Shown here: piece by piece, positions 1 through 64,000 of the stretch
Position numbering within the stretch: the first letter of the stretch is position 1
How the letters are laid out: the number at the start of each line of letters is the position of its first letter
Notes under the pieces: generated by a model
Told to the model about the DNA's origin: nothing
Seen by the model: the letters and a program-made list of their open reading frames with translations, nothing else
Databases searched by the model: none
Position numbers and translations under genes: made by a program
NCBI GenBank assembly: GCA_010405405.1
Contig: MU004239.1
Location: 372,001-436,000, forward strand
Direction of reading: 5' to 3'
Length of the DNA: 64,000 nucleotides
DNA from: Microthyrium microscopicum
Taxonomy: Eukaryota

Positions 1-482
1 TCATTCACCCCACGACCATGCCCAGCCAACAACCGCCGACAAACCGCCGTCTCACGATCCCATACTCTAACCAACGTATCAAAATGCCCCGAAACAACAG
101 TCCTCTGATCCCAAAACAGCACACCATAAGCCGTAGACGCTGGATATAAATACTCACGCACAAGCGTCCTGCTAGTATCAGCTTTACTTCATCTAAAAGG
201 CAGGAATGGAACGCGCTTGGTGCTCAAGTCCCACAGTATAACTTTATCATGCGCACCGCTGAGTAGATAGTCGCTGTCTGTCGCTAGTGACCAGACCGCA
301 TGTGTGTGTCCGCGTAAGGCGAAGGGCTCGCTGGAGAGGGATAGGTTGTAGTACCAGATGAGACAGTTTGTGTTATCGTCGTGGGTGGCGACGAGGTATT
401 TGGTGGCGCTGATGATGTGGAGTGGTCCTGCTAGTGTGGTAGTAATCGATTCGGGTAGTGTAAAGGTTCTTTCAAGTGACAT
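1..482 (-). CDS. WD40-repeat protein, 5' part (runs off window start)
   Basis: WD40 motifs LRGHTHAVWSL...LLSGAHDKVILWDL and, after a 48-nt intron (169-216), VVSGHFDTLVRVWDRETAVCRRLLAGH; start taken at MSLERT (482). Confidence 0.8.
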
Positions 483-1059
483 GTTTGCATCTATCAGTCC
501 AGGAGTAATAGGATGACGAAATGACGATGAAGGATTAGTGCGGCGAGACCGTGATCCCCACTTGCAAGATACATCTATACATGTATGTGACATGAGCCAA
601 TTGAAAAGATGTACATGGATGAAGTATTGGATGATATTATTGGTCGAGATCTATACTTTTTTCAGCCTTGTGCATTGATTTGTTGAAGATCTATCGTGTA
701 CACATGAGCCCTCACTAGTTGATGCAACCATATACCACTACATTGGATATCGTACAAGCTCGCTAAATGTGAAAATTTCACCGCCATCCAACACCTTCTC
801 TTGAGACTCTGAAGTGGTGAGTTCTTTATGACAAATCAGGCCAAGCGAGCAAGGCAAAGCATTCCCCCAATCGAGTCACAGCGAGGCGTCTCTAGCGTCT
901 GCCCATCACATCGTGGCGCACATCACGAACCTCCCTTTTCTCCGCCAAGGACAGCATATAATAACTGCACAATCGCACTCCAACAAAACGAGCTTCCGCG
1001 GCCTCGACATACAACCGGATGTATATATAGCCTCAACTGACCCATTTGCGCAACGCCAA

Positions 1060-2043
1060 ATGGCAACGCAAAGCGAGAGCGCGCTCTCTAGGCCGAATAC
1101 TTCCAAAAGCACAACCACCGACGACTTCAGAGACGCGACTCGAACGACTTCCCACGCGACTGAGAAGACGGGCGATGGTACGGTGAAAGGCCCTGCCTAT
1201 GTCATCGAATACATCCCCAACAAAAACGCGCCGCCACGCACTCCAGAGACGCTGCCTACTCGCGCGGCTAAAAAGGAGAATGTTTGGCTGGCGCCCGCAT
1301 GTGCCATACTCTTCATCATCTTGACACTTGGTAATGGCCTTACACCTGATGGCGGTCAAGATAGCTGATGGGATATAGTTCATATTGGCCTGACAGGAGC
1401 TATTGCGCGTGCATGCAATGCCGGCGATTCGGGAAAGTTTGCGCTTGCGCGGATTGTCGTAACGGGTGATTCAAAGCCAGCTTTTTGCGAGAAACAGACC
1501 TGTGTACCGGCAGAATTTCTCATAGGGGCGTCAGGGGTGTTATACAAGGGTGTGGATGGAAAGATGTCACAAAGTGGTGGGTTTTTGTCTCGTAAATTAC
1601 ATGCGTCTGCGTTATTGCCCGCGTATTGGAGTGAGATAGGAGGTGGTGCAGACCAGCTGAATTCGACGTTTGGCATTTTGTCGTTTCTATCAACGAACTA
1701 TGCAAGGGACAGCCCAGCTGTCTCGGTGGGCGGGGCGCTAGTAGCATCTTGGATTGTCAGTGTTGTGTCGATGGTTTTGGTAATGATGCCGGTGCCTATA
1801 TGGTATGCTGTGGTTGCCATGCTTGGAGAAACATTGATGCTCTTGGTGGTTGGTATTGAAGCAGTGGCTCATATGCCCGCTCAGCGCGAAATTGGTCGTG
1901 GGGATTGGATTCTGGGAAGGCTTCTGGTGATCTTAAAGATACTGGCGGTTTGGGCCGCAATTGTAGGGAGTGCTTGGTTCAAGAGGAAGTGGGCTCGTCG
2001 AATTAAAAAACAGCTGGAGGTCGAGCTGACGTCCACCTTATAA
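1060..2043 (+). CDS. Hypothetical multi-pass membrane protein (topology loosely SUR7/PalI-like)
   Basis: ORFs 913-1368 and 1537-2043 are in the same frame and join via a GT-AG intron at 1331-1378; one N-terminal TM, a Cys-containing loop, about 3 C-terminal TMs. Confidence 0.6.
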
Positions 2044-2123
2044 TCGGGAATGATAGATCGTAAAGCTGCTCTTCTCTTCTTCTCTTTCCTTGATCACCAA
2101 AACAGATATTGACTGTCAACTTC

Positions 2124-2663
2124 TCAACTGACTGACAATTGGATCAATGTGCTTGCAGCTTCTGCGGTTTCTGCATCAATCTCAACAACAAAGCCAACTC
2201 GTATCCATAAGCTGCAGCCTATACAGCCAACAACGACTTCACTGCAGCCTTCTTCAGTGGCGGTATCGAGCAGCTTCTCGGTCACTTGAAAGCCGTGGGG
2301 TTCACCGCAACGACATCCCCTGGTCCAGACGGAAGAGGGTTGATTGAAAACCATGTCGTCAAGATCAATGACTTCCTCGCCAATATGAAAGGTATCCAGA
2401 CCTGTCATTGCGCCATTGGCAGGCCGTTGAGAATGAAGCAGAAGCTGTTTGTCATAGGCTTCACGAGCTTTTGTATTTCGAAGGACCTGGTATGCCAGTT
2501 TGATTTCGTCTATGGATGGCATTGGCTGACCAGGAGGTTGCAAAGCGAGTTTGTCGGGGTGATATTTAAGGAGGGCATCGTGATAGCGGCGCTTGAGAAT
2601 ACCAGGCGGAATGGCACGACCGACTGGAGGCCTTTTGTAATCAAAGAGCTGGTAGTAATTCAT
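2124..2663 (-). CDS. DPH4: Diphthamide biosynthesis protein 4 (J-domain + CSL zinc finger)
   Basis: J-domain with YHPDK followed by CSL finger motifs CRCG...CIGCSLWIRV; single exon. Confidence 0.92.
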   Translation of the reverse strand: MNYYQLFDYKRPPVGRAIPPGILKRRYHDALLKYHPDKLALQPPGQPMPSIDEIKLAYQVLRNTKAREAYDKQLLLHSQRPANGAMTGLDTFHIGEEVIDLDDMVFNQPSSVWTRGCRCGEPHGFQVTEKLLDTATEEGCSEVVVGCIGCSLWIRVGFVVEIDAETAEAASTLIQLSVS

Positions 2664-3826
2664 GATTGATCTGGGGAGAGGTAAGAGAAGATGGGAAGAA
2701 AAAAATGCTTTGAGAATTGGCGGGCAAAGGCAAAAAAGCCAGGCAAGGCTAGATGATGCGAAACGAGGCTAACAGAGCAAGGGTCAAGGCAGAGATTAGT
2801 CACCCTTCAATGGTCTAACTCAACTGGGTATCTGCAGCAGGGCAAAGTTTGCGGAGGTCAGTTCCCGGGTCAGTCAATTTTCTGATCGATATCAACTTGC
2901 ATAATAACGCGGAGTATGGTTCTCCGTGAGGCTGTGCTGATGATGCGGTGATGACTTGGAAAAGTATGTCTAGAAATTAGGCGCATAAACGGGTCAAAAT
3001 CATACTACTCCTTACTGCCCAAAGATGCCCACGGGCTTTACACACTTCGGAATACGGATAATGAAGGTAGAAACGATAAAAACCCGGAGGGTGCAAAGGC
3101 TTTTTTGGAAGCTGGAATTTTGATGCTACTCCAAGATCGCTGATCGGACATGAAGAATGACTTGTAGGAGAGATAAATGAGAGAATGGTTTTCTGACGAT
3201 AGCTTCAGAGAAAGATTGATCTTGATATACAAGTTTATGCCCAAGTGCAACAAAAGGCAGTGCAGTTTCAAAGTGAGGAAAGAGCGTCCAGTTAGAGGAA
3301 GGTTACTGCCTAGTTTAGTTCTTTGTTCCTGCCCAACCAGGGACAGCACGCCCTGTGCGCCTTCCTTCAGTCCTTCACTGCCTGTTGGCAGTTGCTGATA
3401 TTAGAAGGAGAGATCCTCCGTCATCATTAATTTTCCAATTTCTTCTTTATTCTCACCATCCTCTCAAATTCCTGAATCTACAAAACTCACCACCCTACCA
3501 CCTCCTGTTACCAAATACTCTATTCAAGTTCTCAACGCTTCAGGACACTCGCATATATCTCCGCGTCCACTGCGCCAATCATCGTGAAAACAGACCCACC
3601 TGTTTCCCTGGTCAGCTTGCTTGATCCGTTCCCTTGTGACTACCAAACACCACGCCGAGGCCCACTTCTAAATTCTCTCATCCTTTATCCTTTCACAACC
3701 TTCCTCTATCTGTCTTCCCTCATCATCTTTCGCGCAACACTTCTCTGCCCTCAAAACCGTTACCTCATACCGCGCATCTTCCTGCAAGACATAACCCCGC
3801 CAACGCACGTCATCCAATCAGCCACC

Positions 3827-4833
3827 ATGCCACCCAACCAGTGGGGTGAGTTTCTCCTTTTCCGCATACGATCCAAATCACCTGCGACCAGGCCCGCTGG
3901 CATCTGAAGGAATTGAATCTAATCATTTTATAGACGCAGAGGACTCGGATAGTTCTTCTCCTTCCTCCCCTCCACCAGTCGTACGACGCGGTAAATTCGA
4001 TGATGAAGAAGAAGATGACGACGTAAGTGGCGTTCGATCCTTCTTCCGACCACCTCACTAACTCCGATCAAAGGTGCTCGAATCCTGGGATGCTGCCGAC
4101 GACTCTGAAACTGAGCGCGAAAAGGTAAAGAAGGCTGAAGAGGCCAAGGCAAAAGCCGACGCCGAAGCAAAAGCGAACCACAAATCCAAAGCGCAACGCG
4201 TAGCCGAACACCGAGAAGCCAATATGCGACGGAGAATGCAGGACGACGATGAGGATAGCAGCGAAGACGAAGACGACTCTGCACGTCGCGCCCGTCTTCG
4301 CGCAGAACAAAAAGCCGCAGATTTGAAGCACGCTGAAGACCTCTTCGGAGATCTGCCCGTTGCCTCTAATCGATCTGGCTCCAAACACATTACTGTTCAA
4401 GGCTCTGCAGATCCAACCTCCGCCGTCGATCTCTCGACATTACCTCTCTTCAACCCACAAACCAAGAATCAATTCACCGCTCTGCGAGAAGCCCTCTCTC
4501 CACTCCTTGCAGCCAACGCCAAGAAGGCTCACTATGTGCTCTTCATGCAAGAATTCGTCAAGGAAATCACCAAAGATCTACCTAGTGATCAGATCAAGAA
4601 GTGCGCCAGCGCTTTGACTACCTTAACAAATGAAAAGATGAAGGAGGAGAAAGCTGCAGAAAAGGGTGGAAAGAAGAGCAAAGCCAAGTCGAAACCCGCT
4701 CTTAGTGCGAACCGAGCCATATCTCACAAAGCGGATGTTAGTACATATGACGAGGATGGACTTGATGAGTGAGTACGCCCACGATGAACCATATTTCTTT
4801 ACTAACATACTACTCAGTGGCGACTTTATGTAG
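3827..4833 (+). CDS. HCR1: Translation initiation factor eIF3 subunit J
   Basis: MPPNQW-D, acidic KFDDEEEDDDVLESWDAADDSE, ADLKHAEDLFG, C-terminal DDGDFM; three GT-AG introns. Confidence 0.92.
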
Positions 4834-5397
4834 ACGACTCTTCTTCTTTTCCTCTTGAACTTTGGTATTACGGCTCAGGCGTTATGTTGGTTGGCTCAAA
4901 GCCATGTTTAAGCATTTGTTTTACACGGTAAAATTCGTGTAAGCGTTGCATACGGTTTGTTGTTTTCAAGAATGTCATCGAGAGTGAATCGTAATATCCT
5001 CTCCGTTTTGTTATTTAATATCTTTGATATTGTTATCTGAAGCTAAAGAATGGACAAACCACCCTGGCCCTATATGTACTCCTTATCTGAACTAATAACC
5101 TCAAATATAGCAAGCACTATAGACATGAGCGTATGTTTTGGAGTTTTGCTCATATTAACATTTAAAGAATTATCTACTTTCACTTATCGGCGTGTGTGCT
5201 AAGATACCGATGTATCTAGGACATGCTTGCGATATCAAAACTCAACCGTCCCAATCTTCATACACATATATCTCCCTACTCTACCTATTTACTCTCCCTC
5301 TCCGGCGCCACAATCAGCTATCTACAGTCTTTACAGATCAACGCATTCTCACTCGGCGCGCTCGCCCTAATGTCAACCACCATCATATAGTAGCACC

Positions 5398-7909
5398 ATG
5401 TTACTCCTACTCCTCTCCCTCCTGCCTGCTCTCGCCTCGGCAGCTGCATATCTCAACGGCCAGTCCAAGCATGCTGATCCCCTCCCACACATCCCTTTCA
5501 ATCCTCACTGGCATCCTGCCGGCCACTCGTTCTGGTTCCGTCGACAGATCGACGACTCTGCCTCACGTTTTATGACCGTCAACGCCACTTCCGGCGTTCA
5601 AGAACCCGCCTTTGACCACGCAGCCCTCGCTTCAGCGCTGAACAAACGAGGCATTGAAGCTACCGAAAATGATCTTCCGTTCACCTTCATCGACACCAGT
5701 TCCACCCATGTGCGTTTTCGCGTTGCTGGAGCCGGGATGGAGTTTGACGGCGCTCAATTGAAGGATGTACTAGGTGTCAGAGAAAATATACTAGTCCCAC
5801 TGAGACTAGAAGAACCATCCGAAGACGCAGGCGGTGCAACAAGCGTCCGCTTCGTAAATACCAGCCCTCGCGCGCTGGCCCTCTGGTGGATCGATACGGA
5901 AGGCAACGCAGTCGCGTACGGACCACTAGCAGCCAGCAGCGAACTGCTAGTCCATACCTTCGTCGGACACGTATGGCGGGTCGGCGAGACCGATGGGCGG
6001 GTCCTAGCTGTCTGGCGCGCGGGCATTGATGAAGGTGTTGCGAGAGTCGGCGAAAAGGTGGTGAGTAAACTTGGGCCAGAGAGTAAGACGGTCGCCGCGA
6101 AAGGAAGGGCCTTTGTGCGTGGCAACCAAGTCTGGGTGCGGGACGAGAGTGGGCGGGAGACGCAGATGAGTACGCGCGGAAGTGCGGAGACGCCGTTTAG
6201 GTTGACGGTGTATCATTCGCCGGATGGCAAGTGGGCGGTGGTGTGGCAGTTTACGCCTGCGCAGTCGCATAATGTGTACATGGTGGAGAGTAGTCCGAAA
6301 GATCAGGTGCAGCCGAAACTGAAGACGATTTCGTATCTGAAGCCGGGGGATAAGGTTGCGGTGGATCGGCCGCGGTTGTTTGATCTGGAGGGGAGGAAGG
6401 AGGTTGAGACGAGTGAGGAGCTGTTTGCGAGTCCATATGCGGTTACGAATGTTGGTTGGGATGCGGAGAGTGGTGAATATCGATTCATTTACAATGAGAG
6501 AGGGCATCGTACGCTTAGAGTTGTTGGTATGAGTACGACGGGGGCTGTTCGGGCTGTCATTGAAGATACGCAAAAGACTTTTATCGATTACAGCGCGAAG
6601 ACGTATACGCATGCGATTCCGGGAACCGACGACTTTATCTGGATGTCTGAGCGTGACGGCTGGAACCATCTTTATCTTTTCGACATGAAGAATGGGACGG
6701 TCAAAAATCAGATTACTAAAGGCAAATTTGTGGTTCGATCTGTTGAGTTTGTTGATGATAAGAAGCGGCAGTTGTGGTTCAAGGGATATGGTCTAGTTCC
6801 TCATCAGGACTATTATCATGCTCATTTGGCCCGGATCAACTTGGATGGCACTGGCTTGACGGTTCTTACAAAAGGTGACGGCACGCATACTTGGAAGTGG
6901 TCGCCAGATTTCACCAAGTTCACTGATACTTGGAGTCGTGTTGATGCGGCCCCACGAAGCGTACTTCGAGATGCGGTAATTGGAGAGGAACGCGAAGTCG
7001 TTGACACTGGCAATATATCAACTTTACTACGCGGAGCACTCGTAGCAGAGCGTTTCGTGGCTCCCGGTGCGTTCTTGCTGCTCCCATCCACACCTCATCT
7101 CCTTCATGACGGGACTATACTGACATTATACAGGACGAGACGGCAGCACTCCAATCTACGGCATCATTATCAAACCAAAGAACTTTGACGCCAGCAAAAA
7201 ATACCCCATCATCGAGCAAATCTACGCCGGCCCACAAGACTTCTTCGTCCCCAAAGCCTTCAGCCCTCTAACCCGCCAACGAGACATTGCAGACGCAGGA
7301 TTCATCCTAGTCCAAATAGACGGCATGGGCACAAATTGGCGCTCCAAGAAATTCCACGATGTATGCGCCAAGAACCTCAAAGACGCCGGATTCCCAGACC
7401 GCATCGCTTGGATGCGAGCTGCTGCTTCTACACGGCCCTGGATGGATCTTGAGCGCGTGGGTGTCTATGGTGGCAGTGCAGGGGGACAAAATGCCGCAGC
7501 TGCTGTGCTCTTCCAGGGCGATTTCTACAAAGCTGCGGCGGCAGATTGCGGATGTCATGATAATCGAATGGATAAGATGTGGTGGAATGAGCAATGGATG
7601 GGTTATCCGGTCGATGCCAGCTACGAGGCCTCGTCTAATGTTGGCGCAGCGAAGAACTTGACTGGCGCGTTGATGTTGATTGTTGGAGAGCTTGATACGA
7701 ATGTGGATCCAGCGAGTACGATGCAGGTTGTGAATGCGCTGACGGTGGCGAATAAGGACTTCGATTTGCTAGTTGTCCCAGGAGGCGGCCATGGGAGCGG
7801 TGGATCGACGACGTTGGGTAGACGTAGACAGTTGGACTTTTTCAAGTGGCATTTGTTAGGAGAGAAGCCGAAGCTATGGAATCGTGTTGGGAAGGGAGCG
7901 TCAGGTTAG
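5398..7909 (+). CDS. Secreted S9B dipeptidyl peptidase IV-like peptidase with inserted VHL-beta domain
   Basis: Signal peptide; DPPIV_N propeller ([11 protein letters not shown]); catalytic [14 protein letters not shown] and GGGHG; intron 7067-7133 joins ORFs 5398-7188 and 7325-7909. Confidence 0.9.
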
Positions 7910-8129
7910 TGGTTCGAGAGATATAATTGCAATTTTTGGAATGAACCTATACTACCTGTAGCTTTCCAACGACAAATTCCTTTTTACTAATCTTGAAGAT
8001 CCAAAGGCATAACTAAAGAGCATTCTAGCTTGGCTCTTGCCTTGGAAACTCTCCAGTGACGGATGGCCGGACACCAAGTGAATGTCCTGCGCAAGCAAAG
8101 GAGAGGATCTACTAACAGGTAAGAAGCCA

Positions 8130-9360
8130 TCAACGCATCTCTTCGCAATCGGGACATATCCAACCCTTCTCTGGCTTTGCCCATAGTCCCATACAGCCTG
8201 GGTGAAACCAAATCGTCTTGCAACGAGCCACAGAGCACCGAATCATTTGTTGTTCGTCCGCCTCTTCATCACAAACACAATACAACTCTTGACCAGGCAC
8301 CAACACGGCCGGCACAGCCCAATGGAACTCTGCCATGGCTCTCTCATCCTTATACCCAATCAGCCCCAAATCACCACCACACTGGCCACACACATCATCC
8401 TTTCCATCCGCGCCCACCAAACACATCGGCTGCACACACCGTTTTGCAATCACAAACGCATATCCAGCCTTTTCCAGCACAAGGGCCACCTGTCGATCAA
8501 AGGAACCTGGAACATCACCGAACACATCGCGAAAGGCCTTCGTCGGCACCTTGTTGCACATAGCCACCTGCTGTTCAAACTGACGCAGTAACTCCTCCAG
8601 AATCGCATCGTAGAGCGGCTTCATGCCCCTCTTAACAACCACCGGCAGCTCAAAGTCCTCACCAATGCGTAGAAACTGGCCCAGAAAGCTGACATGAAAG
8701 CGATGTTCCTTCACCAGCCCCACGAACCACGAACAGGTCTCACGCTCCATTTTGCCAATGCCATAGCGCAGCGCAAACTCATACATGTCCAACGCAAACG
8801 TAAGATCTGGCATGGCCGGAGCGCCTGGCAACCGTGGATTGACGGCGGCGTTGATGTAGAAGGCGAAGGCTTTTGGGACTTCAAGTTTGGCAGTGTAGGA
8901 GTAGAAGATGAAACCTTTGACGACATGGAGGGATTCGCCGATGAGGCTGAGGATGCGAGTGCAGCTGGTTCGAGTGGCTGGTGAGCGGTAGAGACGTCTG
9001 GTCATTTGGAAGTATTTTGGGATAAGCATTTCGATGTTGTCTTTGTTGACTCTGTAGTGGCCCTTTTCGTCGGCGAGGATGAGGAGTTGTGGGTTCTTTT
9101 CATGGCTGAGGAATCTGGTTCGGCAGTTAGATCTGGGTTGGAGGATCGAAGAACTTGAATCCTTACGTTTCAAGCTCATCGATTTTGAAGTCCTTCTTTG
9201 AGCCATCATGTTCTATGTCCTCTCCGGTGGATGTCAGATCATACTCAAATGGCTCTAGTGCTTCACAGCGTTTGGTGAGTCTCTCGCTTTCTAGCTGATA
9301 TGCAGTTTTGGTCGGCTTTGTGGGGGCTTTACCCCTTGATCTAGTGTTTCGGTATGCCAT
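8130..9360 (-). CDS. PHD-finger protein with degenerate BTB-like N-terminal region
   Basis: C-terminal C4HC3 YCVC...MIRCSVARCKTIWFHPGC...WICPDC; intron 9115-9166 joins the MAYRNTRS exon in frame. Confidence 0.75.
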
Positions 9361-10107
9361 ATTGATGAAGGGGTAGAAGATTAGCAAGGAGGGTTTATAA
9401 CAATTCCTCGGATAATAGATTAGGTAGTTAAGAATGGAAATGCAATAGCGCGAGTGAAGAGTGTGAATTATCTACGGCTTGGGGATCAGGGTTTAAGAGG
9501 ATGTATTGAGTACAGTGAGCCAATGCTGAAGTACTGAGTACTGAAGCAACCCTCAACATGGTATCTTGACTGCCATGAAGGGCCATACTACTAGATTATT
9601 ATTGCTTGATATAGAAAGACCGCATCGACTCCAACTTGAGTAGCAACAACGAGATGAGAAATTACGTGTGATACTTACTGATGGTCTAGGCTAGTCGAAT
9701 CAATTTCTTTCACTTTTTTCTAACATCCAGCTTTTCTTCTAGTGTATTTTTGTTGGTAGACAAAACGTTCGTGGAGATTCTTTCCATTCCAGAGAGTAGA
9801 ATATTGCTTTTCACCTTAAGCAAAGGCATGTATCGTCAGAGTAAGTTAGCGCAATTGAAGGGGGGAGAACTAGAATATGTGCCATACTGAGATGAAGGAT
9901 ATCCGTTCTTTAATTCAGCCTTATTGCGCAAGGCTGTGTGGAGGCTCAGCGTGCCAATCAAGTGAGCCCGATCCCCAACAAGCCCTTCCAGATCCCTGTC
10001 ATTTCAACTGCGTCACTTGAATTCCGACGACTTCCTCGTTCAACTACATCTGATCCGTACTATTCAGTATCTTTAAATTCCCAACTTCTACTCAACCCTT
10101 CATCCAC

Positions 10108-11177
10108 ATGGCGCGCTTCTTTATTACTGGATCTTCAGATGGCCTTGGTTCCATGGCCGCTCAGGCTCTAATCAAGAAAGGACATGAAGTAGTTCTCCAT
10201 GCACGAAATGCTCAACGCGCAAAGGACGCCTCCGCAGCCTGTCCTGGGGCAGAGGGAGTGCTTGTGGCTGATTTGTCCAGCTTGACAGAAACTAAGAAAC
10301 TGGCTGAGGAAGTCAATAATATTGGTCCTTTTGATTGTATCATTCACAATGCTGGACTCTATCGTGGTGGAATAAGGCGCAATGATCAAAATATACCTGC
10401 TCTGGTTAGTTTTCCTCTCCTGGTCGCTGGAGAGCGGACATTATTGATGATTTGGGCATCTCTTCCCATCCTACAGTTCACCAGACATTCGGCAAGATCT
10501 AACAGTTGCTACAGACCGCAGTGAATACTCTTGCGCCATATATCCTGACAGCTCTAATCGAAAAGCCAAAGAGACTGGTATATGTCTCATCTGGGATGCA
10601 TTACTCAGGCGTAGATGATTTGTCCGATCTCGATTGGCAAAAGCGTAATGACCGGGATTGGAGTGATGGATCGGCATACAGCAACTCCAAGTTTCATAAC
10701 GTCCTGGTGGCAAAAGCTGTCGCCAAGCGATGGCCAGACGTTCAGAGCAATGCATTGGTAAGAACTCTCCCAGTGGTTACATTCATCACTACTAGCAAAA
10801 TATCGCGGGGGTGTTTCTTGGCCTTCAGGCACTCTATGGCTACCATTATGTGCATTGTGGTCCTGTCATGGAAAGATCAGTTGTATTTAGAACGCATGTT
10901 GAGTTTGATGAGATGAAGTGCTGTTTCACAATCTAATACTAACGAATATCAGGATCCTGGATGGATTCCAACTAAGATGGGTGGTAGCTCGGCGCCTGGA
11001 AATAGCGAGACATCCATGAAAACCTATCTGTTGCTTTCGACAGAAACCAAAGAGACTGGAAAGTACTTTGCCAGCTCAAAGCTCAAAGATCCCAAAGAAG
11101 GTACAGACAACGAGGCATCGCAAAACAAATACATGGAGTTGTGTGAGAAGATAACGGGAGTTCCATTTCCTCAATAG
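10108..11177 (+). CDS. Short-chain dehydrogenase/reductase
   Basis: TGSSDGLG, HNAG, YSNSK and DPGWIPTKMGG motifs across three exons. Confidence 0.88.
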
Positions 11178-11189
11178 AAATCTGAGAAC

Positions 11190-12436
11190 CTAGATCTTGG
11201 AGCCCTTTTTCAGCTTTGCGCTATCCATCCTCCTTCCTTCATCGTCTTGCTCCGCTACCGTCAAATCTGGTAATTCTGCAGGCATAATCCGCCTTGGCTC
11301 TGAGCCAGGTACCAGAGAGTATTTTGAGAAATCTGTGACACCAGTTTTCCGCAGAAAATCTTCATCCAGTTCAAGTTGTCCATTAACTTGGTCTACTGGC
11401 GCTCGAATCATAGCTAGTATGGCGTCCGAGTATATTGTCTTTTGGATTAGCTTTCGCTTCTTGGGCTACTGAGCCAACTTACTGCTTTCCTCAACTCCCG
11501 TCTATCCGTTTGTGGATTTTGTGTTGCCGCCGATTCAATCGCAGCGGCTGGCCAAATACTTGTTATAGCCATCCCCGTCTTGCCCTCTCGTTCAAAATCT
11601 ACTGCCATACCTTTTGTAAGGATTGACATACCCACTTTACCCATTGCGTAAGCTGTCTTTCCTCGAAAGAATCTTGAGTATATTGGAGGAGAGACCACGA
11701 TAATGCGCGCCTGCCAGCCTTGTCTCTCAAAAACTGGTAGCGCCGCATGAATTGTGCCATACAACCCTTCAGGATTAACGCGTTGCATAAGCTGGAAGCG
11801 CTTCATGGGCGTGTTGGCTACGCTGGCCCACCATATAGCGCCAGAGTTGTAGACAAGCACATCAATTCGGCCGAACAGGGAGACTGTCTGGTTGACCATG
11901 TTTGTGACGCTGGTGAAATCACGAGTGTCGACTTGAATGGCGGCGGCTCGGCCACCAAGTTCCTCGATTTCTCTGACGACTGTGCTTATTGTGGATTGCT
12001 GAGAATTTGGATTTGGAGGCCAAGGGTTTGCTTTGGAAGCATCAGACACCGTCTTTGCAGCCACGACAACTGCGAATGGTCAGTCTAATGAATTTTGGCA
12101 ATCCGGTCACTCCGGCCTAACATAGCTTTCAGGGAGTTGTTTTCAATCAGTCTATATTTGATGACTCTTCAATTGCGTCAAGATCATCTATGTACCAATC
12201 ATGTTCTCCGAAATAACTTGATTGTTGTCATGGGCGCATCTGAAGAGTATGTGTCTTCCCCAACTGGAGCCAGAACGGGTATATTTACCAGTGTAGCCAT
12301 TTCTATAAAGTGATTAGCGAATGATTTATGCGACGAGTTTGTTTGATAGGTACTTTGATAAATCGATCGCAACCTGCCTCCCAATGCCTCTCGAGGCACC
12401 AACGATCAGCGCGACTTGCTGTGTCGTTGCCATCAT
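11190..12436 (-). CDS. HSDL2-like short-chain dehydrogenase (no SCP2 domain), C-terminal SKI
   Basis: GASRGIG, YNSGAIWW, YAMGK; 14-nt micro-exon 12289-12302 supplies (K)NGYT; ends ...KKGSKI. Confidence 0.88.
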
Positions 12437-12802
12437 GGGAAAATTCTCATTCCGGTCCTTGCTCTTCCTACAACTGCAGTGAGCAGAATATATCTTGGTT
12501 GTTCGCAGTGGCGGCTGGAGCTCAATAATCAATGATCATGGTAACTACAGCAGCCTCGGTGATATAAAGGCTGAAAAGGGGCAAGAAGCTTGACTAGAGG
12601 GCTCTGATGGTTGATTGATTAATGATTACTGATCATGCAGTGCTGTTTCCTCCTCGGCACCGAACTCCCAACGTCCCCGCAGATGAAGAGCAGAACAACG
12701 AGATATCCAGACCTATTTCCCAACAATAACGTTGGATTCGTCATATCTTTACTGAATACGACATATGGTCCTTTAGACACTTTGGATCAGTCATCATTCA
12801 TA

Positions 12803-13806
12803 ATGGCTGAGACAAGCAAGATCGAACTGTTTTACGACACGGTAAGACCCGTTTGACACTATGGACCACCGCCTGCAAGGCTGAGCTGATTTGCTTATGA
12901 TTGGTAGGTTAGTCCATATAGCTGGTATGCTTTGCATTATCTGCAGAAGAATCGGGAGGCTCTAAGCTCACATGGCATCAACATTGAGTGAGTATTCAGA
13001 AGCCGTCTCACACTTTCTGCTGATCATAACTGAACTATGATGTAGACTTACCCCAGTCTTTCTTGGAGGGATTATGCAAAAGTCTGGTCAGTTGTCGTCC
13101 TTGCAATTACACTGGAAGACTAGTACTAACAGTCACGATAGGCAATACACCCCCATGGAAGAATACAAACAAGGCAACTATGGGTACTATTGATAAAGCT
13201 AGAGCTCAAAAATATTTTGGACTTGAGTTTGGAACGCCTGACTTCTTTCCAGCATTCACTTTACTGGTAAGTCTGTAGCCAGCATAGTGGAGTTGACAGA
13301 TGGCCACCTGACATCGTTGATGGATCACGCAGTCGCTGTACTGATGTTGTGCTGATGGAATCCAGCCACAACGTAGCCTGACCTATATCAAAGACAAATA
13401 CCCACCAGCAAAGTTAGAAGAAGCCTCTGTTGAATGCTGGAAAATGATGTGGATGGAGAATAAAGACATCACGAAACCGGAACTCATGATTGAGTGCTTA
13501 GCTCGCCATTTTGATGAAGCAGATATTCGGGCCATTATGCAAGCTGCTAACTCGCCAGAGTATAAAAGCAAGTTGCTCGCGAGTACGGATCGGGCTCTTG
13601 AAACTGGAGCATATGGTTGTCCGTGGTTTGAAGTAACGAACCACAAAGGAGTAAAAGAACCATTCTTTGGAAGTGACAGGTCTGTCTTTTCACTTTTAGA
13701 CAGCTCACTGGCCCTGTACTAACGTACCCGTAGGTTTCATTACATGTGGGAATTCTTAGAGTTGCCGTGGCAAGATATTGCGATCATGCCAAAATCCAAG
13801 ATATAG
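12803..13806 (+). CDS. Glutathione S-transferase kappa (DSBA-like / HCCA isomerase family), C-terminal SKI
   Basis: Spliced FYDTVSPYSW, PVFLGGIM, GNTPPW, GAYGCPWF, PFFGSDRFHYM; ends PKSKI. Confidence 0.88.
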
Positions 13807-15993
13807 CAGGAATAGCCTGGTCGGGAATTAAAAATGGAATCCCAGTACGCCATTAAACGGAAACTAGTTCGTGAATCCCAAAAACGTGCTATTTTATAGT
13901 TCTCGCCGATACATTTCTCGCCTACTTACAGGGAACTCCACCGATTCAGTGACACCCGCTTCAGTGTAACACCTCGTTTCCCTGGGGTTCTGTTTCGATC
14001 ATCTTTCAGGAACGATTAAAGGAAAGGCTCATTGACTGTTCGGATCTTACCGTCGGGTGTCTCGGCAAGTCGCTAACGCTAAGTCTGGCTACATGTAAAA
14101 TGAGGCGAACATGAGGCATTTGATCACCAGGATATGCGTAGTACAAACATGTGGTGTGACATCGTCGATATACGGTAGGGCTAGTGGTTTTGTAAGAGGC
14201 AACATAGCCTCATGGTTTTGTAGTTGAAGTGTCTAGACTTTTTGCAAATGACGAGATCCAGACCTTATGGCAGAGTTTCTGTACATACAGCGATAGCGTA
14301 GCGTCTCTCACCTTGAGGTTACAGACAAGTAGACAAACAAACAAGCTACAAGGAACCTTAGCCACTTGAATTAGTACGCACTTAGCTTTCGTGGTGTCAC
14401 TTACTTCTACTGAGGCTTCGGGTAGGAATTTGGTATTCGTTTATCTTCCAAATAAGCAACAAGACGAATACAGAATCGGTCAATCCATGGCATAGATACA
14501 AGAGGATATCTTTTTCGAACACTTTTGCAGAAGCACATAATTCATCATGATCGACTATATTCCTACAGAGTGCTTGTGCCTTGATTGTTAGTACCAGCTA
14601 CTTCGGATGGCCATATAGTATAATTCAACCCAAGGCATTCTTCACTCTTCCCAGTCACCTCACCCTAAACAAACTAGACTACTACTTCCAGCCTTGACTA
14701 CAAGCCTTGTGAAGCCAGATCTAAGCTAAGACATCGTACAACGTTCCACAGCCAGCGGGAACTAGTCCGCATTTGCATGAAATCTGCCAGTGACAGCTGT
14801 CAAAGCGTGTCAAACTAACATCCAAAACTGACGTTGGTTAGGTCGGTGTATCGTTTGATGGTATTATTCGCTCGGGCAGAGAAAAGACCCGATCTCGCGC
14901 CCAAGAACGTGGTGGGGTCGGTGGGACAGTTCATAATGAGCCAGGTTGCTTCGGAGATTATTGCTGTGGTCAAGATAGGCTCTATCGTGGCTTTGAAACT
15001 TACCCAACAAGAGCATGAATATCGTCAAGATATTTAGTTTTCGCTTTTTCAATGCGATCTGACGTATGACTATCCCTTTTTATCTGTTTACTGCAATCCG
15101 TTCAGATATCTAGACTTCCCCTCATTGACTGCCTATTATCAAGCTTTGACCAAAACTGTAAGGCAGCACAGATCTATACCAACTTCAGTCGTCCCTGAAA
15201 TCTCCTGTGCCGTGGTGGGCTTAGTACAAGCAGTTAGGCTACAATACGATCATGGCAATACTCTGGTCGCTCTGGAGCAAACTTGTCAGAGCTGACTCAC
15301 GTTCCCAAGTGTACAAACCTCTCTGCTCGGCGATTCCTAGGACCAATGAAGCGAATCATGTGTGTTTGCTGGACCAAGTTACTTGAGCTACTTTGCTCCA
15401 GCCTGCTTTGGGAGAAAACGTCGTGAGGCCGGCCATCTTGTAGGCAATTCTCACTAAACCGCTTGCTAGGCTGTTACGTCTCTGAACCATGGTGTCCTAG
15501 AATTGTCCTCCCCCTTTTTAAATTGCCTTTCAATGTCGTCGTCATATGATGAAACAAGAGAAATACCACTCTGAATTCTTTTGCTATGGAAATTGGGGTA
15601 CTTCACACCCGCTGCCTAGTAAGCGGTTGACATCGGCGTCCAAGTTATGCTCTGATGCCTTGGCTATTACCCTCAATAAGCATCACTTGCTCATCATGCG
15701 CCGGCGGCTCATCGGCCAGCATCGATTAGAATAGATGCCAAGCTGATCATGTTCCCAGAGGTACGTGCCTCTACCAACCAGTGACTGTGGCTGGTGGGTA
15801 ACTTCTTCTCTCCATCTATTCACCTGTGAGCCGTGTGCAAGATCTTCCTTCGGGGAGGGAGCTCTGCATATAATTCACCCAGACAGCATCCATACTACTT
15901 TTCTACAGGTCGCTTCCCGTGGAACATTGCAGCAGAACAAGCGGTGAACTCTAGTATCCATAGTCAATCTTCAAGCCATCCTCTCCCATAGCG

Positions 15994-17418
15994 ATGAGTT
16001 CTTCAGATACCTTGCCTGCGGCTACCTGCGCTTCCCAATCTCCATCCGCTCCAATGAGTGGTGTTGATTCTCCTTCGTCCTCATCGCATCATTGGCTTGA
16101 TGGTCAATCAATGGGCCAGTTGGCCAGCAACCCATCCTTACTGTCCCAGACTACTTCAACATGCAGTCCGTACCACGGGGTAAGTGAACCCTTCTTGTCT
16201 GAGATGTTTGACCTTTTCTTTCTCACATCATTATCCCTAGGAACCTTACAGTAGTGGAATCGACGGGTGGTCATTGAGTGATTCAATCAACGAGCCTGAC
16301 GAATCATATCCTTTCGACACGGAGCTCAGAAGCATGTTCGCATATGAAGAAATTAGTTTCGACATGCCTGACAATATGGAAGCCACCGGTGCAGCGCCAC
16401 TGCCTGCCTTTCAAGAATCAATTGGATTCGGACTTGAGCGTATGCCCAATTACGACTTTGACAGTTTCACCCAGTCGCCTCCACCCGCATATTCGTCCTC
16501 GATACCTCTCCCAAGTGCATCTTATCACTGGGAAACTTCCTCTTCTCGTGGGGAAATCCAACCTCCCGGCTCACTTACCTCACCCGGATTCCTAGCTTCA
16601 AGCCCTTCCAGCCAGCACCATGTTAGTCGGACATTCAACAATGAAATACATAATCAGCAGCCTGGTGCCACAGATCAGCACTATAGTTCAACAATGTTTG
16701 CGTATTGTCCCCCGTTTACTCCGGCTTCAAATAACTTCGTGCCCGTACCAAGCGACCCATCCAGACATGGATATCAAGGACATAACTCTCAGGACTCGTT
16801 TCAATCGGACCTATCAAGCGCTTCCAGTGTCCGGGCAGACTTTCACAGCCCAAACTTACCATACTATGACGACCACCACCACCGCGAACCCTCCTATCCA
16901 ACCCCGCCTCCTCCATTACCATGCTACGAGCCACCTACATCTATTCCTACACCTGCGAGTACCAAAAATCCCAAGCCTGATACACCTGAACGCGACAGTA
17001 TCGATGAATTCATTCTCGCCTGGCGCTCCCAGGGCAAGACATACAAAGAGATCAAAGATCTCGGCAACCTCGACATCGCCGAGTCAACCCTTCGTGGACG
17101 ATATCGTACTCTCATCAAGCCCAAGAACCAGCGAGTGCGCAAGCCTGAATGGCAGCCAGTTGACGTAAGTAGCGACTCATCTCCGTCACTGCAATATCGC
17201 TGACCAGTGTCCAGATACAGCTTCTCAACGACGCCGTCGCCCAACAATGCAGGACCAACAATTGCACTACGCAAGGCGTACAAACGCTGGCACAGGTCAA
17301 CGGACTAAGCATACAATGGAAAGAAGTAGCGAGTTATATCCTCCAGCATGGAGGATCATATGCATTTGGCAATGCCACTTGCAAGAAGAAATGGCTTGCT
17401 GAGCATGGAATTTCATAA
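15994..17418 (+). CDS. Ser/Pro-rich protein with C-terminal Myb/HTH-like DNA-binding domains
   Basis: DEFILAWRSQGKTYKEIK...AESTLRGRYRTLIKPKNQRVRKPEW and WKEVASYILQHGGSYAFGNATCKKKW; introns at 16180-16240 and about 17165-17220. Confidence 0.75.
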
Positions 17419-17872
17419 CAGTCGGGGAGTTTGGCGTTTGGTGGACGGGTGTGTGATTTTTACCTGCGATATTTTCGGCTTGCTCAGTAAATTGAAAAGC
17501 AGCCACAAGCGATACCCCAGAATGGCATACAGAGGCGTTTGGATTTGGTGGGCTTTAAGGACGTGTCTCTCAGCGGCATGCTAATCATCAGACAGCAGAT
17601 CACGTTGGCTATCGACCTGCGAAGATGAAAAGCAGCGTATAATGTTGGATCTGGACATGCTGGAATCTGGGAAGACATTGTTATTGAATCAGGGGCGGAG
17701 AGTTGGGAGGAGAGAGAGAGTACGGCGCCGATCAGGGGCAAGTCTTGGCATCAAGATTTAGCTACCGGCTTTCTCCGGTTACCTCATTTTATCATCTATC
17801 ATTTGGTGGAGAGACCAAGATCATTTTAGCATTGCATCGAATATCAGAAACTTAAATTGTCCAAGTAGGCAC

Positions 17873-19033
17873 ATGCAAAGAATGGTGCTAGGCCTTCAAA
17901 CCACCCTTCCAGCGCTGGTAGACGCCCAATACAGCCTGGCAAAGTCTTCGAAGTCTCTGATATATACCTCGAGTGAGCTGACCACCATTAAAAGCAGCTC
18001 CAATGCGCCTGTATTTCTATCCATGACATTTGAGGTCTTGCTATTTGTTGACTTGCCTAGTTTCAACTCCGCTTTTGCCCATCTCTCGCCAAAAAACCTA
18101 CTGCCCAAGACAAGCCCAAAGGGTAAGATACTCCCGTCAAGAGCATCCACCAAATTCCAATCCGTCTCCGTTCGCTATCCAGTACTGTAGCAAATTCGTG
18201 ACCAAGAAATGCAATAGTAGTTCTTAGAGTTTTAGCCCATATCATGCACCAACTCTCCTACTGCATGGAATATACCATAGCACTCTATGGCGACAATGAC
18301 ACTAACACAATGCAGACCAAAGCCAGACCCTTTTGAGAAACCCACAGGCGATCTATTCATAGCAAACATTCCCCCAGCACATCTCTTGGTCCTCAACAAA
18401 TTCCCCATCATCGACCGGCACTTTATCCTCGCCACACGCGCATTCAAGGCTCAGACTGATCCACTGGAGGCAGACGATTTGACAGCAACATACGCCTGTT
18501 TACAAGAATGGGAAGCCCAGAACTCTTCCAATGGGAGGTTATTTGCATTCTTCAACTCTGGCCCACATAGTGGTGCCAGCCAGCCGCATCGCCATGTGCA
18601 ATTTCTTCCTGTTGAAGACATCGCGGATGATGATGCCAACTTCCAGCTATTGATCGACTCGGAATCCAATTTGGCTGTCCTCCCATTCAAATCGATTCGT
18701 GCAGACATCCCGCCAGAATCTGCGGAAAATGGACTTCATCCACTTTACTTACGCTTACTCGCTCAATGTCGCGACTCCTGGACTGGCGAGACAGAGGCTT
18801 TTAGCTATAACATGGGGTTGACATTGCACCATATCGTTCTCGTTCCGCGTACTGCGGAGGGTATGACGGTGCGCAAAGAAGATGGGTCGGAAGTCTGCTT
18901 CGTAGGCTTCAATGGGACGTTGTTGGCAGGTAGCCTGATGGTTAAAAGACAAGAGGAGTGGGATTATCTGCGGCAGCGGCCGGAGGCTTTGGACGAAGTG
19001 CTGAACAGCATTGGCATACCAAATAACAAATAA
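17873..19033 (+). CDS. APA2: Ap4A phosphorylase / ATP adenylyltransferase
   Basis: LVLNKFP, FFNSGPHSGASQPHRHVQF (HIT-like HxHxQ), NGTLLAGSLMVK; two introns. Confidence 0.9.
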
Positions 19034-19294
19034 GGAGAACTTGTTCTTGGACCAACGGAGTATGCCTTGTCTTTATCGATCTGGAAATTCTGGGCAGGCC
19101 ACAGTGGTGTGAACACACCGGGGTGAAATCCTACAAGGCGGACGAGGCTGAGTCGATTACCTCCACCACTCTCCCATCGACTGTGTAGAAGGTCTATATA
19201 GCAAGTCTTTCCTTGCCATGATAATAGTGCTAGTCACTGAACATCATTGAAAATACACATTCATCGAAACTACTCCAACCATTCCGAATACACC

Positions 19295-19654
19295 ATGAAC
19301 GGTCTCACTTTCCCAGCCTCTGTCAGTCTACGAAAGCATGCTGCGTGTCCGCGTTCCCCATCAAAGCAATCAAATGATAATGAGAAGGTCGTTAATTGCA
19401 CACAAACAAGCTCCACCTACACAGACACTTCATCGACCAAAGCAAGCTTCCCTGCAACTACTATCAGTCTACGCGAGCGCATCAAGGACTTCTTCACCAA
19501 CCACAAGGTTCGGTGGAGCAGATCAGAGCAGTGGGAAACCTCACTCTATGAGGATATCGATCGTTGTCCACCGAATTACAATGGACATCAAGATGCTAAG
19601 ATGATAACAGGTGTAGAGGCGTACAGAGACATGTCTACGTCTTCTACAGCATAA
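19295..19654 (+). CDS. Small hypothetical protein
   Basis: CACCATG context, TATA-like CTATATA about 100 nt upstream, 119-aa ORF; no recognisable domain. Confidence 0.4.
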   Translation: MNGLTFPASVSLRKHAACPRSPSKQSNDNEKVVNCTQTSSTYTDTSSTKASFPATTISLRERIKDFFTNHKVRWSRSEQWETSLYEDIDRCPPNYNGHQDAKMITGVEAYRDMSTSSTA

Positions 19655-19922
19655 AATGGAGGGAGGCAGTGCCTATAGACAATTAAGGATGTTCCATGTT
19701 CAAGTCTAGTACGACCTCTTCATCGATTTCATCCAATAATCACTTCGTCACTTTAAGCAATCTTTGAAGTCAGATATGTCAATTGGGTCGAAAATGCTGA
19801 AGCCGCCTCAACAGCCCCTTCCATAGCCCCCTTGAGACTGACGTCTGATCAAGAATCTGAAAATCATTGTGAAGAAGTGCCAAATATTGACCTTCTCCGA
19901 AACCTGACAACCCCTTACTATT

Positions 19923-20880
19923 ATGGCGTCCGTCGCGCGCGCCCTCCCAGCTCAAAGCTCCCCACTGTCGCTCTACTCCTCAACTTTAAGACCACAGCCT
20001 TCTCAATTTCTGCAAGCTGCGAGACATCAGACCTCGTTCTGGCGGCATGCCCAGACTCACTCATTCCACACCCCGAAGACAGCAATATACGTGTCAAACG
20101 GAGCTCAAGCAGCGCATACACGGCATACACAACAGCTGCATTCGCAATGGAGGACACAAAGATGGCAAATAATAACGGCGCAACGACGTCACTTCTCCCG
20201 AACCGTACCAAGCAGACGAGACCACCACTTCGACACTCTCAAGTTCGTCCAACGCCTCAAAGAAGAAGGTTTCACCGAAGACCAAGCAGTCGCCATGATG
20301 AAAGTCCTCGGCGACGTTATCGAAGAAAGGTACCTCCCTTTCCCAACCACCCTATCTCCCCCTTCTCATCCTTCTAGAACTAACAACAAGCCACACATAG
20401 CATCCTAAACCTCACGCGCACCATGGTCCTCCGCGAAGATCAAGAAAAAGCAACATATACGCAAAAAGTCGACTTTGCTAAACTACGCTCCGAACTCCTG
20501 ACGGCCGATAGTACGGAATCACAACTCACACGCGCCTCGCACGATCGACTAAGCAACGAGATTGCAAAACTGAACGGACGGCTACGAGACGAGGTGCAGC
20601 GTACGCTGGCGTCGGTACGGCTGGACTTGAATTTGGAGAAGGGGAGGATACGCGAGGAGGCGAATGCGCAGGAGATGAAGATTAAGGAGACGGAGACGCG
20701 GATTGAGCAGGAAGTTGCTGTGCTGCGTGAGCGGTTGGAGACGGTCAAGTTTTCTACTTTGCAGTGGTTGATGTGAGTACTGAAAAATGTGATTAGAGAT
20801 GTTGATACTAATGGGTTTATAGTGGTGTTTGCACGGGTACGGCGGCGCTGATATTGGCGGCGTGGAGGTTGTTGATGTGA
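19923..20880 (+). CDS. Mitochondrial DUF1640 / CCDC90-MCUR1 family protein (Fmp32-like)
   Basis: Presequence-like N-terminus, HHFDTLKFVQRLKEEGFTEDQA, coiled coil VRLDLNLEKGRIREE, C-terminal TM; two introns. Confidence 0.88.
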
Positions 20881-22542
20881 TGATTAGTAAAATGGTTTTC
20901 TGGGATTTGTATTCTGGTTCAATAGCATAGCGTGCGCGAGGATATTATATGGAATATGATACTGGCATTCTAGTATACAAATAAATTTATAGCTTTATTG
21001 ACAGCTCTTGATATCCCATATTTGGCCAAATCAGCAACCACTGCTGGCTTATGAAGACACCATACATCAGTTCTTGTACCATTCCCGTTTATAAATCGAT
21101 AAAACCTAGTCTAGCATATGGTAGACTTAGGCAAAACAGACTACAACCACAATTCATGTAGACAAAAAATCGCCATCATCAACCATCTGCCTCACATGGC
21201 AGACAGTTGTACAACACACATGTTACAGCGTGAGTGACGACATACTTGTGTACTGAACAAACCACAGCGCATGGTCTATGTACCTTGGGTTGCCTTGACT
21301 TCATGTTGCCTGGCATTTACGATAGGATCAAGCAACCAACCGCATCAATGCTTTGGATAGGGCAGGGGTCGATTGGGTAGAGGGATGTTGGCAATGGGGC
21401 TGTGTCTGATAGACTGGCTGGGTTGAAGTAGCTGGGCCTAATCTCATTATCTTAAGAAGACCCTTGGAGGACCCTTGGGAGGACCTTTGGGGTCAAGATG
21501 AGTGTGAGGTGGTAAAAGTGATGCTAGAGGAATTGGAGACCTAAGTCGTGGCTGTCAGAACCACGAGGTAAGTTATACTAGTAAATGCTATGCCAACGAG
21601 CTTGCAAACGGACCGGACGCGTAGATTGGCAGTATAACAACATAATAGGCTGTAGAGCCAGTCAGGTAGCGTATTGAGCTCCATAGGCAGGGCAAATGAG
21701 ACAGTAGTGGGGATAATTCTGGTTGGAAGATGCGAGAGATTCACGTTAGCAGTGCAGGTACTTGGAAGCGATTGAAGAATCACGCGATGGGTCTGGTCAA
21801 CTGATGTTGAGGTTTTGGGGCGTTCGAGGGGCCATGAATATATGGCATTCAAGTCGTGAATCGATTTATAGAATCGATTATGATCTGAACGACTTTGTGT
21901 ATGAGAGAGACAGTCTTGAAGTCTTAGAAATGAAGTTGAAGAAAAGCATGCCACAAATAGCCTGATCGGGAAGTGCATGTGGGAGAAGACAAAGAGGCAT
22001 CTACCTGTATCAAGCAAGATCTTGGGCAACAATTGAGGCAAGAACGATGCAGGCTCTTGCATTAGTTAGGTGTATGCAAGCGTTGGATGTGCTTGCCATA
22101 CTTGGAGTCGCTCTTTCCATGCTAAACTAGGCTTGTCAGGCTACACTGCCATTTTCGTCGACTTTTTGAAGGTAAAGGTAAATGGAGGGAAAGAGCAGCT
22201 GGGTTTAATTGGGCAGTAACCAATCGCCAGTTGTCAAGGGAAAGTTCCAAAGCAAAGGAAGGAGCAGTGCACGGCCCGCCCCAAACAACTCTTTTACTCT
22301 TCGGCCTCTGCCAGACTGCCTTGACTGCCAGTTTAGCTGGTCTCCACCTTTTGGCTTTTGCTGTGACCACAGACCACAGACCACTCACCCCATCCATCTC
22401 TGCCTTTAACGTTCTCTCGCCCACACCAACTTCATCCATCTTCCAACAACAATCTGCTACCACTACTATCTCCTCCCAACAATCCTTCGACACACAACAT
22501 CATCCCTCTACCATCCCCATCAACTCTCTTCCATCATCCACC

Positions 22543-23892
22543 ATGACTGCTCCTACAGAAGTAAGTGCCCACGCTGCCCTGATGCCCGCTATCCGCCCAA
22601 TCCCACCTCCTCGTCATGCGCGATAGCCCCTCTGTCGTTTTCTTCATCTTGCTTCTTCGTGTCCAGATTGCTAACTACTGTTCTCCTGCAGCGCGAGAGG
22701 TACGCTATAATGCTTGCACGCATTTTTCATGGCCTTTATTAACCAATTCAACAGCAAGACTTTCCTCGCTCGCTTGTGCGAGCAGGCTGAGCGCTACGAT
22801 GGTAAGCTTGAACACGCGCACATGGTACCAACACATTGACTAACCTCTTTTCCCTGTAGAAATGGTTACATACATGAAGGTTAGTTTGTCATTCCATCTT
22901 TGATTCTGATTTCGATTCTAACTCTCTATAGGAAGTTGCTGAGGTATGCACGCCCGACCCAATCGAACCCCTGACGACGTAACCCCTCTCAATCGTCCAT
23001 CGCATTCTAACTTTGATACCCAGCTTGGTGGCGAGTTGACCGTTGATGAGCGCAATCTTCTTTCTGTCGCCTACAAGAATGTTGTTGGCACCCGTCGTGC
23101 TTCCTGGCGCATAATTTCCTCCATTGAACAAAAGGAGGAGTCCAAAGGCACCGACAAGCATGTCACTACTATCCGCGACTACCGTCAAAAGATCGAGTCT
23201 GAGCTCGAGAACGTTTGCCAAGATGTTCTCAACGTTCTCGACAACTCTCTCATTCCCAAGGCCGAATCCGGTGAATCAAAGGTGTTCTACCACAAGATGT
23301 ATGCAAATTCGTTTCCGATTCTGTTTCTTTCTTGCATCTAACCACGTTTCATTATAGGAAGGGTGACTATCATCGCTACCTCGCTGAATTTGCTTCCGGT
23401 GATAAGCGTAAGGGCGCTGCTACCGCTGCTCATGAGGCCTACAAGGTACGTTTGTTTTGTATAACTTAAGGGCTCTAGCTTATCAAGTTCTAGAGCGCCA
23501 CCGATGTTGCTCAAACCGAGCTTACACCAACTCACCCAATTCGCCTGGGTCTTGCCCTGAACTTCTCGGTCTTCTACTATGAGATTCTCAACTCGCCCGA
23601 TCGTGCGTGCCATCTTGCCAAGCAAGCTTTCGACGACGCCATTGCTGAGCTTGATTCTCTATCTGAGGAGTCATATCGCGATAGCACCCTTATCATGCAA
23701 CTTCTCCGTGACAACCTCACTCTCTGGACCTCATCAGACGGCAACGATGCCGAGGCTGCTCCAGCTGAAGGAGCCAAGGAAGGCGAGAAGCCTACTGAGG
23801 CTGCCGAAGCTCCAGCTGCAGGTTCGTCTACAGCAGAAGTGCCAGCAGTCCCAAAAACCGAAGAGGCCCCTGAAGCGCCAGCCGCCACTTAA
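22543..23892 (+). CDS. 14-3-3 protein
   Basis: [80 protein letters not shown]; multiple micro-exons. Confidence 0.96.
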
Positions 23893-25189
23893 TTGCTCAT
23901 TAATGACAATTGTGACTGGGCAAAATCGCTTTGAGGTTCTCCTTGTTTCAGGGGTATTCGAGAGGCGTTGTCCAGGCACGAACGAAATCCCAAAAGAGAG
24001 GTGTAGTCGGGGTATTGGTCTTGAAGATTGCGAGTATTATCACCGGCCTGTCTACTTTTAGCTTCACCATGTTGTCTTGTCCACGATAGCAGAAAATGAT
24101 TATTTTGGTCTACCAACTGGGCGACCGGTCAACTCAACTAATCGAAAAAAACCACAATATTTTCGGATCCTCGTCATTTTCCCTTATATCCCCGACGAAG
24201 CATTCTCTTTACTGCTTTACACTCCGTCAAGACACGATAGGCTCTGGGAACAATGGTCGTTTGCTCTGGATTTTTGGGGCTTGCTGCATGTTTTTGCCTT
24301 GTGCTTTTTTGTGTCTTTTGTTATCCCCCTCAGTTGCACGGTTTTTGCTTTTTTGTTTTTCTATTTACACATCCCCAGCACCCTTGTCTCGCCTGTCGCG
24401 GACAATGACAGATCGGCTTAGTTAGAGGTTGGATTGGCATATATCCTTGAGTAAGGCGAGGATGAGCTACCAGAAGGTGGCTTCTTTCTTGTCATGAGTT
24501 ACTCGGATGTTTGTTGGTTCTGCCATTTTCAGGTCAAGCACAAACCCAAAAATCAATAACATACTTCAAAAAATTGTTGGTGCTGGTGCTGGTATCAATT
24601 TGTGAATTCGGCGTGATTTTGGAGAGTCGTTTTAGATCTCTGGGGTGTATTTTTCTAAAATGGCGCTTCAAGGAATTGCATTCCTTCTTCTTGTCTTGCA
24701 AGACACCCTGAGACTGTCAAGCGAGCTTCAATTATCAATGGTATCAATAGTATCAATGAGTCTTTTACATCGCAATCTGAAGTTGTCTTGAGAGGGACAA
24801 AAGTGGTATCATATCAGCACCAACTTCTGCATTAAAACCACCAAATCTTAACACACTCAACCCACTTCTTCTGCTATCAATAGCCCAGAAGTCGATCTAC
24901 ATTCTGGGGCAATTCAAAGCAACACACTTATTTTTCGCACCTATTCTAACTTCGAATTCACCCTGTCTTAGACTCTCTTGACTCTCAATACAACATTGAA
25001 GTCCAGCGCAGGGGAGGATGTCACGTGACTATCCCCACTACATATCTGACGTTCGGAAAATCATATCTCCAGCGTCCGAAAATCTCCTCGCTTGCCAAGC
25101 CTTCCACACTCCATCTTGGAAATTCGCAAGCCAACGACCACTGTACCAACCAAACCACCAAAACCTTCACAGAGCATCGAAACGTCAAG

Positions 25190-26013
25190 ATGCCGAAGGA
25201 AGTCAAGCAAAAGTCAGGCCGTATGTTATCCCCAATTGCTTTTAGCTTGCTCAGTCCGCTCCCACCTCGCCTAGCTCACTGCAGCAGTCGAGGATGGTTC
25301 ACAGTGGTGGCAGTCTCCAAAAGTTCTCAATGCTAATATTTCACACAGTTATCCTAGGTCTCAACCGCGGACAGTAAGACTCCCCGATTCCCTCGTTGCG
25401 CTTGCCTATAGAATGTGTGTTGGAGGGTTAGGTCATCAAGATGGAGAACAGCGAGAGTTGGATGTGGTCGCGAAGAAGACAGAGATATGAGATTTGTTAC
25501 GCGAGAATATGGCTAATGCGTCGGCACCAACAGCAAAGTCACTCCCTACCAGCCAAAGACAAAGATCTCCCGCGTATGTCCTGCCTCTGCAATACTCACA
25601 AGCGGAAGACTGACCACAAAATAGTCCAAGGGCCGCATCAGCAAGCGCACTGCTTTCACTCGTGGTATGCCACTATCGCCGATCATTTCTCCTCGAACGG
25701 AAAACTAATGATGCAAAGAAATCGTCCGCGAAGTCTGTGGTCTTGCCCCATATGGTACAATATATCCAGGAAATCGCTTCAAATCCAAGCTAACCCGTTC
25801 CAAGAGCGCCGTGTGATCGAATTGCTTCGCAACAGCAAGGACAAGCGTGCCCGTAAGCTCGCAAAGAAGAGAGTACGATGACACCTATTGGACCCAACAC
25901 ACTTCTCCAGCAAGACTAACACTTCATAGCTCGGTTCTTTCGGTCGTGCGAAGAGAAAGGTGGACGAGATGACCAAGATCATCACAGACTCGAGACGGGC
26001 TGGTCAACACTAG
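25190..26013 (+). CDS. RPL36: 60S ribosomal protein L36 (eL36)
   Basis: Spliced GLNRGHKVT...KGRISKRTAF...[46 protein letters not shown]; six introns. Confidence 0.93.
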
Positions 26014-26215
26014 AAGCTGGGTGGGAACATAGGGTTGCTTTCGTTGCAAACAAACACATGAATATCCAAAAGAAATTCCAGCGATGCATCGGCAACGGTG
26101 AGCTTTGTTTCGTCGTTTCTGCTATCCCGGTGCAATTATGGTGTCCTGGCTCAGGCTTGTAGTCTACAAATGAATGATTTCACCCATTTCGCGTTCAAAT
26201 AATTGCAATTGTTTT

Positions 26216-26580
26216 GCGGTGGTGGTTGATGTCTCGTTCGCCCTGACGAGGAGTACTCGGAAAAGCCCGACGACCAAGCTCAAGCCGGTGTAAACGGTAG
26301 ATGTAGTTACCCTACATGCGTCCTCTTTGACGAGACTGGATCAACATTCTACCGTTGGTCTTCCCTGTTGTGCCTGGCACGTCTGGTTGGTTGACTCGTT
26401 GACAGTGATTTGTTATGTCGGACGTCGTTGTTTGGATTTCGGTCTTCCAAGTATTCTACAAAATCGGAGACCCTGAAAAGCAGTCAAGTCAAATCCGTCA
26501 TAACTATACACTGGAAGTCGTACTAACTCTATTCCACTACGTAAACCTTGTATGAATGGCATAAGAAATGGAGTACAGAA
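26216..26580 (+). ncRNA. Candidate structured non-coding RNA (unassigned family)
   Basis: Many nested complementary segments whose G-U pairs favour the + strand; no long ORF; ends in a hairpin followed by ACA. Confidence 0.4.
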
Positions 26581-29500
26581 CAATTCGAGGCGTATACAAT
26601 GATCTTAATCCTTTCGTACCTACGCATGATTCCCCAACTAGAACCACACAGATGGGACATCTACTCACCATGGCGCTTTACCAGCAGGAGTCTACCCGCA
26701 TTAGATACTCTGCTTAATATACCACTAGTTGAGAGTCTCAACGATCATGCTTCGAAGCTCGCCATTAGCGCTCACACTAGAAAGGAAAGAAGTTTTTATT
26801 TAGAATCAAGTGGACAATTTACTGACGATCTTCAGGATCTATTCTCGTCCTCGTTAATGTGCGAGATAGTCTAGACCTTGACGATCAATGTTTTCGCCAG
26901 TGCAAGCAAACCGCTGGACGAGACTTCTTCACATTCAGAAAAAGAGCAACGATTTCTCTACGTCGTATCAGACCTGGTTTATCATGGTGTCAATGCTCAT
27001 TTATGGACTCGTGCTTTACACTTCTCTTTCCGCACTCGGACAAATAATGGCTGACAAGTATGTATGGGTTTGTTGTAACACAGACCACTGTTACCGGATA
27101 ATTTAACGAAAGGTGTTCACGCTTTGACATAGATGGCGTGTTTTGTGTCGTCTAATATCCCTTATTTCCAGGAATTTGAATGTTTGAACTTTCGGATGTT
27201 ACTGGATCATGGTTGTGAATATTCCTGGGTTACGGAATCAGGTCGTGATATTTAGGGTACTTTATGGAACTGGCTGATATTGTGGAAGATGGTGGTGAGC
27301 TCGGATGGAGACTGGGATTATTCGGTGTATGAAAATTGTTGATTGACTGGCTGACTTTGATATGTAAAGTTTGGTGACTGTGGATTGTACTGCGAAGAGT
27401 GAGGGGATCCTTATGGTGCTGTTGAAGTAGACAGCTCATGGTCGAGGAGAAAGGCCCAGGATATTGGATGCTCTTCGGTTTGCGCCATTGTTGGTAGGTT
27501 GTAGGCTTGGTAGGCTCGAATCTGCTACTCAATGGTTGATGTGGTATGCCTCAGGAACGTCCTGCATATCCAGGCCTCGTCGTATATGTCGTCTTTCAAG
27601 AGATGAAACTAAAGCAAGGAGACTAAAGTATCACAAAAGACTATTAAAATAGCTCAGATCGTCGCAAAAATGATACTCTATAGCAAGGTCAAGACTCCGA
27701 CTCAAGAGCAACCCCCATTATCAACAAAACCTACTCTCGTAGCTGTAGAGTAACTTGTGGCGATCAGTGTCTGGCCAGTGCTAAAATATCCCCTGTCATG
27801 CTACATAACAAACCTTGCATTCGAAGTTGATACACATCAGTCATGTCAAGCCACGGCCGTGAAGTCCATATTGATATACCAACCATGAAGCGCACTGAGC
27901 AGCCACATAAGGACCAACGAGGAAGATCATACCATGCTAAGAGTAGGGCTATAGCTCTCTATAAGTGTTCTTAGCCGGGTATCAAGCCGCATTTAATGGC
28001 CTGTAAAGCCGCATAATATATCCAGAACCAGACCGAGGCCGTTGAAATTAACTTTTATATTGCTACGGTGATCCGGATATCGGGACTACCACACATTCTG
28101 TGAGAAATAACCAGGATACTTTTGGCTTGTTTGCATATACTACGACTACTTCAGCTAGTATTGCCGTGAGGGAGTGTCTACGATGATGGCGAACGTGCTA
28201 GACTTTTTCCCTGGTATTCGGTATTCGGCCCCATCAGTCCGCAGACTAATAATGAGCCCATCAGATATTGTGTATTCTATCGCCGCCTCAGACGGCCCGA
28301 AAGGTGGTCATGCTGAAGACCATATCATTTGCTTTCTTCAGTCTCTCGTTATCCTGAAATTTGGATATTGGCGCCGCGCAGCCTAAGATTATATTTTGTC
28401 TACTGATATCTTCCAGTGTGGCAGCAAGTAATCAAAGTAGGGCTTTCAGTTAAATGCCAAGTTCAGATTATTTGCATGTAGCTTTTATCCAATTGATGTT
28501 GAGGATAGGGTGACAGATCTTACAAGTTACAACCAAACAGAATTGAGAACATCAATGAGCGACTAACTATCAAGTCCAATGCAGCCAATATACATTTCTG
28601 TCGTGGAGAACGCGAGTGCTATCCAAGAACCTCAGGAGTCGGAAAATTATCAAAAAGCATGTTAAGCATCGGCACTGATCTCCCAAGGACCATGTCCCAA
28701 ACCCGTGGGTTAACCATGCAGTCGGAGGTCGTTCCTCAATCGCTGCACGAGCGAAGCCGAGCCGAACCAGTCTTCGAGGGCTTCTGGAAGAAATATGTGC
28801 CTGTATCAAGGAGCATAGTGCAAAGTACGTATAGGGAAATATAGCAATGCATGTGCCAAAGTGTATCCTGTATATCAATATTTTTGTGATCAACCCAAAC
28901 TTTTTGTGTACCATCAGCCTTCAGGGATAGTTAGTCTAGAGAACGACATTCTAGAAATAGAAAGTTTATATCAACAATCTACGGAATAACTGTGGTTCAC
29001 TTCAAGGTATATCCCAATTGATGGCCAGATGTTTTTGTCAATTCGGCCACCTTACCGCCCGCACCACCGAGTACTTTGACTGGTTGAGGCAATATCGGCC
29101 GACGACCCGTCAGCACTAAGATGTCGTTGAGTGTTCTGTGGAATCGAGACTTGATAGTCTCTGCCAAGTTCGGAGCTGATTGCATGTTTTCACGGTCATA
29201 TAGAGCGATCTGGTCTATCAAACGGAGGAACTTAGAGGAGAATTCAACAAACATCTCCCGTTCTTATAGAACATAGAATCGTCGTTATATGCTGATTTTA
29301 ACCTAACGGAGCGAGTTGAAGTATCCATACTCGTGCACTCATTGTAGGGATATTTTAATTTATGGCTAATCCGAACGGCTGCAAATCACTGTCCTACGGA
29401 CGGATGAGATCAATTGACACTGAAGTGTCTCGGTTCATATATTGAACCTGAAGGAAATTACGTACCCTGGAAAAAGCGAGGGCCTCAACTGAACCAAGTA

Positions 29501-29729
29501 CCGAGTCTTGTCAAAAAGATGTTAACGGGGGATCCCTTATTTTAGATTCTCCAATAAACAATCCCCAAGAACATACTCTAACATTAATAAAAGGGCCGTA
29601 CACGGCAACGGCAGTTAGCACAGATATATAGTTCTTCTCATCTGGCCGTTGGTTTGGAACGATTCATTTTTTCTTGTAATCTTACTACCCTTTCAAAACA
29701 CTCTCTTTATCAAATAGGCATTGGGTACC

Positions 29730-30880
29730 ATGTTTTTCTCAAAAGCTCTTGTTTTTGCTGTGCTCAGCTTAGGTGTTGCTGCAAACGAAGCGGCAGTGGC
29801 AGCAGAGGACTGCGCCAGACAACCAGGTATGTTGGAGTGCGAGCATTACACAGACTTCAATTCGTACTAACTGTCGTCTCAGTTAATACCGAACGCGATA
29901 AATGCTACCTTCGCCAGCACGACTGCAACAATATATGTATGAAAATCATAACCCCTCCACCAAATATCGGACACTGACTCTCCACACCAGCCCACTCCAG
30001 CCCATCCTTATACGATCAATGTCAAGCGTACTGGAAGAACCGAAAGACAGATTGGAAAGCGACCTTGGATGAATGTACAGCAAACGAGAAAGTCGACGAA
30101 GACAAGCGAGAATGCTACTCCTCAGTCTGCGAAAAACTCAGTCCGTTCAAATCCACACCACCCACTCCTCCAACTCCTCAACTAACCCGATCTCAGCCGT
30201 AAACGACCGTGACGCCTGTTGGGATAAGATCAGCGCCCTCTGCTACCGTCGAAGTAAAATCCCCCTCCTCCTCCCAACGATGATATAAAAAGCTGACGAA
30301 ACCACCCAGGCACAGTAGAGAAGCGCGACTCCTGCTACTCCAGCCGGGGCGAATGCTCCGAAATCAGTAAGTGCCATCCCATTCATATCTACCCTCGTCT
30401 CAGTAGTCATACTAATACGTTTCACAGAGGATTCACGAAAGCTAGCAGACTGCAACAAAAAGCATCCAAAAGCAACATCAGCACCAGCACCACCACGCGC
30501 GACATCCGCACCAGCCAGCTGCAGCGGAGACAACGACTGCTTCAACAAAGGTGTCTGTGACCGAATCCGTAAGTTTCCCCAAAATCAATGACGAGGAAGA
30601 GGCAGTGAACTAACATATTTGGGGATTCAGAGGATAATGTGCGACACGATGAGTGCTACTACAAGAAGAAGAACCGGACATGCGACCCAATGCGTAAGTG
30701 AATTGTTCGATATTGAGAGCAATAAAGAGCTAACGATGTGGATATGTAGGCGAGTTGAAGGCACGGGATTTCTGCTATGCTTGCACCAAGCAATGTAACA
30801 GAATCAGCAATGATCCTACTTCCAACGACATGTATGAGGGATGTAATCGGGGAACATTGTCAGCATCATGCAACAACTAA
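29730..30880 (+). CDS. Secreted cysteine-rich repeat protein (249 aa, 22 Cys, 8 exons), effector-like
   Basis: Exons 29730-29826, 29883-29936, 29991-30140, 30197-30253, 30310-30366, 30428-30568, 30631-30693 and 30750-30880 give an uninterrupted ORF with signal peptide MFFSKALVFAVLSLGVAA; all 7 introns are GT-AG with CTAAC/CTGAC/CTAAT branch sites. Confidence 0.85.
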
Positions 30881-31085
30881 GAATTTTGAATAGTTGAAAT
30901 GGGAGAACGGGGGAATAGAGGAGGCGAGAAAAAACTGTTGTACTAATAATGGAGCGAACAAAAAACAGTATGGGACTCATTAAAGATTGCAAACTTGTCT
31001 ATTGAGTTCGCTAAAAAGAAGAATGCTATTGGTAATTTAAGCAACGTGAATTCATTAGGAAGGTTACCACCAGCTTTTGCTATCA

Positions 31086-32715
31086 TCATTTCTTCTTGAA
31101 GCCTAGAAGCTTATGCAGCTTCGCTTCCTTCTCGCCTGGGCCCATTTTGGGTTTGTCCTTGCCTTCTTTCTTAAATAGGCCACCAAGGAAGCTTCCCTTT
31201 TTCTCGCCCTCTGGCTCCTGGTCTGTTTGAAGTTCAACATTAAGCGCTTTTGCGGCGCCCATGGCATCAGCGGTCAATACAGGCGCTTGCCGCAGCTCAG
31301 CGCTCGTCTCTGCATCCCAGACCATGCTTACCAGCACATTACCGCGCCAGCCAGCCTTGACAATGACGTCGTATGTTGCATCATCCGGCAAGCTCACATG
31401 TGCGCCGCTGGCATCTACCCAGCGTAGTGTGAAGCGCGCTTCGGGATGGCGCATTTGCAGCCGCACGGTATCGTACACGGCTCGCCCACTGGCGCTTCCA
31501 CGGACGAACACGGTCTCGATGATTGCCTGGTCCGGTAGACGAACACGCACGCGCACGCGGTCGACAGCGTCCTGCGCAGCCTGTCGTTCACGTGCGGCGG
31601 CGGCAAGCTCAGCGTCCGAGGCGAGTCGCCTGTTGCGCGTTTCTTGAACGAGACGCGCTTGATGCTTGGTAGCATGTTCGAGGGTGGGTATGAAATCGGC
31701 TTCATTGTAAGGCTGCTGAGCTGCCAAAGGAGTGGAAGATGTGGGCGGGGTGTAGATGGTGATTGACGGGGGGGCAGTAGATGAAGTGGATGGTGCTTGA
31801 TCGGCCGGTGGTTGTGATGATGGTGCTGGTGCTCGCTCTTCTTGCGTAGGAGTTGGTAATAAAGTGGGTTCTAGAGACTTCTCATTCGGTATTGATGGCG
31901 TGAGCTCGCCCTGGGGAAGAGAAGTTGGATTCAAGGTTGGGGCATCGGTCATAACGGTGTCGGCAGCTTCGATGTCCTGCTTCGGAGATATGTTTTCTTG
32001 CTTGCTTTCAGCGGGAATCGACGACTGTGACATGTCCGACGGCGCTGTAATTGATGATGATTGATTTGATGTACCAACGGTAAAATAGGTGGTGATATCT
32101 CGCATGGCATCTTCCAACGGAATTTCAGTAGGTTTGAAAACCAGTCGAAGCAGAATATTGCCGCTGGTTACCCCGATCTGGGTCAAGGTCTTTTGAAGAT
32201 CTACAAAAGTGCCAAGTTCTCTGTTCATTGCATTCAGGGTCGGCATTTCGTAGAACAGCCTTCCAGAGCCATTTTGTGTACTTGGTGTCGCTCTTTCAGT
32301 TAGGTTGAGTTTCTCTTGGGTTTCGACAACTCTTAGAATCTCCCATATTGATATCGTAGAAGCGAATTTGTGAGTAATTCTTTTATTGCCCTCTGCTTCG
32401 GGCAATTGTACTGCAACTGTGATCACTGTTGGCGACCTTGATCCTTGAACCAGTTGCAGTTGGGCTCCACCTGGTAGACCGGCTAGTCGTATAGTTCGTG
32501 ATAAATCCACGGGCTTGTCATTGTGTCTAGTTATATCAGGACTCGCAGATTTTCAACAGCTCTTCTACCACAACTCACTTCAAAATCCAATCGTCTCCAT
32601 TCAACCCAAGCTTTTTGCAGCCCTCTTGTAGCACATCACTCAAGTAGGTGGTCGGAGTAGTCGGGACACGAATTCTGTGCGCACGCGTGTCCACGATAAA
32701 GACGTGAGACGCCAT
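31086..32715 (-). CDS. TUG/ASPSCR1-like UBX-domain protein (Ubx4-like)
   Basis: N-terminal TUG-UBL (MASHVFIV...DVLQEGC...VDLSRTIRLAGLPGGAQLQL), UBX RVRVRLPDQ; one intron near 32527-32578. Confidence 0.85.
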
Positions 32716-33994
32716 GCTGAGCTGAGTATCAAAAGAAGTCCAAAGATTATATCCAGCCTATGGAGTATACGAAGGTAGGGGTAGAGTCGACTTGCGTTTG
32801 AGTGGAAGTTGTGACGGGTGGTTGGCTCGACTGCTGGCTGAGGAGAGGATCGCTGGCGCTCACGAGATTGGAATCGTTTCCAAGTGATGCAAGAGATCCA
32901 AGTATGGGAGAGGGCGATTAGCAGATGAGTTTCACGGCGTCGGAGAGATAGGCCTTCTAGAGCATTGGCCATAAGGTAGAAGTGCAAGTGGAAGGCGCAG
33001 TTTATGACATGGCGGGGAAGTCTGGGACACGCGCACAGGCTACAGCTTTAAGTTACTGTAGATTAAGAAGAAGAGTAAAGAAGTAATTGGAAGGTTCTGC
33101 GACAATGATTGCTTTGATTTGGTGGAATGGTGAATTTGTAATGGAGATGGTCAGATGGATTTGGGTTCAAATGTTGAAGGCAACAAGCTGTCGTCAGATC
33201 CACAAGTTTAGTAGCCCTTGTAACCATGCAACCGGAATTGAGTACGCATTTTACCCGCTTCCAAATTGTCTTGCCGTTCAATGTTTTTTCATATATGATA
33301 TTGCACTTGGTACGTCAAGTATTTAAGTATGTAGTCGCCGTTGTAGATTAAATGCAGATATCTTCGTAACGGAGTAAAAGAAGAGCCTTGTCATGTCACT
33401 AATCCATCTGAGAATAAAAGTAACCTTCTCTAGTTCACTTCTCCACAGTTCTATCTCATCATACACGTAAAACTCAAGAAAGTGATATCCAGAACTGCTC
33501 CTCTACTCAGGATTGAACTTCTCTTGATCGTTTGCTATATGAGCGTTGAAAGTATTAAGTGTTATATATTCTGTCACGAGAACTTTTTTCGGATTGTTAG
33601 TCTGATACACATCACAATCATCAAGGCCAAAAACTTGTAATTTGGATAAAACGAATTCAGAGCTTTTGGTGTCGTCATGCAAGAATACTCATCAATACCC
33701 AACATCCAGCAGAAGTTGAGCTTTGGAATGAAATACATATATCAAGCTTCTGTTGGGTAAAATTGAAGCTTGAGTAGAGTAGAAATACATGCTTGGTAAA
33801 ATGAAAAGAGCGGCTGGCCGCGGGGCATTATTTACAAAAGCTTGGCACTCATTACTTCACGATGTTGAGCGCCCCACTGCCGCACGTAACCACCACCAAA
33901 CTTGCATCTTGATATCTTCTACTTTTCTCCCACTCTTACAATCCTCTACTTCAAACCCTGAAATCTCGAAAGAACCTGCATATAGGCACTCGAC

Positions 33995-35144
33995 ATGTCC
34001 AAAGTTGTCGATGTCCGCTCCCAGGAGCACTTTGAGCAGATCCTTCGCGGCTCCAAAGTTGTTCTTGTTGATTGTAAGCAAACTTTCAAAGCCGCGCTGC
34101 ATTCACGAGTTTACTAACCATCTTCTAGTCTGGGCTGACTGGTACGAATCATATCTAGTGCTTGAGTTATTAACATTCTAACTTTTTCAAGGTGTGAGCC
34201 CTGTAAAGTAATCGCGCCTCACTTTGAGAAGCTTGCCGACAAATGGACACGACCAAATACTATTACCTTCGCCAAAATCGAGCAAGACCAGAATGCTCAG
34301 CTATCAGCCCGACACAATGTTAATACGTTAGTCATTCTTCTTCTTGTAGCTAGTAGCTTGCTGACATTTTTCTTTGCGACACAGGATACCTACCATCATC
34401 CTCTTTGAGAGTGGCAAGGAGACACAGCGCTTCAAGGGCAGCGACATCAGCAGTCTCGTCAAAATAACAGATCGTTTCGCCGAGATCGCATCAAGCTCAA
34501 GCTCGTGGACTGGCAATAACCTTCCTCGTGGCTATACCGACATCACGCATCAAGTTGATCAGTTGGGCATGGAGCTCTTAAATGCTGACTCGTCCCTTGG
34601 ATCTGCGCGAACGTTATTCAGCGAAGATAAGCCGAGCGGCGTGGAATCGGCAGCAGAGAAGGGTAAAGGAAAGGCATCTGACGGAGCTGGAAAGTCAGAG
34701 ATTGATTGGATCGAAAGCGATACAGATGCTCAACTCATGCTCTACATCCCATTTCAGTCAACAGTCAAGGTTCATTCGCTCCAAATCACCTCATACGCAC
34801 CGCGAACAGAAGACGACGATGACGATGATATTCCGGCACGGCCACATCGAATCGAACTCTATAGTAATCGTTCGCATAACCTTGGCTTCGAGGAAGCAGA
34901 GGATATTACGGCCACCCAAGTGATTGACATCAAACCCACGGATTGGGATGAAAAGTCCAAGACTGCCATTGTTGAGATGCGCTTTGTGAAGTTTCAAAAC
35001 ATCTCAAGCCTTGTTGTGTTCGTTGTGGACGCTGAGCATGACTCTGAAAAGACGCGCATTGATCGCATTCGAATCATTGGCGAGTCTGGCGAAAAGCGAA
35101 CGATGGGTAAACTCCAAAAGATTGGCGATGAGCCGGGCGAGTAG
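33995..35144 (+). CDS. Thioredoxin + PITH domain protein (TXNL1/Txl1-like)
   Basis: Spliced VLVDFWADWCEPCK, IPTIILF; PITH motifs ESDTDAQLMLYIPFQSTVKVHSLQI and RFVKFQNISSLVVFV. Confidence 0.9.
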
Positions 35145-37303
35145 AAAAGTTGAAGAAATCTGCTATGGCAGTCCTTTTGTTGCAGAGCAGTACCTCAAAG
35201 AGCATTCACCACAAGCTGACACTCTCTGTTCGTAAGCTTGGTCAACTCAAACTAGATATAATCACAAAGGCCAAGTTGAGAGAGATTCAACAACCGTTCT
35301 ACCATCTCCAACGACGACCAGAAGGCAGACTTGCGATCAGATCACCCAATCCTTCGAACACAAACGGTCCCTCATCTGAGCAAAACGACCAATGGACCAT
35401 AATACCGCTTAGATCTCCATGTATCGTTCCCACATCATAATTCTCCATACCGCTCGCCATCCCACGACCACCGACGACGAAAAAGGTTCTAGTCCACGAA
35501 ATCTTGAACCGTTGCATATTCACAATGCAGGAGATGAGGAGCTGTCACTTTTGTCACGGCATATTGCAGCGAAAATTTATACTATACCACTGTAGAGTTC
35601 TTTAGCTTAGCCAAAAAATCCAGTACTCTTTTATGCACGTCTGACCGCATTTCGCATGTCTACATCAATCCGCCTATCTACAATAACCCGCATCTCTACT
35701 CTAAGCCTTATAGTGAAAATCGGGCCATTTGCATAAGCCGCAAAAGCCATCTTTACAATATCCGATCTAATCACGTCTTGCCAACTGGCACCTGAAGACC
35801 ACAGCTCTTCTCGATCTGCTGATAAGTTATATGCGCGTCTGAGGGGTGCCAATTGGCAAACTTTTCAAACCGCATGGCTGGTGTGAAGTTGACGTCGTTG
35901 GATGTGCTCGAGCTTCCGCTGTCGCAATGCAAAAAGACCAGGAAAACGCCTATCTAACCTGACTTGAGAGCAATCGACAAGAACGGTTGAAAGAGGGGTG
36001 GAGAATGTGGAGAAAGCGTTGCGTTGCCATCATGGAGTTTTCTCTTGCTGGCTGCCGTGCTGGGTGGTGGTGCTTGTTTTCTCTAAATCTTTTCACGATG
36101 GGGATATCGAATTGTGGCCGTTTGCCGTGCCGTCCACACCATGTGATGAATTTTCCTAAGCTATCAACGCGTGTCGCGGGATTTTCTGAGAGTGTCTGGT
36201 ATGGCAGGAAGGATAGATCATGATCACGTCGCTAGCAATTCCATACCATAATGGTCATCACAACAACGCCCTTTCGGACGAAAAGCTAATGCTGATCGTC
36301 TCAATTAGGATATCACGCTAAGATACAGACCACCCGTTTTGGAACGATAAGTAGAGATCCACGAGACTACGAAGCAACCAGCCCGCGCGTTGTGGACGTG
36401 TTTCTTGAAATCTGCAGTGCGTTTGATAATAGCAAGCTTGGTTCGCACTTGGTCAAACTTCAAGCACTAAAGTGGCTATATTCTGCAGGGCGTTTCCTCG
36501 CTTACAAAACGCTGGAATTTTGAGAAAGTCTGTTCCAGGTATCTGGGTGCTAGATGGCCGCAGAATGGGTCTGGGCAGAACTGCAGAGGGTGAAGAAAGA
36601 CGCTGGTAGCGTGCAAGGCGTGCAGATGTGCAGAATGTGGCAGCTTACAGACGGGGATGTCCTTGGTTGAAGAGATTTTCATGGAAAGTGGAGATGATGT
36701 GATGAGAGGTTACTGTGGGCTATGCAACATAATTGTGTTTGATGCCGGCAGTTGGCTACGTTGTTGTAACTTGGCCTTGGAGTTGGATGTTGTGGAAAGA
36801 GGAAATGAGAGAAGTGACGAGATGGATGTTGTAATGTATTTCTCCGAGCGGTGGTTATGCGAGGTGCAGTTTCCGAAGAACGGGATAGAAGCATGCATCT
36901 TTGAGGATTGTATGAATGTATAAGGACTAGTATCTTTTGCTACTACTTATACTACTGTAGATTGTGAGTACTAGATATGCATGCTTATACACAAGCGAGA
37001 TAGTGTTGAGCATATGCTTTGGCCATATAGTATACGCCAACGCTACTACTTGTAGGTTGTAGAAAAGACGTAATGAAAAGCTAAGATGTACTACGGATCT
37101 CAGTATCAGATGTGATGCTTGAGCATGTGAAGTTAGCATTTCTGAAGTCTAGTACAAAGCAGAGAAGCAAACACAAGGAGATTGTCTGACAGCTGCAGCA
37201 CCAAGAAGAAAAGAAAGTAGATACCAATCGTTAGTGAGTCTGCATTGTGCAAGAAGCTTTGAAGTTGGCGATAGATTTCGGCGGTGCTTGGGCATAACGA
37301 CTA

Positions 37304-37737
37304 CAGTGCTGTCGGGATTGAGGTGCCCCCCCCCTAAAAATATAGGATAGGAATTCATAAGTCTAATTGGCCGAAAGTGAGCGCCTTTACTTAGTAGCAT
37401 TTTACGAAGTACCCCATAAAGTGTACAAAGTAGCCCCTTTAAACCATCCTTCTTAGAAACTACTTTCTTTACTTAACGATATAGTCGTCAAAACTCATAA
37501 TGAGATAGAGAAAAAGATAATTTAGAGTTACTATAAAGCTTCCTTTAAGTTAACATAATCAAAATTATATAATATGATTACGACTTTAAGAGACGATATC
37601 TCATAGAAAGAAGAAAGAGAATGTAAAGGGTGGGCTTTGAGAGTTGTCTATGCTTTGCTTTGGGCGCCCTCCAATTAAGCAGCAAGTTGACACTTCATAT
37701 TTTTAGGGGGGGGGGCACCTCAATCCCGACAGCACTG
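37304..37737. mobile_element. Non-autonomous Tc1/mariner-type MITE, 434 bp, ~40-bp TIRs, TA target-site duplication
   Basis: Left TIR CAGTGCTGTCGGGATTGAGGTG(C9)TAAAAATAT at 37304-37343; right TIR is its reverse complement (G10) at 37697-37737; flanked by TA at 37302-37303 and 37738-37739; AT-rich interior without ORF. Confidence 0.9.
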
Positions 37738-40700
37738 TATGCTGCTTTGAGTGGTGAGCAGTGGGGTGTGGTGTTGACTTTGGCCAATAGGCATGGTGCC
37801 ATCCCCATTGAGATGCAGGTGGCCGGCAGCAGAAGAAATCTCTGCTTTGACGTAAATTTGTTGCTCCAAAATAACCCAATCCTTATCCTTTATCACCCAA
37901 AACAAACCAAGCTGATGAGTGTCTCGAATCTAATCGTCTTTGTGACGCGGCACGGCGTGGGTAGGATCTGATGCTATCGTTGGCTGCCGATGTTATCGGT
38001 CAACTCCCTTCCGTTACGGTTGTAGATCACTATTGAAAATAACCCGTCGGAAGCTTCTCGAATGACAGTACAGAAGCTCAAATCTCCCCTTTTCTCCGGA
38101 CTTTCAAAGCATTGGTTCACAAGCCAGCGGTGAGATATTTTCCGAGCGGTGCGTCCAGCACAAAACGGTAATCCAGGAACAATGCATTTTTAGCATCAAC
38201 GGCCAGAAATAGTGGCATAATTACCGTGTTTCTTCAGGTTTGTGATGGTGAAGATTGAAAAACCTTTTCTCAACGCCGCCCAATATTGCAAAAAGCTTTC
38301 TCCATCCAGACTCTTGCGGTTTTTACTGGCTGCTTACCAAGTTGATCCATTGAATCCTGCACGCCGAGCAGGCGGCGTTGAAAAGCTGCATGATATATGC
38401 AAGCTACGACTGGTTGACTGCGGCGGGTTTGTGCAAGCCCACAGTGCCTTTTCACCTGGTACCTGGTGCCTTGCAGGACTTGGGATCCATGTTACTCAGA
38501 TTGGACTTCACTGCTTGTGATGGGCGCGACAAACATATTTGTGAGTTCTAATTTTGAGCGCGGTTTGTGCCGCGCATAGTTTACAATCGACCAGAAAACC
38601 TGGGTATTGATTCTCTACTACTGCATTTTCTACCATCAATATTCCGAGGTAGGTCCATGCTGTGCAACGGCTGAAGCACTGGCAGCTATCTTCTGGGACT
38701 TGAAGTTATGCAACATTGCATAACGGAGGGCATTAACGGAAGAGAATGTAAAGTTTAGCGCATTTCCCTTTGATAGGCATAAATCGCGTCAACAAAAGAA
38801 AGAACTGATACATACTAAAGCTCAAGGGTCTGAGATTTCCGCGTTCTGTCCCACTCTTGGAAAAGAAAAGTGCCTCGCGTCTGGGTTGAAATTTGGGGAA
38901 GGCAGAGCAACTCCACCAAAAACCAGATTTGCGGAACGTGTTCGTTGTAAAGTCTCAGAATAATAGGCATGGATCTTGTCAAACATTGCAATTTTGTCGT
39001 AATCTTTTGCAAATTGCCACGTCCAGGTTGCAGTGATGGCCACGTTCACAAGTACTTTTAGTTTTATGAAGTAATCAGACTAGCAGTTGGGCGACACGAT
39101 GAAATGCCTGGTCGGAAATGACCGCGTGTATCGGATTCCGAATTTAGGATTGCAAACTTGTCGAAGATGGGGCAGAAACTTTAATGTCTCACTCGGCTTT
39201 GTACACAGTACAAGGTCTTGTCGCACCAACATTGTTCATGATGAGAGTTTGAAAGCTTCATCATCCCAAAGTGCTGTTTGACCATTATGAATTGGCTTGC
39301 GAATAGACACGCTACACCAACAGTCGAATCCACATCATCGGCATTAAAAGCGTTGAGATTCTGAGATCGCCACATTAGGTACGTGGAGAAAACGCCAATC
39401 ATGAGCTTATCGATATGGTACCTTGCCAGTGCGAAAAGCGTGCTGTAAAATGCCGCGATAAGATCAGAACAGCTGGTTTTAGTTTTAGCTAGGGAAATGG
39501 CCGTCAAATGTCCATGGATCATGGATGAACACACGCCTCCATCCTCGTTCCTGGTCTACGGGTTCTGCAATCCAGAAAGTTGCGGTAGCATATCCTGGGT
39601 TTTTCCAACTGGGACAGCATATCAGGCCCGGAGTTACGCTGCCTTGCACATCAAAGGTCGTCATTTTAGACACGGCAGTTGTCGCGGCCGGACTACCAAG
39701 CACTCCAGTTCTCGAGCTTTGCGCGACGATAGAGTCCGAAAGGTAGGTATGGATTATTGGCCTTACGCGGTGGTACGTCTTGCGACCGCTGCTCACTATT
39801 GGATGAGCTGGGGTTGTTCACGAAATGCTCGCATGCTGTCCTCGCAACCTATACCTTTTTATAGAAGGTTTCTGGAAACACCAGAAGGTTACACTTATGC
39901 TGTGTTACCTCGATCATCTGTCATGTGCATGTTCAATCGGGAGAGGCGCGATTTCTATCGTGAGCTATCAGATCAAATGTTTTAAGAGTATGGAAAAGTG
40001 GTGTGTAGCCTGTCAGCTTCCAGCCTTACCAGCAGTTTGACATTTCAAGGCTGAAGTGAACTTGGTCTAGCATGTGGAATACCTTACCCGATAGTGGACA
40101 CATTATTCATGAAATTGGGAGTTCTTTGATGCTTCTCGGCTGGGGTATCGAAGATTAAGCGAACATTATTTGGATGATTATGTTCTATTGAACTGATCTA
40201 AATGATCCAGCTGTGTTCTGGCTCAGGGGTAGTACCATCAGAATGGTAAAGTTGAGGTCTTAGTTCATTCAGGATGTATTCTTCGCAAACTTGCAGTAGC
40301 GCACCAAAATCTGATCCTGTTCCTGCGTTAGATCGATCAGTTTTGGAAAGCGAAAGGAGCCGAGCATCGAACCACAATAATGACGAGTTCAAAAACTCAA
40401 AAGATTTTGAGGATGAAGAACTGTTCTCAGAAATTTTCAAAGATCCGGTCGCAACCGTACCTGCATGGTGGATCAAATGCGCGGTTTGAACCTTACTCCC
40501 TGCAATGTAAAATTAGCCAGTCCTGTCATAAAAATTATCAATGTTATGATGGATCACACTCTGGCATTATCCACTTGTGCAAACTCTTCGAAATTGTGAT
40601 CAAGCATGGCATCCTGACCCTCCACAATACAGGGTAGGCGAGGAATTTATTGGATTCATATCCTATTACCTGGTACGATAGGTTAGAGGTAACTTCGATG

Positions 40701-43700
40701 AACGATTCATCAGTGTCTTATCCAAGCTATCGGATCTTGACTCAAGGTCTGGGAATTCCAGATTCCTGCTTCTGGGTTAGTTGCCCACATACTCTCTCGA
40801 TCAGCTGAAAGGCGTTCAGCTTGTTGACCTATCGCGAAGAGTAGATTGCGAGAGAAAACGATATTCATTTCTCTTTTTACGCCTGTCTCGGTCCATCTTG
40901 CCTTGCCCCAATCTTTGCTGACACGCCTAAGCTACAGTGGGCAAGGTATGGCTTCATTAAGCACAGTTTGGCGTTCCATATCTTCAGCCCACCTAGAACT
41001 AAAACGTCTCCACGATGGCAAAACTGGGTAAAAAACCGTAAAAGATTGATTAATCTGGCGCCATCGCTGGGTCGTGAACCAGCGGGTTAAAGTTCCTGTC
41101 CGGTTCCATTCGGTTCCAGACACCAGCTGCACGGAGCAGTAGTTTCTCTCTCTATCGGAACAAAATGCTGTGTTCCCCGGCGCCGTTGCGGTGGTTGGGA
41201 CACGCCAGCAACGCCATGGTGGCTTTCCACGCCGCCATCAGGGTCTTAGCAAGTCAGGAACGGTCTTGCTTGTGGGGACCAAAGTCAGATTTGGTGATAT
41301 CGGGCCCGTGAAAGAACATGGAAAGCATAGCGATATCATCCGTTTTCATCACTTGAAGCTCACTGACTTGGAGTTGGGATACTGATAGACGTAAAGTCAA
41401 GATTCGACCGCTCAAAAGTGTAAAAGCGCAGACGGGAATGCATGGTTCCTGCATATCCCCGGCCGATCACCGCCGGTCCTCGAATGAGAGTTGCTGAGCT
41501 GTGGTACCCACCACTTGAGTTGAACCTTACAGAGGAGCCCTGCACGGAACGACAACCCGATGAGCTGGTAAGTAGTGGTGGCTCGGCACATGGAAACGCT
41601 AAGTTGGCTTCCTATTGGACCCTTGGGCCAATCCTGTCGGCGGGCGCCGCGAGGGAGCATTCCCGCGATCCTTGCGCGTGCTGGCGAAGCCTTCATGGCC
41701 GGCTCGGCCTACCCACCTTTAGTGAGAGAGCTCTTAAACATCGTGATTGGCGTCGACTCTGAGAGGGCTTGACCAGGCTCTCCGGCATGGCTTGTTTTTT
41801 GGCTCCTCTCTATTTTCAAACTTACCAAGCGTGTGGACAGATTTATTACGCTAGTCTGAGCTTGTGTGGTGGATTGGTTTTGTCTATCTGGGAAAGTGGC
41901 AGATGGAGGCGAAGAAGAAATTTTAAGAAATAAGTTCTTGAGATTCATCGTCCGAGCCAATGAAAATGCACGTTTAGAACATAGCATATGAACCGTGTGG
42001 GGAGGATTCGTGGAAATCCACGTTCCAAACTTCTTATGTGTCCTACAATGTGGTACGCTGATATGACCCACACCTCTTTTGGCCAAGGCATCTTACAGGT
42101 TCAGTGAACTTTGACGGTTCGGGCAGGACGGACGGCATAGGCGCATCAACGTTGATGGGAAACAGATGTGGTGCATGATCAAAGATTTAATATAGGCATT
42201 GAACGGGCCAAACGCCCATCGTGGAGAAGGGTTGGAGGATCTAGGAGAATCTGTGACCAGTCAATCTGGCAGAATGATATTAAATCACAGCAGCAGAGAT
42301 CTCAGGCATTCTGGTTCGTCGATCCAATGCCACGGTCCAATAGGCGCGCAACCAATATGCAGGCTGCTTTGCGTTCAACACCACGGGCGCCTGTCTCGAC
42401 GTCGATATATTTGCTCAGCCGTTGAGCGTGAGAAAGGGCATTATCCAGTGACAAAAGGAAGCTTGATGAATGTATTATGATACGACAATGAGATTTTCAA
42501 TAGCGAAAAGAAATTGCGTTTAGCGGTGCAGTATCTCGCAAGTTGTCGCAACACAAAAGCGATATGTATCATCCCCCACTCTAGACATGGTCACCTTGTT
42601 CATGAACGTAAGATAGAGAAAAAGCATGCCCATGATTGTATCAATAAGCTTCGGAAACCGAAATAATTCATGTAGTGCTCTGCAAGTTCTTTTAACTACG
42701 TGTGTGAAGTTCAAGCAAGAACTGGGTGGCATCTAGGGCAATGTTATTGCAATCATACCGTACATCACTAATTGCGGCAACGGGATAGTGAGAATTACAG
42801 CCGTGAACATTGAATGGATTTACGCCTGCTACACAGTTTCCATGTTGGTGACACATAGCAGGCACGTCACATGAATATTGAAGTTGATGCTGCATCATTA
42901 TGCATACTGCTTACCAGACCTCGAAAATAATACTGCTCTTGCCTCTTGAGTTCTCGGTGTACTGGTTGGTAGAAGTGGAAAGTGCAACTGTCCAGTGGCA
43001 ATGATTGAAACTGATCCTAACTTCTCCCCATCTCTCCCCCGCCAGAAGAAACAACACAATCACACCATATCTCTCAAAATACTACCATCATCCTGCATCA
43101 TTTACCTTTTTTCTCGTACTTTATGCTTCCTATTCGCCTGCAATCTCAGGTCAGAACCGAGGCCTCGACTCTGGAGATGGATCCAGGCGAGCAACACCAC
43201 TCGCCACCAACCCATGAAGCGAGTAATCAATGCAAGTGAATTATGCTTGCTTGCGCTCGATAAACTAGCAACGATATTCCTATGGACCAGGTAGACAACC
43301 CGCAAGTTATTTTTGATTTCTCGACTTTCAAATTTCATGCAGTGCTCAATAGAACCTGGTAGTACCCAGCGCAATCGATTACGATAGGTCTCTTGGCCGC
43401 GTACTGGTCAGTCGCCCAGCCAGTCAGGGCTCAGAGCACTCTATCCCCACTCGCACTGGTCAAAGCATCAGGCCCGTAGGTTTGGAGCACTTGTGATCTC
43501 TTGTGATATGTCTCAGCTATCGATTACTGTCCGCAACGACACCGTGATGGGCGCGATGATAGGCGCCGCCTCGGGATCCTGTGGGGAGAGCGAGATGGAG
43601 ACTCGATTTATGGTGCTCAATGCTCGTTGCTGGATACAGAACTACTGGTTCTATCCTTGTTGAAGAAGAGCAACTACGGACGGGCACTGCGGACATCCGG

Positions 43701-45433
43701 TCGACAAGCCGCGGTGATGGCGGCATTGACAGGTGCACCTGGAGAACACTTGTACGGTCACGTCGAAAAGATCATTTGGTTTACGCTTGTGCTTCGTTAC
43801 CAACGACGCATTGTTCATATCCTTGGGCAGACTTTCGCCTTCCACACGACCTTCTGGAAGCGGGAAGTGCGCGTGGGCAAACAAAGATGGTGCATACTCA
43901 AATCAGAGAGTGCTACAAAAGTACACTCCACTACGGACATGACTCTTTTAAGAAGCAACGCACTTTGAAAGAAAGAAAACCATTCCAGAAGGAAATGTTC
44001 CCCAGTCCTTTTTGGGAATCTGGGATAACAGCAAAATGATCTGCCAGATTCAAGTCGGGGACATTGAGAGCGGCAAGCGCGATATGTGATTGGGTAGAAA
44101 TACAACCAGCGGCTCACGACTATAGGGCGGCTCAGGGCTGGTAATATTGAGAATATTGACACAGGGTAACGAGTGTGCGGCGTGTGTACTAATGGGATCT
44201 TGGCCTCCCCGAAGCTGTGATCCATGCAGCGGGTTGGAACAGTGGGAGGATTGTGGCTTTGATATAGTGAACCCTGGATGCTTGAACAGGCAAAGGGTCT
44301 TTGGTCGAATGTCTATCTCAAGGTTCTCACCACGTCCGACGGCTCAGAAGAGTATCCAAGCGATTGCTCAACTGCCTCACTGCTCAAGACTGAAATCGAG
44401 TTCTGGCCTAGCAGACTGGGGTCGATTGTGCTTTGAGCGAGTCAGCATCGACAAGACTCGGCTCAGCTGCAGACGGCCAGGGACGCCTCAGCTGGGCGAC
44501 AGCGTCTGTGCCGCCGCCATGGCGCCGCCGCGACCGACTGGCCCGCGGGCCAAAAGCTAAAAATCATTACGATATGGTGATGGTCGACCGGGTCATACAA
44601 ACAGATAGTGCGGTAATTTACTAGTAAGTACCTGAGTATCGTGCAGACTGGTCTCTGGCGAGAAAGAAAAACGAGGCGCACGCCAGGCTGTGCGGCCATC
44701 GTCGTCCTTCCCGATTTCCCCAGCACGCCTATCCCACGACCCACTCGTCGACGACTGGTTAGACTGGTTAGTTACTGGACCCGTCGCAGACGGACTGGCA
44801 AACTGCACCGCAAGCACCCCATGTCCAGAAAGTCGAGCCACTCGTAGCCTAAGCTGCACGTCGTAGCCTGCGTGTCGTTCCTGAGTGGCAGCGCGGATTC
44901 GCATGTCTCTCCCATCCTCCCACTGTTGGTCAGACTTGGTGCGAGGCCCCACCCAGAAGACCGTACCTGGACTTGTCTTGCGCCAAAGTCCATTCGGTGC
45001 CATTCGGTGCCAGGTCCTTGTCCTCGACTTTCTTCTTTTCGACCCGCCGATGCCCGTTCTGCCACCTCTTTTCCCACGGACACTACTTATGTAGAGCAAG
45101 CCCCAGTCCCTCTTTTGTTCTTCCTTGCGACTACCCACTATCGTCATCGCGGTCGACTCTCTTGACTCGCTTTGTTTTATTCTCTCTTATTTAGTTTCAG
45201 ATAGTTCGATCGAGCAATCGTTTGTCTATCAGCCTTTCCTTTATACTCAGCCTTCTACCGCCTCATCGTCTTTTCAACTCTTCAGCCTAGCATCTAGCAT
45301 TAGCTGTTGCATACTGTCCTTCATTGTCAATCAACTACCACGAAGCATATTTACTGTCATACACGCCATATTGGAGTAATTCATAGTGTCCATTACCATC
45401 CCTCAATCAGATATCATCATACCAACTACCGCC

Positions 45434-47392
45434 ATGGAAGCCCCATACCCCCAACAAGTGCAATTCAGCGCACCATTCTTCTACTATCACCCAGATCCAA
45501 ATTCGGACAACCGCCATCATGGACAGTTTACTCCACACCCACAGTCCACTCCTTACGAACAACAGCAACACATGCACGCGATGCCAGTCTCTCAATCTAT
45601 TCCAGTGTATCATCAGCAAGCGCTTGAACGGCCAGGTTCTGCTGGTCTGTATCACAATGTGTCCATGTACGCACAAGCATCACTTATCACACCAGCACAA
45701 TCACCAGTTCCTTCCCATAAACCACATATTGTTGTCCAACACGATTCTCCAATGCCATTGACAGTGGACACGGACTGCATTGTACCATCAACACCACCTC
45801 TGTCTACCTGTGGAACGGGTAGTGCAGTCAGCAGTCCCCCATCAACCTGTGATATTATGTCAACGCCAATCTATGGTTCATTCAGCTTGGACAATGGAAA
45901 GCCTGGTCATGATGAAGATGTGATGGCCGAGATCCTCGCCGGCGAGGATTCTTGGAGCTGCAACATGGACTCTCCAATGATGAAGCCTGGTAAGTAAACC
46001 ACACTCATGATCTGCTACTAGCTTGCAAGGCATTGAAATTAGATTGCACTTGTGCTGGATTGGCACAGGGCAACTGTTGAAATGCTTGGTTGCAAATGAA
46101 GCTTGGGCGATGCATGTTTCCTGGTGCAAATCTTGATCCCTGATGACAGCGGGCTAACTTCGGATATAGTTAGCGCCAATCTCGTGCAGGTCAACGTCAA
46201 GCTTGAGAGCTCTCCACCTCAAACTTCAGGACCGTACCGTGCAGCCTATCTACGCAGCATTGCTTCAGAGTGTCCTTCTCTCTCTCCTTCGCCCACGCCT
46301 ACTCCACAAACCACCCAGCACTCCGCTGAGTCGGCACAGGCTTTTTGCGATCCTCGCGCTCTTGCTGTTTCTGCTGTTTCTTCTCCCGTATTTCCCCAAC
46401 TACCTACTCTCTGCCCTGAGCCTGGTGTCGACGAAGCACGCCAGTGGCTTCTACGAGGTGATCTACTTTCCTCTCCTCAAACTGAGGATTTCAAAGTACT
46501 CACTCCAGAGGAAATTCTAACTCAATCCCATCTGCTTTCGCCAATCTACGAGCCACTCTTTGAGCTCGAAGCAGAAGACGATCTTTCTTCAATCACACAG
46601 TTCCGTCCATCGGATAACATCAACTTCGTCGGCCACAAGCGCCAGCGCACTGAACTCATATCTTTCAAGGACGAAGACTGGAGCTCCTCTGACTCATCAT
46701 CTGATTTCGACGACCTCTCCAGCCCTGGCCTCATCACTCCATGCGACTCTGATATCTTTGACATGTCAGACGTGCATGTCGCCAAGCGCTCGAAGCGCAA
46801 CTCGCGCCATGAGCTTGACGACTCGGAGTACAGCCATGCCAACGAAGGATCCTCCAACCAAGACTCTGGCAACTCTGCTCAATCTCCAAATGCTGATGAC
46901 GATATGCCCGGCAGCTCCGAAGATCCAGAAACTCCTGCTGGTACCACTGCCCCAGGCACCCCTGCTTCGCACCCAATCAGCCGCCGGGGACGCAAACAGT
47001 CATTGACCGAAGACCCTTCTAAGACATTTGCTTGCGATCTTTGCTCTAGAAAATTCAGACGACAAGAACATCTCAAGCGCCACTATCGCTCACTTCACAC
47101 TGGCGAGAAGCCATTTGAATGTAACGATTGCGGCAAGAAGTTCTCTCGCTCTGACAATCTTGCTCAGCACCAGCGCACGCACGGTTCTGGTAGCATTGTC
47201 ATGGGAGTACTAGATGCCCCAATGATGCTTGGTTACCCTCAAGATGCTGCTGTCATTGGCAGCCTCATCTTCGAAGCTACCACGTCTGCTACGCTATCAT
47301 ATCCAAGCAGTGCCTCTTCAGTGGCTACCATTTCCGATCAAGAGATGCACTCTGATTCGAAACTCAAGAAGCGCAAGCGCGGCGTTGAGTAA
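45434..47392 (+). CDS. seb1: Msn2-like C2H2 stress-response transcription factor (Seb1/MsnA family)
   Basis: N-terminal PFFYYHPDP...[45 protein letters not shown]...[14 protein letters not shown]; intron 45990-46169. Confidence 0.9.
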
Positions 47393-50300
47393 CTTGTTGG
47401 TCATTAGCATCAGCCAGTGGTTCTTCCTCATCAACCTAACGATCCTTCACGAAGTCTTATGTCTCATTATACGTCAGTCATGCCAAGGGAGGCACAGTCA
47501 CCCTTGCACACCATAGAGTTGGCTCGATCCATCAAAAGTTGTTTTTAAACCTCGTTACATCCCAGTGTACCCTGTATACTGTTTAGTCCTTCTATCCCTT
47601 TGCAGTCTTTGCACTTGGGAAGTGTGTTTTATACTTCATATCATAACCAAATCATGGCATTCGCTTGCACTGTTTGGTAACTTGTACTTTTATTTCTACT
47701 GTACCATTGGTTCATTGTCGACTTCGACCTTTTTTCTTCTCTTTCTTTGACATACTTGTCTTCCTTTCCGGCCTTCACACTTCGTGTTGGCCACTCCTGT
47801 TGGGACTGCAAAGGGATAGCTCGCGTGGAAAGTGTGCTGGCACATTTATTCAGCTGCATTCGCCTCGTAACAGCGATTAGTTTAAAGTCTAAACCTTAGC
47901 TATAGCATACGCTTCTCTGAAGCCAAAAACAATACAATCCCATTGATTAATCACTACTATCTCTTACACTGTGAAGCTTTGCGACTATCATGTGATGACG
48001 ACCACTACATCTTGATGAACTTGTCATTTCTCATCCATAGACTCTTGGTACAGAAGGCTGAAGTCTAATTACATCTCCACGCTCAATGGCCTAAACCACG
48101 GCGATGGGTATATCCGAGCCATTGGTTCCGCTCTTGATCTTTGATAAGGCTCACCATCAAAACAAAAGAAAACGGCTTACACGGGCACATTAAAAAGTAT
48201 TGGGACGCCTCATATTACGAAAACGCTAATCTCATATTCGGTACCATCTACCGTTGCTTTTGCACGCAAGATACTGTTTTCTGGCAGCCGCCGAATCCCG
48301 CTTTTACTTTAAGCACATCTTATATTTGTAAGGCTATATGCTTTTGACACAAGTCATTCTAAATTACTAGAGTAGTGCCCCAGTAGCGCCTAGTGAAAAA
48401 CAGCGAGCCCCATGAAGCCATTGATCATGCGATTTGGGTAAACGAAAAGACTATACGCTACTGATACTAGTAGTAGCAAATACTCTAACCCACGACACAC
48501 CCTCGCCCAATACTACCGCGCCTTTAAGGCTGATATTGCCTCGTGGCCTGCACGACTCACGCGAACTAGCTTTCCTTAGACTCCCCATAATGTTTCCTCT
48601 CGCCTTCCTGATAAACAGTTCCTGCAAACTCCAAGTAATTTCGCGCAAATGTTACTGTGCCAATAGCGCGTACAGAAACGAAATAAATTGCACACTTACA
48701 CGATTTGCAACCATTGGTATTGTTTCCTAGTAGCCTTGTAGATGAATTGTTTGTAAACGGTGCATACGTGCAATTGGATTAGATAGACATGGGTGGTTTT
48801 TGGCGTTTACAAACAACGCAATTAAATCATGGAAACGTAATTTATGCAACCCGCTGTCCAACTGCGCAGCTGTAGTAGAGTTTAGGCCGCTTTATAGGTT
48901 GTCTATTTGTTTCGTGTGTGGCGTTGAAATTCTCTAGTCATGGCTCACCATGCAGCGTAACTGGGATGGTTTGCGCGCAAAACTCTATTTTCACCTACAT
49001 ACCTGGTTCCGTAACTCCAGTCCCACTTCCTTCCTCCAAAGCCTAGGACCATGATCGATTAAATCCTGGCGATGCCATGTGTTGCGCGCAAGCAAGCAAG
49101 CATTCTCCGCATGGCGGTTTGATATAGCGCTGTATTTGCATCCTCTGAAAATGATGCGCGGCTGGGTTTCTTTCTGCGTGCGGGTTGGGACTTGGCGTAC
49201 GATCGCGGTGTGTGTTTGCGCGCGCGCGCGACTCATGATTTATGCGACGGATTTTGACGTGCTGTCACTGTCACTTGCTACAGCCTAGGTACCTAGCTGT
49301 CAAACTATCTGCCATTATTACGCAGCCACCCGCCGTCAGCGGATGGGTGTGGCGGCGTGTCTTCAGTGGCAGGTTGCATCGGCGGAGGCCTCACGAGTGT
49401 GGTGTGGGCGATTCATGGCGCCGCTGATGATGGTGGAGCTGTTGTTTCAGTGGTGATGCATGACGGGTTCGTGGTAATAGTCTGTGATCCTTATGCCATG
49501 TGGTTGGCGACGGTTGAGGCGTCTGGGGAAGCGTTGAGATTTGCATGGCGAGTTTGGGTGCTGGTAAGTGTAGTCTGCTGCAGAGTCGGAGTGGCGGGCC
49601 GTTGGGGTGATAGAATCTGGGACGTGAAACGGGTGACGCTTAGAGGAGATGGATGCGATAGGATTACTATAGGTGATGGGTACATATCTAAATCGTTTCA
49701 TCGCTGGGTTGATATCTTGTAAAGCTCGGGTGGTCAAGAGAAGGAAGGTCTAGGTATTGAATCGTGTCTTATGTCATTATATCTCTATTGAGTACGAGAT
49801 ATTCTTCCAATTGGTCATTATGGATCTCTCCTCTTGTTGTCATATCTTCTCTTCGTAAAACGGCAGAGCGTTCTCTGTATATTAAGCCGGCATGAAACTA
49901 TACTCAGTGAATCTAAAATGGGAAAGCAAACAGCTTCGCCTTGAAAGTTCATATTCAAGGCCGACCATTTTGTCATCGAATTGGTCGGTATTATGTCAAT
50001 ATCCCAGCCTTTCTCTTGATGCTCGACGACAGGAACGTTGGCAACAATCTTTGCACTAATTCATTCTGATCATGGCAGATGCTATTTGTTACCTAGGTAC
50101 AGTCGATAATGTCACATGTATGTATTGCGATTAACTCAGAGGATGAGAAAGAAGTGACATGCGGTAAGTGAACGCGCCCATCTGAAGTTATCCCTTTGAG
50201 CTTTTATATCAGCACTTGATTAGGCATAGGTACGTCTCATGTTCTCCCATGTCCTTTGATCAAGTGCCTTCGCACAGCAATAATCATCCATATTTCACTT

Positions 50301-50805
50301 CAAATTTACGCCATTAACCGTTCAGTGCCAATGGACAAGCTGTTCACAGTATGTCAAAGTGCCAGACTCTTGTGACTGACTTTGTTATATGATCAACGTG
50401 ATAACGCTGAGTGGCCTCGTATCTTCACTCGCTGAACAAGGCTGCTGCCCAGAATCTTTACGCCCGACCAGTGAAATCAAATATTTCAAATGTCATCAAC
50501 AAATATGCTCTGCCTACGAAAACTTCTTTCCTCAACCTTCAGTGATCATTCTGCATGTCTTTAAACCACAAATCCTCCGACACAGACAGCCAAAGATCAT
50601 CACAATCAAAGACTCCAGCATACCACATAGATTTGAGAGCTAAAAATCAATTCACTCGATTTCAACGAACGAGGTACATCCCACAACAACCTTCAAGCTA
50701 GACATTTCAGGACACAAACACTAAATTCTGGCTGCCTTCAATATTACCATTTCGCTCACAGGGACCAAGTAGGAATAGAATTTCAAACCCGGTCCTCGAG
50801 TAACC

Positions 50806-51835
50806 ATGCCATTTACATTTCACTCGCCCGCCAGTCAACCGATTCGCTGTCCTTTGGGGCGTGAAATTCACGAGATACTGCACGAGTAAGTTGACGGACG
50901 CCCTGAAGCACATAAGAACAGCTTTGCTCATTTCAACAGGGAGTATTATGCAGGCGAAAATCTTTCTTTTAGCATACAATGTGCAGAAGGAGAAGTCGTG
51001 AAATGTCACAAGGTAGTCGCCCAGGCAGGTAGCAAAGTCATGCGCGAGTATCTACAAAGCTGTCAGGTGAGTAATTATAACTTGTGCACGAGAAGTATGC
51101 TGATTCTGAGTTAGTCTGATAGCTATGATCAGCCAGACTCGGAAAAGTATCCAGCCTTGTACGTAAAGGAGATCGTCCGATTCTGGTACACGGGATTCTA
51201 CGCCTACAGCGACATGGAGGCGAACCAAACTTTCAGTTTGCCATGGCCATTGCAGCTCCAAAGACTCAAGCATCATTTTGCGGTAAGCCCTGGCCTTTGT
51301 ATATTATCCTTGTGATGACTCTACTAATATTCAAACCGAGTAGATTGGCAAGTGCGCTTCGGCACTAGGGGTAGAAAAGCTACCTGGATTCGCCATAGGC
51401 TTCTTTGAACAAGATCTCTCAACAATGTCCTTCGACATGGACTTGACGAGCGAAATCGCAAAGTGGCTGGTCAGTCAGGGTGAGCCAGAACAACAATTTG
51501 TCTGGGTCTTCCTGGTCTGGTGGGCGAAGGCGGTCCACGATGCATACCCAATATTGACGAACTATGAGCATTTGTGGAACATCACTGTCGAATTTATCAA
51601 GACGTATCAATGTTTGGGATTTCAATTCCAGGGGAAAATGCTATTTGAGTTGATGGTGCAGTACGAAAAACATTTCAAGGCAAACCTGGAATGTCGATAC
51701 TGCAATTCTGATACTCCTATTGACAAACTCAAGCCGACTGATATCTCAACCCGCAACTTGGTTATCTGCAATTGTGAGCGGAAGTGCGAGCTGTTGTTGG
51801 GTGTCAATTGTCCTTCTCCACCACCAAGTGCCTGA
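50806..51835 (+). CDS. Divergent BTB/POZ-domain protein (4 exons; only the last exon is in the ORF track)
   Basis: Spliced FSIQCAEGEVVKCHKVVAQAGSKVMREYL...VKEIVRFWYTGFY; three GT-AG introns keep frame into ORF 51425-51835; true start uncertain. Confidence 0.7.
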
Positions 51836-52629
51836 TCTCCTATCAGGCTGAGCGATTGGTCTTTGAATGTGGTACTCCTGTTTTGCTTCGATGGTGTCTT
51901 ATTTTCCTTCAATACATCATAGCAGGCTAGCAAGCTATCCAATCTTATGATTTTGTCCGATATTTCGCTTCCCTAGTCGTGCTCTGTGACTTTGACATAG
52001 ATACGAAAAAAGTACTGTCATTCGAATGTGGTAAAATATGGCCTGTTTGTATAATGTCCACCAACCAAATGGTCTGAGAGGCTTGGTTCTACTGGTAATG
52101 TGATCGTACGTTTTAACAAGTTAAATCGTACATATTTTGGTGAATTCATTGTATTCTCGCTGAACAACTCAACAGTGTTTATATCTATACTGACGGACGT
52201 CTATTACTATTAGGATCAGCATTTCTAACTTACAACACACACGATAAATATATCAATCAGAGTCGTATCGTTTATATACAAATCAGCAAGGTCTCGTCCC
52301 CATAGTTCAGAAGAGAACACAAATCGTGATATAAATCAACTGCTAGTTGCTGGGTCCGCCAAGTTGCGCCGCCGTACCTCACTTTTATACGTATGGCTTT
52401 ACTAGGCCACCAATCTGTCTTGCCAGTAAGACTGGGAATCCTCCTAACAAAAAAGATAATATCATTAGCCGTGTTCTGAAACAGCCAAACTGGTGACATC
52501 AAAACGATCTCGCCAGCCTGCGTAAAAATAATGGAGCTTGAAGGTTTCAGCATTGTACTTGTAATCTTCATATAGCGCTCCCTTACTATGCAGGTAGTCC
52601 AGCGGCAGAATTTGAACAGCACATATGAT

Positions 52630-52637
52630 AAAAAAAA
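52630..52637 (-). terminator. RNA polymerase III oligo(dT) terminator of the tRNA gene
   Basis: T8 run on the minus strand 16 nt after the discriminator base. Confidence 0.7.
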
Positions 52638-52653
52638 TCGTATCACGTTGAAG

Positions 52654-52800
52654 GGGCTTTTCCGGGATTTGAACCCGGGACCTCACACAATTCTGTTCAA
52701 CAGAGGGGGCAATAACCCGAAGCATGAATCATACCACTAGACTCAAAGGGAGTTAGAAAAAGTGGTTGAAATTGAAAGTAATTTACTTACCCAAAAAGCC
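52654..52800 (-). tRNA. tRNA-Pro(CGG) interrupted by a spliceosomal-type intron (52742-52790) and a canonical tRNA intron (52690-52715)
   Basis: Joined exons read GGCTTTT TG GTCTAGTGGTATGAT T CATGC TT CGG G/T GTGTG AGGTC CCGGG TTCAAAT CCCGG AAAAGCC C: 7/7 acceptor stem, Pro-type D arm, intact B box, C73. Confidence 0.85.
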
Positions 52801-53226
52801 GGCAAGTTAGCTCGAAAATGCTTCATTTTTGTATATAACCCACATGATAAATGTAAATTTTCGCCACACTTTTCTCGCACTCAATTCACACATTATCTTT
52901 CCACATGCACTTTTTTTACTTTCATGTTACACAAAAGTCAAAATTCTCCCTTCTTGCTTGATTTGAATCAACAATAGAGATATGATGCTGTTGAACTCAC
53001 TTGCTACATGTTGACTGTTGACACACCCGCCTTGGCCAGGAGCCCTTCTCGAAGGGGTGATAAACGCAAGCAAGGACCGCTGTAAATGTACGACTTAGTC
53101 ACTGATGATAACAAGAGGGAATCAGTCTGACTCTGGAGTCGTTCTTGGTTCACTGAGATGTTTTCATGTTATGGTTAAGTACAAGATGTATGTCTATAAT
53201 ATTGTCCACACATTCGCATTCATCCA

Positions 53227-55168
53227 TCAGGAGGCAAACCGGAAGTCGAGCCTCTTGTTACCCTTATCAGTAGTAGTATTCAGGTAATGCAATCTCTGCT
53301 CCTTGCTCATACTGTTCCATCGTTTATCACGAACATTATTTCGCCACTCGTAGTAGGCTTTGGATGCAACAAAGAGGCAAAGATTCCAGGCGACTATACC
53401 CAGAAGAACCTTGTTACCTTTGTAGTAATAAGGCTTGTCATCAGTACGGTATATCTGGGAGCTGATGATATTGGATGTCTGCACCGTCATGTTGTATAAT
53501 GACGACGCCACTGTGCGGGTGCGTACTGTGCCGGCGTTGCGCGAAGCAAGTGCAACAAGCACAGCGTGAGCATAAGGATAACCAATGATGAGCGTACTAA
53601 TCACCCATTTTGCCCAGTTGGAGCCTGGGAACGTTTTGGGTAAGACTTCGAGGGCGATAAGCAGTGGTAGAACCCATATTTGCGAAATGATGCCGATGAG
53701 CATACGCTGATTAACCTTTTCAGAGAACCAAGTCCAAAAAAGTAGCTGGATAATGAATAGAACGTAAGCAGGAATGGTTAGGAGGTTGGTTTCAAAGGTG
53801 CTGAAACCGAGAGCCTTGCATGTGAGCGTAATGTAAGTCGTCTCTGGTGTCATTGGGATGGTCCAAGTAAGTCCAAGTAGATATATGGGCCCTGGAGTTT
53901 GTTAGTGTGAGGTCAAAAGAAGTCCAAGAAACGTTGCTGCGTTCATGTGATGAGGCTAAGAAATGTTCTTAGAAAGGGGAAGCTTACACATATCGAAATC
54001 AGTGAACGAATCCCACAAAGCACGGAAATTCAGGCCTTGTCGATTATGCATCGTTGCTTTGCCAGGATCGTCCTTCAGAATGCGAGTCACAAGGATGTAT
54101 TCCTCTCGTTCTGTGAACCAGCCATGCTCGGGTCGGAGGGCTCCTTTGATGCCGTGTCGACTCGTTTGAGTCGGTGACGCTGGAAGGTACAGCCAGGTCA
54201 AGATGCCAATAAGTGCCGTTATAGAACCCTCGATAGCAAACACATATCTCCAACCAGCTTTTAGAGCCGTGTCTGGTCCGCGAATGTGTAAAAGTCCAAA
54301 GGCCAGAAAAGCGCCAATGATCGATGTTCCTTGATACGCCGTCCAGAACCAAGATAGACGCTTGGGTAATTCAGCGTTTTTGTAGTAGTATGACAGATAT
54401 AGAATGACATCCGGAATGAAGCCGCCTTCCATCAAGCCGAGTAAAAAGCGGGTAATGTAAAACGTTGTGCGGCCAGTGATGCGAGCTTGACTGGCAGCAA
54501 CAATACTCCATGCTAACATCTGGATAGGTATCCAGACATCCGGACCAACTTTCTTGCTAATAAGCTGAGATGGTAGTTCTGCAAATAAAAATGCGCAATA
54601 GAAGATAGTCATTCCATTGTTGTAGTCGTTTGTCGTCATCTTCAAGTCCGCTGCATAGAGTCAGTATATATGAACAATGGTCGAGGCAGTACTTACTCAG
54701 TAAAGTGTCGGACAGAGCTTGAGTGATGTTACCGCGATCAAGCTGGAGTGCAAAGAACATTATACAAGCTGGCAAAGCAATTCGCCAATCAAGCTTCAAA
54801 ACTGTTAGTGTAAGATCCCTCGCGAATGCGAAAGCACTTACAGTTCGAACCAGTTTCCTTTCCTCTTCGTCAGTCCAAGTCATGGAAGGATCGAATCGAT
54901 GAGCGCCTTCATAACCTTCAGTTGGTTTGTAGATATCTTTCGCTTCTTCAGTCTCATAGAGACCGTGCGAGTCTTCACTGGCAGTAAGACTTTCTGAGCT
55001 GGTCGTTGATTTTGACGTTTTTGGATATCCAGAGTCTACAGAAACAAATGCCTGATCTTTCCCTCCCAGCTTCAACCAAGCGCGCCTCTTCACTGGTTGA
55101 TTGTCAACGGCTGGGAACACCTTCTCGTCCACATCCTTGATGTCCGCAGAATGCGATCCCTTGGACAT
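53227..55168 (-). CDS. MFS transporter, allantoate permease (ACS/Dal5) family
   Basis: KLDWRIALPACIMFFALQLDRGNI, ELPSQLISKKVGPDVWIP, RFLLGLMEGGFIPD, GWRYVFAIEG, C-terminal GNKRLDFRFA; three introns. Confidence 0.92.
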
Positions 55169-57174
55169 GGTGATAACAATTGGATCAACAATAACACAAT
55201 AGTGACTTGTTTTCAAGGCAGTATTGAGGGAGATATCCCCCTACATATATGGCTACCAGGTTTTACGAAGTTCCCCAAAAGAACATGCATCGCTAAGGCT
55301 CGGGAATACTTTCGAAGCGTACTATTGGTCCCGGACTTGGGGTTGACGCGTGCTCTCTGCAAAATCTGGAATCATTGCGAATCCGAAGGCTTTAATGTCG
55401 TGATATAAAATCAGATCATCGCCAAGGGCAATGATGATCAAGCATTGGCTCTTGTCAAGTTGGGGGAACATGCTCGCAGCTTCAACGCTTCTTGATGCAA
55501 CCAAGTAGGCGGGTCGTCTGCCAGAAAGGCGGCCGAATAAGAGCTAGGACACATCTTTAGGCCAGTATCGTGCGAGGCGGCTTATTTCTCATAACGAGGC
55601 TGTATGAGGTGACAAGTCGTCAAGTTGTCGCTTGGAGAAGGAGGTTAGCTTGGTTTGTTCCAGACACTGAACCAGTCAAAGGCCGATATTCACGATTTCA
55701 AGATAAAAAAAACTGGAGATTGTCAGCGATTCGGTTGATAAATAGCTTTATTATTGTCAAACGGTGCAGTATTTGCGTGGGTGAAATCAACATAATAATG
55801 TACTCATCCAGGGAATTGATTGCGTGCTTGAGCCGTCAGGACTCCGAATTGTTTTACTTCTCGGCTCGACTCGACAGCATTCAACGCTGAAGTATTCTAC
55901 TGTTAGCTGAATTACATATAACTGAGCCTGATGGAGATAGATATCAGATCCAATAGACATGTAACTTCCAGATATGGGTTGATGTGGCTCTCATCTTGAA
56001 AGTCATGCCGTTAACCATAATGTCGGGAATATGAGAACAATGCCTGGCATTTTGCATGACAGTGTCGATTTCAATGAATGCGCCTCTAACACGTGCGAGA
56101 CGATTATGCTCTTGCCGCGAACTGACAAAGCAACTGGCAAAACAGCTGGCATACTTCCGTTAATGGCGATAGCTGGCACCAGCTGTTCTGACATGATGGT
56201 TCTTCATGTTCGATCAAAGTTGGTCAACCATTAAGCTATAAGCGCCCTATATGGCATATAAAGCTTTCCATGCCAACGCGCAGTAGGAGGTAAGTAGCAT
56301 TGTTGACGGGAGTAAGCCGGTTATTTCGATCACCTCTGAACTGGTTACCTTGGATGCGATCATGTGGCTGATTGAGTTGAATCGAAGGCTCGGGAAGCCT
56401 CCAGGTATACAGAAGCAGGATTCCAGTCCCATGGTCTCGGAAAACACGATATACCAAACTAGAACGACGCTGCTCAAAGTTTATGAGGGCCGTGCCGCAG
56501 TCTCGACTTGCCAGATGACAGCGAAGCATTTGTAGAAACCAACAGCTTGGGAGCCGGTCCGCATAGCTTAATAGCTTTAAGCTCATAACTTCGAGTACAG
56601 TAAAGTGGTTGTTGAGATCTCGTCATGGCCTGATTGGCGAAGCTTGACTGTTGTGTTGGCAATTCATCGGCTGTAGACAGTGTAGACCAAGTAGTACCTC
56701 GCAGATTCTCAGCGCTTTCAAGATTCTCTACATTGCATCTGAAGATCATAGGCAAACTGTAATGCTTCAAAGCTAATGGAACCAGCAGTGTGGTCGAGAA
56801 TGATGATGGAGCTTTCCAATGCATCTCGATTCAAATCAGAATCTGCGCGGGAGGTCAATTCAAGTAAGAGTGGCGCAGCATTATTATGCACCGCCACGTT
56901 TGCCTCTGCCTTAACGTCGAATGATTTCAACCTGTAAATCTTCGTCATCCTAGGACGGGCATACCGAACCACATGGAACCAGGGACATGTTTGCATTAAG
57001 CAGGATCTCTGTATTTAATTTTATCACGGAGAAGCCTTCAAGACACTGACAACACACAGTGGCCTTGTGATACTCCTCAGTTAGCCTCAAGGACAACTGC
57101 AGGACTGATGGGCAAACAAGAGCTAGGATAATTGATGCAGCGCGGCTCAGATCTGACGGTTCTAACAACATGTC

Positions 57175-59334
57175 ATGGCAGCTCCTAGCAACTTGAAAGT
57201 CATCGCACTCATATCAGGTGGGAAAGACTCCCTCTTCTCCATCCTCCACTGCCTAGCAAATGGACATGAAGTTGTAGCTTTAGGTAACCTATATCCCGCG
57301 CAAGTCGTGCAAGATGAAAAAGGCCACCAATTCGAAAATGAGCTCGACACAGATAGCTATATGTACCAAACCGTCGGTCATTCTGTCATCAAACACTACG
57401 AAGACGCTTTAGGTATTGCACTCTATCGTAGAGCACTATCAGGCTCTGCCGTCGACAAATCGCTCAACTACAGTCCCAATGGCACGGCTAAAAAAGGAGA
57501 CGAGGCCGAAGATTTGTTTCTTCTGCTACAGGATATCCAGCAGAAACATCCGGATGCAAATGCTGTAAGCACTGGGGCTATTCTATCAACATATCAACGG
57601 ATGCGAGTCGAGTCTGTAGCTATACGGCTAAAGCTTACTCCACTGTCTTTCCTGTGGCAATATCCGTACCTATCGCCCCATCGAGATGCTAGTCTGCTTG
57701 AAGATATGCATACGGTTGCTCAAGATGCACGCATCATCAAGGTAGCTTCTGGTGGTCTTGATGAGACATTCTTGAATAAGCTTGTTAGCGATCCTCGGAC
57801 AGTAGCACGCATCGTTAACAAGATTCGCTTTTACGATCCCGCTGTTGGAGCTGTATTAGGCGAAGGTGGTGAGTATGAGACGCTGGCCTTTGGTGGCCCA
57901 AGGCCGTTGTGGCGGAAGAAGATTGTTTTTGCGTCAACGAATGTACTTGCATCTGAAGGTGGTAGCTTTGCATTGCATCTCGAGGACTCAAGGACGGTGG
58001 AATATCAGCCCGAAGATGAGCACGGAGATATCAGCCAGCTTCGAATACCTCCGTTGCTGGATGCCGAATTTGAGTACCTAGCTAAGGAGGCTTTCTCTCC
58101 TCCCGCAAAGTCAATGAAAGTCTCCAGGCCGGCAGGAATTCTAAATATGGGAACATCTACAGGTCGCTTAACAAACATTCAGATGCCTGGTGAATCAGCA
58201 GAAGAACAAATGCGAGCGATCGCCAATGTCGTTGATTCGAAGGGAGTCATAGCTACAACTTTGCTGCTTCGGAATATGTCCGATTTTCAGGCAGTGAACT
58301 CGATATATGGTCAGATATTCACAGCATCTCTCCCTCCCTCTCGAGTCACAATCGCCACTGGGGATTTGCTCCCTGAGGGATGCCTTGTATCATTTAGCGC
58401 AAACCGCTTCCGCGATACTATATATTCACGATCCGGCCTCCACGTACAGAGTAGAAGCTATTGGGCACCTGCAAATATCGGACCATACTCACAAGCCATA
58501 TGCGAGCCACTCTATAGTCGAAGCGATGCATCAATAACCTCAAATATTGTGCACGTTGCTGGGCAGATCCCGCTTGTACCATCTTCCATGGAAGTGCTCA
58601 CACTCACACAAATACGGACTATGGATCCTTCCGCCGAAGCGTCAACACTCACAGACCACTCCGTTGCGCTAGCTCTACAGCATCTATGGCGCATCGGTCG
58701 TGCAACCAACGTAACCGCATGGACAGGCGGAATCGTCTTCATCAACGCGAAATGCGGACCTGGGGCAATCGAAGCCTTTGCACACAAGGCATTGCGACAG
58801 TGGCAGGCAATACATACGCTGAGTCTGGATCAACAACGTGACAAGGAAGAGGATGAGATTCCTGATCGGGGACTCAACGATATTACGCTTCAGCGTCCAT
58901 CGTCTACGGATACTCGGTCTCCTCTGCCGAATGCCGGGTGTATAAATTCACTAGATGATATCCCTCCTGCGTACGCGCTGCTTGTGGCGGATCTGCCGCG
59001 AGGGGCGCCCGTTGAGTGGTGGAGCATGGGTTTTGCATCGAAGCGCTTGGATTGGCGGTCGGAGAACATGGGCCTTGGTGTCAATGGGCATACTACGACA
59101 TGTAGAGTGAGTGGGACGGTGATTCAATGGCTGGGCTTCGAACGAATGAAGGATGTTGAGACAGTCGCGGAGTTGATCAAGGGTGAGGGCCTGGTGCTTC
59201 GATTGTATGCGACGGTACGTTTGCCAGATTGGCTGGCAGACTTGGGTCCGCTGGTAGTGCCGTGCAATGGTATCTGGGATGAGAGAGAACAAGATCTAGA
59301 AGCAGTAATGGTTGCTGTTAAATATGGCAGTTGA
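57175..59334 (+). CDS. DPH6: Diphthine--ammonia ligase with C-terminal YjgF/RidA-like domains
   Basis: ALISGGKDS PP-loop, DSYMYQTVGH, GAILSTYQRMRVE, GEGGEYET, LHVQSRSYWAPANIGPYSQA, LPRGAPVEW; single exon. Confidence 0.93.
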   Translation: MAAPSNLKVIALISGGKDSLFSILHCLANGHEVVALGNLYPAQVVQDEKGHQFENELDTDSYMYQTVGHSVIKHYEDALGIALYRRALSGSAVDKSLNYSPNGTAKKGDEAEDLFLLLQDIQQKHPDANAVSTGAILSTYQRMRVESVAIRLKLTPLSFLWQYPYLSPHRDASLLEDMHTVAQDARIIKVASGGLDETFLNKLVSDPRTVARIVNKIRFYDPAVGAVLGEGGEYETLAFGGPRPLWRKKIVFASTNVLASEGGSFALHLEDSRTVEYQPEDEHGDISQLRIPPLLDAEFEYLAKEAFSPPAKSMKVSRPAGILNMGTSTGRLTNIQMPGESAEEQMRAIANVVDSKGVIATTLLLRNMSDFQAVNSIYGQIFTASLPPSRVTIATGDLLPEGCLVSFSANRFRDTIYSRSGLHVQSRSYWAPANIGPYSQAICEPLYSRSDASITSNIVHVAGQIPLVPSSMEVLTLTQIRTMDPSAEASTLTDHSVALALQHLWRIGRATNVTAWTGGIVFINAKCGPGAIEAFAHKALRQWQAIHTLSLDQQRDKEEDEIPDRGLNDITLQRPSSTDTRSPLPNAGCINSLDDIPPAYALLVADLPRGAPVEWWSMGFASKRLDWRSENMGLGVNGHTTTCRVSGTVIQWLGFERMKDVETVAELIKGEGLVLRLYATVRLPDWLADLGPLVVPCNGIWDEREQDLEAVMVAVKYGS

Positions 59335-59741
59335 TGCGCATTTCGCGCGATTGGACCTGAGGCTCTAGATCGGAGATAAAGTTTTCCATCAGCTAGCTTA
59401 AACCCGAAGTCAGAGAAACAAAAAAGAGACGGGTGTCCAGCTGAATTCTCTGGTAAATGCCACGTACTAATTACCGAATCTTTTCTACACACAACCAAAC
59501 TTACTGTCTCCTGAATTCTGGAGTGCAAGCACATAAATATTGTAGAGTTGTCGATCCAACTTGACAACGCACAGACAGTCGAGCAAGCTCTATGCATGCG
59601 TAGCTCCTTCCCCAGACTCTGACCGACCTGCTAGCAAATTGCTTAAGCAACCCCATAAGTTCTTCTACTTCTAACACGAAGTGCGATTTACTCTCGCAAC
59701 TATACATCTCCAGTCATTCCCACCCTATTCCAGCAGACATC

Positions 59742-60486
59742 ATGAGCAGCGGCGCCGCACCAGAACGGAAGTACGTCTTCCCTACCTCCCTCCTCAGTGT
59801 CCAGCCCGACTAACAATTTTCTCTCACAGCATGGCCTGGCGTCGCTCTGGCCAACCCAGTGGCCCACGACAACCTCCTCCAGGAGCCGACGGCCAAGGCA
59901 CTACTCCTCGCGATCGCACCAATACTCCAAATCAGCGCGGCAACCAGGGAAATGCGCGCGGTGGGCGCTCGGCGTCGAGAAATAACGTGCAACTTCCAGC
60001 TCAGGCACAAGCTCAAGCACAAGTCCAACCTCCTACTGTCGAGAAAACACAGGGATCGGCCAACGTTTCTAATGGTGATGAGATTAGACAGGCGATGAAG
60101 AAATGTGGGTCGGCAGCTCCTCGAAAAGGGGGATAGTCTTGCTGATGTCAACGTAGCGTACACAGCAACAGTGGCCGCAAGTGGACATGGTAAGCAGATC
60201 AGTACGAAAGTTGTAGGGCGGTATACTGATGGATTATAGGCGAGAAGGCGTTACAGGTCAAAAAGGGCGATTCCGGCGCCAATAGAGGTTCTGCGCCTTG
60301 GGGTAGTGCCCCACGACGTGAGTAGCTACACAATCGTTGGAATATTGACCTCTGCTAACAGCCGCAGCGAACCTCATGGCGAACGGACAGAACTTCTGGA
60401 CGGAGTTGGTTAAGCAGGTTAAGGTACTAGAGGATGGCGGAAAGCCATCGACGACCAAGGGCGAGGGCGGACGCAAGGGGAAGTGA
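59742..60486 (+). CDS. Small fungal hypothetical protein, Gly/Arg/Gln-rich, 5 exons
   Basis: GT-AG introns join MSSGAAPERNMAWRR...GDEIRQAMKK...APWGSAPRPNLMANGQNFWTELVKQVKVLE...KGK*. Confidence 0.7.
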
Positions 60487-61348
60487 ACAGGCGGGTGTTG
60501 CATAGCATCGGCAGTGCGTTTGTAGGCTTAGAGACTGGATCAGTCTCTGCATGATTGCCGGAAAGTCATAGCAATGTGTTTGTATTAGCGGGCGTTCTCA
60601 TGGGACATTAAGAGAGAATGTCGGCAGCATGTTCATTTTCGGGATACTCGTATATAAAAGCAAAAGTTGCATGGATAATAGCTATTATCACAAGTACGCG
60701 GCAACAACCGTCGATATTGTTACTGTTGTCAAGCGAAACCAAAGATTTGTTTTTCGACACAGGAGTAATAGTAGAAGAAATATAGGCCCAGCATGTTCAA
60801 TATCAAATATACTATGTATCGGCGTCTGGGATTGGCAGGAGGTGAACCGGGGGTGCCTGCTGTGCCAACGAGGTCGCACCTGCCCTGATCTCGCGAATGG
60901 TGATACCTTCTTTTCTACATCTCTTACTACTCTCAACTGCTTTAGAAAACCACAAATTCTGCTCGTTTTCTCCTACCGCTCCTCTACCTCCAGAAGACCG
61001 TCGAAATTTCGGAGATGATCTGAAATGTTAATGTGGAGATTTTGGTTCCGGTCCCTTAAGCAGTGACAGCCGTTTTCCACGTGGCGCAGGGCTGACATAT
61101 GATTTCCACCACCCTCTTACCTACCAACATACCAACAACCAGCCAAACACCACCTTCTCCCTCCTCTGTCTATATCTCGCAAACCGTACCATTCGCGCCC
61201 TATAAATAATTATCCTTCGTTTCGAATAGTCTCCGCACAATTGCCTGTCTAACTACCTTCAAACTCCCCGGGCACTCGTCGAGGACTCGAAAGATCCGAT
61301 CCCGCCACACTTCTCGTGTTGTTAATTCCACCTTACTACAAGGCCACC

Positions 61349-62497
61349 ATGGCATCTCCTCCTATAACACCTATCTATTCACGCCGCCAATCCGCCGAAT
61401 ACTTCAACAGCTCGCCTGCTGCCCGGACACATTCGCGCCGAAGCTCTGCTGCTTACTCGCCAGCCCACTCGCGCATGGGAAGTTCGTATGGCGGCGACAA
61501 TTTAGCCAATGAGTTGGGAAACTTTGGCGAAAGCCTGGCTGACGAATTGGACGGCTGGGACGAGGACGAAGAACAAGAGGACGAGGACGAGGAAGAGCTT
61601 GTAGAACAAGAGCGCGATTCTGGCATTGATGTGACATCCAACGATAGCCCGGAACAGCAGAACAAGAGATCTAGCCAGAGTCTCCTGTCCGTTGCAGTAC
61701 GTGGCCACCGTCGTAAAGGTAGTGAATATGACGGCAGCGAGTATGGAAGTGAGAGCGACTTTGAAGAAGCACAGCTCATGAGCGCTAGCCTGGAAGCGCG
61801 GCTTGCTGCCATTGAAAGTCTAGCGAGACGAGGCACTGGTGACGTTGTAGGGCAAGAGAGCGTGATAGGACGCGCTACAACGCAACTACAAGATCTGGGC
61901 GCACAAGCTGGCATTGAAAGCGGTTCTACTCGGTACATCCATCCTGTTGTCTCCCTGTCAACCACCACTAACTGAGTCTTTAGATTAAACACTTCCTACA
62001 TCGCCATCTCTACTCACCTTACGCATCAAACTCGCCTCTTTCAACAACTTACTGCCACTCTCCTCTCGCCTCTCGCACCCTCGCTTCCCCCAGATATAAT
62101 CGATGAAATCATACCCGCGATAGACACTACGCTCGCCCTCCTTCCCTCATTAACACCAAATGCTGCAGCCTCGGCTGGCCTACATGCGCTTTCTGACAGC
62201 ACAACTGCGCTGGTTGACGCCCTCTCAGCCATTGCAGACAGCCTACACATGATGCGCCAAACCTCCGGCTCAGCGACTCGACGATTGCGCGCCGTTCGTG
62301 ATGCGCTACGCGAATGGCGCCTGGAAGACGGTGTACGGGAAGAAGGCGTACGATGGATTGAGCAGGGCAACTGGGACGGACGATTGAAAGAGCGGGAGTG
62401 TGCGCGCGTCTGCCGTGAGGTATTAGGCGGATTTGAAGAGACGTGTGATTTATGGCGGCAACGACTACTGGCGAAGCAGGGCGCTGCAGTAGGATGA
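61349..62497 (+). CDS. Fungal hypothetical protein (acidic N-terminus, helical C-terminus)
   Basis: GCCACCATGG start; NLANELG...SLADEL, LQDLGAQAGIESGSTRL, WIEQGNWDGRLKERECARVCREVLGGFEETC; one intron near 61933-61983. Confidence 0.8.
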
Positions 62498-62921
62498 AAA
62501 AAACCGCATCACATGGAGAGCGATATGCTCGAAATCGAAGTTGGATATATACTCCTAGACAGGTGCCATATATCCGCCTGGCCCTTGTGGTTATAACGAA
62601 GACGACGCGATAGACATGATACGACCTATAAATACGTGTCTACGGATTATTGATAGACCTTATTACCAGCATATTTGTACACAGCAGCATACATAACTAG
62701 ACGTCTTAATAGCGCTTGATTTTGGATATTTGATAGACGGAAGGACTCGCTAGCAGATTACCTCATAGATCATCATGAGATACATTATCCTACATCGTAC
62801 CACCCTGTTTTACGGCTCTCATAGAATTAACTCTTTGATATCTCACGGAGACGTAGGTAAATCTGAAGATGTCTTGAACGGTTTCTCTCTAATATGATCT
62901 TCTTAGCGGCTCTATATGGCG

Positions 62922-64000
62922 CTATATATCCAATACAATCTCTCCAATACCACGAGACACACAACTCAACATAGCATTCGACTTGTCCCAATCCTCCAAA
63001 CCAGTTCCTCGATGCTCAACACGACCTTTGAGAACACTGACCCGACAAGTCCCACAATTGCCAACCTCGCATGAACTAGGTACTTCGAATCCCGAGTCTC
63101 TCAGCACATCCAGCAGAGTCTGCGTACCTCTAACCTTGACCGTCTTTTGAGACTTTTGTAAGCACGCAGCGAACGGATCTCCAGACGCATCGACTTCGAA
63201 CGCTTCAAAGTGTAGATTTTCATCATTCATACCGTTTGCTTTTGCCTTTTGCTTCACATCGTCCATGAGGCGTTGGGAACCACAGCAGTATACGTGTGTT
63301 AGACTGTCTGTTTTCCGAAGGATCTTTTCCACGTCGCAGATCTGGTTGATGGATTTATCGTGTATTGTGCAGTTGTCGCCGAGTTCGCTTAGGTAGCGTT
63401 TGAAGGACATGTCGGCGGTGTTGCGGATGAGATAGTGCAGATGGTAGAGCCAGCCTTTCTCTTCACATTGCTTGGCTGCGGCGATGAATGCCGTTATTCC
63501 AATACCGCCGGCAATGAAAACGTGACGGTCTGCTGCTGGGTGTAGTGGGAAGGAAGAAGTGATGGTGCTGATGGATAGGTTATCGCCCACCTGTAGCGCA
63601 TCGTGGATGTAGGCGGAACCTCCCCTGCTTTTATCGCTCAGTGCTATGCCCAGTTCGAAGCGATTGTCGTTCCCAGAGACCACCGAATAGGCGCGAACCA
63701 AATCCCCTCCCAACTTCACACGAACATGCGAGCCAGGCAGTGCAGGTTCCGGCTCCTTCAACGGCTTCTTCGCTTCAAACACCACACAGAGAATCCGCGC
63801 ATTTTCATACGTCTTCTGAGCAACCACGTAATCCGCCCAAGCACCACTAAATTCTTCCTCTCCACCAACAAGCCGATCCGCAAAGTTTTCCATCTGCTTC
63901 CTCAACCGATTCGCAAACAACTTCTTAATCGCCTCTCCCAACCCATCAAGCACTACCAGCTCCTTCATCGCCTCCTCATTCTTCATGTCCTTGTATAAAT
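62922..64000 (-). CDS. PDR/VanB-type flavin/2Fe-2S oxidoreductase, 3' part (probably a MOSC fusion; starts beyond the window)
   Basis: RAYSV FAD motif, SRGGS, FIAGGIGIT, YCCGS, LHFEAF, SSCEVGNCGTC...MLSCVS ferredoxin. Confidence 0.9.
   Translation of the reverse strand, partial: LYKDMKNEEAMKELVVLDGLGEAIKKLFANRLRKQMENFADRLVGGEEEFSGAWADYVVAQKTYENARILCVVFEAKKPLKEPEPALPGSHVRVKLGGDLVRAYSVVSGNDNRFELGIALSDKSRGGSAYIHDALQVGDNLSISTITSSFPLHPAADRHVFIAGGIGITAFIAAAKQCEEKGWLYHLHYLIRNTADMSFKRYLSELGDNCTIHDKSINQICDVEKILRKTDSLTHVYCCGSQRLMDDVKQKAKANGMNDENLHFEAFEVDASGDPFAACLQKSQKTVKVRGTQTLLDVLRDSGFEVPSSCEVGNCGTCRVSVLKGRVEHRGTGLEDWDKSNAMLSCVSRGIGEIVLDI

Follow-up and report, generated by a model that had tools for sequence, protein, structure and literature searches.

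The window, by which we mean the whole 64,000-nt stretch of DNA analyzed, probably carries a nuclear tRNA-Pro(CGG) gene of an ascomycete, one of a family of proline tRNA genes in which a U2-type GT-AG intron separates tRNA positions 10 and 11, and this copy would reach mature tRNA by an RNA polymerase III (Pol III) route. Judging from the genes themselves, it is quite likely that the family yields working tRNA through removal of the insert by the spliceosome. The fungal affiliation agrees with a neighboring protein, whose protein clusters are mostly from Ascomycota and whose best named relatives, sharing 40-46% identity, are Dothideomycetes plus one entry each from Xylona, Sarea, and Acarospora; the best match of all reaches 53%. 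These values place the window in a lineage of Pezizomycotina that has been little sampled.

Architecture of the tRNA-Pro(CGG) gene

The gene lies on the minus strand at 52800-52654 and has two interruptions, each of a different kind. Its parts and flanking elements are as follows.

52832..52837, minus strand: TATA-like element TATATA, 32-37 nt 5' of exon 1; putative promoter element
52791..52800, minus strand: exon 1, GGCTTTTTGG, tRNA positions 1-10 (GGCTTTT acceptor strand, U8, G9, G10)
52742..52790, minus strand: 49-nt spliceosome-type insert between tRNA positions 10 and 11
52716..52741, minus strand: exon 2, tRNA positions 11-37 (D arm, 5' anticodon stem, anticodon CGG, G37), from the ARAGORN cloverleaf
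52690..52715, minus strand: canonical endonuclease-type intron of 26 nt after position 37, from ARAGORN
52654..52689, minus strand: exon 3, tRNA positions 38-73 (3' anticodon stem, variable loop, T arm, AAAAGCC, discriminator C)
52675-52665, minus strand: B box, GGTTCAAATCC, in the T arm; the sole B-box match in the 64-kb window
52630..52637, minus strand: T8 run resembling a Pol III terminator, 16-17 nt 3' of the gene

A 31-nt leader separates the TATATA element from exon 1. The insert opens with GTAAGT and closes with GAG; between them, CTAAC at 52756-52752 places the branch A 11 nt short of the 3' end. One T5 run lies within exon 1 and a second, at 52761-52757, within the insert. The splice cut can slide by one base (G/GT..AG versus GG/T..A G), and one of the two placements fits GT-AG.

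Read contiguously, the locus has TCCCTTT as its 5' acceptor strand and G at position 8; default ARAGORN reports no tRNA in the unspliced 64-kb window, and Rfam at its gathering threshold gives no match in the window. When the 49 nt are deleted in silico, ARAGORN returns a tRNA-Pro(cgg) with a 7/7 acceptor stem (GGCTTTT/AAAAGCC), U8, and a Pro-type D arm. The spliced form is 72 nt long when mature and has U8, G18 G19, U33, an NGG anticodon, G37, a T-loop TTC, and discriminator C, all of which we take to be identity elements of tRNA-Pro; its anticodon stem contains two G-U pairs in the ARAGORN cloverleaf. The sequence-only reading from which this analysis started had given the same coordinates, letters, and insert signals, all found again on rereading the sequence. 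Its assertions that the contiguous tRNA is broken and that removal of the insert repairs it agree with the comparison of spliced and genomic sequence above. It also expected standard tRNA finders to call a pseudogene, and the default searches above do miss the gene. As an account of gene structure that reading was accurate for the 49-nt intron and overlooked the canonical 26-nt intron and the two internal T5 runs.

Run in intron mode on the unspliced sequence, ARAGORN proposed a tRNA-Arg(cct) with a 62-nt intron at the same locus and, elsewhere in the window, a tRNA-Ile with a 303-nt intron at 47049-47446, within a zinc-finger ORF; both were rejected as spurious. In this mode the program accepts too much (with unconstrained deletions, each locus produced spurious calls by the dozen), and for that reason the case made here rests on the exact-complement and covariation tests described below and not on ARAGORN alone.

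Placement of exon 1 and tests against chance

Exon 1 was placed by base pairing, so that its location is independent of the splice signals. The 200 nt upstream of the window gene contain a single perfect 7-mer complement of the 3' acceptor strand, which is exon 1, and the same 7-mer turned up in 27 of 2000 shuffles of those 200 nt with the TGG and GT context still unrequired. Placement and covariation were evaluated over 19 genes, namely the window gene and 18 metagenome loci introduced in the next section; several of these loci are near-identical (L024/36/42, L010/22, L025/37, and L018/32), and the set corresponds to about 8 to 13 independent genes, not 19. For each of the 19, the 200 nt upstream contain exactly one perfect complement of the 3' acceptor strand, and each time TGG and then GT come directly after it. 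The complement alone arose by chance in 7-36 of 2000 shuffles, depending on the locus.

The window was also treated as a whole by removing, on both strands, every GT..AG stretch of 30-130 nt that contains a branch-like motif. From these 17,209 candidates a tRNA across the junction was obtained twice, both times at the tRNA-Pro locus. It is extremely improbable that the structure is a product of chance or artefact, that is, a 5'-truncated tRNA pseudogene lying behind intron-like sequence, or an assembly error. The permissiveness of intron-mode tRNA finders would invite such a product, but the two frequencies just given for the window speak against it, as does the recurrence of the same architecture, with covarying acceptor stems, in 18 independently assembled metagenome contigs.

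Related tRNA-Pro loci in metagenomes

A single scan of a metagenome collection, in which the D-arm motif had to follow [A/C/G]AG, gave 50 loci; under this pattern position 8 is not T, as it should be where an intron ends. In 18 of them, and only once GT..AG inserts are removed, a tRNA-Pro emerges whose first base is that of a 10-nt exon 1. All 18 have a 50-57-nt GT-AG insert at the same 10/11 site, and all 18 also have a canonical intron, of 17-38 nt, at the same place as in the window gene. The isoacceptors are AGG in 16 loci, TGG in one, and CGG in one. A 19th locus, L008, has the same exon 1 and 10/11 insert, its contig ending 115 nt into the body. A plain tRNA was looked for in the 400-nt flanks of the 19 metagenome loci and none was found. 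The sequence-only reading had named a lack of conserved splice signals in relatives as the outcome that would count against it, and had suggested a search for other tRNAs rescued by removing a GT-AG intron; these 18 genes, with CTAAC, CTGAC, or CTAAT as branch motif, are the opposite of the first and the yield of the second.

One or two extra GT-AG inserts occur in the anticodon or T arm of 12 of the 18 loci and of L008, at the following positions.

30/31: L008
34/35 (within the anticodon): L002, L014, L018, L032, L050, L004
53/54: L043
54/55: L004
55/56: L040
58/59: L010, L022, L025, L037

These six positions besides 10/11 suggest that tRNA-Pro genes have gained GT-AG introns repeatedly.

The other 31 loci, which gave no tRNA-Pro, comprise 12 that are GC-rich, four that are tRNA-like but truncated (L007, L019, L021, and L031), and 15 that seem unrelated. 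In each GC-rich locus, a stretch of 21 nt bounded by AG and GT matches tRNA-Pro positions 11-31 exactly, and an ORF starts on the opposite strand within about 20 nt of the match. Interpretation of these stretches as micro-exons was dropped in view of that adjacent opposite-strand ORF start. Our guess is that they are primer-binding sites of retroelements that would use a 5' half of tRNA-Pro; a Pfam search with two of the ORFs gave no match. These 12 loci were left out of all counts.

Covariation across the insert

The 19 genes collapse into seven distinct mature sequences with five different acceptor stems. Across the seven sequences all 49 of 49 acceptor cells are Watson-Crick, and at five of the seven acceptor pairs both partners have changed. 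With all stems of the cloverleaf taken together, compensatory change is seen at 9 of 21 pairs and pairing holds in 140 of 147 cells; the seven exceptions are one T:T, the same in every sequence, at the D-stem base. The insert parts the two strands of the acceptor helix, and the helix is kept all the same, which implies that the insert must leave the RNA.

The window gene can be compared directly with L043, the other CGG gene. The two differ by double changes at acceptor pairs 4, 6, and 7 and also at anticodon-stem pairs 27:43 and 28:42, and these compensatory changes indicate that selection for pairing went on after the genes diverged. After removal of the insert the stems of the window gene are intact, and its B box, TATA-like element, and T8 run are present; the internal T5 runs are its sole pseudogene-like trait.

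Those T5 runs, found inside no other gene of the 19, are one reason to ask whether the window copy might be decaying or silent within an intron-bearing family that is otherwise real. Its T-rich insert is unlike the others and the only one with a GAG 3' end; there are also the two G-U pairs in its anticodon stem, and its T loop reads TTCAAAT versus TTCGA in the relatives. We nevertheless regard silence as quite unlikely for a copy in which all seven acceptor pairs are Watson-Crick, whose differences from L043 fall on both sides of its pairs, and whose splice signals and B box are unimpaired, as are its TATA-like element and T8 terminator. We retain an expressed, intron-bearing gene as the preferred reading of the window copy.

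Insert signals and the machinery of removal

The 10/11 and extra inserts amount to 27 distinct sequences of 49-60 nt. They start as follows.

GTAAGT: 10 inserts
GTAAGA: 3 inserts
GTAAGC: 3 inserts
GTACGT: 3 inserts
GTGAGT: 2 inserts
GTTAGT: 2 inserts
GTAAAA: 2 inserts
GTAGGA: 1 insert
GTATGT: 1 insert

Thus 25 of the 27 fit GTNNGN, the other two being those with GTAAAA. The branch motif is CTAAC in 21, CTGAC in three, CTAAT in two, and TTAAT in one, and in all but one of the 27 it precedes the 3' end by 10-12 nt. Nineteen inserts terminate in CAG, four in AAG, three in TAG, and one (that of the window gene) in GAG; the AG was imposed on the metagenome 10/11 inserts by the search pattern. To enter the candidate list, any insert, the 13 distinct further ones among them, likewise had to have GT, AG, and a branch-like motif. 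The richer consensus of GTAAGT, CTAAC, and fixed spacing was not imposed by the search, and the tRNA sequence gives an independent placement of the insert borders that is good to one base.

A standard for comparison is provided by the neighboring major-facilitator transporter gene, which ends 430 nt upstream of the tRNA. One transcriptome run over 51800-55400 skips three introns of this gene, situated 1-2 kb away; its contigs fall outside 51921-52888, the interval with the tRNA locus. These RNA-confirmed introns are 46, 48, and 96 nt long and begin with GTAAGT or GTAAGC, and in each a CTAAC or CTGAC precedes the AG by 10-11 nt. On its letters the 49-nt insert is indistinguishable from them in size and grammar, in line with the initial claim that it resembles the mRNA introns of this genome.

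Introns with a bulge-helix-bulge are recognized through a 4-bp central helix. Such a helix was found in 0 of 32 inserts tested, the best reaching two of four pairs and the window insert one of four. The eukaryotic tRNA endonuclease measures from the folded mature domain (PMC10485636), which cannot form with the insert present, and the enzyme would therefore be without its ruler at 10/11. Ectopic and multiple tRNA introns cut at a bulge-helix-bulge are known from a eukaryotic nucleus, that of Cyanidioschyzon merolae, as well as from archaea (PMC3728597, PMC3978253), and provide the model for a nonspliceosomal route in which the tRNA splicing endonuclease would excise the insert at an ectopic site. 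Such a route is very improbable here, given the lack of the central helix and the dependence of the enzyme on a domain that the insert disrupts; nor would a bulge-helix-bulge give any cause for diverged inserts to keep GT, CTAAC at 10-12 nt, and AG. Of the machineries known, the spliceosome alone suits the inserts as we read them, and the conserved position, the covariation, and the missing bulge-helix-bulge together support the spliceosome-dependent maturation put forward in the sequence-only reading.

Promoter, terminator, and polymerase

Several features associate the tRNA-Pro units with Pol III. A T5-T10 run occurs no more than 30 nt downstream of all 19 genes, compared with 535 of 15,206 control windows (3.5%). 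Thirteen of the 19 have a TATA-like motif between 20 and 60 nt 5' of exon 1, compared with 210 of 15,206 control windows, and the genes without the strict motif have looser variants upstream. T4 runs are absent from 15 of the 19 transcription units. A and C predominate in the inserts, T making up 24.5%, and T3+ runs occur in six of 27 as against a shuffle mean of 10.8 (P ~0.02); depletion beyond composition is modest for these T3+ runs and not significant for T4+ and T5+ runs. The units are probably transcribed by Pol III, a reading favored by the downstream T runs, the TATA-like motifs, the scarcity of internal T4, and the T-poor inserts, which are what one would expect of units in which Pol III has to be kept from stopping prematurely.

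The window gene departs from this pattern, being the only one of the 19 with T5 runs inside the unit (in exon 1 and in the insert, the latter with 41% T). T5 is the apparent terminator of four relatives (L015, L043, L025, and L040), so that Pol III might stop early in the window copy. Either termination here needs more than T5 (the gene's own terminator is T8), or Pol II reads this copy, or the copy is in the course of falling silent.

The internal promoter is unusual as well, assuming what we take to be the A-box and B-box consensus sequences. The A box is split by the 10/11 insert in every gene, and the B box is split by a second insert in seven relatives, an arrangement that sits uneasily with a standard Pol III promoter driven by TFIIIC. 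In the window gene the last three bases of the insert and the start of exon 2 together read as a near A box at 52744-52734, some 60 nt away from where exon 1 begins. Several relatives have the conserved motif CCATCAA 14-26 nt upstream of exon 1 and about 22-30 nt after the TATA-like element; the motif resembles what is presumably a fungal start-site consensus.

These peculiarities raise the alternative of a Pol II precursor, either a noncoding transcript of its own or read-through, from which the spliceosome would remove the insert before RNase P and RNase Z excise the tRNA. Such a precursor would escape the two T5 runs that would impede Pol III in the window unit, would have no need of the A box that is split in all genes or the B box that is split in seven, and would suit the spacing of CCATCAA and the TATA-like element in several relatives. 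The spliceosome, moreover, normally works on Pol II transcripts (PMC12530127). We consider this alternative unlikely, in that T5-T10 directly after 19 of 19 genes and the near-absence of T4 inside the relatives are hallmarks of Pol III. In the transcriptome, the contigs of the upstream gene stop near 53148, apart from a piece of low depth that reaches 52902, and none bridges to the tRNA. Pol III transcripts can, furthermore, be spliced, with the U6 RNA of Schizosaccharomyces pombe as precedent (PMC5855946). The preferred reading remains a Pol III unit.

Proposed maturation pathway

We read architecture, conservation, and covariation from the sequence and infer from them every RNA step and the identity of the polymerase. 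The precursor would begin a few bases 5' of exon 1, at a start set by the TATA-like element and the internal B box, would extend from exon 1 through the 49-nt insert and the body with its canonical intron, and would stop at T8, probably as a product of Pol III. The spliceosome would then read GUAAGU, CUAAC, and AG, release the 49 nt as a lariat, and join G10 to U11, and only after this removal would the acceptor and D stems be able to form. The tRNA endonuclease and ligase would next take out the 26-nt anticodon-loop intron, and RNase P, RNase Z, and CCA addition would complete the tRNA-Pro.

Extended to its limit, the proposal would be that a whole ascomycete lineage makes its proline tRNAs (AGG, TGG, and CGG) from Pol III genes with one to three spliceosomal introns in addition to the endonuclease-type intron. 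We advance this extension tentatively, as a possibility with somewhat less than an even chance. If it is true, the spliceosome would be an obligatory tRNA-maturation enzyme in that lineage, the supply of tRNA-Pro would be tied to splicing capacity, and tRNA genes would be recurrent targets of spliceosomal intron gain, with seven positions seen.

Spliceosomal introns in stable RNA genes are already known, and tRNA would be a new host, represented by a family and not by a single gene. The available text of three reviews has nuclear tRNA introns removed only by a protein endonuclease and ligase, and treats the three eukaryotic intron types as unrelated, each with its own class of transcripts (PMC10485636, PMC12530127, PMC10275265). 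The literature searched, which included few subscription journals so that an older report is possible, held no account of a spliceosomal intron in a nuclear tRNA gene, which matches the statement in the initial reading that none had been described. If the proposal for the family is true, tRNA joins a short list of stable RNAs with spliceosomal introns, and the genes offer a natural case of the spliceosome acting on transcripts that seem to be made by Pol III. Repeated intron gain in an RNA of 72 nt would bear on how introns arise. There would also be an annotation blind spot, because tRNAscan-type tools and Rfam would show such proline tRNA genes as absent or as pseudogenes; tRNAscan-SE 2.0, in the available part of its description, looks for noncanonical introns in archaea only (PMC8450103).

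Comparison with known intron systems

The available portion of a 2025 article describes the three eukaryotic intron types as unrelated and assigns spliceosomal introns to Pol II transcripts (PMC12530127); the spliceosome figures only as a contrast in the accessible sections of a 2023 tRNA review (PMC10275265). Noncoding hosts of spliceosomal introns nonetheless include the U6, U2, U5, and U1 snRNAs and rRNA genes, as listed in a 2018 review of U6 (PMC5855946).

The closest parallel is fungal U6. Introns of mRNA type occur in the Pol III-transcribed U6 genes of S. pombe and other fungi (PMC5855946, with Tani & Ohshima 1989, 1991; Frendewey et al. 1990; and Canzler et al. 2016 as the sources named there). 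Like these, the tRNA-Pro introns are short GT-AG introns in genes for a small stable RNA that end in a T run and have internal Pol III boxes; the intron sits among promoter elements, and the trait is patchy and specific to a fungal lineage. Unlike U6, the tRNA host is no component of the spliceosome, and reverse splicing at the active site therefore fails as an origin. The tRNA-Pro genes differ further in having up to three such introns per gene together with an endonuclease-type intron, and splicing in them is deduced from sequence.

Spliceosomal introns are also found in ascomycete nuclear rDNA, mostly of lichen-forming species (Bhattacharya et al. 2000 in PMC5855946; PMC8527467). The tRNA-Pro introns share with these the GT-AG type, a host gene that is not transcribed by Pol II and encodes a structural RNA of translation, and a setting in Pezizomycotina. 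The host RNA is a different one, and the rDNA genes are transcribed by Pol I, whereas the tRNA-Pro units look like Pol III genes.

Canonical eukaryotic tRNA introns lie at 37/38 and are removed by the TSEN endonuclease and a ligase (PMC10485636, PMC10275265). The window gene has one of these, the 26 nt at 52715-52690, and its 49-nt insert is of another kind, standing at 10/11 in the mature domain with spliceosomal signals and no bulge-helix-bulge. In their noncanonical positions, frequent multiplicity, and invisibility to standard finders, the inserts recall the ectopic tRNA introns of C. merolae and archaea (PMC3728597, PMC3978253). The borders of those introns are defined by a bulge-helix-bulge, whereas the tRNA-Pro inserts have none and are marked instead by GT, CTAAC, and AG.

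Intron Content and Upstream Sequence of Interrupted tRNA-Pro Genes

Eight of the metagenome loci carrying interrupted tRNA-Pro genes (L002, L003, L014, L015, L018, L032, L033, and L050) encode an identical 72-nt mature tRNA-Pro(AGG) and vary in the introns they carry. In three, a single GT-AG insert accompanies a canonical (endonuclease-type) intron of 32–38 nt; the remaining five have two GT-AG inserts and a canonical intron of 17 nt. Introns were therefore gained or lost while the tRNA itself stayed unchanged.

Several interrupted tRNA-Pro genes also share a conserved CCATCA(A/G) motif between a TATA-like element and exon 1 (tRNA positions 1–10), 14–26 nt 5' of the latter, which could be a start site or promoter element. 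In the L002 group, the entire 45 nt 5' of exon 1 are conserved, with divergence farther out. The motif is absent from the tRNA-Pro gene of the window. Its carriers are

L002, L003, L004, L008, L014, L015, L018, L032, L033, L043, L050

Other Loci with tRNA-Pro Sequence

The scan for the tRNA-Pro D-arm motif that yielded these loci also returned other kinds of sequence. One is a GC-rich group, described around the pattern match:

L001, L005, L016, L020, L026, L027, L034, L038, L039, L041, L046, L047 (n = 12)

All 12 contain a 21-nt stretch that matches tRNA-Pro positions 11–31 exactly, flanked by AG and GT, and an open reading frame (ORF) on the opposite strand starting within about 20 nt beyond it; the two ORFs tested had no Pfam match. 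These loci may be primer-binding sites for retroelements that employ a 5' half of tRNA-Pro. Another kind comprises three AT-rich, mutually identical loci (L019, L021, and L031), in which a 5'-truncated tRNA-Pro(TGG)-like sequence begins at position 11 after a long T run. Exon 1 was not found in these three, and the tRNA-like sequence is probably a pseudogene from a different kind of organism.

Other Features of the Window

53148–55400, minus strand, major-facilitator transporter gene with three introns, from transcriptome contigs
47049–47446, minus strand, tRNA-Ile(gat) call with a 303-nt intron, from ARAGORN intron mode

Transcriptome contigs confirm the transporter introns (53891–53986, 54651–54696, and 54794–54841) and place the transcript end at approximately 53148, a low-depth piece extending to 52902. 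The tRNA-Ile(gat) call lies inside a C2H2 zinc-finger ORF and is almost certainly spurious, a product of the permissive intron mode.

T-Arm Inserts and the B Box

In five interrupted tRNA-Pro genes, a further GT-AG insert in the T arm, located in the T-loop (L010, L022, L025, and L037) or T-stem (L043), starts with GT(G/A)AGTTC(G/A)A, so that the 5' splice site and the bases following it re-create a B-box-like GTTCGA or GTTCAA beside the split T arm. The B-box-like insert starts of all five recall Schizosaccharomyces pombe U6, in which the B box lies within the intron.
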